Part shown: positions 1 through 64,000 of the stretch, one piece after another | How positions within the stretch are numbered: position 1 is the first letter of the stretch | How the letters are laid out: every line of letters starts with the position of its first letter | Source of the DNA: a virus | Taxonomy: Duplodnaviria; Caudoviricetes | Strand: one strand, 5' to 3' | Length of the DNA stretch: 64,000 nt | Virus record (IMG/VR): IMGVR_UViG_2061766007_000342 | Location: 128,001-192,000 of that record | Translations under genes and position numbers: made by a program | Notes under the pieces: model-generated | Seen by the model: the letters and a program-made list of their open reading frames with translations, nothing else | Databases searched by the model: none | What the model was told of the DNA's origin: nothing

Positions 1-758
1 GCAGGTAATTCAGGAGCAACAGTAAGGGATGTACAACCTTGGAACATACTAGAACAGCAACCAACTGCCAATGTTGTTGCTGGTAATGCGGGTATTGTAG
101 TGAGAGCTGTACAACCATAGAACATGCTAGTGTAGCAACCAATTGGCAATGTTGTTGCTGGTAATTCAGGAGCAACAGTAAGAGATGTACAACCATTGAA
201 CATATTAGCATAGCAATTAATTGCTAATGTTGTTGCAGGTAATTTAGGTGCATTCGTAAGAGATGTACAACCAATGAACATATAATAGTAGCAATAATTA
301 TCCATTGTTGTATTTTCAGGATCTTCATAATCCAATAATGTTCTAATATCTCCATTACATGCAATTGTACCAGTTGTTGCAAATACAAAAGATGAATAAA
401 CGGAAGATGATGATGGTATTGCTGAAATGTGAGTATTGTTTTTACCTCTTAAATACAACACATTTCCTGTACCGGAAGAAATTGCGGTACTGGATGAACC
501 ATCCCATTCCGTCCAAGTTGTTTTATTCGTGGAATATTCAATTGTACCATTCCATTTCTTACCAGTAAGGGTTTTCAATGTAAATGATTCCGTTCCAATA
601 AATGTAAGATATGGACCTTCGAACAAACCGTATATGTCACCATATGACGCTTCATCGATTTTATGAACAGCTTCAGCATCTTTAATTGCATATAACACAG
701 GACTATTACCAGTGGAATCAGATACCTGTGAAATATACAATTTCTCATCATTTGGCAT
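1..758 (-). CDS. Leucine-rich-repeat (BspA-like) surface/virion protein, partial (runs off the left edge; absent from the ORF track)
   Basis: Manual translation from ATG 758 with GGAGGT RBS gives MPNDEKLYISQ..., then tandem 24-aa repeats CYxxMFxGCTSLTxAPELPATTLA; frame stays open to position 1. Confidence 0.85.
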   Translation of the reverse strand, partial: MPNDEKLYISQVSDSTGNSPVLYAIKDAEAVHKIDEASYGDIYGLFEGPYLTFIGTESFTLKTLTGKKWNGTIEYSTNKTTWTEWDGSSSTAISSGTGNVLYLRGKNNTHISAIPSSSSVYSSFVFATTGTIACNGDIRTLLDYEDPENTTMDNYCYYYMFIGCTSLTNAPKLPATTLAINCYANMFNGCTSLTVAPELPATTLPIGCYTSMFYGCTALTTIPALPATTLAVGCCSSMFQGCTSLTVAPELP

Positions 759-874
759 ATGATTACCTCCTTTAGGATTAAATTTTTTATAAATTTATTA
801 CATATCAAGGATGTTAAAAAAGTGTATCGAGCATCTGTTCATACTTGATTAGAATAAAAAAATATATAATGATA

Positions 875-891
875 GCCCCCATTACGGGGGC
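875..891. terminator. GC hairpin, probable terminator
   Basis: GCCCCC-attac-GGGGGC downstream of the 949..1575 gene. Confidence 0.5.
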
Positions 892-948
892 GATCATATT
901 ATTATATGCGAACCATATGTTGCTTTTCGATACTGATCACAAGTGCTC

Positions 949-1575
949 TTAATTATCAGCAGGCAAGTTTAAGATCATTTGATACAGTTCATGATTTGAT
1001 GGAGCCCATGGTGCAAATGATGGTGATATTTGATAAATTGCTTTATCACAAATCATTGGATGAAAGACAACATCATTTGTGAAAGATACGCCAGATTTAA
1101 TTACAATTTGAACAGTTGCTGATGGATCATTGAACTCTGGTGCATTCGTAATATCACCGGTATCAATTACATCCAGATTTTGTTGAATTGTCATGTAATA
1201 AGAATCAATTGATCCATTTTGTATGCAACCGGAAAGTGTTAATGTTGCTTGTGTTGGATTATTAACAGTACCAAGTGTAATAGTAACATCATTCTCAGCA
1301 GTTCCCGACACAGTTACAGTGCCATTGATATGTGAAAATGTGTAAGTGATACCATCAATTGTTATTGGTTGTTCATCCGGTTCAACCAATTTCAGTTTAT
1401 TTTTACAACTGACATCAATGAGGTGTGTAAGACTTTCTTTCTGATAAATTGTTTCAGCAACACAGCGTGATAGTTTACCGAATGCTGTCGATATATTCTC
1501 ACCAGATATCAATGGTTCCAAATTCATTGATGGTGTAAAGTCAACATTCAATTTGATATTGACATTCTTTGACAT
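949..1575 (-). CDS. Putative virion/tail-associated protein
   Basis: 208 aa, AAGGAG RBS, SGENISTAFGKL motif typical of phage fibre proteins, beta-rich C-terminus, late-type promoter upstream. Confidence 0.6.
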   Translation of the reverse strand: MSKNVNIKLNVDFTPSMNLEPLISGENISTAFGKLSRCVAETIYQKESLTHLIDVSCKNKLKLVEPDEQPITIDGITYTFSHINGTVTVSGTAENDVTITLGTVNNPTQATLTLSGCIQNGSIDSYYMTIQQNLDVIDTGDITNAPEFNDPSATVQIVIKSGVSFTNDVVFHPMICDKAIYQISPSFAPWAPSNHELYQMILNLPADN

Positions 1576-1601
1576 AATGAATTCACTCCTTTCGGATTAA
1601 A

Positions 1602-1616
1602 AGTTATGAATCGGTT
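1602..1616 (-). promoter_or_regulatory. Late-type promoter motif
   Basis: AACC-GATTCA-TAACT; the same pattern recurs upstream of eight structural or late genes. Confidence 0.55.
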
Positions 1617-1624
1617 TAATGATG

Positions 1625-1652
1625 ATGTGTGGGGGATTCATCCCCCACACAT
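1625..1652. terminator. GC hairpin, probable terminator
   Basis: 12-bp perfect stem ATGTGTGGGGGA/TCCCCCACACAT. Confidence 0.6.
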
Positions 1653-1678
1653 ATCACACATCGGGATGTTGTTAATGA

Positions 1679-2266
1679 TTACAGTGTGCAAGTGAACGTG
1701 ATGTCACTGAACGGAGTCCATACACCATCACCCGTCAGTACGGAATCCACATCCGCAGTGGTTGGTGCCGGTGCATAACCCGCAGTACCATTTGCAGCAG
1801 CTGTCAGCGCATAGTAAGTATCCGTTGCAAACGTCGGTGCAGAATCACCGGTGACGGCGGAATACTGACCCGTTGCGGAATCATACGTGAAGTAGTTGGT
1901 GTAATTGGTTGTCCAGTCATCAGGCTGTTCGGTCAGAAGCGTGTAAGTATCTTCTGTTGCACCAACGAGAGTCTTTGCAGACAGTACAGCCTCGTCGATG
2001 TCGAGATTGGAACCAACCTTGATACCACCAAGAGTGATGTCGGTTGCTACTGGAATGTCGGTAGAATCAACGTTCGCTGCAATGTAGTCCAGTTCAGACC
2101 AGGTGTGTACACCATCACCGATCTTGATCTTAGTCTGACCGGTTGTCAATACTTCAACACCAAGCAGACCCTTCTCAAGAACGACGCTTGCAACATCAGC
2201 TGCCGCCCACTCTGCGGTTGTCTTCACAACCTGAAGCACGCGTACATTAACATTTTTTGCTGCCAT
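1679..2266 (-). CDS. Tail fibre/appendage protein with Mtd/hyaluronidase-type N-terminal anchor
   Basis: TAEW...LxKGxxGVE...KIKIGDGVHTWSELDY anchor motif; TLGGIKVG motif; QPDDWTTNY...APTF..DTYY module. Confidence 0.7.
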   Translation of the reverse strand: MAAKNVNVRVLQVVKTTAEWAAADVASVVLEKGLLGVEVLTTGQTKIKIGDGVHTWSELDYIAANVDSTDIPVATDITLGGIKVGSNLDIDEAVLSAKTLVGATEDTYTLLTEQPDDWTTNYTNYFTYDSATGQYSAVTGDSAPTFATDTYYALTAAANGTAGYAPAPTTADVDSVLTGDGVWTPFSDITFTCTL

Positions 2267-2314
2267 ATAAATCGCTCCTTTATAATGGAATTTTATTTAT
2301 GAAAACGCCACTCA

Positions 2315-4021
2315 TCATATATGAGTATGAATCGTGGAATTGTCATCAAGTTGACGATCAATGATATGATAGTCATTCGTATCCGAATTCCAAATATATG
2401 TCTCGCCTTCGGAAAGATCAATATACATTTTATCGATTTGTCCTACAGCGGGGAATGCTGCTCGATTGATATAGAACTCAGCTTCTTCTGCCTTGGAGAT
2501 ACGTTCGTCAAATGTTTGAACGGTTGTTTCAACAGCATCAACTCGATCAACACACGACTGTGTGGTGGATTGTACATCAGCAATGATGGTATCATACCCA
2601 GATACAGTTTCAACTGCGGTATCAACCTTGGTATCCATTGCAGACACTTCATCTTCCACATGAGCAAGACGTTGCATTACGGATTCCAATGTAACATCAC
2701 CGTCAATCACCAATGGAACGATATCACCGTTATTGATATGAACAGCGATTGCTTCATCACCAGTTGTGAATTCATTCTTCACTTGATAAAGCTGACCAAT
2801 CTCCGTCCATGTCAACTGAGAACGCACGTAAGTTTCATTTGGACGATACTTGTGAATTGCCAATGGAATATTCTCCAATGCAGTTACACGTGCTTCCAAT
2901 GACGTCAAACGTTCATTAATCACAGTCAAGTTTGCATTGAAGATGTTTTGGAGATTGGTAATGGATGTTGCATTCGTTGTAATTTCAGTTTGATGTTCAT
3001 TCAATGTTGCATTGATTGCATCAAACTTTGCATTCATCAGTTCCAATTGCTGTTGTAACAATCCAACCGTTTCTTCCAAGGTTGTAACTTTATCTTCCAA
3101 AGTCTTGATACGAGATTCCGAAGGTTCATAAATAGCATTCCAAATACCATATGTTTGATTTACACAAATCAAATTCGAAGTAAATGCAGTAAATGATAAA
3201 CGAAGCCGTGTGGTAATGTTTGCTTGAAATGGGAATGTAACATTCACGTCACATGTTGCCAATAATAATGTATCATCATGCGGACATGCTTCGATGGTAT
3301 CATGCTGCAATACAATCGTTTGATTGTTATTTGTCCATTGATAATACGGATTATATCCGTCCGGACAATGTGACGGAGTATCAATGATATCAACCCACAG
3401 CTCAATACGATTGATCACGAGTCGATACAATCCACCATAATCATATGCAGGAATGTTATCAACAAACACACCCTTGATAGACTGTAGGAAGAAGTCACGA
3501 ATATCCGTATAATGTAATGCGATATCAAATGTGGATACATCCAATGCACGTTCATCAACGACTCCACCCATATCATCAAAGATGGAATAATACATACGGA
3601 ATGTGAGCTTGGATTTAATCAACGGAATACCATTGGTATATTCACTGGCATTCTGTCCAATACACTTCTCCAAGTATTCTTCCAATACAACATTCTTATT
3701 GATTGCATCCACAAAGTTAAACTTTGCAGCCAGATTGATACATGACGCATCAGGACGTTGGGTAATTCTCGTTTGTACATTCTCCGAGAAGTTGATCACG
3801 GTCCCATACTTCAGGTAATATGAATCAAATAAGAACGGATTGTAATTGGTCAATACAAATGCGGAACCAATGTATGGACCGTTTACCGGTAAATGAGGAT
3901 GTGGAAACCCTTTATGTTCATGATAACAATCATGACCATATGAATCATGATAACACGGTACAGGTGGTGGCGGTGGTGTCGGTCGACACATGCACGGTGG
4001 TTGTTGTTTATGGTTATACAT
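2315..4021 (-). CDS. Putative virion structural protein with long coiled coil
   Basis: 568 aa, Pro/His/Cys-rich N-terminus, heptad-rich central region, C-terminal FPAVG..DKMYID....TYIW fibre-type motif. Confidence 0.6.
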   Translation of the reverse strand: MYNHKQQPPCMCRPTPPPPPVPCYHDSYGHDCYHEHKGFPHPHLPVNGPYIGSAFVLTNYNPFLFDSYYLKYGTVINFSENVQTRITQRPDASCINLAAKFNFVDAINKNVVLEEYLEKCIGQNASEYTNGIPLIKSKLTFRMYYSIFDDMGGVVDERALDVSTFDIALHYTDIRDFFLQSIKGVFVDNIPAYDYGGLYRLVINRIELWVDIIDTPSHCPDGYNPYYQWTNNNQTIVLQHDTIEACPHDDTLLLATCDVNVTFPFQANITTRLRLSFTAFTSNLICVNQTYGIWNAIYEPSESRIKTLEDKVTTLEETVGLLQQQLELMNAKFDAINATLNEHQTEITTNATSITNLQNIFNANLTVINERLTSLEARVTALENIPLAIHKYRPNETYVRSQLTWTEIGQLYQVKNEFTTGDEAIAVHINNGDIVPLVIDGDVTLESVMQRLAHVEDEVSAMDTKVDTAVETVSGYDTIIADVQSTTQSCVDRVDAVETTVQTFDERISKAEEAEFYINRAAFPAVGQIDKMYIDLSEGETYIWNSDTNDYHIIDRQLDDNSTIHTHI

Positions 4022-4045
4022 AACTTATTCACACTCCTTATGTGT

Positions 4046-5329
4046 TTATTTTAATTTGAGAATGTATTTAATAATGTATATGATAATCGGAGTCCATAGA
4101 TATAACTCCTTAGCATCTGCATTATCAAATAACTGATCTCCGGTATACAATGATAACTGATTGAGTTTGGTTAACTTACCATGTATGAAGTCATGTAACA
4201 AAGATACATAGTCATATCGTTTCAAATAATAATGACGTGCATAACATTCGTTACAACGTTCACACATTCTACATTTGTCCATGGTACATGTACGGATATC
4301 TTGTTCATTATATAAGATATCATACACACGATCCGGGAAGTATTTCATTGCTTCCGCTTTAGGACACCATGGTGGGTTCCATAACATTACATCCACATCC
4401 GTTCCATACATACGAAATGTGGAATCTGGATATTCAATACCTTTTATCGTATGATACTTAAATTGTTCAAGATAACGTAATGGCGCATCACGTTCAATCC
4501 ATTTGTACGGTGATGCTTGATAATATGATTCCAATTCACGTTCATGACATTTATCTGGATTGAGTACAATGTTATGTGTTGCATTATCCTTAATCATGAC
4601 TGCATTACGATACATGAAATAATTTCCACATAAATCAAATAATGTTTGACCATTCAAATGTAACAGGTAACAGTTATGTGTTTTATCATAGAATCGTGAA
4701 TTGTAATTCTCAATCATGTCATCTACCATACGAATGATACGAGATCGATGGTTGTAATCTTCAATACCAATAACCGGTGTTAAATCTTCACCACCAATCG
4801 TTTGTAAGTCGGTGACATATGTACCCACGGTTTGTTTTTCAACAAACTGAATCTCATCCGGATTGGTTGAGAATAAAGCATATGTAATCTTGTATGAACC
4901 ATCTGTGTTTAATCCATCTTGGGATACTTGTGTAACACGGAAGATGTGGTTCATGTGAATGTGATTAATGATGAAGAAATCATTCTCTTTTGGCTGTATG
5001 GTAGATGGTATAATATACGCTTCTCCTTGGAGATTGTAATTACGTACATTGGTAGTTGATGCTTGTGATTCTTCGGGACTAAATGGTGTAAATCCAATCA
5101 ATGGTAGATCTATTATCTTATCAAATCTTAATGGTGAATCTGGACCCAATGTTTGATACATCGTATCTGTTCCAAGTGATGTGGATGTATCATGATCATT
5201 GATATTGTAATATGTTACTAATGTACGTCCTGAACCAGTGTACTTGTTCAATCTTGAATGTAAGTACATATCGAACTTATACATCTGAGAATCCACGAGT
5301 GATTGTTCATCATATACTAACTGTGCCAT
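4046..5329 (-). CDS. Conserved jumbo-phage virion protein (possible neck/head completion)
   Basis: 427 aa, AGGAAG RBS, VTYYNIN...SPLRFDKI..LPL.G...GEAYIIP.TIQP.ENDFF pattern, late-type promoter at 5385..5399. Confidence 0.55.
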   Translation of the reverse strand: MAQLVYDEQSLVDSQMYKFDMYLHSRLNKYTGSGRTLVTYYNINDHDTSTSLGTDTMYQTLGPDSPLRFDKIIDLPLIGFTPFSPEESQASTTNVRNYNLQGEAYIIPSTIQPKENDFFIINHIHMNHIFRVTQVSQDGLNTDGSYKITYALFSTNPDEIQFVEKQTVGTYVTDLQTIGGEDLTPVIGIEDYNHRSRIIRMVDDMIENYNSRFYDKTHNCYLLHLNGQTLFDLCGNYFMYRNAVMIKDNATHNIVLNPDKCHERELESYYQASPYKWIERDAPLRYLEQFKYHTIKGIEYPDSTFRMYGTDVDVMLWNPPWCPKAEAMKYFPDRVYDILYNEQDIRTCTMDKCRMCERCNECYARHYYLKRYDYVSLLHDFIHGKLTKLNQLSLYTGDQLFDNADAKELYLWTPIIIYIIKYILKLK

Positions 5330-5384
5330 GTTATTATCACTTCCTTTGTATATGTGAATTTCAATATGTAATAAAACATATTTG

Positions 5385-5399
5385 AGTTATTGATTCGTG
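5385..5399 (-). promoter_or_regulatory. Late-type promoter motif
   Basis: CACG-AATCAA-TAACT. Confidence 0.45.
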
Positions 5400-5403
5400 G
5401 TTG

Positions 5404-5427
5404 GTATACGGGGATATCCCCGTATAC
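5404..5427. other. Perfect palindrome/hairpin between divergent genes
   Basis: GTATACGGGG-atat-CCCCGTATAC. Confidence 0.6.
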
Positions 5428-5574
5428 AATGATTAATTATTTATTAATAGAAAATATGTATTATTGATATGGATTGAATAACCATGTAATGTACATTCAT
5501 TGAAAGGGCGGTGGTTGATCATGGTTTTCTTCAGTCTTTAATAAATATTATAATAATGAAGGAGAGTGTTTGTT

Positions 5575-6822
5575 ATGAATGAAAAAGATGAAATCGTTAT
5601 GAATGATGATGACGATTATGTGTACACATATGACATTGAAGAAATTGATGAATGTGTAGACAAGATTAATCGTGGTATCATTCCCGCAATGTTGGATGAC
5701 GCAATGAAAGCAGATATCAAGCATCGTGCAATGGAACTGAAACGAATCATCGATGAAGAAATGGATGATGAAGAAATTGGTTTATCACGTGCACGAATGT
5801 TGGCAAACAAGATTGAACAAAACAAACGTAAAGCAACCAAACGTGACGTATTAGTGATCCAATTAACGGATGAACAACGTAATGAAATCCATCAACAAAT
5901 GGATGGGGTTGTCGTACGTGACAATTGGCGTTTACGTTATCACAAATCCGATGACGAGATATACGATTCGGCGGAACGTAAATCCATTTATACTCGTTTG
6001 AGTAAATTACAAAAGCAATATTATCACGTGGATGAATGGATTGATGCAATGAAAACCATCATGGAAGCGGTGGAATATTCTTTGGATCATGACTATCCGA
6101 TGTACAATCATGACACAGTTGTTGAGATGTGGAACTCGGGTAAGATTGCATTCAAATATTGTCCAATTCCACAATTGTTCACATCATGGACAACCATGGT
6201 GACTGACCCGGAAACCCTCAAGGGTATTATGTGTGGTGAAATCACCGTTGAAACATCTTCGGATAAATTGGCGAAATCGAAACCGAAACGTGATCGTAGT
6301 GAACGTGTTGGTATTGTATATGATTACGCGGTTGTGGATCCGGGTGAATTCAATGCAATGCGTAATGCACATTTGGCGGGTTATGATACACCGGTATCTC
6401 CGATTATACGGGCAATGCGCGGAACATTCAATCGATTCTCGTTACCGGAAAACAATTACTTCGTATCCATGTATAATGATAATAGTAATGATGGTAAACG
6501 TGAAATGCCGATGTCGTTTGATTGGTTGGCGGATGGTGCCGGTAAAGAATACTTCCGTTTGGTCAATGGCAAAAAAGAAACCACGGATGATATTGTGGAT
6601 TTTGTGGCGGAATGTAACAATCGGGAGCTTGGTCCACAATTCCGAAATGGTATGGGAGAATTCTTGGATTCAATGTCACGTTCACCTGAACAAAATATGG
6701 TTGGCGGTGGTGGTGCGGATTTGTTATCATATAATGCAATCCCATCTGAATTGGAACAAGTAAACGAAAAAGAAATTGCTTTGGAGAAAGCAATCATGGA
6801 TCAAATGATCGTGATTCAATGA
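5575..6822 (+). CDS. Hypothetical protein
   Basis: About 415 aa; AAGGAG RBS favours ATG 5575; early-like motif at 5457..5471. Confidence 0.75.
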   Translation: MNEKDEIVMNDDDDYVYTYDIEEIDECVDKINRGIIPAMLDDAMKADIKHRAMELKRIIDEEMDDEEIGLSRARMLANKIEQNKRKATKRDVLVIQLTDEQRNEIHQQMDGVVVRDNWRLRYHKSDDEIYDSAERKSIYTRLSKLQKQYYHVDEWIDAMKTIMEAVEYSLDHDYPMYNHDTVVEMWNSGKIAFKYCPIPQLFTSWTTMVTDPETLKGIMCGEITVETSSDKLAKSKPKRDRSERVGIVYDYAVVDPGEFNAMRNAHLAGYDTPVSPIIRAMRGTFNRFSLPENNYFVSMYNDNSNDGKREMPMSFDWLADGAGKEYFRLVNGKKETTDDIVDFVAECNNRELGPQFRNGMGEFLDSMSRSPEQNMVGGGGADLLSYNAIPSELEQVNEKEIALEKAIMDQMIVIQ

Positions 6823-7001
6823 TAATGATACAATGGTGTAACATAAATGCCATTGTGTCGTTTATGTTGATAGCTTGATGCGGATGGATTGATGGGGTGT
6901 GACGTTAATCCAAATGATGCATGGGCAACCTCCTATATGTAATGTCCGATACATACAACGATACCGCCCCAACAGGGGCGGTACGTGTATCGGATATTGT
7001 T

Positions 7002-7790
7002 TTAATTCAAATATCGAGAATAACCATCGATGTTTGTTTTTTGTTTGAACAAACGATCCATTTGTACAATGCAATATTCAATAATTGCTTTGTTGAGTGC
7101 TTGTTCGGTTGTAATGGATTCATGATGTGTAACGGCTTCTTGAACAATGGAACCACACATACGAATGATCTTGGATTCGGTTTTGGGTTCTTCGGTGTTA
7201 TTGTTTGGATCATCCTTCTGTTCATTGGACTGTTTGATCTTTTCATCAACATCACTGAAGTCGGTTGCATCATTGGAATTGGTGATTTCTGAAGAAACTT
7301 CTTCAACGATATCACGTGATACTTTGTCACGCAAACGACGTCGGAACTGTTCGTACGGTTCGTTTTCATCACATGCTTCCAACAACTCTTTGGTCTTTAA
7401 CGCGGCTTCTTGGATGGTATCCGGAACGTTCTTGGTGCGCTGTACCTGTTCAGCAACTTCATCAACCTTGTTGTTGATTTCTTGAATGATGGATCCGAGC
7501 AATGGTGAACGTAATGCATCACAACTCTTTGTCAGATAATCATAACAAGAGCCGTTGTAATTGGTGTTGATATGACGCATAATGGAAGCATCAATCATAC
7601 CATCCAAATCTTTGGTTTCATCATGCATCATTGCCGAGATAATATCCTTCAAAACATTTAATGACATCTTCTCCCGAAAATCTGCCTTGTTAAAATTCAC
7701 AACGGAATCTTTTGATAAATGTGTTTTATCCGGATTGGAATCATCGGTATCATGAATGATGTCATTTAATAAATTCTTGATATCTGCCAT
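7002..7790 (-). CDS. Hypothetical protein, probable head-associated
   Basis: 262 aa, AGGTG RBS, IQEA and VQEA motifs like those in neighbouring head proteins. Confidence 0.65.
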   Translation of the reverse strand: MADIKNLLNDIIHDTDDSNPDKTHLSKDSVVNFNKADFREKMSLNVLKDIISAMMHDETKDLDGMIDASIMRHINTNYNGSCYDYLTKSCDALRSPLLGSIIQEINNKVDEVAEQVQRTKNVPDTIQEAALKTKELLEACDENEPYEQFRRRLRDKVSRDIVEEVSSEITNSNDATDFSDVDEKIKQSNEQKDDPNNNTEEPKTESKIIRMCGSIVQEAVTHHESITTEQALNKAIIEYCIVQMDRLFKQKTNIDGYSRYLN

Positions 7791-7807
7791 TGTTTATTTC
7801 ACCTACC

Positions 7808-9913
7808 TTATTCATTGATAATGATACCAAACTCATTGGTGGTACAATCCATTGCTTGTTCCATGGTAACGGGTTTGGATGCATCACACATTTCACCAAT
7901 CTTCTTGGCATGCTTTGCAAAGTTAATCAACGCTTCCTTGACTGGTTTCTTATTCTCGGTTGCTGTCGGATTATGTGCAAACTTCATCCGCAGATTGGTT
8001 AACACTTGATTGTATGCATTGATTGCAGACTTTTCTGCATCGTTTAATGAACCCGACTTGGAAGCATCGACCAAACAATTGTTCAACTTCTTGCTCTCAA
8101 CACCAAACTCTTCAATCAGCTGTTTGATGGACGGCTTGTCATTGTTCAATGTTGCCAAACAACGCTTGGTTGCAACATTGATACGGTTCTTGATGGAATT
8201 ATCCACTGCATATTCGACAGTTGCATCTTCATTGGTATCATTACCCAAACCATCACTCAAGAAGTCCTTCAGCTGTGCAATTGACATTCCCTTGAGCTTG
8301 TCTTCACCCTTCGCGAGTAAATCATCAATGGACATATCATCAATATTGTCCATGGATCCACCATTGAATTCCGAATCACCACTATCATCAGAATTCAATT
8401 CATCGTTGACCGCATTCATGTCCGTGGAAGATTTGTCCAAATCACCAGTCACATCAGGTGTATCGAAATTATCAGTAGAACCCATATCATTGGATGTATC
8501 CGCAGACATATCAGGTTCCAAGTTATTGACATCTTCCGATGAAGCAGCATCTGTTGAACCTGAATCCAGATCCAGCTTTACATCAGGATTGGAGTCAAAT
8601 GTCGGAGCAGCATCCATTCCAAGATCTACTGGATCTTTATTGGCATCATTGGATACCTTTGCTGCAATTGCATCGGATACATTATTCACAGCTGCCGGTT
8701 TTGCATCAGCATCAACCTTGGGTGCATCTGCATCTGCATTTGTATTATCTCCACCAATATCACCGCCGAGATTTGCATCTGCGCCTGCGTTGATATTTGC
8801 ATCCACCCCAGCATCATTTGTATTTGTGGAACCTTCTGCTGGAGGAGTATCGGTATTGTCGCCACCACCGAAGTCAATGGCTTCTTGGTAATATGTCGGT
8901 TCATCATTACCCCACCGAGACGGGATAATGGTTTCATGATACGACTCTTGTACGGTTGGATTTTTACCCTTGAATGATAAGTTCATTGACTTAATCTTAT
9001 TGGCGTCAAACTTTTCTGCAGGACGTTCCATTTTAACATTCTTGAACTCGTCAGTATCAATTTCACCGAGCTTGGACTTACGAACCTTGGACTCGGGAAT
9101 ACCCCATGTGATGTAAATGTCTTCGCCGTCTTCGATATCGAACTGGACAACGACACGATATTCACCATTGTACTTGGGAACAATCAATGCTTTCGGTGTT
9201 GCTGTATCCCATACTGAACCTTTGACCGTGAAACCTTGCTGTTGCATAATGACACGTAATGGTTCATTGATATATTTGAACACCTGAAGATTCTGGGCAA
9301 TGGTAATTGCATGCAATTGATTGATGTTGATCTTATCATTTGATGTGACTTCAAAACCAACGGGAAGCTTTGCAATGTAATCACCTGTACCATACTTACC
9401 GAAGTTCACGGTAACGAAACGCGGTACACGTTCATCATTGATATTTAAAGTATCATTGCCAAACAAACCTTCTTGAATGACATATTCCATATATGCATCA
9501 TAACGATCGGTTGCATGTTTGGTTACACGTTCAACGAAATGATTCTCATCTTCACGTGGTAACTTGGTGATGGAATTGTATGCCTCCTGATAGAAGTCAT
9601 CGAATGTCTTCTGATCTTCGTACACATGTTCCATTGCGGTAATATCACCAGGGATATCCATCAAACGATTGCTTGTGATAGACATCTCCAAAGAATCCAG
9701 TTCAATGTCTTCATCCAATGGAATATCGAGAATCGGTCTTTCGCGATATGCATTCGCTCCCTCCATCGTCAGATCAGACATGTCGTCAAACATCTGCATG
9801 CATTCCATGATGGTATCATCCATCTGATCATCACTTGATGTGATGACTTCATCATGTTCATTCACAACTTGCTGTTGCTTTAATGCAATCTGCTGCTTAA
9901 TGTATTCGAGCAT
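7808..9913 (-). CDS. Putative inner-head/scaffold protein with acidic low-complexity linker
   Basis: 701 aa, AGGAGG RBS, long D/G/N/A-rich tract, repeated hydrophobic-x-E|A/G/S motifs (FYQEA, VIQEG, VQES, YYQEA). Confidence 0.65.
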   Translation of the reverse strand: MLEYIKQQIALKQQQVVNEHDEVITSSDDQMDDTIMECMQMFDDMSDLTMEGANAYRERPILDIPLDEDIELDSLEMSITSNRLMDIPGDITAMEHVYEDQKTFDDFYQEAYNSITKLPREDENHFVERVTKHATDRYDAYMEYVIQEGLFGNDTLNINDERVPRFVTVNFGKYGTGDYIAKLPVGFEVTSNDKININQLHAITIAQNLQVFKYINEPLRVIMQQQGFTVKGSVWDTATPKALIVPKYNGEYRVVVQFDIEDGEDIYITWGIPESKVRKSKLGEIDTDEFKNVKMERPAEKFDANKIKSMNLSFKGKNPTVQESYHETIIPSRWGNDEPTYYQEAIDFGGGDNTDTPPAEGSTNTNDAGVDANINAGADANLGGDIGGDNTNADADAPKVDADAKPAAVNNVSDAIAAKVSNDANKDPVDLGMDAAPTFDSNPDVKLDLDSGSTDAASSEDVNNLEPDMSADTSNDMGSTDNFDTPDVTGDLDKSSTDMNAVNDELNSDDSGDSEFNGGSMDNIDDMSIDDLLAKGEDKLKGMSIAQLKDFLSDGLGNDTNEDATVEYAVDNSIKNRINVATKRCLATLNNDKPSIKQLIEEFGVESKKLNNCLVDASKSGSLNDAEKSAINAYNQVLTNLRMKFAHNPTATENKKPVKEALINFAKHAKKIGEMCDASKPVTMEQAMDCTTNEFGIIINE

Positions 9914-10003
9914 GTGAAAACGCCTCCTTGTGATTGATAATAAATTTTTTGAATAGTTATATTCTTATGATGAACGATTGGATACCCAATCGTTTCATTG
10001 ACA

Positions 10004-10150
10004 TTATAAAACAAACCCAAATGTTTCCAAGAAGATATCTGCCACCATTTCCGGAGACAGTTCAACAATACCAATGTCTTCCAGTGTCATATCTCCTTGG
10101 AGTTCGACATCATTGATAGTGGGTTTGTTTTCCAGATCATTGTAGTCCAT
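10004..10150 (-). CDS. Small 48-aa protein with fibre-type repeat module
   Basis: MDYNDLENKPTINDVELQGDMTLEDIGI...; GGGGTG RBS; YxxLxNKPxINxVELxG module. Confidence 0.7.
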   Translation of the reverse strand: MDYNDLENKPTINDVELQGDMTLEDIGIVELSPEMVADIFLETFGFVL

Positions 10151-10201
10151 ATGATCACACCCCCAATGAAACTTTATAAATGAAAGCGAGGTTTTGTATG
10201 A

Positions 10202-12127
10202 ATGCAAATTGTGGAAGAATACATTGAAGAAACCCACAGAATGTACATGCGAATGCATCCCGATGTTGATTCGTCCAAAGTATTGGACATCATACGTCGA
10301 AATGTCATGGAATCATTCTGTGATATTCCATGTGACATGGATAACAACATGACCCACGTACGGTATTCCACTACCATGACCAAAGTATTTGAATGGATGG
10401 ATGATCGTCAACCGATCATATCAGGTAATGCAACATTCTTCAAACAACATTCTGAATACTTGTCACCGACTGTATTATTCTTGGAGACCGAAGGAAACAA
10501 TCGTGGTATTCTTAAGAAGAAGATGTACACATTTAACCCGGATTCCATCGAGTACAAGAACTTGAACATTGGTCAAGGTAATGTGAAAGTCATCATGAAT
10601 GCAGACTATGGTGGTTCTGGCACCACCATGTCACCATTCTATTCTGTATACATTCCACCGTCTACAACTGGTAGTGCCAAAAATATGACAACGACCTTAA
10701 TCTGTTGTCTCGAAATGTTATCCGGTAATACCAACAAATGGGCACAGTTCAATGGTATCAATGAACTGTATGATTTCATTCGGATTGTGTTGACAACCGA
10801 CATATCGAATCGTGAATTGTTTGGTGGTTCTTTTACGACGGAACAAACAACAAATCGTTTGTTATCCATGATGCATCATCCGTCCATGTCGGATCGTCGT
10901 CAATTGACAAAATACATTGACACATTACCACAGTCACAAAAGAATCAATTGATGATGGCATATAATATGAAGCTTGTATTAAAAATGTATCTCCCACATC
11001 ACGTGGAATCGGTCATGAATTACTTAAAACCACATCGTATTGATTTCACACAAAACATGACGGATGATACCGTCTTCCAAGCAGGATTTGGTGTTAAGAT
11101 GCCGCCTGAGATTGAATCAGACATGCGGTACATTGTCAAGATGGTATTGGATAATTGTGTATATCCGTATATTGTCAATGATGGTGAAGCACGTGCTGCA
11201 TCCATGACACGTTTGATGGTATGTGTTACAGATACCGATTCATTGATGGTACATTTTGCACACTTCTTGGATGAGTTCCAAGCACACGTGGATAACTTCC
11301 GTGATTCTTGCTTGATTGCATCGGCATTTGGTATGCGACTCATTGTTGAAGGTGTCATTCCTAAGATGGTGGAAAACATTACGTCGTATTGTGGTATCAA
11401 AGACAAATATTATCGTGACAAGTTCATCTTCAAGAATGAGTACACATTCTTGGCAATGTCATTGTTTGCCAAGAAGATGTATTCTGCATCATGTCTCGTT
11501 CAAGAAGGAAATCTGCGTAATATCCACAAAGTATCCGTAACAGGATTATCCTTCAAGAAACGTGACTCGGCGGAATTCTTGGAACCGATCATGGAACGGT
11601 TACATGACGCATACGTACTGACACCAGAACGAATCAATGTTGGAGCATTGTTGGATGAATATCAAACGTTACGTGAAAAGCTACTTCCGTTGGTAACCAA
11701 AGTGACTGCATATCACAAAGTACAAACGGTCAAGAAAGCAGAAGCGTATGAGAAGTCCAAGACATTACCCGCACAGATTCGTGGATCCATTATTTGGAAT
11801 AACATGTTCCCGGACGAAAAGATACTACCGATGGATCGTGTATTTGTTATTCCATTATCATTTAAATACATGGAGCAACATCCCAATCCAAAGATTACAC
11901 AACTCATTCAATTGTTATCCATTGAAGATCCGGATCATAAGAAGGATCCGTATATTAGTTTACCAGATAAATATGATGAAATCCCAGAATGGTTATCCAA
12001 TGCAATTGATCCTGAGTTCTGTGTGGATAAGTTATTGACACCTTTCAAACAGTTGTTGGGATTGTTCGATGTGGTATTGGTTGATACACGTGGTGGATGC
12101 ACAGCAGCACGGATGATATACATTTAA
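10202..12127 (+). CDS. Family-B DNA polymerase, catalytic (motif B/C, thumb) subunit of a split enzyme
   Basis: Motif B Q...KVIMNADYG, motif C VTDTDS, FKNE, KKMY, GLSFKKRD; no exonuclease motifs or motif A. Confidence 0.9.
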   Translation: MQIVEEYIEETHRMYMRMHPDVDSSKVLDIIRRNVMESFCDIPCDMDNNMTHVRYSTTMTKVFEWMDDRQPIISGNATFFKQHSEYLSPTVLFLETEGNNRGILKKKMYTFNPDSIEYKNLNIGQGNVKVIMNADYGGSGTTMSPFYSVYIPPSTTGSAKNMTTTLICCLEMLSGNTNKWAQFNGINELYDFIRIVLTTDISNRELFGGSFTTEQTTNRLLSMMHHPSMSDRRQLTKYIDTLPQSQKNQLMMAYNMKLVLKMYLPHHVESVMNYLKPHRIDFTQNMTDDTVFQAGFGVKMPPEIESDMRYIVKMVLDNCVYPYIVNDGEARAASMTRLMVCVTDTDSLMVHFAHFLDEFQAHVDNFRDSCLIASAFGMRLIVEGVIPKMVENITSYCGIKDKYYRDKFIFKNEYTFLAMSLFAKKMYSASCLVQEGNLRNIHKVSVTGLSFKKRDSAEFLEPIMERLHDAYVLTPERINVGALLDEYQTLREKLLPLVTKVTAYHKVQTVKKAEAYEKSKTLPAQIRGSIIWNNMFPDEKILPMDRVFVIPLSFKYMEQHPNPKITQLIQLLSIEDPDHKKDPYISLPDKYDEIPEWLSNAIDPEFCVDKLLTPFKQLLGLFDVVLVDTRGGCTAARMIYI

Positions 12128-12152
12128 TATTTTATTCAGGAGAGTGATTGTT

Positions 12153-12683
12153 ATGTGGCAAGAGTTTTATGATTGGATTGAAAAGTATAATGGATGCACA
12201 TATGATTTGACAGACGACCTCCGTCAAATCTCCGGTGATGAAATCTTTATCAATCCGATGGGATGGAAGATCAATGTACAATCCATATTGGAATCATTAG
12301 ATGAAATGGTAGATATCATTGATGCTCACAAGAACGAAGTAACGGATGTATTTCCTTCGTATATTGCATTACGCAATTTCGTCATTGGTGAAACCATGAC
12401 ATCATTGATTGAAGTCATTAATTCCATCAAACAGAAATTACACATTGAACCAACCAATATCAACAATGTGGATACGTTTTCCGATCATATGTTGAACTTG
12501 TATGAATTGGTAAATGCTGTATCTGTATACTCATTGGAACAGTTATCCAAGATGGATTGGTTCGATGAATTCGAAGAAGATCATGATAACTTCTTCGAGA
12601 AAGAGTTTGGTCTGGCGAAACAAGACCTGACCAATATTCATTTTGTCGTAAACGATATTATTCAACTTTACGAAGACGAATAA
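12153..12683 (+). CDS. Hypothetical protein
   Basis: Acidic protein of about 176 aa; AGGAG RBS favours ATG 12153. Confidence 0.7.
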   Translation: MWQEFYDWIEKYNGCTYDLTDDLRQISGDEIFINPMGWKINVQSILESLDEMVDIIDAHKNEVTDVFPSYIALRNFVIGETMTSLIEVINSIKQKLHIEPTNINNVDTFSDHMLNLYELVNAVSVYSLEQLSKMDWFDEFEEDHDNFFEKEFGLAKQDLTNIHFVVNDIIQLYEDE

Positions 12684-12744
12684 TATTGTTTCGAAGGTAT
12701 ACCTTTATATACTATATTTTACTCTTTAAGGAGGTTGAGTGTTT

Positions 12745-13329
12745 ATGGCATTCATGAACAACAATGGTTTCAACAACCAGAACAATCAGCAGCAGGGTGA
12801 CAAGCCCAAGACAAACTTCAACATCGGTAAGCTACATGGTGAAGACGGTATTATGAACGTAACCATGTGGGTGTCCGATAAGAAGAGCATCTTCACGATC
12901 TTCTCCATCAAGCAGGCAATTGGTAAGGATCCAACTACTGGTACAAACGTGTATGAGCAGAAACAGCCCAAGGAGCTTCCGAGAATCTTCATGAATCCGA
13001 CGAAGCTGGAGACTCTGCTTGCAGTCATGAATGAAGTAACTGATCCGGGTACAGTAAACTTTGTACTCGAAGGCAAGTCCAATCTGACAATTCAGGGTGG
13101 TGGTAACACTGTTAAGTTTACCATCTCTGATAAGCAGCTTGGTGAGCGTACCATCACATTCAAGAGCACGCAGTTTGGTACCAAGAACCTGTTCCCTGAG
13201 TGGAACATGCTGAAGAAGTACCTCGAGGTATGCGATAAGAAGGTTATCTACAACAATTTGGATCCCGATGAGTTTGGTATGGTAATGGGTTCCAACGATG
13301 ATGCTACGGATGACAATCCGTTGGTATAA
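12745..13329 (+). CDS. Putative single-stranded DNA-binding protein
   Basis: Strong AAGGAGG RBS, highly biased codons, acidic tail ending in hydrophobic residues (DDATDDNPLV), located in the replication operon; function inferred. Confidence 0.5.
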   Translation: MAFMNNNGFNNQNNQQQGDKPKTNFNIGKLHGEDGIMNVTMWVSDKKSIFTIFSIKQAIGKDPTTGTNVYEQKQPKELPRIFMNPTKLETLLAVMNEVTDPGTVNFVLEGKSNLTIQGGGNTVKFTISDKQLGERTITFKSTQFGTKNLFPEWNMLKKYLEVCDKKVIYNNLDPDEFGMVMGSNDDATDDNPLV

Positions 13330-13964
13330 TGATTGATCTGTCATTTCTCGGGAAAGATGGATTGATGATTCAATATGAAGATGTCATCAGTGTCATGGGA
13401 TTCAATATAATCCGATACATGATTAACAATGACAAATGTACACCAGATATGAAGAGGATGTCCCTAGAGGACATCCTCTTGAAATATCTGAATCGCGATT
13501 CATATGACATCGATTCATGGATTAAAAAAGAATTTGGTTTGGATTTCCATCATTTGGATGCTCGCAACAGTCTCCACATGGTAATCCCCAACTTTGTATA
13601 CGCATACAAAGTATTTCAAGAAGCCAAAAAGCAGAATATTCCAAATTTATATGTTTATTCTAATGAATACTATCCGGGTATTGAGAAGCTGTTACCGTCA
13701 TTTGAAGTAAAAGAATTACAATATGTGCATGGGGATTTACTCCCCATACTCAAAGACAAACCAAACATAACTTATATCACTTCTAATCCCGATAATATTC
13801 GTCAATGTTTAAATATTATGACACCATTTGTGTTGACAATTGTAGATGACTTTATTTATATAAGCGACATCGTGAAAGACAAGATTGATCAACGTTTACG
13901 CGATCAGGGTAAGTTTGTCTATTACACTGGAATCTTGAACGGTGGATTGACAAATGTAAAATGA
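13329..13964 (+). CDS. Hypothetical protein (possible degenerate HAD-like fold)
   Basis: 211 aa, TAATG translational coupling to the upstream gene. Confidence 0.65.
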   Translation: MIDLSFLGKDGLMIQYEDVISVMGFNIIRYMINNDKCTPDMKRMSLEDILLKYLNRDSYDIDSWIKKEFGLDFHHLDARNSLHMVIPNFVYAYKVFQEAKKQNIPNLYVYSNEYYPGIEKLLPSFEVKELQYVHGDLLPILKDKPNITYITSNPDNIRQCLNIMTPFVLTIVDDFIYISDIVKDKIDQRLRDQGKFVYYTGILNGGLTNVK

Positions 13965-14004
13965 CATCATTGTTACTTTAAACACGTTAGGAGGAGAATT
14001 GAAA

Positions 14005-15648
14005 ATGGGTAAGAAGAAACCAGACGTGATTAACAAGTCTTTGATTTACGGGTATGATGAAGAAGCCGAATACACATACAATGTGAATCATGGAACCGTA
14101 TATCCGTACAATGGATTTCCAACCGGTGCAGATGGACGTAAGTACAAGAAGACACGCTTCATTCGATGGGAACCAATCCCGGAAGATATTATCGTCCGTC
14201 ACACTGGATCACAGATCCGTGTTAACTGGGAGGCCGTGTTGCCGGGTCAAGTCATTGATGACAACATCACCGTCTTTCAGTTGAGAAGTAAACGATTGGA
14301 GATCCAAAATCTGATTTGTGAACAGATTAATTTCTTCACAGCATTGTATGATGACGACAATGATCTGTTAACAAGTATGCTGATTGCCAAGTATAAAACA
14401 GATTCGCAGTTGTACACCATTGCACGATTTGATGAATTCTACAAAGACATTTATGACACGTTGTTCCCACCCCAGACCATGGATAAAATCATCAAGATGG
14501 TTGATGAGAATAATGTTGGTGATAATGTCATTGGATTGTTCCCGGAAGAAATGTTGAATGACATGTATCGGGTTTCTTTCATGATCAAGATCATGCATAT
14601 TTATGTTGAACACTTTATCATCTCAACGGGTAATTCACCGAAAGACTTGATTGAGATGTTTGCAAAAGCATTTAAATATGTCATGGACAAAGTAAACGAG
14701 AACATGTACATTCGTTTGTATAACTACGTGAACAAGAATGTTCTTCAGTGTATCTCATCGAATTCTAATATCTTCGAGATGCGGGCTGTAGAAGGTGTTA
14801 CAGCACCCGGTACAACACAATCCATCATGCACAAGACATTACTTTGTGAAGGATTGATCAAGCTGACATTCGCTTCTGAATGGGACTCATTGAACAAACG
14901 CCCAACGTTCTCATGTGTTGGTTTGATTAAATCGGTTGTATCACGTGCAACCCAGTTAACCAGAAAAGTCCAGTTGAGATATTCACTCGTTAATGTTGAT
15001 GATGATATTTCCCAGTTGTTATCTGATTCAATCTCATCAAATGCACCAATCTCCGTGATTCGTTCTTTCAATCCCGGAGAATATCAAGCAATGTATGCAG
15101 ACCTCAATATCATTCTTGGTCGTGTGATTCTGGCGACAGACGTATCACCCGTCGAATTTTATTTACAGAATCTGATTCAGATGAACGACTTGTCGAAGAT
15201 ACTGGTGTCGACTGTGTTGTACAATGAGTTCCATTCTTCATTAACAACTGATACATTATCCATGAAACAGAAGTGTATGTTGTTGCTGTATGTTCGTAAA
15301 CGTGTTATGGACATTTATGGATTGTCCGAAAGTGACACTGTCTCTAATCCATTGATCAATCTGTTGATGGGACGAATGGCTTCAACATCGACACGTACAT
15401 TGACTGCAAAGGATATGAATAACATCAAGAAGTATGTGCGTTTGAACAACTTGCGTGAATACTTATTATCAGAGAAGAATGTCAATGTATATGTCGAGAA
15501 AATCATTCAAGCGGTCATGACACAATATACAATTGTCAATCATAATGATCCGTCGTTGTTGGGTGTTGAGTTGGTATATGATGCCAATGAAATGACATTC
15601 AGCATTCTGGATATGATTGTGTCATTGTTTGAAACCATGCATCGTTAA
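14005..15648 (+). CDS. Probable non-virion RNAP promoter-specificity (sigma-like; AR9 gp226/phiKZ gp68-type) subunit
   Basis: About 547 aa, largely helical, directly upstream of beta'; INFF..LYD.D..LL....AKY..D...KMVDEN pattern recalled from this family. Confidence 0.55.
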   Translation: MGKKKPDVINKSLIYGYDEEAEYTYNVNHGTVYPYNGFPTGADGRKYKKTRFIRWEPIPEDIIVRHTGSQIRVNWEAVLPGQVIDDNITVFQLRSKRLEIQNLICEQINFFTALYDDDNDLLTSMLIAKYKTDSQLYTIARFDEFYKDIYDTLFPPQTMDKIIKMVDENNVGDNVIGLFPEEMLNDMYRVSFMIKIMHIYVEHFIISTGNSPKDLIEMFAKAFKYVMDKVNENMYIRLYNYVNKNVLQCISSNSNIFEMRAVEGVTAPGTTQSIMHKTLLCEGLIKLTFASEWDSLNKRPTFSCVGLIKSVVSRATQLTRKVQLRYSLVNVDDDISQLLSDSISSNAPISVIRSFNPGEYQAMYADLNIILGRVILATDVSPVEFYLQNLIQMNDLSKILVSTVLYNEFHSSLTTDTLSMKQKCMLLLYVRKRVMDIYGLSESDTVSNPLINLLMGRMASTSTRTLTAKDMNNIKKYVRLNNLREYLLSEKNVNVYVEKIIQAVMTQYTIVNHNDPSLLGVELVYDANEMTFSILDMIVSLFETMHR

Positions 15649-15671
15649 CATACTGAGAAAGAGGTTGTAAA

Positions 15672-17060
15672 ATGATTATTAAGAGATTGAACATGGAGCA
15701 TGAATACTTCTCGGATATGATTATGAAGAATGGATTTCATATTGAGAATGATGATCCATATGCTCCTATTGATCCACAAGCATTAACGAATTCTTCCAAG
15801 TTCACGGATTGTGAATTCCGTTGTGATTGTGGTGCATTTATCGGTCAAGACATTATCGGACAAAAGTGTCCGATATGTCATTCCGAAATTATGCTGCATT
15901 CATTAAACTTCAATTACACTGGCTGGGTATATCTGGGTAATCATAAAGTCATTACACCTTCTTATTACTTCCTGATCAAACGATGCATTGGTAATAACAT
16001 GCTGAAGTTTATTCTGGGAGACTATAAAGAAGATCGTGATCGTAAATACTCTGAGAATGATACCGAGTTTGATGAACGTCAAAAGCAGAAGAAGCGTGGA
16101 CGTGTTGCTGCAAATGATATCAATGCGATTATCAAGAAGATTCCTAAGAACAAGCATAAGTACAAGGGAATCGGATTCGATGAATTTGCAAAACACTTTG
16201 AAGAAATCATGATTGATTGTTGTCCAAAGCCGAAACAATCTGATCTGGAAATATTGTTGAAAAATAAAGATGATGTGTTCACTTCACACATTCCGATTTA
16301 CTCAACTGCATTTCGTCCTGTTAATACCACATCTGAGTCACAGTTCTATCCAACAATCAATCGTTGGTTGACCAAGATTGTTGCATTGCAGTTTCAACTT
16401 CGTCATATGGAATTCGAAGATGAAATCAAAGCTGCATTGAACTGTATTCAGAATAACTGGTTGGAAGCTTGTACCCATCTGATTGATAATGAGATGGGTA
16501 AAAAGACAGGTTTCATTCGTTCAGAGATTGTTGGTGGTCCGTTCCAGTTCTCTGCACGTGCTGTTATCACACTGGATCCGTTATTGAATATCAATGAAAT
16601 TGCAGTTCCCTATAACATGTTACTGGGAGCATACAAATATAAAGTGGCTCACATGCTGTCAACACGGTGTCAAATGACACTGGAAGAGAGTTGTCGATTC
16701 ATTGATGAGAATGAACGCGATCCAATGGTTGTGAAGATGCTGGATGAAATCGTTGACAAAGGTGTTTGGTGTGTCATGTTACGTGAACCAACAAACAACT
16801 TAGCTTCAATTGAACTGGTAAAAGTAAAGTATTACAAGTTCGAAGAAGCGGATGATACTGTATCACTGACCATTGAACCATTGGCTGGATTGAATGCTGA
16901 CTTTGATGGTGACCAGTTGGATTATTACTTCTTGGATGAATTCGGATTTGAATGCTTTAAACCATTCATGTATTCGTGTATGATGAACTATGTAACGGGT
17001 GACGTTCAACTGTCACTGCGTGAATGGTTCGCAATCTGTGCCGGTAGAATGACCGAATAA
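15672..17060 (+). CDS. RNA polymerase beta' N-terminal/catalytic subunit (probably non-virion RNAP)
   Basis: Zn finger CDCG...CPIC, FSARAVIT, REPT, catalytic NADFDGD. Confidence 0.92.
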   Translation: MIIKRLNMEHEYFSDMIMKNGFHIENDDPYAPIDPQALTNSSKFTDCEFRCDCGAFIGQDIIGQKCPICHSEIMLHSLNFNYTGWVYLGNHKVITPSYYFLIKRCIGNNMLKFILGDYKEDRDRKYSENDTEFDERQKQKKRGRVAANDINAIIKKIPKNKHKYKGIGFDEFAKHFEEIMIDCCPKPKQSDLEILLKNKDDVFTSHIPIYSTAFRPVNTTSESQFYPTINRWLTKIVALQFQLRHMEFEDEIKAALNCIQNNWLEACTHLIDNEMGKKTGFIRSEIVGGPFQFSARAVITLDPLLNINEIAVPYNMLLGAYKYKVAHMLSTRCQMTLEESCRFIDENERDPMVVKMLDEIVDKGVWCVMLREPTNNLASIELVKVKYYKFEEADDTVSLTIEPLAGLNADFDGDQLDYYFLDEFGFECFKPFMYSCMMNYVTGDVQLSLREWFAICAGRMTE

Positions 17061-17067
17061 AACAAAA

Positions 17068-17102
17068 AAAAAAGAACCCCGCGTGATGCGGGGTTCTTTT
17101 TT
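17068..17102. terminator. Bidirectional intrinsic terminator
   Basis: AAAAAAGAACCCCGC-gtgat-GCGGGGTTCTTTTTT between convergent genes. Confidence 0.85.
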
Positions 17103-17134
17103 ATCACCTTCTTTCTTTTTATTCGGACTGATGA

Positions 17135-17551
17135 TCAATGCGATGCCGTTTCCATCGCAATATCATCATCATCCTCATACACAATGTGCTCATTGGTGAG
17201 CACTGTGATGAGTTCATACATAACGTCCTCCATATAACCATCATCGACATAGTGACGGTTAAACGATCTAAAGAACGCTTCCTTCCCTGTCATAAGGAAG
17301 GCCATGCTTTTCTGGATTGATTCCAGTGTAAGCTTCTTACCATCATGGCCGAAATGGATCACACCATCAGTAGAGTTGTAGTCGATGGAAATCTCCACGG
17401 TTCCATGGACATAACATCCACCCTCATTGACGGTATGAAGTGATGCCTTCAGATACTCGTCGATTGCGCTGATGAGCGCATCGATTCCTCGTACCTTGAA
17501 AATGAGGTCATTGGTAAGCTTGCTGCTAGCCATGTTAATAGAAGTATTCAT
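17135..17551 (-). CDS. Early hypothetical protein
   Basis: 138 aa from ATG 17551 (AAGGA RBS); early-type promoter at 17624..17640. Confidence 0.7.
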   Translation of the reverse strand: MNTSINMASSKLTNDLIFKVRGIDALISAIDEYLKASLHTVNEGGCYVHGTVEISIDYNSTDGVIHFGHDGKKLTLESIQKSMAFLMTGKEAFFRSFNRHYVDDGYMEDVMYELITVLTNEHIVYEDDDDIAMETASH

Positions 17552-17623
17552 AATAAACTTTCCTTTCTGGGAGCATAGAAAACTCCCTGACGAATTGGAA
17601 GTAACCCTTTGTTCCTTCCTATA

Positions 17624-17640
17624 CACTTTAATTATATATT
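17624..17640 (-). promoter_or_regulatory. Early-type promoter motif
   Basis: AATATATAATTAAAGTG. Confidence 0.55.
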
Positions 17641-17674
17641 TTTAAATATTTCAAAATAATAGAAACCATTACCA

Positions 17675-17689
17675 AACGAGATTTTAACT
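17675..17689 (+). promoter_or_regulatory. Late-type promoter motif
   Basis: AACG-AGATTT-TAACT. Confidence 0.55.
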
Positions 17690-17749
17690 TTGTTGGCATA
17701 CATATTTAATATGTGTCGACTTTGAAATTTATCACATAAGGAGTATATC

Positions 17750-20700
17750 ATGATGGACAATATGAAACCTGTTGATGCTGTCAAGTTCACGTATAGTAGT
17801 GGATTTAAAGAAACATGTGAATCCTTGATGAAGACATTTGACCATAGCATGGAAGAACTTCACAAGGTAGTCACTGGAAGAACAACTGCACCAGATGAAT
17901 ATGCAGTTTGTAATTCCGAATACAAATTCCGTTATATCAGTCCCGAGAACATTGCTGAATATGTATCAAATTTAATCAAGGTATTGGAGATGCAGATGAT
18001 CGGTCCAAACGTAACCGATGTTGAAAGGTTCTCAGTAGAAAGTGCTTGTAGATTCGTTGGTGAGAATGATTGTGATCCATTTAAGTGGGGAACGATTAAT
18101 GCCAATGGAACATATACAAGAGATGATATGGGACTGAATGATTTAGTTGTATACTGTCAGAATGAATTTTTTGAACATGTAACGCTGAATCGTTTTGAAA
18201 TGAATAAGCGTCGTGAATTCATCAAGAAGGATTATGACAAGTTAAATGGGATTCATTTCTCTGCGAATGTTCGTAAAATGATCGATGCAATTCCGAACTT
18301 AATCAAGAAGACGAACTTTGTGAATATGGAATACACAGAACGACGCGCCATTGAAACATTCGTCGAGAATTTTGTATTGTTTGCAATTACATTGAACATT
18401 GCAACATGTGCTTCAATGATCATGTACTGTGTTCCTAGAAGTACCTATAACACTGCATTACAACATCATCCCATGAAGGTTGATGATAATTCATTACTTG
18501 ACAATGAATACTTCAAAGAGAGTGTTGACACAACTGCAAACAAACCTGTCTATGTTCTTGTAATGGATACTCACTCCAAAACAAGTATCCCGATTAAAGC
18601 ATGGACTCATTCCAAGTATATGCATGCTTCATTATCATTGGATCCAAATCTGGATCATATGTATTCATTCACCATTCGTAAAGATGGTTTCACTGTGGAG
18701 GATCTTCGTCATGAGCCAGAATTCTCCAAGGCAGAAGGTGCAATTTATGCTGCATATGTAACCAATCAACAGTTCTCCAAATTAAAGCATTATCTGGAGA
18801 AGATGGAGAAAGAAACCAAAAAATCCGATGGTGAAAATACTGCATACAATTGGGATTTAATTAAAAACATCTTAACATTTAAAGATGTAAATGATTCTGA
18901 TGATTACCATCAGATTTGTACATCATTTGTCAATAATATCTTCAAGGTAATTGATGTGACATTGACAGATAAGAATATTGCAACTGCAGAGGATATTCAT
19001 AAATCATGCGTATTGAAATCTGATCAGTTCTTCAAGGTGTTTGATGGTAAACTGACACTTGCAGATCCGGAAGATATCAAACGCAATGTTGAAATGAATG
19101 CTCACAAGGCAGAGTCCAAAACAATCAATGAATATGTCACCGAGTGTTGTCTGTTAAAGACAAATAACATTGTATGCAAGAACAAGATCCCATTCAATAT
19201 CAATATGAGGGACATTGTTCTTCAAGATATGCATCCAAACTTCAAGGATACTGTATCTGCAATCAATTTCATTATGAAAGATACACGTTCTCCATTTGCA
19301 CATCTGATCTGGAAATATGGTTCAATCAATCTTGATAATCAGAAGATCAATCCAGACATGATCGTTCGTATGTTCCTCGGACATCCGTGTTGTGCATGTG
19401 ATACGTTCTCGAACTATGCTAAAATGTACAATGACATTGATTTCCATACGGATGTCAATTGGCTTGACAAGATCACATACGGTGATATTTATCAATCTTC
19501 CAATTATCGCGCTGATGCTATGGGTAATGATCATAAACATCCGATCCAGATTACATTGGAAATGTTGTATAAAATGTATGGTGATCGTCGTTGCAAGACC
19601 AACCAAGATCTTGCGGATAATATCGAAATTGTTGGTGACGCAATGATTGGTATTGCACGCATCTACAAGGATTGTGGTATTGAGAACTGGGAATTGGTAC
19701 GTGATATCTTGGCTGTATTTGGTGAGATCATGACCAAGTGCATGATTCGTTTGTATAATAATCATATGGCAATCATTGTTGTATCTGATGATATGGACGA
19801 TACCATGATTCCTGGTTATATGTACACGGAATCATTTGTCATGGAAGCAGATAATACCAAACCAACTGTAACGGTTACAAACAAAGACGCTGTATCCAAT
19901 AAAGGTAACTCTACTGGAAAGCAGTTATTTGCCAAGGGTAAAGAATTCTTAAAGCAATCATTAACAAAGTTTTCTGGTTGGGTAACAGATGCATTGGCAA
20001 AGGTTCCTCAGAAGTTTGTAGATGTCCATAAGGCAGAATCAAACTGGATCGCGAAACATAAGGATCTTTCATCAAAGATCGGTACTGAGATTGGTTCTGC
20101 ATTTTCACCACATGTTGAGAACTGGCCTGCATACAAGATTCCGTTGAATGAATTGACAAGTGCCAATGTTAGCATCAAGAATGTTATCGACAAATATGTT
20201 CAGAACCCTTCACAGAACTTCGATGCGAATACAATTCGTAAAGAATTCTACGATCAGTTCCCTGCATTAAAGGGTCAAATTCAAGTTGGTGATCCCAATA
20301 AAGAAGCTGAAGCAATCTCCAATTATGTTTTGTACAGTAATCCAAATGTTACAAATGAAGAGAAATTCTTGAAGCTTCAACCTGGTGATCAAGCATCATG
20401 GCAGTCTGCATGGAATAATCTGTGCAATGATATTGAAAAGACGCCCGATGCATTAAAGACTGCTGCTAAAAAGATCAGCGACGATTTAAACCAAGCTTCT
20501 AAGGACGTTCTCGGTCAAGTCAATAAGCTTAAAGAGAATAAGTCTACTGAACAAAAGACTGAAACCAAACAAGAGTCTTATGCTGATTCTGTTGTGAACT
20601 ATGGTGATTTGTTTACTGAAGCTGAAACGGATACACCTCCGGCACAAACTGATGAAGGATCCAATAAGACTACAGCAAACGCTCAAACTTCTACAACAAA

Positions 20701-21004
20701 TTCTAACACAACAAACGGTCTGTCAGAAACACAGTTAACAACAATGAACAATGCATTGACTGAACTGTCTAAAGTATGGGCTGTGAATACGATCAATGCT
20801 TTGGCAAATAAGTTCTACAGAACTTCGTACAATCTGTATCGCGACTTGGTAAATGCATATCAACAGTCTGGTGGTAAGTTCACTGATCAGCAACAACAGA
20901 CTCAGAATAATGCTAATAATACAGAAACACCACAGACTGCTGAAGAAGTTGTAGACAGTGCAGCCGATTCATCACAACCACAAGGTCAGTCTAGTAATCA
21001 ATAA
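17750..21004 (+). CDS. Large virion head protein with internal permuted papain-like (NlpC/P60, YiiX-type) domain
   Basis: 1084 aa; YMHASLSLD ... YNW ... QICTSFV (His before Cys); multiple x-x-E|S/A motifs. Confidence 0.65.
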   Translation: MMDNMKPVDAVKFTYSSGFKETCESLMKTFDHSMEELHKVVTGRTTAPDEYAVCNSEYKFRYISPENIAEYVSNLIKVLEMQMIGPNVTDVERFSVESACRFVGENDCDPFKWGTINANGTYTRDDMGLNDLVVYCQNEFFEHVTLNRFEMNKRREFIKKDYDKLNGIHFSANVRKMIDAIPNLIKKTNFVNMEYTERRAIETFVENFVLFAITLNIATCASMIMYCVPRSTYNTALQHHPMKVDDNSLLDNEYFKESVDTTANKPVYVLVMDTHSKTSIPIKAWTHSKYMHASLSLDPNLDHMYSFTIRKDGFTVEDLRHEPEFSKAEGAIYAAYVTNQQFSKLKHYLEKMEKETKKSDGENTAYNWDLIKNILTFKDVNDSDDYHQICTSFVNNIFKVIDVTLTDKNIATAEDIHKSCVLKSDQFFKVFDGKLTLADPEDIKRNVEMNAHKAESKTINEYVTECCLLKTNNIVCKNKIPFNINMRDIVLQDMHPNFKDTVSAINFIMKDTRSPFAHLIWKYGSINLDNQKINPDMIVRMFLGHPCCACDTFSNYAKMYNDIDFHTDVNWLDKITYGDIYQSSNYRADAMGNDHKHPIQITLEMLYKMYGDRRCKTNQDLADNIEIVGDAMIGIARIYKDCGIENWELVRDILAVFGEIMTKCMIRLYNNHMAIIVVSDDMDDTMIPGYMYTESFVMEADNTKPTVTVTNKDAVSNKGNSTGKQLFAKGKEFLKQSLTKFSGWVTDALAKVPQKFVDVHKAESNWIAKHKDLSSKIGTEIGSAFSPHVENWPAYKIPLNELTSANVSIKNVIDKYVQNPSQNFDANTIRKEFYDQFPALKGQIQVGDPNKEAEAISNYVLYSNPNVTNEEKFLKLQPGDQASWQSAWNNLCNDIEKTPDALKTAAKKISDDLNQASKDVLGQVNKLKENKSTEQKTETKQESYADSVVNYGDLFTEAETDTPPAQTDEGSNKTTANAQTSTTNSNTTNGLSETQLTTMNNALTELSKVWAVNTINALANKFYRTSYNLYRDLVNAYQQSGGKFTDQQQQTQNNANNTETPQTAEEVVDSAADSSQPQGQSSNQ

Positions 21005-21022
21005 GAAAGGAGCGATAACATC

Positions 21023-23152
21023 ATGAAGAAATATACCAAAGAAGAGATTGAGAAAGTCATTAATGAGTCTCCTGACATGATCAGTGCTTTGGAAGCTGTT
21101 GGTGCAATGTATGGTATTCCATCTACAAACATGATGGCTCAACCCGGATTGAAAACGATTCGGGTTGAGGGAGATACCATTACTGCTCCAGCTGATGCAA
21201 AACCCAATACCAAAGCAATTGTATGTGCAATTGGTGCGGTACTTGATCAGATCTCACAGCGTGTCAATGATAAACTGGATAACTATCAATCGAAAAACAT
21301 CGTCAAGGGACAGATCGATGACAAAGTATCGCAGATGTCAAACCCCAGTAAGGGTAAAGTCATCAGTCATCATACATTGAGTGATGGCTCTGAAATCATC
21401 GTATATGATTCCGGTTTAGTAGATATGCCTCATACGGATGAAGCTCGTATGAAGATTGCTGAATTACGTGCAAATGGTGAAATCCCCGAAGCGAATACAC
21501 GTCCATTCAATGATGCAAAGGAATATGTGAAACCCGGCTACTTCTCTAAGGAAGATGATATTGCATTAACTCCCGAAGAGTTACGTAAGTATTCCTCTAA
21601 TGATCCGACACCGATCGACATTGCTGATGAGATTGATGAATCAGATATGCATTTGGAGATGTGTGCTCGATATGGCGATACGGATCACTTGGGTTATGAT
21701 ATCTTCCAAGAGATGGGATTTGACTTTATTCGTATCACAGAATCATTCGTCAATGAAACTGCTAAAAATAAAAAGAATGAAATCACATCTGCAGATATCA
21801 AGCATATGAAGTTTGATAACAAAGAAATCACCAAAGCAATTCAATGCTTTAATATTGCACGTAATGAGCAAAGCAAGCTTGGTAAGGGTAAGTTTGATAT
21901 CAAACAATTCATCGAACATCCTAAATACAAAGAGGGTGTTCGTCACTTGGAGAACCAGTTTGATTGCCAATTGGCAATCTGGTGGAGACATGATGACGAC
22001 GAGCCGGATTCAAATCAAGCATTTACTGGGATCTATTATGATATGCTTGCACAGAAGCTTACCATTTCTAAGAGTAAGGGCTTCCAGCTTGGTGGACTTC
22101 CCATTCAGATCCATATCATCAACAAAGCAATTGATGAAGAGATGACAAAGAAAGCCAATACAAAGTTATTTGGACAATTTATGTGTGCTACCTTGTGCCA
22201 TGAAATTTTCCATAACATTGCAAATGCATTACGATTGAACAATGGTATGTTTGCATTTACATTGACATCTGCTATGTCTTTAGCAGAAGGAACAGATGAC
22301 ATTAAGAAGAAACGTGCTATCTTCAATCAGTATGCTCTTACATTACAGAAATCTACCAAGGGTCCGATCAATGCATTACAGCGTAAGAAGCTTGTTGATG
22401 ATTTGTGTAAAGCATCTGCAATTGCAACGAACGCAAAAGCATTAAATGAATTACAATCCAGCATTAATACGGATTCAAATGCTGCTTCTGCAGAAATTGA
22501 TCGGTTGATTAATGCGCTTCAGCGTAAATATGATGACAATATTAAGATTCATGAGAAGCTGATGAAGAAGGGTAAAAAATTTAATCCGAAATCATCATCT
22601 GCAATGTTGGTCATTGGAGTAATTCTGACATGTACAATCATCGGTATGCCGATTGGTATTCCAATGATTCTAAACTCCAGTGATCTGGCATATGCTTACA
22701 TGAATAAGTATAACTCATATCTCAAGAATCCTAACAAGGAAGAATACTATTGTGATCTGTTTGCAGCAATGTATAATCTTCCGATTAGTTTCACAATTGG
22801 TGAAAAGAAACGTGAGTATACTGCAAATGATGCACGTTCTGATGCACAACTTCAGAAGCTTGTAACGATCGAATCCAAGGTTTACACATTATTCCAATCT
22901 AAGTATCCGACATTGAGTGAGCGTAATCACACTGCTTATACAACTGCAAAGAATATTCTTGATAGTGGTGTAAAACTCCCCAAGGAGTATAAGGAATATT
23001 GTGATTGGATTGTCAAGAACTATTCTAGGATGGAGAAGACTGATATCGATACCAATTATCGTTCTCAGTCATTTGATCCAAATGAAGCGAAGGATCTTGA
23101 TAAACACTTACAGAATCTGATTGACAATAACAATATTGCTTTAACGAAATAA
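21023..23152 (+). CDS. Virion-associated zincin-like metalloprotease with a hydrophobic segment
   Basis: HEIFH (HExxH), downstream EEYYCDLFA, hydrophobic LVIGVILTCTIIGMPIGIPMIL. Confidence 0.65.
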   Translation: MKKYTKEEIEKVINESPDMISALEAVGAMYGIPSTNMMAQPGLKTIRVEGDTITAPADAKPNTKAIVCAIGAVLDQISQRVNDKLDNYQSKNIVKGQIDDKVSQMSNPSKGKVISHHTLSDGSEIIVYDSGLVDMPHTDEARMKIAELRANGEIPEANTRPFNDAKEYVKPGYFSKEDDIALTPEELRKYSSNDPTPIDIADEIDESDMHLEMCARYGDTDHLGYDIFQEMGFDFIRITESFVNETAKNKKNEITSADIKHMKFDNKEITKAIQCFNIARNEQSKLGKGKFDIKQFIEHPKYKEGVRHLENQFDCQLAIWWRHDDDEPDSNQAFTGIYYDMLAQKLTISKSKGFQLGGLPIQIHIINKAIDEEMTKKANTKLFGQFMCATLCHEIFHNIANALRLNNGMFAFTLTSAMSLAEGTDDIKKKRAIFNQYALTLQKSTKGPINALQRKKLVDDLCKASAIATNAKALNELQSSINTDSNAASAEIDRLINALQRKYDDNIKIHEKLMKKGKKFNPKSSSAMLVIGVILTCTIIGMPIGIPMILNSSDLAYAYMNKYNSYLKNPNKEEYYCDLFAAMYNLPISFTIGEKKREYTANDARSDAQLQKLVTIESKVYTLFQSKYPTLSERNHTAYTTAKNILDSGVKLPKEYKEYCDWIVKNYSRMEKTDIDTNYRSQSFDPNEAKDLDKHLQNLIDNNNIALTK

Positions 23153-23159
23153 CAAAAAA

Positions 23160-23183
23160 GAACCCCCGCATATGCGGGGGTTC
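23160..23183. terminator. Terminator between convergent genes
   Basis: GAACCCCCGC-atat-GCGGGGGTTC with an adjacent A-tract. Confidence 0.8.
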
Positions 23184-23200
23184 CTTGTTAACATTGTTTG

Positions 23201-24016
23201 TTATCTGGTAGCAGCAGTAATCTGGCGTTTCGAAACCGAAACACCGCATTCCTTCATGATAACGCGAGCGATGTCACGTTCTCCCATGTTCTTGGCATAA
23301 CGGACGATCGCATAAACATCCTTGCTGTCAGGATTACGACGAGACTTCTTCACATTGAAGATCTGGTACATGGTGATGTCATCGATCTTCATCTGCAGTA
23401 CATTGTGAGTCTTAGCGATATCGTCCTTGCATGCACGTAACGTGGTATCGATAATGCACTTTAACTGTGCATCATAGTTCATTGCTTCCCAATCTACATC
23501 GGAGACATGAACCGGCTTCGGAAGCACACCGTCATAGGAGATAGAAACAGTAGCATTGGATTCTTTGTTGACAGAATCATTGAAAGCCTGGAGATCCGCC
23601 TCACTGAACTCACTATCTTCGGATACAACTACTGTCGGATCAACTAACGGAAGCTGCTCCTCCTTAACTGTTGCAGCTTTGGACGATTCATTCTTGTTCT
23701 TAGTCTTTTCAACAACAGGTTTCTCAACCGTCTTCGGCTTGGGAGTGACAATCTCAAACTTCTTCTCCATAACCGGAAGAGACTCGTTTGTGGGAGTCAC
23801 TCTGATGGGAGTATCACGTACATCTAACATACGGCACACCTTATTGAACTTGGGTGCAGAATCAGGATCCAACACCTCAAGTACAATACGGATCTTGTCC
23901 GTTGTCAGGCAGCTGTCGGTCAGCTGCTTTGAGAATTCTTCGACCATGGAATCGATCATATCGACCGTATCCATAATCTTTCCTACATGTTCGATACTTT
24001 CTTGCATCTTGTTCAT
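23201..24016 (-). CDS. Early hypothetical protein, paralog of 24040..25266
   Basis: Shares VLxVLDPD and ITxxxxFNVK modules with the neighbour; AGGAGG RBS. Confidence 0.75.
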   Translation of the reverse strand: MNKMQESIEHVGKIMDTVDMIDSMVEEFSKQLTDSCLTTDKIRIVLEVLDPDSAPKFNKVCRMLDVRDTPIRVTPTNESLPVMEKKFEIVTPKPKTVEKPVVEKTKNKNESSKAATVKEEQLPLVDPTVVVSEDSEFSEADLQAFNDSVNKESNATVSISYDGVLPKPVHVSDVDWEAMNYDAQLKCIIDTTLRACKDDIAKTHNVLQMKIDDITMYQIFNVKKSRRNPDSKDVYAIVRYAKNMGERDIARVIMKECGVSVSKRQITAATR

Positions 24017-24039
24017 TGTAATGAACCTCCTTCATATAT

Positions 24040-25266
24040 TTAAGAGACTGCAGTATTTGCCTGCAGTCTCTTATAATCATCATAGTCCTGATTGTACTGG
24101 ATGATCTCCTCACGAGTGATGGTAACACCAAGCTCCTTATTGAGAATATCCATAATCTCGGACGGCTTTACAATACCAGCAGAACGCTGGAGATTGACAC
24201 AAATAACACGGACGTCATTGTCAGTTACTGTTGCAATCTTCCGCTTTACCTTGAAACAATCCAAGATTGTAACAGGATATGGTGTCGCACGGAAGTGCAG
24301 AAATGTCTGTAACGTGTGTAGTTCCAAACGCTTCAAGACGTGAGCGATCTTGTCATCATCATCCGACATATCGGAAGGACGACGTACAACCGGTGAACCA
24401 CCTTCACGTGCAACACAACCATTCTTCCGTGCAAGCTTCCGAATGACATGGAACTGTGTTGCATCAATGATGATGTCACATTTGTCTCTCATGACACGAG
24501 AGATTGCTGGAATGTCATAGTTGTATGTCGGAGCGATCGAACGAACAACAACGGAAATGTCGTCCGTCTTGATGGGCTGACGCCGTGCTTCGGCATCATA
24601 CTTAACGTTGAACACATCAAAGATGGTTATGTCATGATTCTTTGCATTGACAACATCAAATGCACGACGGATGGAACCACGCTCGGAATCCAGTGTTCCC
24701 TTGATATATGCTGTTACATCAGCAGAAGGCATAACGATTCCAAGAATCGGTACATCTTCTTCTTTCTCTACTTCGGTTGTCTTTGTGACAGCACCTTCAA
24801 CGAGAATGAACTCACGTCCATCCTTGGTGAAGTAATTATCCGTAATATCAGTCCACTTGGACTTGTTGCGGATATTCGACAGCACATACTTGGTTACCTT
24901 GATACCATTAGCAGCACAATAATCCAATGTAGACTGGTAACCAAATCCACATTCTATCATTGCCCTACAGATGGCATCGATGTCATAAGTGTCGGCTACT
25001 GTTGTTTGCTGGATCCCATTGTCTTCGTTAGGTGTTGCTTCAACTGATGTAATGGTAGGGATATTGATTTCTGTGATGATTGATGTAACAGGCATCATCA
25101 GATTCGCGATGTTGTCCATTTTCGTAACAACATCAGGATCCAATACACTCAGTACGGATCTGACATCGTTGACGGTGATATCATTACCGTCTAACTCGGA
25201 AATAGCTTCGGTCATGTCATTGACCACCTGAGAGAAACGAGAGATTACTTCAAACTTTGCATTCAT
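24040..25266 (-). CDS. Early hypothetical protein with repeated helical (possibly HTH-like) modules
   Basis: 408 aa from ATG 25266 (AAGGAGG RBS); ITIFDVFNVK and VTILDCFKVK repeats. Confidence 0.75.
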   Translation of the reverse strand: MNAKFEVISRFSQVVNDMTEAISELDGNDITVNDVRSVLSVLDPDVVTKMDNIANLMMPVTSIITEINIPTITSVEATPNEDNGIQQTTVADTYDIDAICRAMIECGFGYQSTLDYCAANGIKVTKYVLSNIRNKSKWTDITDNYFTKDGREFILVEGAVTKTTEVEKEEDVPILGIVMPSADVTAYIKGTLDSERGSIRRAFDVVNAKNHDITIFDVFNVKYDAEARRQPIKTDDISVVVRSIAPTYNYDIPAISRVMRDKCDIIIDATQFHVIRKLARKNGCVAREGGSPVVRRPSDMSDDDDKIAHVLKRLELHTLQTFLHFRATPYPVTILDCFKVKRKIATVTDNDVRVICVNLQRSAGIVKPSEIMDILNKELGVTITREEIIQYNQDYDDYKRLQANTAVS

Positions 25267-25410
25267 TGCAAATTCCTCCTTAAGATGTTTTGATTTTGTT
25301 AAATAAACATTGATTATAAAACAGCCACACTGAGTGAATACACGATTGATGTATTGGTACTGCATCAATCTTGGTCGGGTTTCGGATGAGTTTCAATTAA
25401 TCAAATGCGA

Positions 25411-25464
25411 TTATTCACAAATGATGATACTACCATTAGTATCGGGGATGTAGATTTCTCCCAT
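25411..25464 (-). CDS. Leader mini-ORF (17 aa)
   Basis: GGAGGTG RBS followed by MGEIYIPDTNGSIIICE*. Confidence 0.5.
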   Translation of the reverse strand: MGEIYIPDTNGSIIICE

Positions 25465-25515
25465 GAGTTATCACCTCCAATGTAATATTTGCATTTTCAA
25501 CTTGGTGTGGTTGTT

Positions 25516-25530
25516 CATATTAATTATATA
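25516..25530 (-). promoter_or_regulatory. Early-type promoter motif
   Basis: TATATAATTAATATG, identical to 50819..50833. Confidence 0.65.
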
Positions 25531-25575
25531 AATACATAAAGATGAAATCCCCCAAACATGGGGGATTCATAATTT

Positions 25576-25590
25576 GACGTTTCTTTAACT
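25576..25590 (+). promoter_or_regulatory. Late-type promoter motif
   Basis: GACG-TTTCTT-TAACT. Confidence 0.55.
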
Positions 25591-25616
25591 TTTAATCCAT
25601 AAAGGAGTGATTCATA

Positions 25617-27563
25617 ATGGCTGAACAACAACAGACATCAAACACTGCAATGATTAAAACTGCAGTTGATCGTATTTTACAAACTGACGCAGATAAGTTG
25701 ACAAAGACTTTCTTGGAGGAAATGTTTGCAGGTTATCATGATAGGGAAACGGGACGTTTCATGCCACCAAACTTCAAACCCACAATGAAGTTCACATTAA
25801 CCAAAGACATGTATCCATATGTCAAAGAACCCACAGAAACGACACTTGGTAAGTTAATCATGAATCGTTATTTGTTGGAACGAACTGGTGCAATCAAGTT
25901 CATTGGTTATTGGAATAAACCAATTAACAAGAAAGCATTGGAAGCATTGAACACCGAAATCAATAATCTCGTTGTAAATGATCAATTGACAACGACCGAT
26001 CTGTGTAATTATATTGACTCACGTGATCGATTGGGATTTTGGTGTGCTGCATTCTTATCAGTATCTATTACACCTGCATTATTGGCTCCTATGGATAATG
26101 TCAATAAACGTAAAGCAGAATTGTTTAAACAATATAAAGCAGAATTGACATCCGACAATCCCGTTATACAAGTTATGACAACTAACAAGATTGAGAAAGA
26201 GCTCATGGGGATTGTTCGTGAGAACTTATCACATGATACCGGTTATGATTTGTATGCCTCCGGAGATGGTAATTTGGACAATAACTACAAAACCATCAAT
26301 GTCATGCGTGGTGCTGTATATAATAACATCTCCAAGAAGTATTCCGTTGTTGACCACTCACTGATGCAAGGTATTACCAAATATGATATTCCCGCATTTG
26401 CAAACTCCGTTGTTGCTGCAGCATATCCTTCTGCAGTTGGTACTGCTGATGCAGGTTATACGTCCAAGATTATCATGGCATTATTACAGTCGGAAAGTAT
26501 TAATCCAAATCCAGAATCCGATTGTGGAACAGAATCCACGATTCCGGTTATGGTTACAAAGCGCAATAAACAATACCTCATATTCCGTTATATCAAAGAA
26601 GGAAAGAATAAGAAGTTAACGACATTACACAACATCGATGATTATGTTGGTAAAGTCATTAATCTGTATTCACCACAGTGTTGTTGTAATGATCCAATCT
26701 GTGGTAAGTGCGCTGGACGTGTATTCTATAATCTGGGTGTAACTCGTATTGGTCTGTTGAGTTCTCAGATTACACAGAAGATGTTGAATATTAAACTGAA
26801 ATCAAAGCATGACTTGTCACAGAATGCAGGTATTGTTCCTCACGAGATGACATTCTTGGATGCATCTAAATTGTATGAAGTAACACCTGATGGTTATTTA
26901 AAAACAAATGCGAATTTGAAGCTGTTTATTCCCAAGATGACAGAGGAAATGTTCAATAACTATGAACGTGAAGCAACATCCGTATCAACGTTTGGTGTTA
27001 TGCCTGCAAAGTTCTATGATAAGAATGGTAATGTTGTACAATCTACATTATTGATTATTCCTGCTCAAGTGGATCTGAAGTTGTATGAAGAACCACAAGA
27101 GACGCAAGATAACATTATCATCTCATATGAACCTGGAGCAATTGTTACATCATTGAGTATGCAGAAGAATATCAAGAATGTTGAATACTTCATCAACAAC
27201 ATTTACTTGAATTCCAAAGTACCGTTAATTCCGTATAAGCTGATGACAGATATGATGTTCCGTTGTTTGGAATTAAATGGTATGGACTTGACTGGTCCGT
27301 CTATTACATATGAACTGTTGGCACGACGTGTATGCAGAATCGGTGATACCAATAAACCATTTGCATATGCATATGGTAAACAACCTGGTATCGATCAGAT
27401 GTCTTATACGAAACTGGCATTCCGTGAAGCTGTACAACGTGCTGGTGTACTTCAAGGTGTACTATTCCAAGATATTTCTAATTCCATGAACATCGGTTTG
27501 GCACAAACGTTGAATGGTGAACAACCAACGTTTACACCACTGGAGGAATTGATCCGAGTATAA
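25617..27563 (+). CDS. RNA polymerase beta' C-terminal subunit (probably virion RNAP)
   Basis: TTLGK, bridge helix TADAGY, DCGT, YSPQCC..ICGKCAG Zn site, trigger-loop-like LKSKH; late-type promoter. Confidence 0.88.
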   Translation: MAEQQQTSNTAMIKTAVDRILQTDADKLTKTFLEEMFAGYHDRETGRFMPPNFKPTMKFTLTKDMYPYVKEPTETTLGKLIMNRYLLERTGAIKFIGYWNKPINKKALEALNTEINNLVVNDQLTTTDLCNYIDSRDRLGFWCAAFLSVSITPALLAPMDNVNKRKAELFKQYKAELTSDNPVIQVMTTNKIEKELMGIVRENLSHDTGYDLYASGDGNLDNNYKTINVMRGAVYNNISKKYSVVDHSLMQGITKYDIPAFANSVVAAAYPSAVGTADAGYTSKIIMALLQSESINPNPESDCGTESTIPVMVTKRNKQYLIFRYIKEGKNKKLTTLHNIDDYVGKVINLYSPQCCCNDPICGKCAGRVFYNLGVTRIGLLSSQITQKMLNIKLKSKHDLSQNAGIVPHEMTFLDASKLYEVTPDGYLKTNANLKLFIPKMTEEMFNNYEREATSVSTFGVMPAKFYDKNGNVVQSTLLIIPAQVDLKLYEEPQETQDNIIISYEPGAIVTSLSMQKNIKNVEYFINNIYLNSKVPLIPYKLMTDMMFRCLELNGMDLTGPSITYELLARRVCRIGDTNKPFAYAYGKQPGIDQMSYTKLAFREAVQRAGVLQGVLFQDISNSMNIGLAQTLNGEQPTFTPLEELIRV

Positions 27564-27571
27564 AAAATAAC

Positions 27572-27594
27572 ACCCGCCCCGTGATGGGGCGGGT
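27572..27594. terminator. Terminator between convergent genes
   Basis: ACCCGCCCC-gtgat-GGGGCGGGT. Confidence 0.75.
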
Positions 27595-27603
27595 ATCAAT
27601 GAA

Positions 27604-28626
27604 TCAATAAATCTCCGTACAATTATCAAACAGATTTTTCGTTATTGTACCTGCCGAAGCGTGGACGTGTCCACCACAAAGTCCAAGATCATTGAAATAT
27701 TGTTTAACCAATTTTTCACAATCTGCTCCACCCTCTCGAGAATAGAAAGTGTAACGCCATTCATTCGGTTTTGTCTGGGAGAACTTGCAAACGAAGTCAT
27801 ACTTCTCGAATGCTTCACCAAACAGTCGAGAATTACCCGTCGGACAATTAACGGCAATGCCATGATAATCACCAATGGTAACTTCAAACGCATTGTACAT
27901 AACGGACTTGTACATGTTCTCCTGATACTTGTAAATCAGTTCACCCTGATCGATAATGTCATATGCACGTCTGGGTCCTTCGTATAACAGTTCATTCCAG
28001 AATTCCATGTTCAGTGGATGACGTGTATCTTTATCCTGGATAGTCCATGCTGATGCAAAGAACTTACTCTCTGGAAGAGAGTGTCTCCAAACATCATTAT
28101 CATCGATCATTCGGATTGCTAACGGAATACCAACAACACGAATGTTATCCGTATCCGGATAGAATGCAACCTGTCCAAGATCTGGTGACAGATCAAATGG
28201 AACATTCATGGGATCCTGTCGTTCTTCATCATTCATGCATGCATAAACCCATGTCAGCATACAACCTGAATACTGAGTTGTGAAGAATCTGACAACATGT
28301 TCATCAAACATTGCTTTATCTTCGGTAGATAATGCTTGATAGAACTTATCACCTGAAATGTGATGATCAATATGAACAATCTTCATACCTGCAGTAATTG
28401 CTTTCTTGATGGTATCAAAGATTGTCTGATCAAGTGCCAAGTCAACAATATACAAAGTATCATTCTCTTTAAAGAATGTCTCTTCATCTTTAATGTTGAC
28501 AATACCATTATGATTATACTCGATGAAGTGATCTGATGTAACAGTGTCAAACACGGAGCGAAGCTCCGTGTTGACGATTGCTGCTGCACCATATCCATCT
28601 GCATCGAAATGATGAATACAACGCAT
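27604..28626 (-). CDS. DHH-family phosphoesterase
   Basis: HHFDADG, IVDL, HIDHH, DNDVW, C-terminal GGH..AS. Confidence 0.9.
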   Translation of the reverse strand: MRCIHHFDADGYGAAAIVNTELRSVFDTVTSDHFIEYNHNGIVNIKDEETFFKENDTLYIVDLALDQTIFDTIKKAITAGMKIVHIDHHISGDKFYQALSTEDKAMFDEHVVRFFTTQYSGCMLTWVYACMNDEERQDPMNVPFDLSPDLGQVAFYPDTDNIRVVGIPLAIRMIDDNDVWRHSLPESKFFASAWTIQDKDTRHPLNMEFWNELLYEGPRRAYDIIDQGELIYKYQENMYKSVMYNAFEVTIGDYHGIAVNCPTGNSRLFGEAFEKYDFVCKFSQTKPNEWRYTFYSREGGADCEKLVKQYFNDLGLCGGHVHASAGTITKNLFDNCTEIY

Positions 28627-28628
28627 AA

Positions 28629-29246
28629 TTATTCCTCCTGTGTTGGCGCAGTTGTTTCTTCAACAACCGGAAGCGGATTCTGTTCGGTTTCTGTATTGAT
28701 TGCGTCCATGATATCATTGAAGCTGCCGGTGATATCCATGTCCGTACCATTACGCATGATATCATCCAGAATCGATGATGTATCAATTGAAGTTGCCTTT
28801 TCAATACGAGCATGTGCAATGATGGAAGTTGCAATGAAGATTGCATCTACACACATCATGATGGCACGCTCATAATCAGTTGCATCTGCACGAATGGTAT
28901 AGTCAAGCTTCGGCAGTCCCAGATTCTCCAAGAAGCTGTGTGCATTCTCGAGAACGGATGCAACCGCATTGTCACGTGCACCCTTGGTCTCATCGGAATC
29001 ATATGACATATGCATGATATCATATACCATCGACTTGAGTGTTACGACATTCTGTTCCAGCTCGGGGATATGGTTGTAAATATCATCCCAATCCATAGCC
29101 ATGATGTCAATGGATACGCCGGTACCAACCAACAGATCAATGTCCAGTGTCGGAGACTGTTCGTCCTCATCAACATTGTTCATCATTGATGCATCGTTGA
29201 TATTAACCTCTTCCTTTACTGCTGTGGTCATGTTCTGCTCGTCCAT
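28629..29246 (-). CDS. Acidic hypothetical protein
   Basis: 205 aa, GGAGG RBS. Confidence 0.75.
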   Translation of the reverse strand: MDEQNMTTAVKEEVNINDASMMNNVDEDEQSPTLDIDLLVGTGVSIDIMAMDWDDIYNHIPELEQNVVTLKSMVYDIMHMSYDSDETKGARDNAVASVLENAHSFLENLGLPKLDYTIRADATDYERAIMMCVDAIFIATSIIAHARIEKATSIDTSSILDDIMRNGTDMDITGSFNDIMDAINTETEQNPLPVVEETTAPTQEE

Positions 29247-29263
29247 GTTTGAAAACCTCCATT

Positions 29264-29473
29264 TTAAATATTTGATTCTTTGAACGTTACGGGATCGATG
29301 TATGTTACCTTAATCCCGAGACGTTTCATGACTTCAATAATCCGACTTTTGATTGTCGGTTTGGGAATTTTTTGTTCAAGAACTTTACGTTGAACAATTG
29401 TTCCACCATCAATCTTGATCTCTTGGTTATGTGCACCGAGGATCTTCATGTATTCTTCATCATACTTGCTCAT
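29264..29473 (-). CDS. Small hypothetical protein
   Basis: 69 aa, GGGGTG RBS, first gene of the operon. Confidence 0.65.
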   Translation of the reverse strand: MSKYDEEYMKILGAHNQEIKIDGGTIVQRKVLEQKIPKPTIKSRIIEVMKRLGIKVTYIDPVTFKESNI

Positions 29474-29491
29474 GATCTCACCCCCATAATA

Positions 29492-29506
29492 AACAGTGGA
29501 TTAATC
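29492..29506 (+). promoter_or_regulatory. Late-type promoter motif
   Basis: AACA-GTGGAT-TAATC, matching the AACA-N6-TA consensus of AR9 late promoters. Confidence 0.6.
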
Positions 29507-29535
29507 TATTGGTTTTAAACCAGAACAGGAGCGCG

Positions 29536-29970
29536 ATGTTTATGTTAGAATTCTCTATTGCAACCATATCCATTTTTGTTGGTGTGTTAAACGAACTTGT
29601 GAAATGGATCTCACACAAGTGCTTTAACTATGACATCAAGAAGTACATCCCAATCTTTAGTATTGGATTTGGATTGATTCTCGGTATCGCTTGTTATTTC
29701 ACACCAAACATTGATATGGGTAAAAATTTGTTAGAAGCAATCTTCATTGGTATTGCTTCTGGTGGTAATGCTGTTGGTTTCCATCAGGTTTACAAACAGC
29801 TTACCAAGTCTAATGGTATCATCGAAAATGTTACATCTGATAATGATGATGATGATGAAACAACAAACGATGATACTGATATCGACATTCCAGTTGATGA
29901 AACTGAAGTTGTTGAAGAAGTCGCTGATGTTGAAGAAGATACATCAAACGATTATGCCGAAGACGAGTGA
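29536..29970 (+). CDS. Holin with acidic C-terminal tail
   Basis: Three hydrophobic segments, KKYIP...GIASG..AVGFHQVYKQ pattern of Gram-positive phage holins; start at 29536 or 29542. Confidence 0.8.
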   Translation: MFMLEFSIATISIFVGVLNELVKWISHKCFNYDIKKYIPIFSIGFGLILGIACYFTPNIDMGKNLLEAIFIGIASGGNAVGFHQVYKQLTKSNGIIENVTSDNDDDDETTNDDTDIDIPVDETEVVEEVADVEEDTSNDYAEDE

Positions 29971-29978
29971 TGAAAAGG

Positions 29979-30002
29979 TGGTGGGGGAGTAATCCCCCAC
30001 CA
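29979..30002. terminator. GC hairpin between convergent genes
   Basis: TGGTGGGGGA-gtaa-TCCCCCACCA. Confidence 0.65.
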
Positions 30003-30010
30003 AATCATCA

Positions 30011-30241
30011 TTATTCTTTGTTGACAACTAATTGACCGTTCTCAATGACACAATAGTCCGGAGCGAGAATGTCATCTCGACCAAACTCGTCCGACAGCTT
30101 CTCTAAGAAATTCCAATGGAAGTAGTTCCTAAAGATTTGTCGTTGTGTACGTGTGATCTTTACTTCACGTCCGGTAGTGTCATATACGGATACGTGATTA
30201 TCGTTGATAATGATTTTCTCAATTTGTTGATTCTTCTTCAC
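30011..30241 (-). CDS. Small hypothetical protein
   Basis: 76 aa, GTG start, AAGGGA RBS. Confidence 0.6.
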   Translation of the reverse strand: MKKNQQIEKIIINDNHVSVYDTTGREVKITRTQRQIFRNYFHWNFLEKLSDEFGRDDILAPDYCVIENGQLVVNKE

Positions 30242-30270
30242 AGCTAAACTTCTTCCCTTCGTATTAAATT

Positions 30271-31131
30271 TTAATTATTTACTAAATATGCATCCAAGTA
30301 ACTTGGGAGTGCATAACATTCCGAAACGGAATTACAGAAGACATCGATGCGTCCAGATTTGCATCCACAATCTTCCAATGTATAAGTCCCCAATCCGTCG
30401 ATACGGATCTGGTCTCCATACTTCAGTCCAAGATTATTCATCTGGGACTTGTTCATTGCAATGGTACGGCCAGATTGAGGCCATGTGCCAGATGCTGTCT
30501 TACAACCAGTTGCAACATAACCAGTGATACGGAAATTACCAAGATATGTTTCATCATCATTTACCGTTGTCGTTGTTGTTTCCGTCGTAGTTGTTTCCGG
30601 CTCTGTCGTTGTTGTGGTTGTTGTCGTGGTTGTTGTCGTTTCCGTCGTGGTTGTAGTTTCAGTTGTTGTTGTAGTTGTTGTTTCGGTTGATGTAATCACA
30701 ACTGTTTCTGCAATAATCGGTTCATCAACAACCAAAGCTTCTGCTTGCTGAATAATCGGATGATTCTCAACAAGCTGTACAACCGGCTGTGTGGTACTTT
30801 CGGCGATAACGATGTATGTTTCGCCATTGGATACAATTGTCTCAATTTCACGAGACGTTGTCACACCAGTTGTCGTTGTGATATCAGTCGTTGAAGTATT
30901 ATCCGTTGTCATAGATGTAACATCGGTTGATGTTGACATCACTGTGGTGGTTGATACATTTGCTGTATCATCAGTGATAACAACAAGGTTTTCTTCAACT
31001 TCTGCTTCCACTGCAGTACGGTTCAGTCTTGACACAATACCAACCGCAATTGCAATGATGGCAACAATCGCAATTGTTGCAATGACATAAATCCTAACGT
31101 GGTTTTTCTCTTCATTAAACATTTTACTCAA
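30271..31131 (-). CDS. Membrane-anchored 3D-domain (MltA-like) cell-wall protein with Thr-rich stalk
   Basis: N-terminal TM helix, poly-Thr linker, ITGY...TASG...TIA...GTYTLEDCG...RIDVF. Confidence 0.85.
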   Translation of the reverse strand: MSKMFNEEKNHVRIYVIATIAIVAIIAIAVGIVSRLNRTAVEAEVEENLVVITDDTANVSTTTVMSTSTDVTSMTTDNTSTTDITTTTGVTTSREIETIVSNGETYIVIAESTTQPVVQLVENHPIIQQAEALVVDEPIIAETVVITSTETTTTTTTETTTTTETTTTTTTTTTTTEPETTTTETTTTTVNDDETYLGNFRITGYVATGCKTASGTWPQSGRTIAMNKSQMNNLGLKYGDQIRIDGLGTYTLEDCGCKSGRIDVFCNSVSECYALPSYLDAYLVNN

Positions 31132-31418
31132 ATCTCCTTATTGATCATTTCATTGGGGGTAGTGCTTAACCGATGATGACGGATTTCATCATACGGGTGA
31201 CCATAACCTTTCTTGTCACGATTGTAATCAATTTGATTCAATTTCTTTGAAGAGCTGTGAAAGATTCACCAATGCTTCTTTTTATATGTAATGCATTGGT
31301 ATTTTTCTGTTACACAACTTCGGGGTAATGAGTTGTCAACATTTTACAGTTGACATCGAATTGAAATTAATATGATTTCATATTCGATATAAGATGATGA
31401 AAGGATGTGCCATAAACA

Positions 31419-31940
31419 ATGGATAAAATTCTGGAACTTCTGGTGGCGATACTTGGTTCAGGAGCAATTACAACAATCATTGCATCGCTTCTCAGTAAAC
31501 GGAAATACAATGCCGAAATCGATCAATTAAAACAACAGATCGATGCTGCACGAACAGATGATCGTATCAAGATCGATGAACACATTCAAGCACAGTTTAT
31601 GGAGATTGCTGATGTGTACAAGGAACAAACGAATCACTTTAAAGAAGAGATTGTTGAACTTCGTAAACAGAACTCTTCATTGATTCGTCAAATCACCGAT
31701 TGTCAGAAACAGATTAACGATCTGAACAATGACATTGATCAATTGATGTCATGGGTTGTGTATGATGCATTGCATTACCAAAAGTGGCTAGAGAAGGAAT
31801 TGTTGAAAGCGAAACCTGATGTTCAATTTCCAGAATACAGAAAATTACCAAAGTTTGTATCGGAACGAATTGCTCAATACTTGGAAACGAACAATACGTC
31901 AACCGATGTAGATGATATTCTTGAACATATTGATGAGTAA
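31419..31940 (+). CDS. Membrane-anchored coiled-coil protein (possibly lysis-associated)
   Basis: N-terminal TM LLVAILGSGAITTIIASLL followed by KRK and a coiled coil. Confidence 0.7.
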   Translation: MDKILELLVAILGSGAITTIIASLLSKRKYNAEIDQLKQQIDAARTDDRIKIDEHIQAQFMEIADVYKEQTNHFKEEIVELRKQNSSLIRQITDCQKQINDLNNDIDQLMSWVVYDALHYQKWLEKELLKAKPDVQFPEYRKLPKFVSERIAQYLETNNTSTDVDDILEHIDE

Positions 31941-31961
31941 CATGCGATTGTTGTGGGGGTT

Positions 31962-32327
31962 TCATCCCCCACAATGATCGTGTTGTTTTTCATATTCAAG
32001 AACAAGCTTTTTCATGATATGATAAGAATAATCCGACGTGATCGTTCCATGATCGACATCTGTGCCGAGCAATAGCGCTTGTTGCTCGAGCATATCATTA
32101 TATCGATTCATGAATTTCTTATCAGACAATTTTATCCACCATGTGTTGATCGCATACAATATCGTCACTAAGACAATACGGAATGCAATTGGTTCTGTGA
32201 TATCGAATAGTGTCACCAATAGATCTGGTACAAGTATCATGAGTATCAAATCTATTCCAAGCATGATGACAGATTCAATTCGATGTTTTGAAACTTGACG
32301 TTCCATTGAGATTGAATCTAACAACAT
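31962..32327 (-). CDS. Two-TM membrane protein
   Basis: GGAGGTG RBS, two hydrophobic helices. Confidence 0.7.
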   Translation of the reverse strand: MLLDSISMERQVSKHRIESVIMLGIDLILMILVPDLLVTLFDITEPIAFRIVLVTILYAINTWWIKLSDKKFMNRYNDMLEQQALLLGTDVDHGTITSDYSYHIMKKLVLEYEKQHDHCGG

Positions 32328-32362
32328 TGATTTATCACCTCCATTCTATTATAATAATATAT

Positions 32363-33903
32363 TTATTTGGAATCGGTTTCATCTGGTTCCCATTGTAAGT
32401 ATTTTGTTTCAATTGCCATTGATGATATTGTTTTAGATCTGGATTTTATCCAAATCTTATCCATTCTAACTGAAGAGTCATAAATATCATAGTAATAACA
32501 ACGTTTACCACAATATCTCAATCTCCACGTAGTTTGTTTAGCAGTCAAAGAGCTAACATATGGCGAACATGATATAATCGCAGTGATACCTGGAATATCG
32601 GTACCAGTACCACATGATCCAATTGTTGTAACAATGACATCTGCATGTTTATTTGCTTCATTCTCGGATTTGGAATTCTTTGAATTGATCGTTTGGATGT
32701 TCAAATCATAGGGGAATGATTCATCATAATTCAAATGTTTATGTAAATAATATGAAGTGTCAATACATAAATCGATCAATGGCATGAATATTAACACTTT
32801 AGCAGATGGGTCACGTTCATAAATCATTTTAACAATATCGGTTACACATTTAATGTGTGTTTGTTTTTTGTCATATTGAATGACCCATTTTCCATAAGAA
32901 GCAGGTGACATTTTACCTCGATAGCCTTCAACTCTGAATTTCACAATTTTCGGGTTGGCATTTGTATTGATTTCAACGACATTATATTCAACCCATTTCT
33001 TAGGTTTGCTTTCTGATAATAGTGATGATGGTTTATAAAACAATGCATTTGAAAATACATGACGAAATATAATATTTTCATTCTTTGATGATCGACCGTC
33101 GGTTGCTGTTAAATATAAATTTCGTTGAATATTAAATACGAAATCCATCATTAATGTATCTCGAAACTCTAAATGTGCTTCATCAATAATTTTTAATCCA
33201 ATACCAAGTACACGTGGAATATTAGCCATCTTATCTAAATCACGAACACGTTTTAATCCTGCTCGGAATGTTGCATGTGTCATCAAATAGATATCATAAT
33301 TCGGATCATGACCATTTGCAATCGCTTCCAATTCTTCAGATGTTTCGATCTCGTGAACATCTTCTGACGTGAGACCTTGCAACTTATACAATGAATCTCT
33401 CCATTGTGTGCGTAATGTATCTCGATGCATAATGATTAATGTTTTCTGGTTATACAAGCAAGCAGCTCTTCCGGAACAATACGTTTTGCTTGTTAACCGA
33501 AACCACCAGTTTTCACTAAAAATATCTGTTGTCTGTCATTGTTTGAAGAATGCTCATTTAATCCGGCAATAAAATTGATAACATCAGTCTGTTCAATATT
33601 ACGCGGAGGAATGATTTCTTCATGTTCATATTTCATTGATCTGGAATTGATTGCTTGTATAAAATTAACGTGAACGTTATTTAATAATCTACGAATATAA
33701 TCCAGATTAACCCCACGATGAATATACAATAAATTGTTTGCTTCATCCAATAAATATCCTAATGAAATAATATCATCTTGAAACTCATCTTCAAATTCCA
33801 GTCTGGAAATTAGTTGAGATAACGGTTCAATAGCTTCTTTACCAGGATAAACGGTATATGACGTTGGACGAACACACAGGGTGAATTCCGTTGTGGTTTT
33901 CAT
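32363..33903 (-). CDS. SF2 (UvsW-like) helicase interrupted by 8 nt in Walker A; appears as two ORFs, 33493..33903 and 32363..33487
   Basis: Q-motif PRNIEQ and GGFG* in the first ORF; KTYC, DEAH, TAT, GTGTDIPG and QTTWRLR in the second frame. Confidence 0.85.
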
Positions 33904-33971
33904 TATACATCACCTCTCTTTCTGTATAAAATGTGTGGGTACCCGTATGACAGGGTACCCACTATATGTGA

Positions 33972-36224
33972 TCACGATATCGTCGCTCGAATTACCTTAA
34001 CGCTAGGCGCATGCTTTGGTCTTTCGGGTGGGATCGACATCGTTGTTGGTGTAATGGAAGATACATTTACAGTTGTGATTCTACCATCAACATGATTCAG
34101 TTGTACAGATTGTGATTGATCAACACAGAATACTGCAATCAAATCATCTTGTGGTGTCATTGTGATAATGGGTTTCAAATCACCAAACTTCTTACCAGTT
34201 GTCAAGAACTTGGAATGATTTACACGCATCTTACCAAGTCTTGTGACATATACTAACAATGGCTTCTTGGGATTTAATGCAAACATTCCAGATACATGTT
34301 GATTTACAACTAAGAACTGTCCTTGTGCATCAACTGATAATACCTTATTCAGATCAGTCAATTGGAAACGTTTACCATATCCATTTGCTGTGTACAACAA
34401 CAAGTCTTGTGATGTATCATGTACTTCCAATACCGATACGAGATATTCATCCGAGTCCAAAGGAAGCAATGGTTTACGTGCATTATTAGATGGGATCTTA
34501 TCAATCGGCATATACTTGATACGACCCTTATTAGACAACATCACAATGTCATTCTGTGTATTGGATACAGCTGCAACACATTTGGTCATTTGTACCTTAC
34601 CAATGGATGTGAGTGTGATCCGTTTGTTGTGTGGAACATTGTTCGTATCAACCCACAAGAACTTACCTTGGTCATCAATCAAACATACTGCATCACCTGA
34701 TACTGGTGTAACATCCGATGACAGATGCTCAGGACTTTCGGTTTCGGCAAACATAATGGTTCCATCCTGGAATATTTGAACAACACCAATGTTTGTTGTA
34801 TTGGTATTTGTACCAATTACTTTGGAACGACGTGGATATCCATACTTCTGTTTGATCTCTTTCAATTCATCAATGATACACTGATTGATCTTGGTTGGAT
34901 CTCCAACAATCTCACCGATAGCATCCAGTTCATGTTGAATGTCATCCATCTTCTTGATGGTCTTGAGATATTCTTCATGTGTTAATTGATACATCTTGAC
35001 ATCAATCATGTAATTCGCTTGTGACGAGGATACATGTTTCGGATATGCTTTCACAAGTGCTTGTACAATGTCAGATTTGTGTTCACATGCTTTAATGGTT
35101 TTGATTGTCTTATCCAGATTCTTGTCAGATAACATGAATGCTTTACCAGTCAGCATGTTGAGTTCTGTCTGTAAGATGGTGACACGACGTAACAACCATG
35201 CTCGTTTGAACTGAACACGTTCTTTGATCCATGCCAATAAGATTTGACGAACATTGTATTTGCGTGTACGATACATGGAATCCACCACAATCATATTCCG
35301 CGTAGAGATCGCAATACGTAATCCGGGAACACGTGTGAACAACTTGTTCAATACTTGATACAAGTTACACGGTTTACAACGAATCACATATCGAATCTTA
35401 TTGTGAATCAAATCGGATTCATCATCTGCTGATAAAATCTCTGAAATTGGATTGGAAGAATCCATAATCTCTGCAAGCTTTTTATTGATATCACGAACAA
35501 ACCGTTTGTATGGTGTATTGGTGAATGTGATTACATAGTTCACATTATCAATCTCAAATGATGATTGCATCCAGAACGTCTCTGCATCCTTAGGGATGAT
35601 ATCACAACCAGTTGGTGAATCCGGTATGAGCTTTACATCAGCTTTCGGATTCTTTAACAGCTTGATGGTTGCATCTGCAATCTCATTCAAGTTGTACGGA
35701 TAAATGTCTGACGATAATGTGTAACCGATACCCGCTGAACCATTCAACAGAATCAGCGGAAACTTTGCAGGAAGTATCGTTGGTTCCATTGTTGTATTGT
35801 CATAATTCGGCACCATACCAACTTTACCATCAAACTCTGCAAACAATACATCGTATGCAAAGTCAGATAAATATACTCCCCAATATCTACCAGCCGCAGC
35901 ATCATCACCTGCGGTTGCAGTTCCACAGTTACCTGATGGCGTTAATAATGGAACATTATTTGCAAATGGCTGGGCCAACCCAGCGAAGACGTCTCGTAAA
36001 CCAATTTCACCATGGGGAGCAATCTCCAATACTTTACCTTGTGCAATGGCAACAGTGACTTTGGTATGCTTTGCATAATTCTTATAGATCGTATATAAGA
36101 TACGACGATGGATTGGTTTTAAGCCATCATATACCATTGGAATGGAACGTTGTAAGTTGACATTGACACCATACAACATTTGCCAATTCTCCGCTAATTG
36201 GTATACGTCATGTTCATTACCCAT
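33972..36224 (-). CDS. gyrA: Type IIA topoisomerase A subunit (GyrA/ParC-like)
   Basis: DGLKPIHRRIL, PHGE, GNCG, catalytic AAAGRY, C-terminal pinwheel-like blades; no GyrA-box seen. Confidence 0.9.
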   Translation of the reverse strand: MGNEHDVYQLAENWQMLYGVNVNLQRSIPMVYDGLKPIHRRILYTIYKNYAKHTKVTVAIAQGKVLEIAPHGEIGLRDVFAGLAQPFANNVPLLTPSGNCGTATAGDDAAAGRYWGVYLSDFAYDVLFAEFDGKVGMVPNYDNTTMEPTILPAKFPLILLNGSAGIGYTLSSDIYPYNLNEIADATIKLLKNPKADVKLIPDSPTGCDIIPKDAETFWMQSSFEIDNVNYVITFTNTPYKRFVRDINKKLAEIMDSSNPISEILSADDESDLIHNKIRYVIRCKPCNLYQVLNKLFTRVPGLRIAISTRNMIVVDSMYRTRKYNVRQILLAWIKERVQFKRAWLLRRVTILQTELNMLTGKAFMLSDKNLDKTIKTIKACEHKSDIVQALVKAYPKHVSSSQANYMIDVKMYQLTHEEYLKTIKKMDDIQHELDAIGEIVGDPTKINQCIIDELKEIKQKYGYPRRSKVIGTNTNTTNIGVVQIFQDGTIMFAETESPEHLSSDVTPVSGDAVCLIDDQGKFLWVDTNNVPHNKRITLTSIGKVQMTKCVAAVSNTQNDIVMLSNKGRIKYMPIDKIPSNNARKPLLPLDSDEYLVSVLEVHDTSQDLLLYTANGYGKRFQLTDLNKVLSVDAQGQFLVVNQHVSGMFALNPKKPLLVYVTRLGKMRVNHSKFLTTGKKFGDLKPIITMTPQDDLIAVFCVDQSQSVQLNHVDGRITTVNVSSITPTTMSIPPERPKHAPSVKVIRATIS

Positions 36225-36253
36225 TTTCAATTCTCCTCCTCAATATGAATATA

Positions 36254-38065
36254 TTAACACAATTGACCAATAGAAAGCTCTTGATCAACTGCGTCAAATA
36301 GTTGTGTCACTGATGGAGCATTCAACCAGTTTGACATCAATGACATGTGATTATGATTTTTATATGCATTCACAATGGGACCGGTAATGTCTTTTTCGTG
36401 AATACGTTTCTTGGAATCTACCCAAGTGTATTCTTGATTGAACGACAAGTTGTTGCATTGTTTTTGACGGAATATATCATTGTTGACAACGCATTTAAAT
36501 TCCAATGACATGGGGTCTTGATTCATACCCATCTTGGTCGATGGATAGTAAGATTTCGCATCTGCATCCAATGCACCAAAGATGATGTTATTATGGTTCT
36601 TACCATTGATGATCAATCCTGTTGGTGCATTCAATGAAGGCTCCGCAACATAAGCTCCTTCATATGCGGTATCATATCCTTCAGGAACTAATAAGCGACA
36701 CGCCTGTACATATCCTTCATTCTCAAAGAAGTATTCCCGTCGATTTCGTACGATATGTGTTTCTTGGAAACATTTGGAATACTGAGTTGCGAATGTATAG
36801 GAACGTGCAAACAATGATCCACAATCACCCGTGTTTTGTTCAATGGCAACTTGCACAACAACGTCTCGTACATTATATAGAATAAACAGAATGAAGTCAT
36901 AATATGCAAATTCGCGGAATGTATACTTCGTTGTCTTGGATTTTACTTTGTGGATATTGGCGATGATACCACCAATGTAATCCAACTTTAACGAACGTTG
37001 TTCCTTTTGGGATTTGCGTATCTGTGCAAAGTTACGTTCTTGACACAAGAACTGTGTATATGTAGATGCAAAGAAGAAGTCTTTCGATGTCTTCATTGTT
37101 GCTTGTTTGTCTTTATCCTTTTTGAAGTATAATGTATGTGTCTTAAATTCTTCTGGTATAAAGAATGACTTTGGATCATATCCGAGATAACGAATACGAT
37201 TCATGATATAGTTGTCATCAAATGGTGCATTCCATGACAATGTGAACCATGGACGATATTTGGTAATGTATGCAAGTATGGTTCGTAACAAGTAAATCTC
37301 TTTATCATAATCAAAGATATGTAATCGAATATCATATCCTTCGAGATACTTCTTATTGTCATCATCAAATGTACGGATCTTTTCTTTGAATTCTTCTTGA
37401 TGATTGTTTAACCATTCATATGCTTTGATTTGTTTATCAAGTAACTCGTGGTATTGTTGACCCAATAAATGTTTCGGGCGTGGTCCGAGTATGAACACGG
37501 CACAGATCTTTTGTTCTTGTAATATGAGTGTTACTGCATTGACGGGTTGTGGTGCATTTTCATAATCGTCCATATCCAATGATCGATCAATGACATCACA
37601 CTCAATATCGAGAAATGCTGTTGTGACGTGTGAGATATCTGCTTGATCGCCAAATGTCTGAATCCATAACAAACGGAAGTATGCATCTTCGGTGAAATCA
37701 GCTTTGAATACCCATGGGCATTCACACATTTTGCGTTTGATATCAAACACTTGATATGCATCTTTTATTTGTTCATAAATCTGTTCCCATTCACCACCAA
37801 TATGTTTGGCAATTGTTTCCGGGATCTTGGACGGTTTGCAATATACTGGATAACAATCTTCAATACGTGCTTGTGCAATCTGATATTTGTTGGTGCGACA
37901 CTCTGGTTTCAAGAACCAAATATCAACAATTGGTGTGATGTATTTGACCTCCAATCGTTGTGTTAATGGATCCCAATAAATCACTTCGAATGTTTCTGGT
38001 GACTTATTATACCGAACATCAAACAATATGGCTCCGGTTGGGAATTCTTTCTTTAAATTAATCAC
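36254..38065 (-). CDS. Family-B DNA polymerase, 3'-5' exonuclease plus motif A subunit of a split enzyme
   Basis: ExoI LDIECD, ExoII WNAPFD, ExoIII YNVRDV, YEGAYV, motif A DAKSYYPS. Confidence 0.9.
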   Translation of the reverse strand: MINLKKEFPTGAILFDVRYNKSPETFEVIYWDPLTQRLEVKYITPIVDIWFLKPECRTNKYQIAQARIEDCYPVYCKPSKIPETIAKHIGGEWEQIYEQIKDAYQVFDIKRKMCECPWVFKADFTEDAYFRLLWIQTFGDQADISHVTTAFLDIECDVIDRSLDMDDYENAPQPVNAVTLILQEQKICAVFILGPRPKHLLGQQYHELLDKQIKAYEWLNNHQEEFKEKIRTFDDDNKKYLEGYDIRLHIFDYDKEIYLLRTILAYITKYRPWFTLSWNAPFDDNYIMNRIRYLGYDPKSFFIPEEFKTHTLYFKKDKDKQATMKTSKDFFFASTYTQFLCQERNFAQIRKSQKEQRSLKLDYIGGIIANIHKVKSKTTKYTFREFAYYDFILFILYNVRDVVVQVAIEQNTGDCGSLFARSYTFATQYSKCFQETHIVRNRREYFFENEGYVQACRLLVPEGYDTAYEGAYVAEPSLNAPTGLIINGKNHNNIIFGALDADAKSYYPSTKMGMNQDPMSLEFKCVVNNDIFRQKQCNNLSFNQEYTWVDSKKRIHEKDITGPIVNAYKNHNHMSLMSNWLNAPSVTQLFDAVDQELSIGQLC

Positions 38066-38181
38066 ACTTCTTTACCTCCTTTATGACACATTCGATATTG
38101 TTAGGCATGTGTCCATAGTAACGATATGTATATGACCCATGAGTATTATTTTGTGTGATAAATGATGAATGTTAAAATATA

Positions 38182-38207
38182 AATGGCGGGGTATAAACCC
38201 CGCCATT
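38182..38207. terminator. Terminator after the tail gene cluster
   Basis: AATGGCGGGG-tataaa-CCCCGCCATT. Confidence 0.7.
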
Positions 38208-38219
38208 ATTTTTGTTTTG

Positions 38220-41200
38220 TTATACAGGAGCGACATTACTCATGGTGATACGAAGATTTGGAATTGTGATCAATTTTGGATTATTGATTGGGACACATGT
38301 GTTTGTTTCAAATGTTATTTTATGTTCGATGAATGTTGTATATGGATACACATAAATATCACGTGTTGATCCATTAACATAATAAATTTTATCATCGAAT
38401 GGTATCAATAGTTTTGTAACATATTCAACAACGTAATTGTCACGATAGATCCGATTAAACATAATCGAATAATAATCCGAGTCAATTGTTGATGTAGTAA
38501 TTGGTCCATGATTATTAACAATTTTTCCGAGATTCACAATAATCGTTTGTGATGCAGTCCAACCATTGTTGTTGCCAGATGCCATTGATAAGAATAACCA
38601 ATAATTGTCATGTGAATTTACAATATAAGGACATTTGTAACATTGCATATTGCCGAGATCGTATATTGATTGTGTAATAATATTTGTTGCATCATTGCGT
38701 GTAAAAATAAAAATATGATTCCGATCATTATAAGACGTATTAGATGTCACTAAGATACCATCCTTATATGAGATTCTTTGATACACATGATTCATGCTAC
38801 TCATTGATCCGTAAACTTGATTCGAGCTCAGTGTATACGTAGTATATGGATTAAAATTATATATACCTTCACGACTGTTCCATTCTATAGCTCCAGCACC
38901 ATTAAATCCATATGGGATTGACTGAGTCCAGGTATATTGTCCATCGATGAACCATGTTTCTGGATATATTATTTGTTGTGTCGTATCCTTTGTGATGTCG
39001 TGTAATAATAGACTGTAATCATTACCGATTTTGCAAAGAATATATACAAATTCGTCAAATCCCATAAACATCGTTTGAGAAACATAATCATTTGGTAGAT
39101 CAAATTCGTGAGTAATAGTTTGTGTTGAAACATCATATATCGTCCAATGATCCAGATCATTACTCGGATCGAATATCAAACAATTTGTACCATACAATCT
39201 TCTCCATGTATTAGTCTTGAATGGTAGCAATGTTTCAGTATGGTTTTCAGTATCATAAATAACAACTTCTGAACCGGAAGATGTACTTCCTTTAAAACAT
39301 AAATATTTTCCAACAGATAATGCTGCATAATTGGAAAGTCTATTGTTTGCAGTTGCTTCTGTAAATGAAGAGATATTGATAAACTCAATACCAGGACCAA
39401 TATCAGCTGCGGGAAGTGTCATGTCAGCCATAAAAAATATCGGATGATTCTCATATATAGTGTTATATTGACGTCCATTTTGTTCGCCGTGAGCTGCCAC
39501 CATGAATATTTGTCGAGAATTTTCGGTATAAAATGGAATTGTTAAACCTGCCCAATTATTAAATGTCCAACCAGCAGTAACAAGTGTTTCAAAATTCGGT
39601 GTGAGAACTGTTTCTGGATGTTCATACATGTACCGTACTGTGTTAACATCAATAGCTTCGGATACTTTATGAATGATATGATTATACAACACAAACAAAT
39701 CATGTGTATCATCAATAATAAATGGAGGTACAGTCATGCCATCAGAAGAGTTAGTCATCTTACCATTTTCATCATCTGTATGTGTTGCATGTTTAGATGG
39801 GGTGAATTCATAATCAATTGCGCTCTTGTCTGAATCGGTGAATATTCTTGGTTTAAGAAATTTCCGAACATTCCCATCTTCATTGTCATATAATCTCAAA
39901 GTTGTCTTATCATATCCATAGCCACCATTCAGAAACCGATCTAAGATGTAATATTTCTTATTACGTTGGGACGTAGTTAATGTTTTTGTATTTTCAACTA
40001 ATTCCCAAGTTGAAACGTTCCACCATGTATTGGTACAATACATGGTATATCCACCTTCATCAAATCCAAGTACAGCTCTGTCTTGATAATGCGGGTTACA
40101 ATAGATATACGCATTACGTGCAACACCATCTGGATAGACAATATGTTCACAGCAACAGTACATCCAATTGAACATGTTATAATCATTATCTGGTTTATTC
40201 GTAAATGATTCGGCAATGTCATAATCATCTGTCAAGTAATTGTATCGATATACGGATTGGATATCCATATCCAATACGGGTAAAAAACCATATCCGTATT
40301 TTGCATCAGCATATCTGTTAAATCCCAATATATCATACAAATAATTGTTGTTCCACCAATCCGTCTTAATGAATGTTGTGACGCTTTCTTTGGTTGGCAT
40401 TTTATATGGTTTTACAAATAAAAAGTCGGTATCTTGTAAAAGATACGCATTTTGTGAAGGTCTGTATTCATTATACCCAAGCGAATCAATCACGAAATTT
40501 GCAAATTGGTGATATTTTGAATCTATTAAATACGTAACAACATTATTTGTTTCATATGTTCCCGTATGATTAGTTTCATCGTAAGTGACCGTGAAATTCA
40601 CTAGATTAGTTTCATAAGCAGAGGGTTGATCAAGAGTATATGGTACAATGTATGCGCGCCCTAAGTTTGCATCTCTTGAACTGTAACCTGCTTCCATTGT
40701 ATAAGATCGATGTAATGATTTATATAAGTTCGGTGTTTGATTGAACTGTGCAGAACTGCCATTATAGTAATTCATTCCAAACAAATGTTTTATATCAATC
40801 GCACCATAAGAACCGTTACTCCACAAACTTTCGAAGAATGAAGAATGACATGCCATTGTCAAATATAACGTAATGGTTGTTTTTTCATTGATACGTTTCG
40901 TGAACGTTGTTTCATTACCATTAATATCATAAATCTTAGAATGAGAGAACAATTTTGTCGGTGCAGTACCCCAGCCAACTTCGTTAGCTGTAAAATTTGA
41001 TGTAATCTGATTGATATTATAATCATATACAGATTGATGTATGAGTATCGTTTTCACATAATATCCGGTATCAGAATGGTATACACCGCCATAATCATCA
41101 TTATGACAAGCATTTGAAAGAATACTGGTTGTGAAATTATTAAACATCGAATTATTCGTAATTGACGGTTGATGACTTGTATCGATACCATTACCAATGT

Positions 41201-41441
41201 ATATCGATGGATTTAGTGAATATCTTTTGTCGAATTCTTGTTGATTGCCATATACCGTTGCAAAAAAGTAATTCGTCATGACATTCATACCATAAAACTC
41301 ATTGACATTTCCACTCATGTCTTCGGTTTTAATTTGATAAATGTTATGCAATACGGCATGATTACCAAACTTTGATTTCATGTTATTTTGGAATGTCTGT
41401 AAACGATTATATTCGTCTTTATTAATATTCAACGAAATCAA
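38220..41441 (-). CDS. Tail fibre/baseplate receptor-binding protein, paralog of 42065..44944
   Basis: 1073 aa, aromatic/Asn/Thr-rich, probable beta-propeller C-terminal half; shares motifs with 42065..44944. Confidence 0.65.
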   Translation of the reverse strand: MISLNINKDEYNRLQTFQNNMKSKFGNHAVLHNIYQIKTEDMSGNVNEFYGMNVMTNYFFATVYGNQQEFDKRYSLNPSIYIGNGIDTSHQPSITNNSMFNNFTTSILSNACHNDDYGGVYHSDTGYYVKTILIHQSVYDYNINQITSNFTANEVGWGTAPTKLFSHSKIYDINGNETTFTKRINEKTTITLYLTMACHSSFFESLWSNGSYGAIDIKHLFGMNYYNGSSAQFNQTPNLYKSLHRSYTMEAGYSSRDANLGRAYIVPYTLDQPSAYETNLVNFTVTYDETNHTGTYETNNVVTYLIDSKYHQFANFVIDSLGYNEYRPSQNAYLLQDTDFLFVKPYKMPTKESVTTFIKTDWWNNNYLYDILGFNRYADAKYGYGFLPVLDMDIQSVYRYNYLTDDYDIAESFTNKPDNDYNMFNWMYCCCEHIVYPDGVARNAYIYCNPHYQDRAVLGFDEGGYTMYCTNTWWNVSTWELVENTKTLTTSQRNKKYYILDRFLNGGYGYDKTTLRLYDNEDGNVRKFLKPRIFTDSDKSAIDYEFTPSKHATHTDDENGKMTNSSDGMTVPPFIIDDTHDLFVLYNHIIHKVSEAIDVNTVRYMYEHPETVLTPNFETLVTAGWTFNNWAGLTIPFYTENSRQIFMVAAHGEQNGRQYNTIYENHPIFFMADMTLPAADIGPGIEFINISSFTEATANNRLSNYAALSVGKYLCFKGSTSSGSEVVIYDTENHTETLLPFKTNTWRRLYGTNCLIFDPSNDLDHWTIYDVSTQTITHEFDLPNDYVSQTMFMGFDEFVYILCKIGNDYSLLLHDITKDTTQQIIYPETWFIDGQYTWTQSIPYGFNGAGAIEWNSREGIYNFNPYTTYTLSSNQVYGSMSSMNHVYQRISYKDGILVTSNTSYNDRNHIFIFTRNDATNIITQSIYDLGNMQCYKCPYIVNSHDNYWLFLSMASGNNNGWTASQTIIVNLGKIVNNHGPITTSTIDSDYYSIMFNRIYRDNYVVEYVTKLLIPFDDKIYYVNGSTRDIYVYPYTTFIEHKITFETNTCVPINNPKLITIPNLRITMSNVAPV

Positions 41442-41446
41442 CTCCT

Positions 41447-42004
41447 TTACTGTGTATTTGTAACTGTTGCTGGTGATGAACCAATATTATACAGATTTAA
41501 TACAGGATAACCTGGAGGTTGTTCACAATGCTCGGTTTCTTTATCAATATAAGAAATGTTACCAATCAATGATACATCATTTACAAACAGAATTCCATTT
41601 GGTTCTGTATATCCGGATGCTGATGCTCGTGTATATGACGTAACACTAATATCACCGACTAATGAAACACTATCTGCAAATAGAATTCCTTCTGGTTCTA
41701 CATATCCGGTACGTGAAGCTATTGTGTAATCAACGTAGGATATATCACCGATAAATGACATATTTTTTGCGAATAAGATACCCTCTTTTTCAGAATACAT
41801 CTCTGTTGATGTTGATGTATAATATGCAACGTCAGCAGCACGTGATCCACCAATTGAACACACATTGATGATCGGTTTGATCCAATATGGTGGACGATAC
41901 AACCCGGCAATGTATAATCCATGAACAGTCACCAAAGGTTTAGTTTGTAAGATTTTATTTGGGACTTTTTTATATGCCTCCGAAGCTTTAAAGATATTTG
42001 CCAA
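41447..42004 (-). CDS. Tail-associated protein with three internal repeats of about 33 aa
   Basis: YSEKEGILF...IGDISY / YVEPEGILF...VGDISV / YTEPNGILF...IGNISY. Confidence 0.7.
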   Translation of the reverse strand: MANIFKASEAYKKVPNKILQTKPLVTVHGLYIAGLYRPPYWIKPIINVCSIGGSRAADVAYYTSTSTEMYSEKEGILFAKNMSFIGDISYVDYTIASRTGYVEPEGILFADSVSLVGDISVTSYTRASASGYTEPNGILFVNDVSLIGNISYIDKETEHCEQPPGYPVLNLYNIGSSPATVTNTQ

Positions 42005-42064
42005 TTTATATCACTTCCAATCAATGGTACAAGTGGGGCTATAATGCCCCACTTGCATGTGGGT

Positions 42065-44944
42065 TTAATTCAATGATCCCGGTGGTTTACCATGATCACC
42101 ATAATATGTTGGAATAACATTTGTTACATCAGTAGACCATTGCTTTCCTGTCACATGACGAATGTTATTAATTGCCGATATTGTTCTTGTTGAACCAACA
42201 TATTCATGTGTCATCATATATTCAATCGGGATAGAATGTGTTACCACCGTGTATGGATCGCCTTTGGTATAAAATCCACCACATTCGTCAATGATATAAT
42301 GATCACCATAACAATAGATTCCATCACGTCCGGACTGATGAACGTTTGATACAAATCCAGCGGATATATTATTTGCATTATAAGCAATATCAATACCGGA
42401 AGATTCATCAATCGGTTTGTATAAGAATTTACCGAGATCAACAATCGCACGTGCCGATCCAGTATAATTGCCCCATGAAACTGTATATCCGCATACCATT
42501 GCAATTGTATTATCACGAATCTTTTTTAACTTTGCATACATTGGTGCAGAACGTGTAACATCGGTTCTGTCTGCACCCAATATGATCGGGATAACTGTCT
42601 CTGGAATATCACCACGAATACAATTGACATCATCAATAAATGGATCGTCAAAACGATAAATGATGATACATTCATCAATTGCATCACATCGAATATATTG
42701 TGCGTTCGAATATGTGAACGAAAACGTGTTTGTACATGCAACACCTTCACCCGTCGTATTCGTTAAATCATAATATCGCATGTAATGTGGTGAATGAACC
42801 CATAAATGATCATTGTATCCAAACATGAGCGTTGGTTCTGAACTTCCGGATGGAAGTGATAACTGATGTGTTGCCGTCCAAGTATTGTTCGTAATGTTGT
42901 ATTCTGCAACTGTGATCGTTCCATTATAACAATATGCAATACGATTCTTTGTGGAATCAATGATACAACATCCCATGGATGCTTGGAAGTGATGACGTCG
43001 TGTGATATGTCCGATTAATCCCGCATCGACGTTGTCGTTCTCCCATTCAATATATGTTGCGACAAACCATTGGTCTGTTGAACTAAGATGTTGAAAACCA
43101 ACAACACCGGATGTGGTTTCTGATGGATATGTTTCCGACCAAATATCATTACTCGATCCATATCCATTTGACGCATCAACCAAGCTGTATGGTGTCGTTG
43201 TACGTGAAGATGGATCTGCTAAATTGGTGAAGTAATACTTATCGGCACCACCACTTGACAACGTCAATACCATATTCTTGAAACAGAATGACTTTGAAGC
43301 CGCTGATCCGGAATTGACACCCGACATTTGATAGGATGCTTGTGAAGCTGGAAAACACACATAGTTTGCTTTCACATAATAACCATATGGTTCATTTTCT
43401 TCATACACCTTTTGTCCGGATCTCATGGTAATACCGGTTGTCCAGGTTGTTCGTTCTGTTGCGGATGTTAAAGCGAATGGTTGTCCACCACGTGTTGGAT
43501 TCAACGTAATTTTCATATTGGTAATATAGAATTTTCTGGATTGTTCTTCAACTGGTATATCCATCGGATTTGTTAACAAATGCCATGAATTAACATTCCA
43601 ATATTCATCGGTCGCATAAATCGAAACATTACCATTGGTGAATTTTGTAATTGGAACACTCGGCTGTGGGTTAATATACAAATAATATTGTGTAATCATT
43701 CCTGTTGAAGTTGTTGTCGCAAAAATATCTGTTGCATTATCAATATAGAAAGATGTTTCGTTATAATGATAATCTGGATTATCATTATTAAATGGAGCTG
43801 GATTGGAATATGTTCTGTTTCTGAAGTTGTATAAATTACATGTTGTCGGATTAAATAATGTGAACTGTGTATCCAATGCATATTCACTGTTCAAACCAAA
43901 TATTTCGGTCAACGATGACTTGTTGATATCATACATACCCGTATCTGCAGTCCAACCAGATGGTTTTAGTGGAGAAGAACCATATGCAGGTTTCTTTAAT
44001 AACGTAAATGGATCGGCATTTTCTTGAGATAATGGTTGATGCTCCCAACATATGTAACCGGGACTTCGTTGTACAAAACCATCAACATATCCGTCTGATG
44101 CACCAGTTTGTTTCAATAAATTAAATCCATTCATTGTATGATAAATGACAGAATGATTTTGTGTAGTAAGAGCGTCGGTTGTTCTGGATTCACAACCACG
44201 ATTTGTCATGGAATTATATCGTTTATATGTGTACAAATTGGTGTCGTCCCAACCCATATGTTGACGTATAAAACGATGCATTGTTGTTAATGCACAATAA
44301 CGTCCTTGCGACCAACCTGATTGGATTAATGATGGATTATACGTCATCACAAAGTATACATCAATATCCAAACGCGTATTTGGATTACGGGTTAATGTTG
44401 TACGGTCTCCTTGAAGATCATACAGCCATGAACGTGTCCACAACGCAGATGCAGACTCACCAATACCAAACTGTGTAATGGTGAATGTTGCCGGTGATCC
44501 ACCACTGGTTTGATCGGGATAGTAACACGCCATAAATTTACACATTAATGATACCAAATAAACTGGTTCATCATCATATGTTCCTGCATAATACCACATC
44601 GGATAATTGAAATATGCGTCATTTGTTAAACAGGTTGATGAAACAGTTGCTGCACCTGCAGGTGATGGAAATTGAAATGCATGATTGCTTTTAAATGAAA
44701 CGCTTTCATCAGCATCAGAAGCAACATAGAAGTTTGTTGGAAATGGAATGCTGGTGGATTGTATGTTGAAGAATTTATCAAATCCATAATCTGTCATTTG
44801 ATTCATACCATATACTTCTTCACCGGTTGATATTCCATTAACAGATTCATGAAATACATATAAATTTGAAAAACCACCGTTTGGTCGGTGGTTTTTCGCA
44901 AATGTCATTAAACGTTGAAAACGTTCGTTCTCATTTGATGTCAA
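42065..44944 (-). CDS. Tail fibre/baseplate receptor-binding protein
   Basis: 959 aa, TTG start with AGGAG RBS; paralogous to 38220..41441. Confidence 0.65.
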   Translation of the reverse strand: MTSNENERFQRLMTFAKNHRPNGGFSNLYVFHESVNGISTGEEVYGMNQMTDYGFDKFFNIQSTSIPFPTNFYVASDADESVSFKSNHAFQFPSPAGAATVSSTCLTNDAYFNYPMWYYAGTYDDEPVYLVSLMCKFMACYYPDQTSGGSPATFTITQFGIGESASALWTRSWLYDLQGDRTTLTRNPNTRLDIDVYFVMTYNPSLIQSGWSQGRYCALTTMHRFIRQHMGWDDTNLYTYKRYNSMTNRGCESRTTDALTTQNHSVIYHTMNGFNLLKQTGASDGYVDGFVQRSPGYICWEHQPLSQENADPFTLLKKPAYGSSPLKPSGWTADTGMYDINKSSLTEIFGLNSEYALDTQFTLFNPTTCNLYNFRNRTYSNPAPFNNDNPDYHYNETSFYIDNATDIFATTTSTGMITQYYLYINPQPSVPITKFTNGNVSIYATDEYWNVNSWHLLTNPMDIPVEEQSRKFYITNMKITLNPTRGGQPFALTSATERTTWTTGITMRSGQKVYEENEPYGYYVKANYVCFPASQASYQMSGVNSGSAASKSFCFKNMVLTLSSGGADKYYFTNLADPSSRTTTPYSLVDASNGYGSSNDIWSETYPSETTSGVVGFQHLSSTDQWFVATYIEWENDNVDAGLIGHITRRHHFQASMGCCIIDSTKNRIAYCYNGTITVAEYNITNNTWTATHQLSLPSGSSEPTLMFGYNDHLWVHSPHYMRYYDLTNTTGEGVACTNTFSFTYSNAQYIRCDAIDECIIIYRFDDPFIDDVNCIRGDIPETVIPIILGADRTDVTRSAPMYAKLKKIRDNTIAMVCGYTVSWGNYTGSARAIVDLGKFLYKPIDESSGIDIAYNANNISAGFVSNVHQSGRDGIYCYGDHYIIDECGGFYTKGDPYTVVTHSIPIEYMMTHEYVGSTRTISAINNIRHVTGKQWSTDVTNVIPTYYGDHGKPPGSLN

Positions 44945-44946
44945 TC

Positions 44947-47900
44947 TTATTCATCTCCTTTATATAACTTAAAACCATATGCGAATTGATAATTCTCTTT
45001 GGATACGTCAATATGTGTGACATGATTTTCATCATATTCTTCAACTTCATATAGTTGATAGCCATCCGAAATGAGTGCACATGTATCTGTCATTTCCACA
45101 TACGCATCATCATATTCAAAGCTTGATTCAGATTCCGTGTTATATGAGATTTGATATTGTGCATACTTATAACCAATATTGTATTTATCATTTCCCATGT
45201 AATTCAAATATAATGCAGAAACTCCACCGGGATAAAAATAATATGAACGATATGCACACGGCGAACACATTTTTGCACGTGAAGCCTCATGTGCATTTGT
45301 ATTCCACGCCAAATACATCATAGAATACATCTCTCGTTTTAAATTAAACACATACAACCATTGGGAGTTGTAACGTGGAACAATGACTGCACCATTGCAA
45401 TAGGTTGGACGAATGACTTTGTTGTTATTACCCCATTCCACATAATACGAATTCGCAATCGTATATGGTGTTTTGTCTTCAATTACAACCAGATGCGTTG
45501 GGGTAATTACATAGAACTTTCCATCACCATAACAACATCCAAATTCTTCGCCATAATCATTCTGATTGATCGTTGTCCAAGTTTTTGATTGTTTGTTATA
45601 AATGTTAATATGACAATAATTGGAATCTTTATCAACGAGCAATATGGATTTATCCGATACGGCGATATCCCACCAGTTGACACCTGGAGAATTGTCCGAC
45701 AACACGGTATATTGATTTGATTTGATATTAAATAAATACATATCATGTTTTGCGGAATTGTCACCGGTTACGATGGATGTATATGTATCATCGTACCATT
45801 CAATTCGACCATTGATGTATGCATGTCCGTTGTCGGGAACAATACGCCCAGATACTTGACCTGATACACGATTCACAATAAAAATTCGGTCATTTATATG
45901 CGATGATGTGAAGTAAAATTTATTTTCATCCATTAAGAATCCGGATACAGCATAGCCAGTATTTGAACCAGCCAATGTGCTCCATGTTACTTGCCATTCA
46001 AGATGTACCTGATCTGTCAATGCCGATGGATCAAATGATTTGATTTGTAAATACCATGTGCCATTGATATAACATGAAGATGCTGTATAGAACTTACGAC
46101 GGAATTCAATCGAACATGCTGTTGTAATCGATGAAGTTCCGTTATCATACAAATCCAAAACATATTCCGATCGAAATCCATAAGAACCATTAATGCGTAA
46201 TGGTAACAAATATTGTGCGGTTTTAATATGTCCAGTTTCATCACGATATTCATCCATTTCACCACGCGGTTTTACTAACGTGCCATAACACGGATTGTTT
46301 GGTAAACAATCGGTTGATGGAGTAACATCAGACTTTGAAAAATATCGATATGATGCTTGTTGGCCGGGTGAACCGGTAAGTTCCACATGATACAGCTTGA
46401 ATATCTGATCACCGGGTTGATGTTTATAAACATCAAATATGACACGATTCTTCTGTGTGGTTTGATCTTTGATAACATGTACTTTTGGTGAAAAAACCGT
46501 GTCATCATATGGATCCGAATCAATGTAGATGTTGTTAATGGTTGATGAATTGTTCGTGTCGGTTGAAATTCTGACATGATGAGGTGTTGTCAATAAACCG
46601 ATAGATGTGGTTTCTTCGTTCTCATCACACATGTACAATTGATATTCATCCATTAAGTTTGTATCACCCATGAACATTGAATCGGGATATGCATCAAACA
46701 TATCTTTGGTTAATTGTGATGGTTGTGGTCGGATCAATCTCCATCGTGATATAGACTGATCATAATACTTATAACCATCATTATCATGTGCAATGATCGG
46801 TGTTAATAATTCAATGACTGTTATTTTTGCAAACGGTTGTTGATCTTCTCTGGTATTACCTCCTTGAACAAGTGATGTTTCTGATAAACGATATTTATCA
46901 TCAACCAAATATCCATCAGGTTTATATGAGTCTTCTGTTAATACATATCCAGAACCACCTGTTCCCGGATAATCATATACTGCTCCTGATCCACCATACC
47001 AACCACCACCTCCAGTTCCAGGGTAATAATTACCATTGACTGTAGAAGAGCCTCCTTGACCAAAACTACCAGCTACACTTGGTTGTATGTCACTTGGTGA
47101 TTCAGTTTGTGTGCCAGGTCCATTATTATAATATCTAACACTCGGTGAACCATCCCCACCAACTGCACCACCACCATTACCACCATAACCTTGCTGGTTA
47201 GTCGATCGATATCCGTTTGAACCAGCACCACCCGCAACAATAAATCGGTGATACATTGTATCACCATCTATTCTCATATCAGTTGCACCACCACCGTGAG
47301 ATATTCTATAAAACGGCGATGTTGGTGAACCACCACCATTGTATCCACCATATGGATACATTTTTAATGCATAATCCGAGGTATTTGTAATAAATTTGCC
47401 GTATCCTGCAGATTGCATTCCTCGACCACCAACATTTACAACAATTTCTTTATTCTCATATGATCTTAATTCACCACATGCATAACCACCCTTTGGTGTA
47501 TACTCATCATTATTATGACACCATGTGAACACATTACCACCATAACATTCCAGTTTATATGTGCCTGCTGGTAATGTTATATGTTCCATATTTGCAGTTG
47601 AATAAAATTCTATAGTATCACCAGCATTACATTTTGAAACAAGTTTTGCAATAATAACTTCACCTGAATCAGATTGACCAGAACCCATATACACGTTTGT
47701 CATGTAATATTTTGAATCCGGATCATACCCGTCTGGTTTGTATGATGTTGATGTTAATACATATCCAGACCCACCCGAACCAGATGATGAGTGCGCATTA
47801 TTATCCGTCGCATTTGTTAATTGTGTAAAACCACCATACCAACCACCACCAGCTCCACCACTACCTGGCCCATATGATACATTATTACTTGATGATATTC

Positions 47901-49248
47901 TCGTTGAAGGTCTTGCATAACCAAACATGTACCCGGATGATTGATTTGTACATTGAAAATTATTCTGCTCATATCTATTGCCGGAACCAGTAATACCGGA
48001 ACCAGCAATACCACCACCTATAATGCCTCCACCAACCTGGGAAGGCCATTCTGTGAAATTTCCAGATGGCAATCCTCCAGCACCACCAGCAACCATAATT
48101 CGTGAATTGATAGATGGATGGTTTCGTTTTTTGGGACCAGCTTCAAAGCCGTTATCATTATACCAAATTACGTTCTTCGAAATGGTTTCAAATAAACCAA
48201 TTTTATTATCAGATACACGTTGAACCGGAACATAGTCTCGAACTAAAATGTCTGTGTTATCATCATCAACTTCATATATTTTAAATGAAAATAATTGAGC
48301 ATCCTGACCATAATTCGAATCAGCATTTGCTGCATAACAAGTTGCAAATATCCTCAGTGGGATACCAGTCACACTCGTTTCTTTTACATAATCAGATATG
48401 GTCATAGATCCAATTGATGTATTATTCATAAACCATTCTGCTTTATTTTGAAAACATACTAATTTAATATGTTCATCGAATGGGAAATCTGATGTTTGAA
48501 CAGATTTTTTCCCGCTTCTATAACATAATTTTCCAGCTGAACTCGCCCATTTTGTGTAAAATTCAAACAATGCATCACCATTATTACCGTTACGCGATCC
48601 AAATAATGCAGAGTAATTATCAAATACAATATCTTTTGAAAATATAACCCCATCAAATACAATTTTGGTTCGATATGATGGGATATAATCCGTGACAAAA
48701 TGTGAATAATTATAATTTGCCGAATTTATTGAATATGACCCAACATTGCGTATATATTCCAATACATAGTAATTATTATCGTTTGCATCCATTACGGTAA
48801 TAACTGATTCAGACGGTTCATGAAATGTTCCATCAGCATCATACGTTGGATATTCAGATGGATCATATTGCAGTAATCGAATATCTGATGCACCGCCTCC
48901 ACCCAATCCACATCGATAATTACTGGAATATGATTTACTACCAGGAGACCCGCCATTAAATCCAGCGGGACCCGGGATTGTTGTGAGTGTTGCAGCATCA
49001 TTGATTATAGAATTTCCACCAACCACGGCATGAAATGTTGTGGTATCTGTTACATCAATGACAGCCATTGATAATCCACCCATTAAGAATAGATTCGTAT
49101 CAACCTTTCGACCATCTGATGCTCCACCTTTGCAAATGAATAAATATTTACCTGGTTGCAATGTGAACGGTTGGTCGGAATTTGTACATTTGAAATCATG
49201 GATTACTTTCCATAATTCATTTTTATAACTTATGAGTTGATTTCCCAT
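44947..49248 (-). CDS. Large tail/receptor-binding protein with two glycine-rich domains and a lectin-like insert
   Basis: GGGGASDIR and GGGATDMR, GGGWYGG twice, GSGYVLT..SYKPDGY twice; insert ending RDYVPVQR...GLFETIS. Confidence 0.75.
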   Translation of the reverse strand: MGNQLISYKNELWKVIHDFKCTNSDQPFTLQPGKYLFICKGGASDGRKVDTNLFLMGGLSMAVIDVTDTTTFHAVVGGNSIINDAATLTTIPGPAGFNGGSPGSKSYSSNYRCGLGGGGASDIRLLQYDPSEYPTYDADGTFHEPSESVITVMDANDNNYYVLEYIRNVGSYSINSANYNYSHFVTDYIPSYRTKIVFDGVIFSKDIVFDNYSALFGSRNGNNGDALFEFYTKWASSAGKLCYRSGKKSVQTSDFPFDEHIKLVCFQNKAEWFMNNTSIGSMTISDYVKETSVTGIPLRIFATCYAANADSNYGQDAQLFSFKIYEVDDDNTDILVRDYVPVQRVSDNKIGLFETISKNVIWYNDNGFEAGPKKRNHPSINSRIMVAGGAGGLPSGNFTEWPSQVGGGIIGGGIAGSGITGSGNRYEQNNFQCTNQSSGYMFGYARPSTRISSSNNVSYGPGSGGAGGGWYGGFTQLTNATDNNAHSSSGSGGSGYVLTSTSYKPDGYDPDSKYYMTNVYMGSGQSDSGEVIIAKLVSKCNAGDTIEFYSTANMEHITLPAGTYKLECYGGNVFTWCHNNDEYTPKGGYACGELRSYENKEIVVNVGGRGMQSAGYGKFITNTSDYALKMYPYGGYNGGGSPTSPFYRISHGGGATDMRIDGDTMYHRFIVAGGAGSNGYRSTNQQGYGGNGGGAVGGDGSPSVRYYNNGPGTQTESPSDIQPSVAGSFGQGGSSTVNGNYYPGTGGGGWYGGSGAVYDYPGTGGSGYVLTEDSYKPDGYLVDDKYRLSETSLVQGGNTREDQQPFAKITVIELLTPIIAHDNDGYKYYDQSISRWRLIRPQPSQLTKDMFDAYPDSMFMGDTNLMDEYQLYMCDENEETTSIGLLTTPHHVRISTDTNNSSTINNIYIDSDPYDDTVFSPKVHVIKDQTTQKNRVIFDVYKHQPGDQIFKLYHVELTGSPGQQASYRYFSKSDVTPSTDCLPNNPCYGTLVKPRGEMDEYRDETGHIKTAQYLLPLRINGSYGFRSEYVLDLYDNGTSSITTACSIEFRRKFYTASSCYINGTWYLQIKSFDPSALTDQVHLEWQVTWSTLAGSNTGYAVSGFLMDENKFYFTSSHINDRIFIVNRVSGQVSGRIVPDNGHAYINGRIEWYDDTYTSIVTGDNSAKHDMYLFNIKSNQYTVLSDNSPGVNWWDIAVSDKSILLVDKDSNYCHINIYNKQSKTWTTINQNDYGEEFGCCYGDGKFYVITPTHLVVIEDKTPYTIANSYYVEWGNNNKVIRPTYCNGAVIVPRYNSQWLYVFNLKREMYSMMYLAWNTNAHEASRAKMCSPCAYRSYYFYPGGVSALYLNYMGNDKYNIGYKYAQYQISYNTESESSFEYDDAYVEMTDTCALISDGYQLYEVEEYDENHVTHIDVSKENYQFAYGFKLYKGDE

Positions 49249-49328
49249 TGAGATTCTCCTTTCAATAATTAGGAATGTTACACAACCGTCCCCGTGATGG
49301 GGACGGTTTGATGTAAATGTGTAAAAAA

Positions 49329-49733
49329 TTATTCTTTTGGTTGATATGGTGTATCGGAAGCACTGTAAATTGCAACCAATGTATCATCTGGAATGACATT
49401 AAGCTGCGCTTGTGTGGGTTCACCATTGAATGCAATGATCTGAGATTCAAAACCAACGAGCTTTAAATTACCATTTCCACAATCTGTTTCAACCGTAACG
49501 GAACGATATTCACGAATGACACGATAAACGGTTTCTGTATTGGTATCTACCAATAATGTATTTCGTTCATACACCGTATCTGATTCATAATCTTTGATGG
49601 AAGCATTACCTGTGCCTCCACCACCTTGACCAATTTCCAACTGTTCAAGCTTGGTTGCTAATTCGTTAATCAATGCTTGCTGACGTGATATCACATCATA
49701 CAATGATTGAAAGATGGAATCTTCCATTGCCAT
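49329..49733 (-). CDS. Putative virion protein
   Basis: 134 aa, poly-Gly hinge, in the late operon. Confidence 0.65.
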   Translation of the reverse strand: MAMEDSIFQSLYDVISRQQALINELATKLEQLEIGQGGGGTGNASIKDYESDTVYERNTLLVDTNTETVYRVIREYRSVTVETDCGNGNLKLVGFESQIIAFNGEPTQAQLNVIPDDTLVAIYSASDTPYQPKE

Positions 49734-49735
49734 TT

Positions 49736-49951
49736 TTATTCACCCCCATTGTTGTCCGCTTGTTGTTCCAACCAATAATCCGCACGTGCGTTGATTCGTT
49801 GTAAATCAGCATTGATATTACCGAGTAACGAAATGGTTGGTTGCAACTCTTGCGATAGTTTGTTCAATACAAATGCCCAAGTAATGACATTCGCAACATC
49901 TCCATCTGGTAATTCAAATGATAATGGTTTTGTATCATCAAATTGTGCCAT
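49736..49951 (-). CDS. Small putative virion protein
   Basis: 71 aa from ATG 49951, AAGGAG RBS. Confidence 0.65.
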   Translation of the reverse strand: MAQFDDTKPLSFELPDGDVANVITWAFVLNKLSQELQPTISLLGNINADLQRINARADYWLEQQADNNGGE

Positions 49952-49992
49952 ATAAAAAACAGCTCCTTTCGTTATTATTATAGATGAACCAT

Positions 49993-50007
49993 TGTTAAGA
50001 AAGCGTT
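49993..50007 (-). promoter_or_regulatory. Late-type promoter motif
   Basis: AACG-CTTTCT-TAACA. Confidence 0.55.
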
Positions 50008-50017
50008 CAATATAAAA

Positions 50018-50047
50018 AAACAACCCCGCGATTAAGCGGGGTTGTTT
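50018..50047 (-). terminator. Intrinsic terminator
   Basis: 12-bp stem followed by a U-tract on the minus strand. Confidence 0.8.
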
Positions 50048-50057
50048 GGTGGATTAC

Positions 50058-50264
50058 TTAGTCATTACCTCCTTTCATCCGAGAATAGGTAAGCTCGGAA
50101 TACTGTACTGACCACATAGTAGCCAGAAGCATTACACCCGTGGCGATGACCAAACCCGGAGCCGGGATGTACTCCGGATCACCAAGCTTGAACATCACCC
50201 ACCCGAAGGTGGGGATGTCCAGCGTGAGCACCAGCCGCGCTAGTGCTCTTCTCAGCTTAGCCAT
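50058..50264 (-). CDS. Small membrane protein
   Basis: 68 aa from ATG 50264, AAGGAGGTG RBS, two hydrophobic segments. Confidence 0.7.
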   Translation of the reverse strand: MAKLRRALARLVLTLDIPTFGWVMFKLGDPEYIPAPGLVIATGVMLLATMWSVQYSELTYSRMKGGND

Positions 50265-50541
50265 TGTCACCCACCTCCTTTGCGAGCTCTGCGAGCAGAG
50301 TCTTGGCGGCAGCCTTGGACAGCTTGTAATAGCCGCCCGGGCACCACTCATCATTGTAGTGGACCCTAGAGATGAGGTTGCAGCCATTACAGAGGAGACC
50401 GGTGTACGGGTAGTAAGACCCGTCACCGTCAACACGATATTCGTGATACAGCCTCATACGGGTGTTGCACCTCGGGCAATGGAGCATGGTCTTACGGCCG
50501 ATCTCGTGTTTGTTTGCGATATCAATGAGATTATAAATCAT
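50257..50541 (-). CDS. Zn-ribbon protein
   Basis: 94 aa from ATG 50541, AAGGGAG RBS, CPRC...CNGC. Confidence 0.7.
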   Translation of the reverse strand: MIYNLIDIANKHEIGRKTMLHCPRCNTRMRLYHEYRVDGDGSYYPYTGLLCNGCNLISRVHYNDEWCPGGYYKLSKAAAKTLLAELAKEVGDNG

Positions 50542-50621
50542 GGTGATCTCCCTTTCTGTGGCCCGTTGTGGGTGGTACCACGTTACCCATAAAATATAAG
50601 TTGGGATAATACCCATTGGTA

Positions 50622-50818
50622 GTATACAGAGAATCCAATATTATAAACACCTTCTATTATTGATGATTAAATCATTGGTCGATTGCGATTGCTTTCAAAA
50701 CCATGGTTGTGCATGGTTTTGCAATCTCAGCCAACATCGTCAAGATGCTTGGCATTTGATTGGTAATCTTCATCGATATCACCTCACTCCCGTGAAGAGA
50801 ATGTGATTCTCTGTATAC
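50622..50818 (-). ncRNA. Structured leader or small RNA enclosing a 33-aa ORF (50672..50773)
   Basis: Perfect 14-bp terminal stem, two internal hairpins, begins immediately after an early-type promoter. Confidence 0.55.
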
Positions 50819-50833
50819 CATATTAATTATATA
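50819..50833 (-). promoter_or_regulatory. Early-type promoter motif
   Basis: TATATAATTAATATG. Confidence 0.65.
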
Positions 50834-50869
50834 TATTTCAAATTTCAAAATAAATACATATATTTAATG

Positions 50870-51115
50870 TGATTTCAAATGCATGATGATGCAACATATC
50901 ACATGTCAGTGATCATTCAATTTCATCGTTGTCAGTTTCAAGACATTAGGTATTTGGAAAGTGTGAATGTTTATTGATGAATATGTATGCAATTGAAATC
51001 GGATTATTGGTGCCACATTACAAAAAATAATGTGGCACACGGAGCCCATAACGAAGGGTATTATTTAACCTTCTTCATATATAGATGGTACACCGGGGCA
51101 TATGCCCCGGTGATA
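50870..51115 (+). ncRNA. Candidate small RNA
   Basis: Early-like motif at 50857..50871, perfect 11-bp hairpin at 51010..51038, terminal hairpin at 51091..51112, no credible long ORF. Confidence 0.4.
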
Positions 51116-51130
51116 CCCATTCCATTGTTG

Positions 51131-51880
51131 TTATGTCACAAACCACGTTTTCAAGACACCACCGACATTGATGGGTCGTTTCAAGTAATCTTCACAATAT
51201 GATTCACCGGTTGTGATATCAGTGTAAATGATACCATGATCCGAGAACACATGAGAACCATACTCATCTTGGAACTGTTGAATGGTACATTGTTTACCAT
51301 CCTCCGACGGTTCAAAGGTACATGCATCACAACGACCATATCCCGGAATGCCGTTCATGTTGTGGCAATGCTGACACGTCCGGCATACATTTGTTTCCGT
51401 TTCACGGCCATCCAATATGTCCGTAATAACCCCCAGTATCATTGCGTCCAATTCATTATCAAACGCATTATACATTGCTTGGAAACATTCACGGATGTTA
51501 TCAGTGTTATATTCACCCGCATCGATGATGGTCAACATACGAGTGAACAATTCTTTCAAAAAGTATTTGGATTGTTCCGGATTCAATTCATGAACCCGTT
51601 TTGCAATTGACGGGTCATTGATCAATGATACATACCGTTTGATCATCAACCAAGAATACTTGCCGGCTTTGTTCAACTTCTGGTCCATGTATACCAGTTG
51701 TTTGTGGGACATATGAATCGTTGTCGGTGACGTAATCACGATCGAGTCATCGTTCCGATCAACAATGATTGATGCATGTGCCATCGGACTTCCCGACATG
51801 CGAATATTCACATTACCAAGCTTTTCGAAATCATTCAATGCTTTGATGAATGATTGTCCCAATAATTCATGCTTTGACAT
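51131..51880 (-). CDS. Hypothetical protein with Cys-rich C-terminus
   Basis: 249 aa, GGGAG RBS, CRTCQHC...CDAC. Confidence 0.7.
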   Translation of the reverse strand: MSKHELLGQSFIKALNDFEKLGNVNIRMSGSPMAHASIIVDRNDDSIVITSPTTIHMSHKQLVYMDQKLNKAGKYSWLMIKRYVSLINDPSIAKRVHELNPEQSKYFLKELFTRMLTIIDAGEYNTDNIRECFQAMYNAFDNELDAMILGVITDILDGRETETNVCRTCQHCHNMNGIPGYGRCDACTFEPSEDGKQCTIQQFQDEYGSHVFSDHGIIYTDITTGESYCEDYLKRPINVGGVLKTWFVT

Positions 51881-51900
51881 AATTTAACACACTCCCAATA

Positions 51901-53241
51901 TTATACACGACAATATTTCACGATTTGTTCCGCCGTATCATTCATCATCAACCGTGTTTGCAGTTGTGCAAATGATATGTTGGGTTTGATATCACCGATA
52001 TCATTCACCGTGTATCCATGATCCGGATAATACCGATCCATGAATTCAATCAATGTTTCTGCACATACATACGGAATTTCCACACATACATCACAACGTC
52101 CCGGGCGGATCAATGCCGGATCCAGAATTTCTTTGTGATTAGTCGTCATCACATACACGATGTTGGTTGGCGATCCCACACCATCCAATGTGTTCAAGAT
52201 CGTTGCCAATCCAACGGGTTCGTTATCATGACCAGCCGCATCACCGTGATATCGTTTCTTACGGGCATTCATATTGGCAATACCCGAATCGATATCTTCG
52301 ATGCACAATACGCGGTATTTGTTTTTCGCCGGTGGATCCAACCACACTTGATTGTATACGATCTCGTTGATGTCTTCAATCAAATCTCCGGACATGACCC
52401 AATACAAGGCATTGATTTCATTGGCGATTGCTTGGGCGATTGACGATTTGCCGGTTGACGGAGCACCATACAACAACACACCGAAATGATTGGGAATATT
52501 CGTATTTTCATAAAACTCGTAATTGTTGATGTATTTCATGATCGGTTCCATGATTTGTTTCCGCAAGCTGTCGGGGATAAATACATCATCAAATGACCGA
52601 AGCTTCTTGTTGTTCATCATTAATACTTCATTGCGTTCACGGATGACTCTGATGCGTCCATGTAAATAAATCCGTTTGTCAATCATTCGCATGGATTCTA
52701 AATACAAATGATGAATGAACTGTTTCAATCCCCGTTTACATTCATCTGTGTTCAGTGTCATCAGCTTCACAACGGGTCGTTCACCCGGCAATTCCACACC
52801 GTCGTTATTCCCGACAATCAATGCAATCATCACACCATTCCATCGAATGCACCGGAAGTATCGTTCCATATGATTCCAATAATAATGTTTATTGTATATC
52901 ACCGGCTCCAAGTCATCCAATGCATTGATTTCAATGGTTTCTTCATAATTGGCGAAGTATCGAAACAATGCATCTTCCAAACGACCAAGTTCATTATCAA
53001 TAGAAACCACGTACAATACTTCACTCTTTAACCATGCAATTCCAGCATCAACCACACCCCCAATCAATTTGTTTGTTAAAACACTCTCGACACTGTCACA
53101 CATACGTTGTTTCACACGCTTTGCCAACATACGATTTTTCATCCGTTCAATGTCTCCAGGCAACACTCTTTTTTCTTTTTTACCATTTGAATTACGATTC
53201 ATCTCATATACAACTCCATTCAAAATTATTAAATGATTCAT
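51901..53241 (-). CDS. BCS1-like AAA+ ATPase
   Basis: GVLLYGAPSTGKSS, IEDID, LNTLDG, MTTNH..LDPALIRPGRCD; start codon uncertain. Confidence 0.88.
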   Translation of the reverse strand: MNHLIILNGVVYEMNRNSNGKKEKRVLPGDIERMKNRMLAKRVKQRMCDSVESVLTNKLIGGVVDAGIAWLKSEVLYVVSIDNELGRLEDALFRYFANYEETIEINALDDLEPVIYNKHYYWNHMERYFRCIRWNGVMIALIVGNNDGVELPGERPVVKLMTLNTDECKRGLKQFIHHLYLESMRMIDKRIYLHGRIRVIRERNEVLMMNNKKLRSFDDVFIPDSLRKQIMEPIMKYINNYEFYENTNIPNHFGVLLYGAPSTGKSSIAQAIANEINALYWVMSGDLIEDINEIVYNQVWLDPPAKNKYRVLCIEDIDSGIANMNARKKRYHGDAAGHDNEPVGLATILNTLDGVGSPTNIVYVMTTNHKEILDPALIRPGRCDVCVEIPYVCAETLIEFMDRYYPDHGYTVNDIGDIKPNISFAQLQTRLMMNDTAEQIVKYCRV

Positions 53242-53251
53242 TCAAATCATT

Positions 53252-53266
53252 CATATTAATGATATA
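53252..53266 (-). promoter_or_regulatory. Early-type promoter motif
   Basis: TATATCATTAATATG; with flanks it is 19/20 identical to the 25516 copy. Confidence 0.6.
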
Positions 53267-53329
53267 AATACACAATTAAACAATATATTCCCACCCCATA
53301 CACGGGGTGGGAATCATTCATTTATTCAT

Positions 53330-54115
53330 TCATTTACCAATCCATCCATATGATGTATCATAAATACGTTTTAATTCTTTCATACCGTTCTTATTTAAAC
53401 CAACTTTTCCTTTGACTTCTAATCCGATATTATAGTATCCTTCTTTGTTTTTATATACTTCAACAATGTTCCATCCATCATAACTCTCATCACCCAGTAT
53501 ATCACATGCGATATATTTCAATTGATCTTGGTTAAATCCATTTAATGTATATAATCCAATACTATCTTCCCATCCTTTATTCTGTTTATATACAACATGA
53601 ACAACAACTCCATTCATGACTTTATCGCGAATCATAGTAATCTTATTCGTATTAAATCCATTCTCTTTATCAAATATCATCATCATTCCACGTTTAAATG
53701 CATCATGGTAATATTCTTGTCGTCCCAGTGTATCGTCCATTAAGAAATCTCGTACAATTCCTTCAATCTCTTTTGCATCTTTAATGTGTTCAGGAATTTC
53801 CTTTCTCAAATGAGCAGGAGTACATGTATAAATATAATCAATCATCTCATTCAAGTGTATCCGCATCTTAAAGATACCACTGTCTTTATCATATACACTC
53901 TTCATACTAACGACCTTGCCATCTTCACAATCAATACCAAAATGATTGTATTCCCAGAACCATCTACAGAATACTTCCCACATATGATCACATCGTACAT
54001 CTATCTCAAATACTCCACGGTTATACATACCTTCTGTACGATAACCACATCTCAATGCATGTTTCAATGTATCATCAAATGTTTTCTCAATCATTCTAAC
54101 ACTAAATACTTCCAT
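53330..54115 (-). CDS. Hypothetical protein with atypical purine-rich composition
   Basis: 261 aa, AAGGAGG RBS. Confidence 0.7.
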   Translation of the reverse strand: MEVFSVRMIEKTFDDTLKHALRCGYRTEGMYNRGVFEIDVRCDHMWEVFCRWFWEYNHFGIDCEDGKVVSMKSVYDKDSGIFKMRIHLNEMIDYIYTCTPAHLRKEIPEHIKDAKEIEGIVRDFLMDDTLGRQEYYHDAFKRGMMMIFDKENGFNTNKITMIRDKVMNGVVVHVVYKQNKGWEDSIGLYTLNGFNQDQLKYIACDILGDESYDGWNIVEVYKNKEGYYNIGLEVKGKVGLNKNGMKELKRIYDTSYGWIGK

Positions 54116-54163
54116 AACAAATTCCTCCTTATATAAAAAATATGCTTATCCAATAATGATAAG

Positions 54164-54283
54164 AATACACCCCCACGGTTCTCCGACCGTGGGGGTGTAT
54201 TTTAGCGCGGCGGTATGACGACACCTCACTGCGTTCGGACGTCATACCGCCGCGCAAGCAGTGTGGCTTACCGCCACGCTAAA
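54164..54283. repeat. GC-rich multi-hairpin element
   Basis: Two perfect 16-bp stems plus an alternative 14/15-bp pairing. Confidence 0.8.
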
Positions 54284-54316
54284 CACCCACGCATTACGAA
54301 ATGATGGATTGTTTCA

Positions 54317-55357
54317 TTACATCAATTCCATTAAGTTCATTCCTTCAATGGAGAGTTTGGATAATCCATCAATATCCAATTTATCAATCACTTGTGATTT
54401 GATGGATTCAATTGCAGATGGAGTAATCAGTTTGGTATGAGATTCTACATCTACAAGAGGATAGTTTTTCTTAATGTAATCATGATATGATGGATTGATA
54501 ATAGACAATACAGAATCAATTGCTTTTGGATTTGATGGAATCTTGCGTTGTTCAACTGCACGGATTAAGTCGGATGCAAATGCTGTTAATCCCAATGGTT
54601 GAATACCTTGAATGGCACGATCTTTAGAACCAATCATCAGTTGTAATGTATTATAAAAGACCTTATTGTCAATGAATGTTGTGACCAGTTCATCATCAAT
54701 CTTAGAAACTGCATGAACAAGCATCTGCGGGTCTGATATCTGTGACATACCACCTGAAACAAATCTGGAATAAATCACCTTTGTATTTGGCATATAGAAA
54801 TGAGAAGTCATAAATGGATCCGCTGTCATAATGATCTTATCATGTTTATGATCAGATAAGATTTGTGGAAGTACAAAGGAATCAAACTGATCACACTTAA
54901 TCAGATATCCACGCGGAATATACTGAAGAACTGTTTGTGTGAGTTTAATGGATTCATTCCAATAATACGTTAGCTGTTGCATATTATCATTGGAGAATTT
55001 ATGTTTAAAAGGTGACATGTAAGAACGCAATACCGATTGTTCACATAATGATTCGAAGTTGAAATCATTTACCATCATGAAGATACGCACAGAATTCCAT
55101 CGACGTGTGAAATTCTTCCAATGCACAAATGTCTGTAACAAACAATACACAATGTCGGATTGAGCATTTGTTGAAAACGGTAATGAGTTCATGAACTTAC
55201 GTGATGAAGCCATTGTGGATAACAGCGAGTTGAGGTCGATGTAAACATCGACCCCATATGTGGATGGACTGAAGTTCAATCCAAGTGCCATCTGAATGAC
55301 TTTGTACTTGGGTTTCAATTGTCCAGTTAATGGACCAATTGAATATTCATTATACAT
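54317..55357 (-). CDS. Conserved phage protein (possible PIN/5'-3' nuclease-like fold)
   Basis: 346 aa directly downstream of beta'-C; VYIDLNS..., IIMTAD; fold is a guess. Confidence 0.55.
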   Translation of the reverse strand: MYNEYSIGPLTGQLKPKYKVIQMALGLNFSPSTYGVDVYIDLNSLLSTMASSRKFMNSLPFSTNAQSDIVYCLLQTFVHWKNFTRRWNSVRIFMMVNDFNFESLCEQSVLRSYMSPFKHKFSNDNMQQLTYYWNESIKLTQTVLQYIPRGYLIKCDQFDSFVLPQILSDHKHDKIIMTADPFMTSHFYMPNTKVIYSRFVSGGMSQISDPQMLVHAVSKIDDELVTTFIDNKVFYNTLQLMIGSKDRAIQGIQPLGLTAFASDLIRAVEQRKIPSNPKAIDSVLSIINPSYHDYIKKNYPLVDVESHTKLITPSAIESIKSQVIDKLDIDGLSKLSIEGMNLMELM

Positions 55358-55372
55358 AATAACACTTCCTTA

Positions 55373-57376
55373 TCACATTGCATCATTTTCTCCAAACATG
55401 AAGTCGGAGAACGAACGAACACCAACACGGTTGATCTCGTTACGATTATCAAATACTGCACGAAGCAACTGATCAGATGTCTTCTCAAATGCAACTGCAG
55501 TCATTGCAGATTCCGAATTGTCCAATGCGGTCTTGACCGTGACAATCTGGTATGGTTCATCTGGATTAAGCCAATTAGGACGAAGCATTCTATTCTCTGG
55601 ATTTTTGAGCAAATGTCCAATAATGATCTCACCATGTACGGAGAAGATTGGGATTAAACCATGAAGCATATTCATCAAACGAAGTACACAATCTTCGATG
55701 GTATCAAACTTGGCAATACCAGAGTTGAAGAACTTGATAATGTCCATATACTTGGAAATGACAGAGATGTTGACAGGTGTAATTTCACACAAAGCACCAC
55801 CAGATTCAGCAACCTTGAAGTTGGTTGTCTGAAGATATGTGACGTCATCAATCTCGACTTTCTTCATCTTATCCAGAATGATCTGTGGAATATGAATATC
55901 AGCATAGTTCGATACAGTCACTTCTTCCATATCTTTACCCATATAGAATGTAAGTGATTCAGTAATGTTATCATGATAATCTTCACGGATCATGATATTG
56001 AAACGCTTCTCATCTGTGGGATAGATATTGGATGAATACATCTGCAGCCATTTGTCCCAGTTATTCGTAAATTCAATACGTTCCGCATCCGTCTTGAGTA
56101 AGTGTTTTGCAGACAGAATGTTCTGGGATACACGTGATGTCATCAGCTCGGTTGTATAAATGAAGCCACCTTCCAAATCACCAACACGTGTTGCAATTGT
56201 TCCATAACATACGTGACAACAATCCTCGTTCAAGTTACATGTACACGGAGAACGGAACCAAAGACGTTTACCAATCAAATGACGATCCGACTTGGATAAT
56301 ACACGGAGAATACCATCGTTCTTGTTCTTCATATAGAATCGACCATGCATCATGTTCAATACAGTATCATCAACTGTCATGGGGATGGGGTTACGTGATC
56401 CACAATCATAAACCGTCTTGGAAATGGTACCATATGTGAGCATCATCATGTTACGATTAAAATATCCGGAATCTCCCATCCAACGTTCATTCATCAAATC
56501 AGGTACTTTTGCAGCAATCGAGGCCGCATAGAAAACTGGCTTCTCGTGATAACCTGCTTTGAAACCATTACCGTTCATGATGACAGGAATGATGTCACGT
56601 CCATCCGGAATCTGGGAGAAGTTGATGTAAAGCTCTTCCATCTGTTTTGGCTTTACAATCTTCGCATATTTCGAATCAATGAAGAACGGATTACCACGTT
56701 TTGTCATTTCTTCTTCAAGAATACGATACTTCTCGGCATTCTGTGCAACGATATCAATCGTCTGGGTATTGGGCGGATATTCAGTGTCATTAATATTACG
56801 AACAACTTCCGACTCCATGTAATGGTCAAGAAACAGGTTCTCTGCAGAGAAGATCTGCAGATCTGCTTGAGAGAAGATTGCTGTTAACTGCTTCAACTGA
56901 AGTGACATGTATGCCATGGTCTCTTGAATCTGGAAGTTTGAATTTCCACGTCCACGAAGTACCTTGACAATATTATCTTGAATATGTTCACGATCTTTTT
57001 CAGACATGAACTTATGCAGAATGAAATCTTCAATATTCACGCTATCGATATATGGAAGAATGGTGCGGATGAATGTCATCGATGTCATGAAACGATTGAG
57101 TGGTAATGCATGTGTCATGGTATCATCAATCGATACCTTGAAATGAATGGAAGTATGTTGCATGACATCATTGTGAATTGGAATGTTCCAACAACAAACA
57201 GCAACGTCCACAACACGTTCAAACAACTCATCATACATCTCGATATTGGTATAACGATCCAACACGATCAATTCACCCAACAATTGATACACCACATCGG
57301 GTGTATCAATCGTCTGGTATGCACGAATGTCCGCAAATCGAGATTCATTGACATCGGTATCTTTGTTGAAATTCAT
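55373..57376 (-). CDS. RNA polymerase beta' C-terminal subunit (probably non-virion RNAP)
   Basis: DSGYFNR, DCGS, RSPCTC....CCHVCYG, SQNILSAKH, VHGEII. Confidence 0.88.
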   Translation of the reverse strand: MNFNKDTDVNESRFADIRAYQTIDTPDVVYQLLGELIVLDRYTNIEMYDELFERVVDVAVCCWNIPIHNDVMQHTSIHFKVSIDDTMTHALPLNRFMTSMTFIRTILPYIDSVNIEDFILHKFMSEKDREHIQDNIVKVLRGRGNSNFQIQETMAYMSLQLKQLTAIFSQADLQIFSAENLFLDHYMESEVVRNINDTEYPPNTQTIDIVAQNAEKYRILEEEMTKRGNPFFIDSKYAKIVKPKQMEELYINFSQIPDGRDIIPVIMNGNGFKAGYHEKPVFYAASIAAKVPDLMNERWMGDSGYFNRNMMMLTYGTISKTVYDCGSRNPIPMTVDDTVLNMMHGRFYMKNKNDGILRVLSKSDRHLIGKRLWFRSPCTCNLNEDCCHVCYGTIATRVGDLEGGFIYTTELMTSRVSQNILSAKHLLKTDAERIEFTNNWDKWLQMYSSNIYPTDEKRFNIMIREDYHDNITESLTFYMGKDMEEVTVSNYADIHIPQIILDKMKKVEIDDVTYLQTTNFKVAESGGALCEITPVNISVISKYMDIIKFFNSGIAKFDTIEDCVLRLMNMLHGLIPIFSVHGEIIIGHLLKNPENRMLRPNWLNPDEPYQIVTVKTALDNSESAMTAVAFEKTSDQLLRAVFDNRNEINRVGVRSFSDFMFGENDAM

Positions 57377-57405
57377 AATGAAACCTCCTTTGAGATATAA
57401 TTGAT

Positions 57406-59754
57406 TTAAGAATCAATATCTGCTTTGGTGAACTTGAAATTCATCAACATGTCTTTGCGTTGATTGATATTGTCTTTACCAGATCCCATCAATGCTCCCA
57501 TCTTCTGTAATGTGACTGCATCTTCCATGGTGACTTGGTAGATACGACGTACCGAAGGATCCATAACAACTTCACGTAATACTTCCGGATCAGACGAACC
57601 GAGTCCCTTATAACGTCCTTTGATCTGTGGGAATGCATCTTCAATGTATTCGAAGAAGTGTGACAACTCCGTCTGCGTATCGACATTACGTTTGCTGGAC
57701 TGGTAATGTATGAGCAGTCCATACTTCTTGATGATATTGATTACATAATCCAATTCCGTCAATAATTCATCATCGATCAATACGAAATTATCAATCAATT
57801 CAATGACGGCGAATACTTGGTTGGTATTGTGATCAAAGCCGATTTCTTTAAAGACGGAAGCAATCGATTTCAACCACTTATCAATGTTCTTGATGAATGC
57901 ATCTTTGGAACCATATGTGGCAATACCATATGCAATATACTCCAGCAAGTAACGATTGACGGAACGATTAACCGACACTTCTTTCAGTGTCGTCAGATAA
58001 TCGAATGCTTCTGTTACGAAATCAGATACATTGATCTTATTAGTGGAAGCAATTGGAAAGTCAATTTTCAAATCGGAAATGGATTTGATACAATACTCGA
58101 TGTATTCGTTCTGTGTAGCAACGTACTTGACATCTTTACCACGTACGAGCTTGTACAGTGGTGGTTCTGCAACATATACCTTACCCGCATAAATGAGTTC
58201 TGGTAAGAAGATGATGAAGAATGTCAAGATTAATGTTCGGATGTGATAACCATCAATATCAGCATCCGTTGCGATAATGATTTTATCATACTTCAGCTTC
58301 TTGATATCTGCGGGAATACCACAACCAAGTGTCGGAATGATATGCTTGCAAGAGTCACATGATAATGCACGTTGTGGATCCAAATCATATACATTCTGAA
58401 GCTTACCCTTAAAGAACAAGATGGCTTGGAATCGTGCATCACGTGCTCCATTCAAACCACCACCCGCGGAGTTACCCTCAACAAAGAAGATCTCCTTTGG
58501 ATGTTCAGTCTTGACAGTGGAACATGGAATGAACGAATCCGGAACTGTCCATTGCTTCTTGACTTTTGTCAATGACTTGATGTCACGTGCTTGTTCACCT
58601 GCAACGCGTTCGCGGTGGTTGCTAATGATAGCATTTACAATGGATCCGATTGTAGATGATGGTGAATTACGTAACGCATCATAACATGTTTGTTCAATCT
58701 CTTTACAGAATTCAGGTGATAAAACCTTATGTTTACTCTGAGATGAGAACAAGTGCATTTTATCACATTCACCTCTGACAACGAGTTGTAAATGTGCAAG
58801 AATATCCTTACGTAAATCTTCATTTTGAAGCTTTTTGTTTTTCTTAATACATTCTTCTGTAAAGAATTTTGTAATTGCTTTGATGATACCATTTACATGA
58901 TCTCCATTCTCGGGTGTGTATATCATGTTCATCCATGAATGACGAACATCTTCCGATCGGGAGGCATACATCATTGCAAAATCGATCTTATATTTACGCA
59001 CAGTTGTCTTGTCCATAAATGTTTCATCAATATTTCCTTTGAATGATACGGTTAATGTATCACTCATGGCTTTATCTTTAAAACTGGAATCATCAAAGAA
59101 TTGACGTAAATGCTTGTGCTGTACATGATATTGTTTTCCATTTGCAGTGTAAGATACGGAAGTACCCGGATGCAAAGTATAATCAAAATCTTTCAACCAT
59201 TCAAGCACTCGATCAACTGGTATCTTATCACATCCCATGACTTTTCGTGATGGCTGATAGGTAACATCTAATCCATGATCATTACCGTCATATTCTTCTA
59301 AGATTTTATCAACAAGCTCAGCTTCTTTGTAAATCAACGTGAGTCGTTTATGTTCGTTTGGTCTTGTTGATACCACTTTGAGATATGATGACAACGCCAA
59401 TAGACATGTCGAACCACCAAGAGAGTTTTCACCACGTGTTGCACCATTCGATCTTGTCATATTCGTACCCGCTTGCATGGTTTCATAAATTTCTTGCATG
59501 ATATCAGTTGGGATACCACGACCATTATCGATAACACGAATCTGTTTATCGGTCATCAAAATTTTGAATGAATCACAAGGTGATTCTGATTTTAATGCTT
59601 CATCGGAAGCATTATCAATCAATTCTTTACACAGATGAAATACTCCAGCTTCTCCGATTGCTGAAATAAACATTGTCGGTCTGGTTCTAATTCGTTGAAT
59701 ATCCACCCTGATGATTTTGTATTCGTCATCAACAAATGTTTGTTTCTTTGACAT
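57406..59754 (-). CDS. gyrB: Type IIA topoisomerase B subunit (GyrB/ParE-like)
   Basis: RPTMFI, ELIDNASDE, DNGRGIP, EGNSA, DADIDG, PPLY, RYKGLG. Confidence 0.92.
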   Translation of the reverse strand: MSKKQTFVDDEYKIIRVDIQRIRTRPTMFISAIGEAGVFHLCKELIDNASDEALKSESPCDSFKILMTDKQIRVIDNGRGIPTDIMQEIYETMQAGTNMTRSNGATRGENSLGGSTCLLALSSYLKVVSTRPNEHKRLTLIYKEAELVDKILEEYDGNDHGLDVTYQPSRKVMGCDKIPVDRVLEWLKDFDYTLHPGTSVSYTANGKQYHVQHKHLRQFFDDSSFKDKAMSDTLTVSFKGNIDETFMDKTTVRKYKIDFAMMYASRSEDVRHSWMNMIYTPENGDHVNGIIKAITKFFTEECIKKNKKLQNEDLRKDILAHLQLVVRGECDKMHLFSSQSKHKVLSPEFCKEIEQTCYDALRNSPSSTIGSIVNAIISNHRERVAGEQARDIKSLTKVKKQWTVPDSFIPCSTVKTEHPKEIFFVEGNSAGGGLNGARDARFQAILFFKGKLQNVYDLDPQRALSCDSCKHIIPTLGCGIPADIKKLKYDKIIIATDADIDGYHIRTLILTFFIIFLPELIYAGKVYVAEPPLYKLVRGKDVKYVATQNEYIEYCIKSISDLKIDFPIASTNKINVSDFVTEAFDYLTTLKEVSVNRSVNRYLLEYIAYGIATYGSKDAFIKNIDKWLKSIASVFKEIGFDHNTNQVFAVIELIDNFVLIDDELLTELDYVINIIKKYGLLIHYQSSKRNVDTQTELSHFFEYIEDAFPQIKGRYKGLGSSDPEVLREVVMDPSVRRIYQVTMEDAVTLQKMGALMGSGKDNINQRKDMLMNFKFTKADIDS

Positions 59755-59864
59755 TACTTTTTCCTCCGTTCTTGTTATATGTATAAAAAGAATGAATCCG
59801 TAATGTACGGTTTCATGGTTTACGTCTTAAATATATCAATATGAAAATGAAAAAAGTTACGTGT

Positions 59865-59985
59865 AAAAGGTGGGGCGCATATGCGCCCCAATAATATTAC
59901 ACATTCATTTATTCGTTCACATGCCCGACACACATGTGAACATTACATCAACATTAAGCGACACTTCACTTTCATGAATTATTAT
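59865..59985 (-). ncRNA. Candidate small RNA of about 120 nt
   Basis: TATATTAC motif upstream, 9-bp hairpin at 59915..59941, terminator at 59871..59890 with U-tract. Confidence 0.4.
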
Positions 59986-60019
59986 CATCGTAATATATTA
60001 CTTATAAATTATTTATACC

Positions 60020-60034
60020 GACCAAAATGTAATC
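60020..60034 (+). promoter_or_regulatory. Late-type promoter motif
   Basis: GACC-AAAATG-TAATC. Confidence 0.55.
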
Positions 60035-60065
60035 GTTCATTTTATTTATAAAAGGAGAGATTAAA

Positions 60066-61574
60066 ATGAAAATTCAAAGTTTGTATGATATTGAAATGGA
60101 TATCAAAGTTAATGGATTGAAAGAAGTTACTTCTCAGAATCCATACAAAACCCAGAACCAATACAATCCCGATGGATTGTTCTCGGAAGAAATCTTTGGT
60201 CAAACCGAAGATGAACGTCGATACCGATGTGGTTATATTAAACTACCCATCCATGTATTCAATGGTGAGATTTATAAAACCATCATCTCACGTAGTGGTG
60301 GTATTATCAAAAAGATGGCAACTGGTGATGTCAGATGCAATTTGGTCAATGGTGTACTTGTGGCTGATGAGAATGGTCAATATTGTGGATTGGTTGACTT
60401 ATATAAGATATGGGATAACATCGATATTGAAAAGACATTGTCCACACGTAAAGCTGTCAACATTGACATCTTGACAAAGTGCCCGAAACGTTTATTATTC
60501 ATTGATAAAGTATTGGTTGCTCCACCGAAAATGCGTGACATGGGTGTCCGCAATGGTCGTCAAGTCAAAAGTGAGTTAAATACCTTTTATATGACATTAC
60601 TTGGTTTGAAAAGTGTCACTTCACATACAACCACAACAGACACGTATCAAGTATACAATAAATATCAGAATGCAGTTGTTGCAATCTATGAATACGTCAA
60701 TAAGATATTCGGTTCTAAGAATGGATTTGCCCAAAAGAATTTGTTAGCAAAGACCACAACGTTCAATGCTCGTAATGTAATATCTGCTCCAAAGTATAAT
60801 ACAGATAACCCGCGTATTGGATTATTTGTTACGGGTTATCCATTGCATTCATTGTGCTCCATGTTTAATCCATTCATCAAGTTCCAAATCAAACAATTGT
60901 TATCTTATTCAAATATTCAACAGATGCATCCAAATAAAGAAGAGATTAATCCCACATTGTTAGATCAGATTTATGATGATAAAATGATCAATGATTTGGT
61001 AAACATTTACATGAATAATCCGGGTTCCAGATTCCGCATTCTGTATTTGGATGAAGAAAAAACGAAACCAATCATGTTTGAAGCATTTGATGTCAAAAAG
61101 AATGAACGTATCAGTCGTCCATTTACATTAACTGACTTGGTGTTTATTGCATGTAAACGTGGTGTTGTTGATGCGGGTAAGATGGCTTACATGGTACGAT
61201 ATCCCATTGGTGACTACATGGGTGCATTCTTTACACATATCCATATTCTATCAACGAATACGGTATGTGACATCCAATTCATGGGTGAATTATATGAAGA
61301 CTATCCAGTTGTGGATTTGGAAGCATCTCATATGCGTGTAAGTACCATGTTTGCTGAAACATTAACGCCTTCTAATTCTCGTTTAAAAGCAGTCGGTGGT
61401 GACTATGATGGTGATACTGTTAAGAGTGTTGGTATCTGGAGTGATGAAGCGAATGCTCAAGCAGAGAAACTGATGAAGAGTAAGATCTACAATATCACCA
61501 CTCAATGTACGACAATGTTTCCTATTGAGATTGAATGTCTGAATGGTTTATATGGTCTAACTAAGGATGAATGA
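60066..61574 (+). CDS. RNA polymerase beta' N-terminal/catalytic subunit (probably virion RNAP)
   Basis: PDGLFSEEIFG, GYIKL, ARNVIS, RYP, catalytic GGDYDGD; late-type promoter. Confidence 0.9.
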   Translation: MKIQSLYDIEMDIKVNGLKEVTSQNPYKTQNQYNPDGLFSEEIFGQTEDERRYRCGYIKLPIHVFNGEIYKTIISRSGGIIKKMATGDVRCNLVNGVLVADENGQYCGLVDLYKIWDNIDIEKTLSTRKAVNIDILTKCPKRLLFIDKVLVAPPKMRDMGVRNGRQVKSELNTFYMTLLGLKSVTSHTTTTDTYQVYNKYQNAVVAIYEYVNKIFGSKNGFAQKNLLAKTTTFNARNVISAPKYNTDNPRIGLFVTGYPLHSLCSMFNPFIKFQIKQLLSYSNIQQMHPNKEEINPTLLDQIYDDKMINDLVNIYMNNPGSRFRILYLDEEKTKPIMFEAFDVKKNERISRPFTLTDLVFIACKRGVVDAGKMAYMVRYPIGDYMGAFFTHIHILSTNTVCDIQFMGELYEDYPVVDLEASHMRVSTMFAETLTPSNSRLKAVGGDYDGDTVKSVGIWSDEANAQAEKLMKSKIYNITTQCTTMFPIEIECLNGLYGLTKDE

Positions 61575-61640
61575 GTTTTTCTATTTTTCTTAAATTCTGA
61601 ATATATCATGTTTAATTGACGTTAGTTGGATGAGAATAAC

Positions 61641-61736
61641 GTATATTATATATTATATATAGAATAATTAATAAGAATAAATAGTAAAATAAAAGATAAA
61701 TAGATAAGAGATAAAGATATAAAGATATAAGGTATA
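61641..61736 (+). repeat. 96-nt C-free, A-rich tract with five AGATA repeats
   Basis: Direct inspection of the sequence. Confidence 0.75.
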
Positions 61737-61798
61737 CAAATTGCGCGGGGGTAAAATAAGGGTTTGAGATTTTTTTGTTATGTAAGGATGTGATAACG

Positions 61799-62119
61799 AT
61801 GAAATGGTATATTGATGATCACAATAGTGTATCAAGCGATCGTTACATGAGAATGACAAAAGAAGAACATGACAAGATTGATCGTTTGGCACAACAACAG
61901 AAAGAACGTGAAGAAATGGAAATTAAGAATTTTGGTGATAAAATCCGTTGTATGAGTCTTGGTGACTTATTGGTGAAAATTCAAGTTGGTGTAAATAACA
62001 ACAAATGTGTCATGGAATCATTATCAAATGGATTTGTTCGTACGTGTGATAAACCCGATACGGTAAAATGTTCGGAATGTATTTTGCGTTCCATTAACAT
62101 GAAATTACCCGGGGATTAA
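61799..62119 (+). CDS. Hypothetical protein, Cys-containing
   Basis: 106 aa from ATG 61799, AAGGA RBS. Confidence 0.65.
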   Translation: MKWYIDDHNSVSSDRYMRMTKEEHDKIDRLAQQQKEREEMEIKNFGDKIRCMSLGDLLVKIQVGVNNNKCVMESLSNGFVRTCDKPDTVKCSECILRSINMKLPGD

Positions 62120-62147
62120 TTTTTTTTCTATATAGGAGGTATTTTGT

Positions 62148-63095
62148 ATGAATTTGTTTGAATCTATGAAACTGGGACTGGAGACTTGTCCCGACATTGA
62201 TGAAGCAGATCGTAAGATGAACGACATGTATCCGGATCCACAACAATGGGCTGATGCATTCACACAGTATCAGCAACAGCCTCAGTTGTATCCAAACATT
62301 GGTACATTGATCTGTTCACCATATCCGGAAGACAACTGGGGTAATGTCAGTGGCATTATGGCTTCATTTGAAGAAGAGTTACGTTTTCCACAAAAGGATG
62401 ATAAGATTGATCCCAATCGAATCTATACCAGTGATATTGCTGCATTGCGTTCTTTAGCTGCGGATCAGATTCGTGTAAAGAAGTTGTTCGAGAAACGTTT
62501 AACGGAATCTTTGAAAGACAAAGATAAGTATGGGTTAAACGAGAATGACATCATGGCAATGCAAGCATTAACCGCAGCGAATAATGCTGTAACTGCTATT
62601 AACAAAGAACAAATCCAAATTAAGAAGAACATTGCTGACATTCGTTTGAAACAACAGCAACAACGTAATGCTGTTGGTAATGGCGGCAATGCATCAACTG
62701 GTGGAGATACTGGTAGTGGTTATACAAATTCTTCTATGATTGGTCGTCAGATGATGGATTCTATCTTTGAATCTGTCGGAACAACCGTTAGTAGTGGTCC
62801 TGTGAATATTGAATATGATAATGCACGGTCAATGGATATTGATCAAGCTGCGTCTATACTGGACAACTTGATTCCTGCAAACCCATCTTCTACTGCATAT
62901 GAAAATCTGAATCCAACAACATATGTCGTTGTTGATCAAACTGGTTCTCCATTGGGTTATGAGACATATGATGATCGTGGTAATATTATCGAAGATTATG
63001 ATAATCCAACCACTTCCATCAAAGAAGTAGATCCAACATCTATGACTGCGGTTGATGATTGTGAACGTCAGTATCCTGTCAAGTATAAAGGTTGA
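62148..63095 (+). CDS. Hypothetical coiled-coil protein
   Basis: 315 aa, AGGAGG RBS. Confidence 0.75.
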   Translation: MNLFESMKLGLETCPDIDEADRKMNDMYPDPQQWADAFTQYQQQPQLYPNIGTLICSPYPEDNWGNVSGIMASFEEELRFPQKDDKIDPNRIYTSDIAALRSLAADQIRVKKLFEKRLTESLKDKDKYGLNENDIMAMQALTAANNAVTAINKEQIQIKKNIADIRLKQQQQRNAVGNGGNASTGGDTGSGYTNSSMIGRQMMDSIFESVGTTVSSGPVNIEYDNARSMDIDQAASILDNLIPANPSSTAYENLNPTTYVVVDQTGSPLGYETYDDRGNIIEDYDNPTTSIKEVDPTSMTAVDDCERQYPVKYKG

Positions 63096-63146
63096 TGTAA
63101 ATATGAATGATGTGGGGGCAATTGCCCCCACATATAAAAATATTAA

Positions 63147-63161
63147 GACCAAAATATAATT
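63147..63161 (+). promoter_or_regulatory. Late-type promoter motif
   Basis: GACC-AAAATA-TAATT. Confidence 0.55.
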
Positions 63162-63233
63162 GTACCTGGTATTGTTCCGATTCGCAATACCGTAAACAAT
63201 TAACAAATCTAATGTAAAGGAGATTTAAGGAAT

Positions 63234-64000
63234 ATGATTGATCCTAAATACAGTTTGAAGTATTCATTTCCACATAGCGTTGTTCACATCGTGGACAATT
63301 CTATGGTAACTGGTGAAACTGTTGTCCCTCAGGTTCAGGATCCGTCTGTTTACTCCACCATCGTTGTCACTGGACTTCCGATGGGTGAAGATAACAGATT
63401 CATCAGTGTCTCTCGATCTGATGTACTGAACACCGGTTTCGGAATCAATACTTTGACCACAAGTGATATCGTTAAGTATTCCCAGGCGGTTGAATACCCG
63501 ATGGCACTTCTCCAACAGAATGTACCCGTAAAGCTGATGCGTATTACACCGGATGATGCAACCTATGGTATTGCAGTTATCATGGTTCAGTGGAAGAAGC
63601 TTGAAGAGATTCGCAACAACAAGTTTGAAGTTCGCTTCAATGTATTGTCTGAAGATAAGATCAACAGCACACTCACTGATCTGTCTGAGTACAAGAACGT
63701 TGCTCGTCTGAACAAAGCACTTGTCAACAGACTGAACAATGCTGATGATGATTCCGTTTGCGATTTCATTCTGACAATGTCTCAGCCTTCTGATTGGACA
63801 ACCAATTGGAAGACTTATTACAAGTACGACACTGCTCAGAAGAGATATGTATCTCTTGAAAAGACCGATCCGGAGGAAGCACCTGAGTGGGCAGCTAATA
63901 CGTACTATGAGCGTAAGCAGGTTTGGAACCAGGCTGTGTTCATGACTGTAATCTCTGCTGGTCGTGGCTCCGCATATAACCGTATGAAGTTCTTCATCAA
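63234..64000 (+). CDS. Tail sheath protein, partial (runs off the right edge; absent from the ORF track)
   Basis: Manual translation MIDPKYSLKYSFPHSVVHIVDNS...MGEDN...MRITPDDATY...SAGRGSAYN; highly biased codons. Confidence 0.75.
   Translation, partial: MIDPKYSLKYSFPHSVVHIVDNSMVTGETVVPQVQDPSVYSTIVVTGLPMGEDNRFISVSRSDVLNTGFGINTLTTSDIVKYSQAVEYPMALLQQNVPVKLMRITPDDATYGIAVIMVQWKKLEEIRNNKFEVRFNVLSEDKINSTLTDLSEYKNVARLNKALVNRLNNADDDSVCDFILTMSQPSDWTTNWKTYYKYDTAQKRYVSLEKTDPEEAPEWAANTYYERKQVWNQAVFMTVISAGRGSAYNRMKFFI

Follow-up and report, generated by a model that had tools for sequence, protein, structure and literature searches.

Short stop-first inserts in the Walker A motif of a phage DNA helicase family as candidate sites of a natural ribosomal hop

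To our knowledge, very few systems make use of translational bypassing, namely gene 60 of phage T4 with its homologues and the byps of yeast mitochondria. The bypass in T4 gene 60 was reportedly described by Huang et al. in 1988. The gene 60 gap protects against the homing endonuclease MobA, as reported in a preprint in which helicases are not mentioned (10.1101/2022.08.31.505936). Synthetic stop-hops and short hops of +5, +6 and +9 were studied in E. coli by Weiss, Gesteland and Atkins (1987), and the byps of Magnusiomyces capitatus mitochondria, with 27-55 nt at 81 sites across the genome, were described by Lang et al. (2014); both are given here as they appear in a 2016 recoding review (PMC5009743). 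According to this review, natural short-distance counterparts had long been presumed, and a natural in-frame stop-hop was unknown (PMC5009743).

In the window, i.e., the whole stretch of 64,000 nucleotides of viral DNA under study, the gene for a 510-aa SF2 helicase on the minus strand is interrupted within its Walker A motif (P-loop). The minus strand from 33515 to 33470 reads AAA ACT GGT GGT TTC GGT TAA CAA GCA AAA CGT ATT, in which GGT, the insert TAACAAGC and AAA follow one another and the G is thereby separated from the K of GGFGKT. The features of the locus are the following.

33903..33493, minus strand: ORF1 including its stop (coding part 33496..33903), with an ATG start and a 136-aa product ending in FLVKTGGFG before the stop
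33496..33498, minus strand: proposed take-off codon GGT, the last Gly of GGFG
33493-33495, minus strand: TAA stop closing ORF1, directly after GGT
33488..33495, minus strand: 8-nt insert TAACAAGC, presumed untranslated, whose first three bases are TAA, the A-site stop
33488..33490, minus strand: proposed landing codon AGC, near-cognate for a GGY-reading Gly tRNA, with a match at positions 2-3
33485..33487, minus strand: resume codon AAA, the Walker A lysine
32363..33487, minus strand: ORF2, 374 codons and a stop, covering KTYCSG and all that follows of the helicase core

The frame of ORF2 is -1 relative to that of ORF1; it is open from about 33540 to 32363 and reads ..WFRLTSKTYCSGRAAC.. there. 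ORF1 corresponds by homology to the first 136 residues of intact helicases of 505-513 aa, in which the sequence FLVKTGGFGK[ST]YCSG is found (P0002, 84% identical; P0003, 80%). In the intact orthologs the two halves of the query abut with 0 nt between them; thus, removal of exactly 33488..33495 restores colinearity, and the deletion yields GGFGKTYCSG. An earlier, sequence-only reading of this DNA had claimed that these 8 nt split the Walker A motif, that their removal gives GGFGKTYC and a single SF2 helicase of about 510 aa, and that there are no other lesions; it was correct in every detail. A second lesion was not found in the window gene, both ORF1 (136-138 open codons) and ORF2 (374 aa) being open throughout.

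The assignment as a helicase is based on several matches. ORF2 scores 33.2 bits against Pfam ResIII (cutoff 22.5), stays below the cutoffs of Pfam DEAD and Helicase_C, and matches the DNA helicase family PHROG 16 with E=9e-23. It carries DEAH (motif II), TATDGR and QxxGRxRY-type motifs, whose columns are invariant across the family. The motifs of SF2 members (I, II, III and VI) are all present, albeit motif I is whole only once the 8 nt are skipped. In a protein search, the closest helicases from cultured phages were those of the Bacillus phages AR9 and PBS1, with about 25% identity. A nucleotide search against cultured phages gave no match to the helicase locus; neither the nucleotide nor the protein searches revealed a cultured phage model carrying the hop site, and no solved structure related in sequence to the helicase was found. 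Next to the window helicase lie a gene for a topoisomerase A-type subunit and small ORFs; an HNH gene is not among them. Also in the window, at 30271-31131 on the minus strand, a 286-aa protein is encoded that has a long poly-Thr/Glu/Val linker and a C-terminal region resembling a 3D/RlpA-like cell-wall hydrolase domain; the ortholog of this gene in L003 matches Pfam Hydrolase_2.

DNA of relatives was taken from ENA contigs, 46 IMG/VR loci and 80 metagenome loci, and the junctions were extracted by tblastn using both halves of the window protein, which gave about 62 distinct orthologous loci with 46-100% identity. The site occurs in three states, namely intact, with an intein between K and T, or with a short insert. 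The ortholog alignment proposed with the sequence-only reading was meant to distinguish empty sites, introns or inteins, and similar short inserts; empty sites, inteins and short inserts are all seen at this site, and group I introns are seen in the same motif of a paralog. A short insert is present at the same spot in 24 of the about 62 distinct loci, from independent metagenomes; the lesion of the window is thus not an isolated one. Chance does not account for it, as a stop-first insert is found at this one codon boundary in all 24 of these distinct related loci. There are 13 sequence types, 1, 5, 6, 8, 9, 10 or 11 nt in length, and all three frames are present. In the following lines, the take-off codon, the interior of the insert and the landing codon are separated by hyphens.

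GGT-TAACA-AGC, 8 nt: window
GGT-TAACAA-AGC, 9 nt, in frame, the window insert plus one A: L001, L052, L132
GGT-TG-AGC: L003, L103, L108
GGT-TAACT-GGC: L005
GGT-TAAAT-GGC: L008
GGT-TAAAT-GAC: L009
GGT-TGAAT-GGC: L089
GGT-TA-GGT: L012, L062, L016, L034, L106
GGT-TGAATAA-GGT: L028, L084, L088
GGT-TAA-CGC, in frame: L076, L077
GGG-T, then AAR, a +1 site: L013, L071, L081
TTC-TAGCAA-GTC, then GGG AAA, one codon upstream: L006
TTC-TAGGTAGC-ATC, then GGA AAG, one codon upstream: L018

Identical types recur in independent samples and assemblies (L132, L001/L002 and L052; L012, L014, L061 and L069; L028, L084 and L088), and therefore they are not assembly errors. The probability of an assembly or sequencing artefact in the window itself is practically negligible: the window and its closest relative differ by one A in the insert (8 versus 9 nt), and the 8-nt length comes from one assembly, but the stop-containing insert as such is found in the first of these groups of independent assemblies. 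What might be wrong is at most the length, 8 versus 9 nt, and recoding is required with either.

The inserts follow a common grammar. A stop codon (TAA, TAG or TGA) stands directly after the take-off codon in 13 of the 13 types; its identity varies between types, its presence is constant. The take-off codon is GGT, or GGG in the 1-nt forms, or TTC in the inserts located one codon upstream. The last codon of the insert is either the same as the take-off codon, wobble base aside (GGT, GGC), or matches it at positions 2-3, which applies to AGC and CGC for Gly take-off and to GTC and ATC for Phe take-off; the sole exception is GAC in L009, and here L008, a close relative, has GGC. The forms with Phe take-off are a positionally independent case of the same grammar. 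In the window, the landing codon AGC is a two-of-three match, and AGC also ends the 5-nt and 9-nt inserts of relatives. That a Gly take-off codon is followed by a stop and that GGT would land on the near-cognate AGC had already been noticed in the window, and this anatomy recurs in the relatives. Of 23 insert alleles, 20 have GGT as the Gly take-off codon and the three +1 forms have GGG; GGT stands at this position in 7 of 22 intact alleles (Fisher p=2e-4, from counts that ignore phylogeny). AAA is the resume codon in 19 of 23 insert versus 7 of 22 intact alleles, again in counts ignoring phylogeny. Among the intact alleles of this clade, GGC, GGA, GGT and GGG are all in use. As a separate observation, the intact alleles form two groups, "GGT AAA" and "GGC/GGA AAG" (L011, L031, L070, L073, L092 and L117 versus the other intact alleles); the former has the same codons as the intein- and insert-bearing alleles, and the latter may be synonymous escape variants of a homing site.

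In a tree built by maximum likelihood from 55 joined proteins (quick search under LG+G4), all inserts fall inside one clade of 37 rows, where they are interleaved with intact and intein alleles, and at least 19 state changes are required on this 55-protein tree. Near-identical genes differ in state (L006 with 9 nt, L007 intact, L005 with 8 nt, L054 intact). In the tree, the window sequence is sister to L004, which is intact; its next relatives have the 9-nt insert. Internal deletion in longer inserts, e.g., GG[TTAG]GTAAA, can produce the 1-nt forms, and these nest within or beside such lineages. From these interleaved, switching states and the derivable 1-nt forms it follows that the site is an indel hot spot, at which only decodable variants persist. 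The switching in L005, L006, L007 and L054 also fits a mutational hot spot with short-lived alleles.

One rival explanation is that the window allele is non-functional, i.e., a recent inactivating scar left, for instance, by an endonuclease cut and sloppy repair, in a helicase that is dispensable or complemented by a paralog. This is unlikely. The genome does have a paralogous helicase, the site is a proven target of mobile elements, near-identical genes do switch state, and the landing codon of L009 is mutated to GAC; however, a second lesion was found in none of the 24 insert-bearing loci, all of which have at least 133 open codons in ORF1 and at least 369 aa in ORF2, and the short-form proteins retain all invariant helicase columns. 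Pairwise dN/dS values (Nei-Gojobori) among pairs with a common insert are 0.01-0.30 over both halves, and the stop-first, matching-end grammar holds across types.

L076/L077: dN/dS 0.11 in the N-terminal domain and 0.07 in the helicase core, with dS 0.9-1.5
L012/L062: dN/dS 0.086 in the N-terminal domain and 0.085 in the helicase core
L008/L009: dN/dS 0.015 in the N-terminal domain and 0.079 in the helicase core
window/L001: dN/dS 0.30 in the N-terminal domain and 0.18 in the helicase core, above the values of the other pairs

Both halves are under purifying selection, which is the outcome of the dN/dS comparison suggested along with the sequence-only reading; neither the relaxed selection nor the further lesions of a pseudogene were found. 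The closest relative, L132, is from another sample and has 95.7% DNA identity to the window and the 9-nt in-frame insert. The codons of the two differ by 78 synonymous and 10 non-synonymous changes, of which 26 and 7, respectively, are in ORF1, and 52 and 3 in ORF2, an excess that also argues against a non-functional allele. Between the landing site and the first ORF2 start codon, the changes are all synonymous in the ORF2 frame; thus, ribosomes must enter this frame at or before the lysine codon. The inserts, too, are identical in pairs near synonymous saturation (L076/L077, L012/L062 and L012/L016), from which it follows that the insert itself is under constraint; this, too, argues against a non-functional allele. 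Recent gene conversion as the source of identical inserts was considered for two pairs and rejected, since L012 and L016 have an identity of only 60% in the 300 nt that precede their common TAGGT.

The requirement to enter the ORF2 frame this early bears also on the possibility that two products are made by design, namely the 136-aa protein and an independently initiated ORF2 protein, as a split helicase or an ATPase-dead form. Gene callers indeed annotate ORF2 proteins of 350-375 aa, and in L003 a TTG is located directly before SKT. In the window, however, the first ATG, GTG or TTG after the ORF1 stop is the TTG of MYNQKT, 11 codons past the Walker lysine, the stretch before this start changes only synonymously in the ORF2 frame, and most insert types offer no start codon before the lysine. 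We know of no precedent for a P-loop that is split between two chains, and production of two proteins by design is considered very unlikely. Among the 120 best database homologues, about one quarter have a length of only 340-375 aa, and some reach about 650 aa. The short annotated homologues, which start at MHRD, MYNQ, MSKT or MCLW, are a systematic annotation artefact of the interrupted P-loop.

The two halves would probably be joined into one 510-aa SF2 DNA helicase by a short, frame-independent ribosomal hop. What is shown is the layout of the site, that it recurs among relatives, and that both halves and the insert are under selection; the hop as well as its efficiency and the tRNA involved are inferred. 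When the ribosome arrives at GGT, peptidyl-tRNA(Gly) would occupy the P site and TAA the A site. Slow termination would leave time for the peptidyl-tRNA to unpair; the mRNA would slide by 8 nt, and the anticodon would re-pair with AGC by two of three pairs, at codon positions 2-3. Decoding would restart at AAA ACG, giving GGFG-KT, and from those ribosomes that terminate, the N-terminal fragment of 136 aa would be set free. A very short programmed hop was the first option named in the sequence-only reading, and it is the sole model that gives GFGKT in the window and in all 13 types when take-off is connected with landing codon; it also fits the purifying selection. Since all three frames occur, only frame-independent skipping gives GFGKT everywhere.

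Translation of the insert, by a -1 shift at the stop or, in the in-frame versions, by readthrough, would lead to a working P-loop that is longer by 2-3 residues. Types ending in GGC or GGT keep a Gly before the lysine under -1 reading, even as GxxxxGKT. This manner of reading fails, however, in six types: in five of them (those of the window, L001, L003, L009 and L076) the residue before the lysine is S, D or R instead of Gly, the read-in residues being LTS-K in the window and xQS-K, LS-K, LND-K and xR-K in the others, and in the remaining one, the 10-nt type, a second stop is met when reading through after a +1 shift. The window would read LTS where its 95.7%-identical relative reads stop-Q-S. 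A slippery heptamer was not found around the window junction. The earlier statement that a -1 shift would give GFG-LTS-KT and break the P-loop, with S before the lysine, thus holds for the window, and translation of the insert is quite unlikely. Nor does the junction have a homopolymer of sufficient length for transcriptional slippage.

Removal of the insert from the RNA before translation, by a micro-intron or by editing, is suggested by the group I introns that related phages carry at this motif of the paralog, but inserts of 1-11 nt cannot fold into a ribozyme, and the match between take-off and landing codon is a ribosomal rather than a splicing signature. We know of no machinery for the RNA-level removal of such inserts, and this route appears highly improbable.

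For the ribosomal hop, possible aids were looked for. Termination is known to be slow at a nascent chain with C-terminal Gly and Pro, and by analogy the conserved PGFG or GGFG may contribute to slow termination at the insert. The efficiency of the hop may be low, given the merely near-cognate landing on AGC in the window. The tRNA search gave none in the window and nine in the genome, among which there are neither Gly nor suppressor tRNAs; a special phage-encoded tRNA is thereby ruled out as explanation. Local folds of 40 alleles revealed no shared hairpin that would represent a conserved stimulatory RNA structure; the z-scores are mostly insignificant, and notable folding is limited to the window and a few other alleles. 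The hairpin of the window (33448..33498, minus strand) is formed by 33486-33498, i.e., the take-off codon, the insert and AA, which pairs with TTGCTTGTATAACC (33448-33461), a stretch of 14 nt about 35 nt downstream. It has an MFE of -21.6 kcal/mol with a z of -1.96 and is not conserved among the relatives. As such, the 13 nt of take-off codon, insert and AA are a near-perfect reverse complement of TTGCTTGTATAACC, which has one extra base; this complementarity may have come about if the insert arose by snap-back or template switching, or it may be a structure specific to the window. A crude scan of the 258-kb genome for other abutting frames on the same strand gave only shadow frames or ordinary gene overlaps as further candidates.

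The P-loop of these helicases is also visited by mobile elements. Among the orthologs, an intein of 231-325 aa is located between K and T in seven loci, 3 nt from the position of the window's insert, and P0018-type proteins have a mini-intein of about 137 aa. A paralogous SF2 helicase of the same genome (L051:1420-3813, minus strand, at about 206.2-208.6 kb, about 45 kb beyond the window end) has 797 aa and 27% identity to the split helicase. It carries an intein of 344 aa in its Walker A motif, which begins with E after GVGK, ends with THN before T, and includes a LAGLIDADG domain (Pfam PF14528, E=6e-10). This intein is homologous to those in the orthologs of the split gene (30-39% identity); its first residue is E, that of the related inteins in the orthologs is A or M, and an N-terminal Cys or Ser nucleophile is absent. 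Given its conserved Trp and Cys blocks, the paralog intein resembles those of class 3. In the genomes of L006 and L018, the paralog contains ORF-less group I introns (L133:434-731 and L134:399-714; RF00028, 70 and 67 bits) that interrupt its Walker A motif around the Gly codon before the lysine; in these two genomes, the ortholog's own insert is the one located one codon upstream. If, as is canonical, the exon ends in U and the intron in G, the paralog exons do not join to GVGKT, and the splice junctions may be unusual or shifted. The earlier remark that P-loops are favoured by introns and inteins is matched here by inteins at the motif of ortholog and paralog and by group I introns in the paralog.

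The window insert itself was rejected as a group I intron or an intein, having 8 nt and neither ribozyme fold nor Hint domain. A comparison of the inserts with intron ends, which bears on the scar of a lost intron named as an option in the sequence-only reading, showed no clear derivation; the window insert and the paralog introns both end in AAGC and do not match further. The presence of inteins, introns and inserts at one motif hints at a role of the inserts in shielding the P-loop DNA from homing endonucleases. They would do so by breaking up the DNA target of the intein and intron endonucleases that invade the same motif, a reading drawn by analogy with the gene 60 gap and MobA that has a somewhat less than even chance of being correct. 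In the first six genomes, the ortholog insert and the paralog mobile element were concordant in 6/6 cases; over 13 genomes the counts are 5/1 versus 3/4, and the association is not significant. The combined scenario, in which uncultured AR9/PBS1-like jumbo phages keep natural, evolving stop-hops of 1-11 nt that destroy the target of a homing endonuclease and over which ordinary ribosomes would still join the halves, is put forward only tentatively and may well turn out otherwise.

The helicase family constitutes a natural allelic series of 13 gap types of 1-11 nt, with cognate and near-cognate landings, all three stop codons and two take-off tRNAs in one conserved context. Such a series is almost a finished mutagenesis table from which the rules for take-off and landing could be read. 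The meeting of inteins, group I introns and hop inserts in a single motif, in turn, provides a test bed for the question whether bypass elements arise as protection from homing endonucleases. If the combined scenario is true, short-range bypassing would be an overlooked layer of phage gene expression and of the conflict with selfish elements. A published description of this helicase hop system was not found in literature searches.

The closest comparison is with T4 gene 60 and its MobA cassette. A Gly take-off codon followed immediately by a stop is common to both (PMC5009743). Re-pairing of the peptidyl-tRNA downstream, by which one protein is obtained from two ORFs, is likewise proposed for the helicase, here on sequence evidence, and in both cases a phage gene of DNA metabolism is concerned, with homing-endonuclease traffic at the site. 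In contrast to the gap of 50 nt in gene 60 (20 nt in one clade), the gap is 8 nt in the window and 1-11 nt in its relatives; the helicase has no take-off stem-loop, 5' stem-loop or recognisable nascent-peptide signal, and its landing codon is often merely near-cognate. The host gene encodes a helicase P-loop and not the large subunit of topoisomerase II, and neither MobA nor homology to the cassette is present. Membership in the gene 60/MobA cassette was therefore rejected, on the grounds of the 8-nt gap, the lack of shared structure, the helicase host gene and the lack of an HNH neighbour.

Among the other systems, the Streptomyces phage Hau3-type terminase candidate bypass also concerns a phage gene with a short coding gap that was recognised by comparison, but it involves the rare Streptomyces UUA codon and a different gene, and it lacks such a variety of lengths (PMC5009743; PMC10732093). 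With prfB-type +1 frameshifting, the 1-nt relatives (GGG T AAR) share a formal +1 shift, in which Gly occupies the P site and a stop the A site; unlike prfB, the window needs 8 nt to be skipped, and a Shine-Dalgarno-like stimulator was not seen. The byps, as the review describes them, resemble the helicase inserts in that many different inserts exist, some with two-of-three matches of take-off and landing, in that the A-site codon is non-decodable, and in that they are tolerated rather than elaborately programmed; they differ in relying on relaxed mitochondrial decoding, the helicase case being one site in one gene family read by bacterial ribosomes (PMC5009743). The synthetic stop-hops, as described in the same review, share the short gap, the frame-independent resumption and the matched codons around the stop, but they are artificial and of low efficiency, whereas the helicase inserts are natural and conserved (PMC5009743). 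Three helicase types (TAA-CGC, TAA-CAA-AGC and TAG-CAA-GTC) are in frame, the class of stop-hop for which the review knew of no natural case. Summarizing these likenesses and differences, the hop proposed for the window would most likely be a short natural counterpart of the T4 gene 60 bypass.

What the first reader, a model, noticed from the sequence alone, without database searches (positions are those of the whole stretch)
50600..50835. Early RNA of about 200 nt closed by a perfect 14-bp end-to-end stem and hiding a 33-aa ORF
Seen: directly after the early motif, 50805..50818 is perfectly complementary to 50622..50635. Inside are a GAGGTG RBS and MKITNQMPSILTMLAEIAKPCTTMVLKAIAIDQ*. There are two hairpins (GCCAAGCAUC/GAUGUUGGC and GAUUGC-AAAACCAUG/CAUGGUUUU-GCAAUC) and a further stem (UAUCGAUGA/UCAUCAAUA) that would bury the AUG. 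Known: 5'-3' long-range pairing around a small ORF is typical of type I toxin mRNAs, and rods of about 190 nt with a bubble are typical of 6S RNA. Inference: an undescribed phage regulatory RNA, a translation-gated leader for the downstream Zn-ribbon and membrane genes, or a host-RNAP decoy.
Basis: partly seen in the sequence, partly recalled or inferred. Interest (0 to 1): 0.7.

Follow-up and report, generated by a model that had tools for sequence, protein, structure and literature searches.

The report
Clamped mini-ORF leader of phage early mRNA
The first 200 bases of an early messenger RNA of an uncultured giant phage fold into a compact domain, closed by a helix that pairs the RNA's very 5' end with a site 185 bases downstream and enclosing a 33-codon reading frame; it is a second, unrelated type of an undescribed "clamped mini-gene" layout that recurs in this phage group.

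Summary
On the minus strand, 50818-50805 pairs perfectly (14 bp) with 50635-50622. The 200-nt stretch folds far better than shuffles (z -7.1). The SD-led 33-codon ORF and two of the three named hairpins are real.

The "early motif" is an AR9-type virion-RNA-polymerase promoter, AAATATATATAAT-6N-G. It puts the start at G50819, so the helix begins at +1/+2.

Three diverged relatives keep the fold: 22 substitution calls break only one pair, with one compensatory change and G-U pairs that fit only the minus strand. With three sequences this support is modest.

The genome holds five perfect inverted repeats of at least 14 bp at this spacing, against 0.7 expected. The other four clamp a conserved 17-residue micropeptide gene, a family this scan already reported on other DNA. 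A sister phage carries that type at the syntenic site. Our element shares the layout, but sequence and covariance models reject membership.

There is no terminator after the 3' arm, so it reads as the 5' module of the Zn-ribbon/membrane-protein early mRNA, not a proven free 200-nt RNA. The most likely role is 5'-end protection and insulation, possibly with RNase III excision. The type I toxin and 6S readings are not supported. No RNA-seq could be consulted.

The parts
50820..50853 (-). Early (virion RNA polymerase type) promoter motif TTATTTTGAAATTTGAAATATATATAATTAATAT; the core AAATATATATAAT is at 50838-50826, followed by a 6-nt spacer
   Evidence: The 13-nt core TATATATAATTAA has 11 copies (at most one mismatch) in the 258-kb genome and about 17 in the sister phage G001. 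It matches the experimentally mapped AR9 early consensus AAATATATATTAT-(6N)-G+1 with one mismatch (PMC5312081).
50819..50819 (-). Inferred transcription start (G+1)
   Evidence: This is the conserved G seven nt after TATAAT in the genome's full-motif copies. The position is inferred by analogy with the mapped AR9 starts; it was not measured here.
50805..50818 (-). 5' arm of the closing helix (RNA positions +2 to +15); G+1 can add a G-U pair with U50621
   Evidence: In the relatives U-A becomes C-G at one pair and A-U becomes G-U at another.
50785..50803 (-). Hairpin 2 (CAUUCUC / GGGAGUG), directly inside the 5' arm. Its 5' strand AUUCUCU is the same heptamer as in the 3' arm, so AGAGAAU of the 5' arm can pair locally before the 3' arm is made.
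   Evidence: It is in the MFE of all three variants. One U-G to U-A change preserves pairing. A local 7-bp hairpin is predicted for the nascent 28-184 nt RNA and is replaced by the clamp in the 200-nt RNA, a gain of about 20 kcal/mol.
50762..50785 (-). Shine-Dalgarno GAGGUGAU (50785-50778) and start codon (50773), within a small hairpin that pairs GGUGAU with codons 3-4 (AUUACC)
   Evidence: In L048, three substitutions in codons 3-4 all keep the pairing (G-C to G-U, U-A to U-G, G-U to G-C). This hairpin is less constant between the single-sequence folds.
50672..50773 (-). 33-codon ORF MKITNQMPSILTMLAEIAKPCTTMVLKAIAIDQ*
   Evidence: The frame stays open in the relatives, at 34 codons. pN/pS is about 0.38 from very few changes and is not significant. 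No Pfam or PHROG match. The only true relatives among 1.8 billion representatives are the same element.
50730..50753 (-). Hairpin H1 (GCCAAGCAUC-loop-GAUGUUGGC), inside the ORF
   Evidence: In L025 three substitutions all fall in the 5-nt loop and none in the 9-bp stem.
50684..50729 (-). Hairpin H2 (GAUUGC-AAAACCAUG / CAUGGUUUU-GCAAUC), inside the ORF
   Evidence: The upper 9 bp are invariant. The lower stem has one broken pair in L025 (U-A to C-A), and two further changes fall in the internal loop and a bulge.
50636..50677 (-). AU-rich 3' sub-domain between the stop codon and the 3' arm; its fold is not conserved
   Evidence: Helices 7-8 are only 57-73% paired across the relatives. Two offsetting 3-nt indels keep the total length at 200 nt.
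50621..50635 (-). 3' arm of the closing helix (RNA +185 to +199)
50257..50541 (-). Downstream gene 1: 94-aa Zn-ribbon-like protein (CPRC...CNGC), 52% G+C
   Evidence: ORF and RBS. Homologues of 87% and 63% identity. Gene order in the relatives. G+C.
50058..50264 (-). Downstream gene 2: 68-aa small hydrophobic protein, 54% G+C, overlapping gene 1 by 8 nt
   Evidence: A homologue follows the syntenic promoter in G001.
50018..50047 (-). Intrinsic terminator (12-bp stem plus T run): the first terminator after the promoter, so the likely end of the early unit

Best explanation
Window 50819-50620 (minus strand) is the 5'-terminal 200-nt module of an early mRNA. The transcript is made from an AR9-type virion-RNA-polymerase promoter. 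It continues through the Zn-ribbon and small membrane-protein genes to the terminator at 50047-50018.

The module is a 'clamped mini-cistron'. Nucleotides +1 to +15 pair with +185 to +199, so the RNA's 5' end is buried in a 15-bp helix. The enclosed 170 nt form an autonomous multi-hairpin domain. That domain carries a strong SD and a 33-codon ORF.

Shown here:
- the helix and most inner hairpins are kept by selection on the minus-strand RNA;
- the same layout recurs around unrelated mini-ORFs in this phage group.

Inferred, by analogy only: the clamp works at RNA level in two ways.
- It denies 5'-end-dependent ribonucleases a single-stranded 5' end. Together with ribosome loading on the strong SD, it would act like the 5' stabilisers of Bacillus mRNAs (aprE, ermC, SP82 early RNA).
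- It insulates the mini-cistron as a self-folding unit that can be exchanged between promoters.

The 33-residue peptide is probably made but is weakly constrained. The RNA fold, not the peptide, carries most of the detectable selection.
For: Helix and fold.

Start site. The promoter matches the mapped AR9 early consensus, which puts +1 at G50819, one base before the arm.

Conservation of the window's own MFE structure in relatives:
- L025: 12 substitutions, 1 broken pair, 4.5 expected, P=0.022.
- L048: 10 substitutions, 0 broken pairs, 3.5 expected, P=0.010.
- One compensatory U-A to C-G change occurs in the clamp.
- Five of the six one-sided changes in paired columns keep pairing through G-U.
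- The opposite strand would carry 4 mismatches.

Recurrence. Five perfect inverted repeats of at least 14 bp with 128-174-nt gaps, against 0.7 expected, each enclosing an SD-led mini-ORF after an early promoter. In the 17-aa family, 10 of 14 clamp pairs show compensatory changes.

Synteny. Sister phage G001 has a clamped 20-codon module at the same site, between the homologue of the upstream 249-aa gene and the membrane-protein gene.

Early leaders of this clade are more structured than random genome 60-mers (mean -12.5 against -9.6 kcal/mol, P=0.0014), and about half pair G+1.

No conserved terminator lies between the 3' arm and the Zn-ribbon gene.

The nearest isolates are AR9-like phages of Bacillus, Staphylococcus and Listeria. 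In such hosts 5' stem-loops and ribosome binding are documented mRNA stabilisers (review PMC7509114).
Against: Only three informative sequences exist. The tool's column-shuffle control is not significant (174 of 500 shuffles reach the observed values). The two substitution tests share six substitutions.

The stabiliser role is analogy only. The host is unknown.

In three G001 copies of the other family, the clamp starts 40-50 nt after a separate 5' hairpin. Clamps therefore do something beyond hiding the 5' end.

AR9 itself has short, unstructured early leaders and no clamps, so this is not a general requirement of such polymerases.

One pair of H2 is broken in L025, and the 3' sub-domain is not conserved.
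Confidence: 0.5

Rival explanations
1. The clamp is a processing site. Host RNase III, or another double-strand-specific nuclease, cuts the 15-bp helix. This releases a discrete mini-messenger or non-coding RNA of about 170-200 nt with both ends paired, so it resists exonucleases. It also leaves the Zn-ribbon mRNA with a new 5' end, as at T7 early mRNA sites and rRNA processing stems.
For: Perfect 13-22-bp helices enclose every mini-ORF module. Two modules stand in tandem between two terminators with no downstream gene (G000 47.4-47.8 kb), so modules can be products in their own right. In G001 the clamp is separate from the 5'-terminal hairpin, and 5'-end protection does not explain that.
Against: Fifteen base pairs is short for RNase III. 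The phage encodes no RNase III domain. No RNA ends are available. In this element the 5' arm starts at +2, so a cut would remove almost nothing on that side.
Confidence: 0.2
2. It is a translation-gated or co-transcriptional switch that controls the downstream genes. AGAGAAU of the 5' arm first pairs with the neighbouring AUUCUCU. It is later captured by the identical heptamer in the 3' arm. Translation of the mini-ORF, or the timing of refolding, sets read-through or translation of the Zn-ribbon gene.
For: The AUUCUCU heptamer is duplicated, at +17 to +23 and +186 to +192. The predicted nascent-RNA fold with the local hairpin is replaced by clamp plus hairpin 2. The SD sits in a hairpin kept through three substitutions.
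Against: A ribosome on the mini-ORF cannot reach either arm: the 5' arm ends 31 nt before the AUG and the 3' arm starts 37 nt after the stop. No pairing between the module and the Zn-ribbon RBS was predicted in the 320-nt fold. The U-rich stretch after the 3' arm is not conserved. The clamp is about 20 kcal/mol more stable than the alternative, so at equilibrium it is not a two-state switch.
Confidence: 0.12
3. It is a DNA-level element: two inverted copies of a protein-binding site (an operator over the start site plus a partner 183 bp away), or the terminal inverted repeats of a small mobile insertion.
For: One arm overlaps the predicted start site. The module is absent from the syntenic site of G001 and from the Zn-ribbon homologue in L028, which has a short leader, so it behaves as an insertion or replacement.
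Against: Changes in the relatives keep pairing through G-U, which is meaningless for DNA sites and works on one strand only. In the ten clamped modules of the other family the arm sequences differ between most copies but are always complementary, which fits no shared protein site or transposase end. No target-site duplication is visible. The element is single-copy.
Confidence: 0.05
4. It is a type I toxin-antitoxin mRNA or a 6S-like RNA-polymerase decoy.
For: A small ORF sits inside an RNA with 5'-3' pairing, and the size is about 200 nt. A weak sigma-70-like match on the plus strand at 50616-50644 could in principle drive an antisense RNA.
Against: The peptide is not membrane-like. The long-range helix does not hold the SD. 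No Rfam type I or 6S match at E up to 10. The fold is multi-branched. Phages of this kind transcribe with their own polymerases from very different promoters.
Confidence: 0.04

Closest known systems
Clamped 17-residue micropeptide modules (M-x-E-I/V-Y-I-P-D-T-x-G-S-I-I-I-C-E) of the same phage group. Not in the literature as far as I could find; already noted by this scan (e1-5483095, e1-5649854).
   Same: An early promoter is followed by a perfect long-range helix that encloses an SD-led mini-ORF and hairpins, about 190-200 nt in all. It stands in front of unrelated genes. One copy sits at the syntenic site in the sister phage.
   Different: There is no sequence or covariance-model similarity: nhmmer gives no hit at E up to 100, and the CM scores 74 bits on the window's true family copy at 25.5 kb but only a generic 9-bit hairpin hit here. 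The ORF is 33 codons and unrelated. The peptide is weakly constrained (pN/pS about 0.38, against 0.10 for the family). The element is single-copy.
5' mRNA stabilisers of Bacillus subtilis: the aprE leader, the ermC leader peptide region, gsiB, and SP82 phage early RNA (reviewed in PMC7509114)
   Same: A structure at or within a few nt of the 5' end, plus a strong ribosome-binding site or short ORF near the 5' end of a transcript. One example is in a phage early RNA of a Firmicute host.
   Different: Known stabilisers use a local 5' hairpin or a bound ribosome. Here the partner of the 5' end lies 185 nt downstream and encloses the whole mini-cistron. The effect on half-life is untested.
RNase III processing helices: T7 early mRNA sites, and the long-range stems that enclose 16S and 23S rRNA (from my own knowledge, not checked in a paper here)
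   Same: A double-stranded helix delimits a unit within a longer primary transcript. The rRNA stems are long-range and enclose the product.
   Different: The helix is only 15 bp, without the usual internal loop. No cleavage data exist, and the phage has no RNase III gene.
PeSL cassettes of T4-type phages (PMC2839356, PMC4122927)
   Same: A repeated early-promoter motif with adjoining stem-loops flanks small, variable genes. Related phages differ by swaps at these units. Here G000 and G001 carry different modules and gene content behind the same promoter at the same site.
   Different: PeSLs are composite terminator/promoter DNA repeats thought to act in recombination. They are not a transcribed helix enclosing an ORF. 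Here the conserved feature is RNA pairing, not repeat sequence.
AR9 early promoters and leaders (PMC5312081)
   Same: The promoter consensus and spacing to G+1 are nearly identical.
   Different: The 31 AR9 early leaders examined are short and unstructured (mean MFE of the first 60 nt is -4.7 kcal/mol), and none has a clamp.

Membership tests
Type I toxin mRNA | Small hydrophobic peptide with a membrane-spanning helix | tested here: not met
   Maximum Kyte-Doolittle mean over 19 residues is 1.29. K, E, K, P, K and D are spread through the peptide.
Type I toxin mRNA | Long-range 5'-3' pairing that sequesters the SD or start | tested here: not met
   The clamp pairs +1 to +15 with +185 to +199. 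The SD is at +35 to +42 and lies in a separate local hairpin.
Type I toxin mRNA | Cognate antisense RNA | not testable with these tools
   There is only a 9/12 sigma-70-like match on the plus strand. No transcript data.
6S RNA (RF00013) | Match to the covariance model; a rod with a large central bubble | tested here: not met
   No 6S hit at E up to 10. The predicted and consensus folds are a five-hairpin multi-branch domain.
Clamped 17-aa micropeptide module of this phage group | Similarity to the family's sequence profile and covariance model, and the conserved peptide | tested here: not met
   nhmmer finds all 5 genome copies (E 1e-25 to 1e-51) but not this locus at E up to 100. CM R1 scores 74 bits at window 25340-25508 and gives only a generic 9-bit hairpin hit here. 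The peptide is unrelated.
Clamped 17-aa micropeptide module of this phage group | Layout: early promoter, long-range perfect helix, SD-led mini-ORF and hairpins inside, about 200 nt | tested here: met
5' mRNA stabiliser (aprE / ermC / SP82 type) | Base-paired 5' terminus and a strong ribosome-binding site near the 5' end | tested here: met
   G+1 to +15 are paired in every fold of the 200-nt RNA. The SD GAGGUGAU lies at +35 to +42. The start site is inferred, not measured.
5' mRNA stabiliser (aprE / ermC / SP82 type) | Lengthens the half-life of the downstream mRNA | not testable with these tools
   Needs decay measurements.
RNase III processing site | Double-stranded helix of about two turns that the enzyme cleaves | tested here: inconclusive
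   The helix is 15 bp, 16 with a terminal U-A that lies upstream of +1. No phage RNase III. Cleavage is not testable.
PeSL-type mobile promoter cassette | Repeated early promoter unit at the borders of gene-content differences between close relatives | tested here: met
   The same promoter at the same site precedes different modules and gene sets in G000 and G001. The Zn-ribbon homologue in L028 has its own promoter and a short leader.

The most novel reading that the evidence does not exclude
Clamped mini-messengers may be a general, undescribed class of early-gene module in this clade of AR9-like gut jumbo phages. In this class, sequence-unrelated mini-cistrons (17-aa type, 33-aa type) are each enclosed by a long-range helix that is the functional unit. 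For example, the module could be excised as an RNA with both ends paired that resists exonucleases and acts as a very stable mini-mRNA or as an RNA in its own right. The modules would be interchangeable behind virion-polymerase promoters. This element would then be the first evidence that the clamp, not the peptide, defines the class.
Probability: 0.3. Interest if true: 0.7.

Novelty: new variant of a known kind. Interest (0 to 1): 0.5.

Why it matters
Almost nothing is known about post-transcriptional control of the first transcripts that virion-packaged RNA polymerases of jumbo phages make. This is a concrete, testable RNA device. It has an exact predicted start, a 15-bp 5'-3' clamp and an enclosed mini-cistron. 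It occurs in at least two unrelated versions in one phage group and is absent from the model phage AR9.

If the clamp stabilises or releases the module, that would explain how these phages secure expression of tiny early genes and of newly acquired GC-rich genes. It would also offer a compact insulating and stabilising part for expression in Firmicutes. If it does nothing measurable, the recurrent covarying helices remain unexplained.

Tried and rejected
- Rfam (4227 families, E up to 10) on 49500-52000, and on three family copies: nothing in or near the element.
- Megablast and blastn against 50,697 phage records: no true match, for the element or for the 17-aa modules.
- IMG/VR scan for the inner hairpin: none. 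A scan for relatives of the neighbouring AAA ATPase: none.
- The metagenome scan found one near-identical copy (L059), which adds one loop change only.
- The 33-aa peptide:
  - too short for the word-index protein search;
  - an exhaustive HMMER search gave only the same element (P0003) and two spurious tandem-repeat proteins;
  - no Pfam or PHROG match;
  - Atlas recognition was low (1101) with no usable neighbour.
- Column-shuffle covariation control with 3 sequences: not significant, 174/500.
- Energy cannot tell the strand: the plus strand folds almost as well (-65.2 kcal/mol, z -6.4). The strand call rests on G-U pairs.
- Terminator after the 3' arm: rejected because the U-rich tract is not conserved.
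- Phage-encoded RNase III (PF00636, PF14622): absent.
- Homology of this element with the 17-aa family: rejected by HMM and CM.
- Generality in AR9: rejected.
- No structure or complex prediction was run, because none would bear on the question.

Full report
SETTING

The window is bases 128001-192000 of a 257.9-kb IMG/VR virus record, about 96% complete. It encodes split multisubunit RNA polymerase subunits, a family-B DNA polymerase and topoisomerase II.

Its nearest isolated relatives, at about 30% identity on an RNA polymerase subunit, are AR9-like jumbo phages of Bacillus, Staphylococcus and Listeria. A Firmicute host is therefore likely but not known.

All genes around the finding are on the minus strand.

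THE OBSERVATION

- The stem. 50818-50805 and 50635-50622 are perfectly complementary over 14 bp, with 169 nt between them.
- The fold. The 205-nt RNA folds at -69.1 kcal/mol against -41.1 +/- 3.9 for shuffles (z -7.1). The clamp accounts for about 19 kcal/mol of this.
- The ORF and hairpins. The 33-codon ORF (50773-50672), its SD GAGGUGAU (50785-50778), and hairpins H1 (50753-50730) and H2 (50729-50684) are as described.
- The third stem. It takes two uncompensated hits in one relative.

THE PROMOTER AND THE START

The 'early motif' is a 34-nt AT-rich block. Its 13-nt core occurs 11 times in this genome and about 17 times in a sister phage.

Its core plus spacer, AAATATATATAAT-TAATAT-G, is one mismatch from the experimentally mapped early promoter of AR9, AAATATATATTAT-(6N)-G+1. 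That promoter is read by the injected virion polymerase (PMC5312081; PMC7598289).

By that analogy the RNA starts at G50819. The 5' arm is then +2 to +15, and G+1 can pair with U50621. This start is inferred, not measured.

EVIDENCE FROM RELATIVES

- Where they came from. The downstream Zn-ribbon protein led to contigs of close relatives. An exhaustive peptide search led to another, and a metagenome scan to a near-identical one.
- How many are informative. This gives three informative variants, each exactly 200 nt from +1 to the end of the 3' arm.
- Changes in the clamp. One pair changes on both sides (U-A to C-G). Another goes A-U to G-U.
- Changes in the inner hairpins.
  - Hairpin 2 gains a Watson-Crick pair from U-G.
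  - Three changes in codons 3-4 of L048 all keep the pairing with the SD.
  - Three changes in H1 of L025 all fall in the loop.
  - One pair of H2 is lost.
- Substitution test. I took the fold predicted from the window alone and placed the observed number of substitutions at random, keeping the observed transition bias.
  - L025 should break 4.5 pairs and breaks 1 (P=0.022).
  - L048 should break 3.5 pairs and breaks 0 (P=0.010).
- Limits of that test. The two comparisons share six substitutions. The tool's own column-shuffle control is not significant with three rows (174/500). Direct covariation support is therefore real but modest.
- Strand. The opposite strand would carry four mismatches in each sequence. 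Folding energy cannot tell the strands apart, so the G-U pairs assign the structure to the minus-strand RNA.

RECURRENCE

- The count. A census of perfect inverted repeats of at least 14 bp at 30-300 nt spacing finds five in the genome, against 0.7 expected. All five have gaps of 128-174 nt.
- What the other four are. Each sits after an early-type promoter ending in TATG. Each encloses a strong SD and a 13-17-codon ORF. Three of the four encode MGE(I/V)YIPDTxGSIIICE, and the fourth is a degenerate 13-codon version (MGEIITGEEIFLG).
- A copy in this window. A fifth family copy, with a 10/11 arm, lies at 25516-25320.
- The family in the sister phage. G001 has five more copies.
- The family peptide is under strong purifying selection (pN/pS 0.10).
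- The family clamp covaries. Its arms differ in sequence between most copies yet always pair. In six aligned copies, 10 of 14 clamp pairs show compensatory changes.
- Earlier report. This scan has already reported the family on other DNA as a 'multi-copy clamped micropeptide gene' (e1-5483095). I reached it independently and agree.

RELATION OF OUR ELEMENT TO THAT FAMILY

The layout is the same but the sequence is unrelated.

- A profile HMM of the family finds all five genome copies and nothing at our locus at E up to 100.
- A covariance model scores 74 bits on the window's 25.5-kb copy. At our locus it gives only a generic 9-bit hairpin hit.
- Our element is single-copy.

The syntenic comparison is informative. 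In G001 the homologue of the upstream 249-aa gene (64% identity) is followed by the same terminator-spacer-promoter arrangement. After that come a clamped 20-codon module of the family, the small membrane protein, a terminator and the next shared gene.

In our phage the same promoter is followed by the 33-codon module, an extra Zn-ribbon gene and the membrane protein.

A more distant Zn-ribbon homologue (L028) has its own promoter and a short plain leader.

The two downstream genes are 52-54% G+C in a 38% genome, while the module itself is 37.5%. Modules and genes are therefore exchanged behind a constant promoter.

WHAT IT IS NOT

- No Rfam family matches, including 6S, tmRNA and type I systems.
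- The fold is multi-branched, not a 6S rod.
- The peptide has no membrane-spanning stretch and no relatives beyond the element itself.
- No conserved terminator follows the 3' arm. The sequence therefore gives no reason to call it a free 200-nt RNA.
- AR9, with the same promoter type, has short unstructured leaders and no clamps. The device is specific to this clade.

MECHANISM

Shown: a helix that buries the predicted 5' end and closes a self-contained domain with an SD-led ORF, kept by selection on one strand, in a layout that recurs with unrelated contents.

Inferred roles:
- Protection. The most economical role is protection of the early mRNA from 5'-end-dependent decay. Ribosome loading on the strong SD would add to it, as in the Bacillus 5' stabilisers, one of which is a phage early RNA (PMC7509114).
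- Clade context. Early leaders of this clade are in general more structured than random genome segments, and about half pair G+1.
- Insulation. The domain would fold autonomously, which would allow modules to be swapped.

Reasons for caution:
- In three G001 copies the clamp is distinct from a separate 5'-terminal hairpin.
- Two family modules stand alone in tandem between terminators.
- Both points suggest the clamp also marks a unit that may be cut out, for example by host RNase III. The phage has none of its own.
- A kinetic refolding step is predicted. The local hairpin AGAGAAU/AUUCUCU is replaced once the identical heptamer of the 3' arm is made. But a ribosome on the mini-ORF cannot reach either arm, and no pairing with the downstream RBS is predicted. 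A translation-gated switch is therefore less likely.

Coding status of the 33-codon ORF is open:
- it has a strong SD and stays open in all variants;
- pN/pS is about 0.38 from ten changes, which is not significant;
- the substitution pattern follows the RNA pairs better than the codons.

LIMITS

- The host is unknown.
- Only three informative homologues exist.

Noticed in passing
window 25320-25516 (-); also G000 23902-24059, 39122-39327, 47396-47582 and 47608-47801 (+); G001 loci L049-L053: A multi-copy family of clamped modules of about 190-200 nt behind early promoters. Most copies encode a 16-20-residue peptide (M-x-E-I/V-Y-I-P-D-T-x-G-S-I-I-I-C-E); one copy is degenerate. pN/pS is 0.10. 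The clamp arms differ between most copies but always pair, and 10 of 14 pairs are compensatory. There is no Rfam or phage-database match. This scan already reported the family on other DNA (e1-5483095).
   Followed up: yes
G000 47396-47801 (locus L056:144-557): Two of these modules stand in tandem, 25 nt apart, between two intrinsic terminators with no downstream gene. The modules can therefore be the product of a transcription unit rather than a leader.
   Followed up: partly
window 50058-50541 (-): The Zn-ribbon and small membrane-protein genes are 52-54% G+C in a 38% G+C genome. The leader module is 37.5%. The Zn-ribbon gene is missing from the syntenic site of the sister phage. This suggests a recently acquired gene pair placed behind a resident promoter and module.
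   Followed up: partly
G000 31678, 65127 and 145640 (the last is window about 17640, minus strand): Three other early leaders share a hairpin, GGGAG-loop-CUCCC with the shared loop 3' end UUUCUAUG (identical, GGGAGUUUUCUAUGCUCCC, in two of the three). It lies just before the SD of the first gene in two leaders and about 40 nt upstream of the SD in the third. This is a second recurrent leader module.
   Followed up: no
window 50860-51130: The 270-nt spacer upstream of the promoter is about 95% identical in the relatives. It holds two perfect 11-bp hairpins (51091-51112, 51010-51038) that look like terminators of the upstream 249-aa gene. Another note reads part of it as a divergent small transcription unit (e1-5649855); I did not test that.
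   Followed up: no
window 50572-50581: A perfect 10-bp palindrome, GTGGTACCAC, lies in the 78-nt stretch between the 3' arm and the Zn-ribbon start, in the loop of a conserved 5-bp hairpin (UGGGU/ACCCA). L025 has one change inside the palindrome.
   Followed up: no
AR9 genome KU878088.1 (loci L061-L090): The 31 AR9 early leaders examined start G-A/U-A-like, as here. They are short (typically 25-45 nt to the start codon) and almost unstructured. The structured early leaders are therefore a trait of the uncultured gut clade, not of AR9-type transcription.
   Followed up: yes
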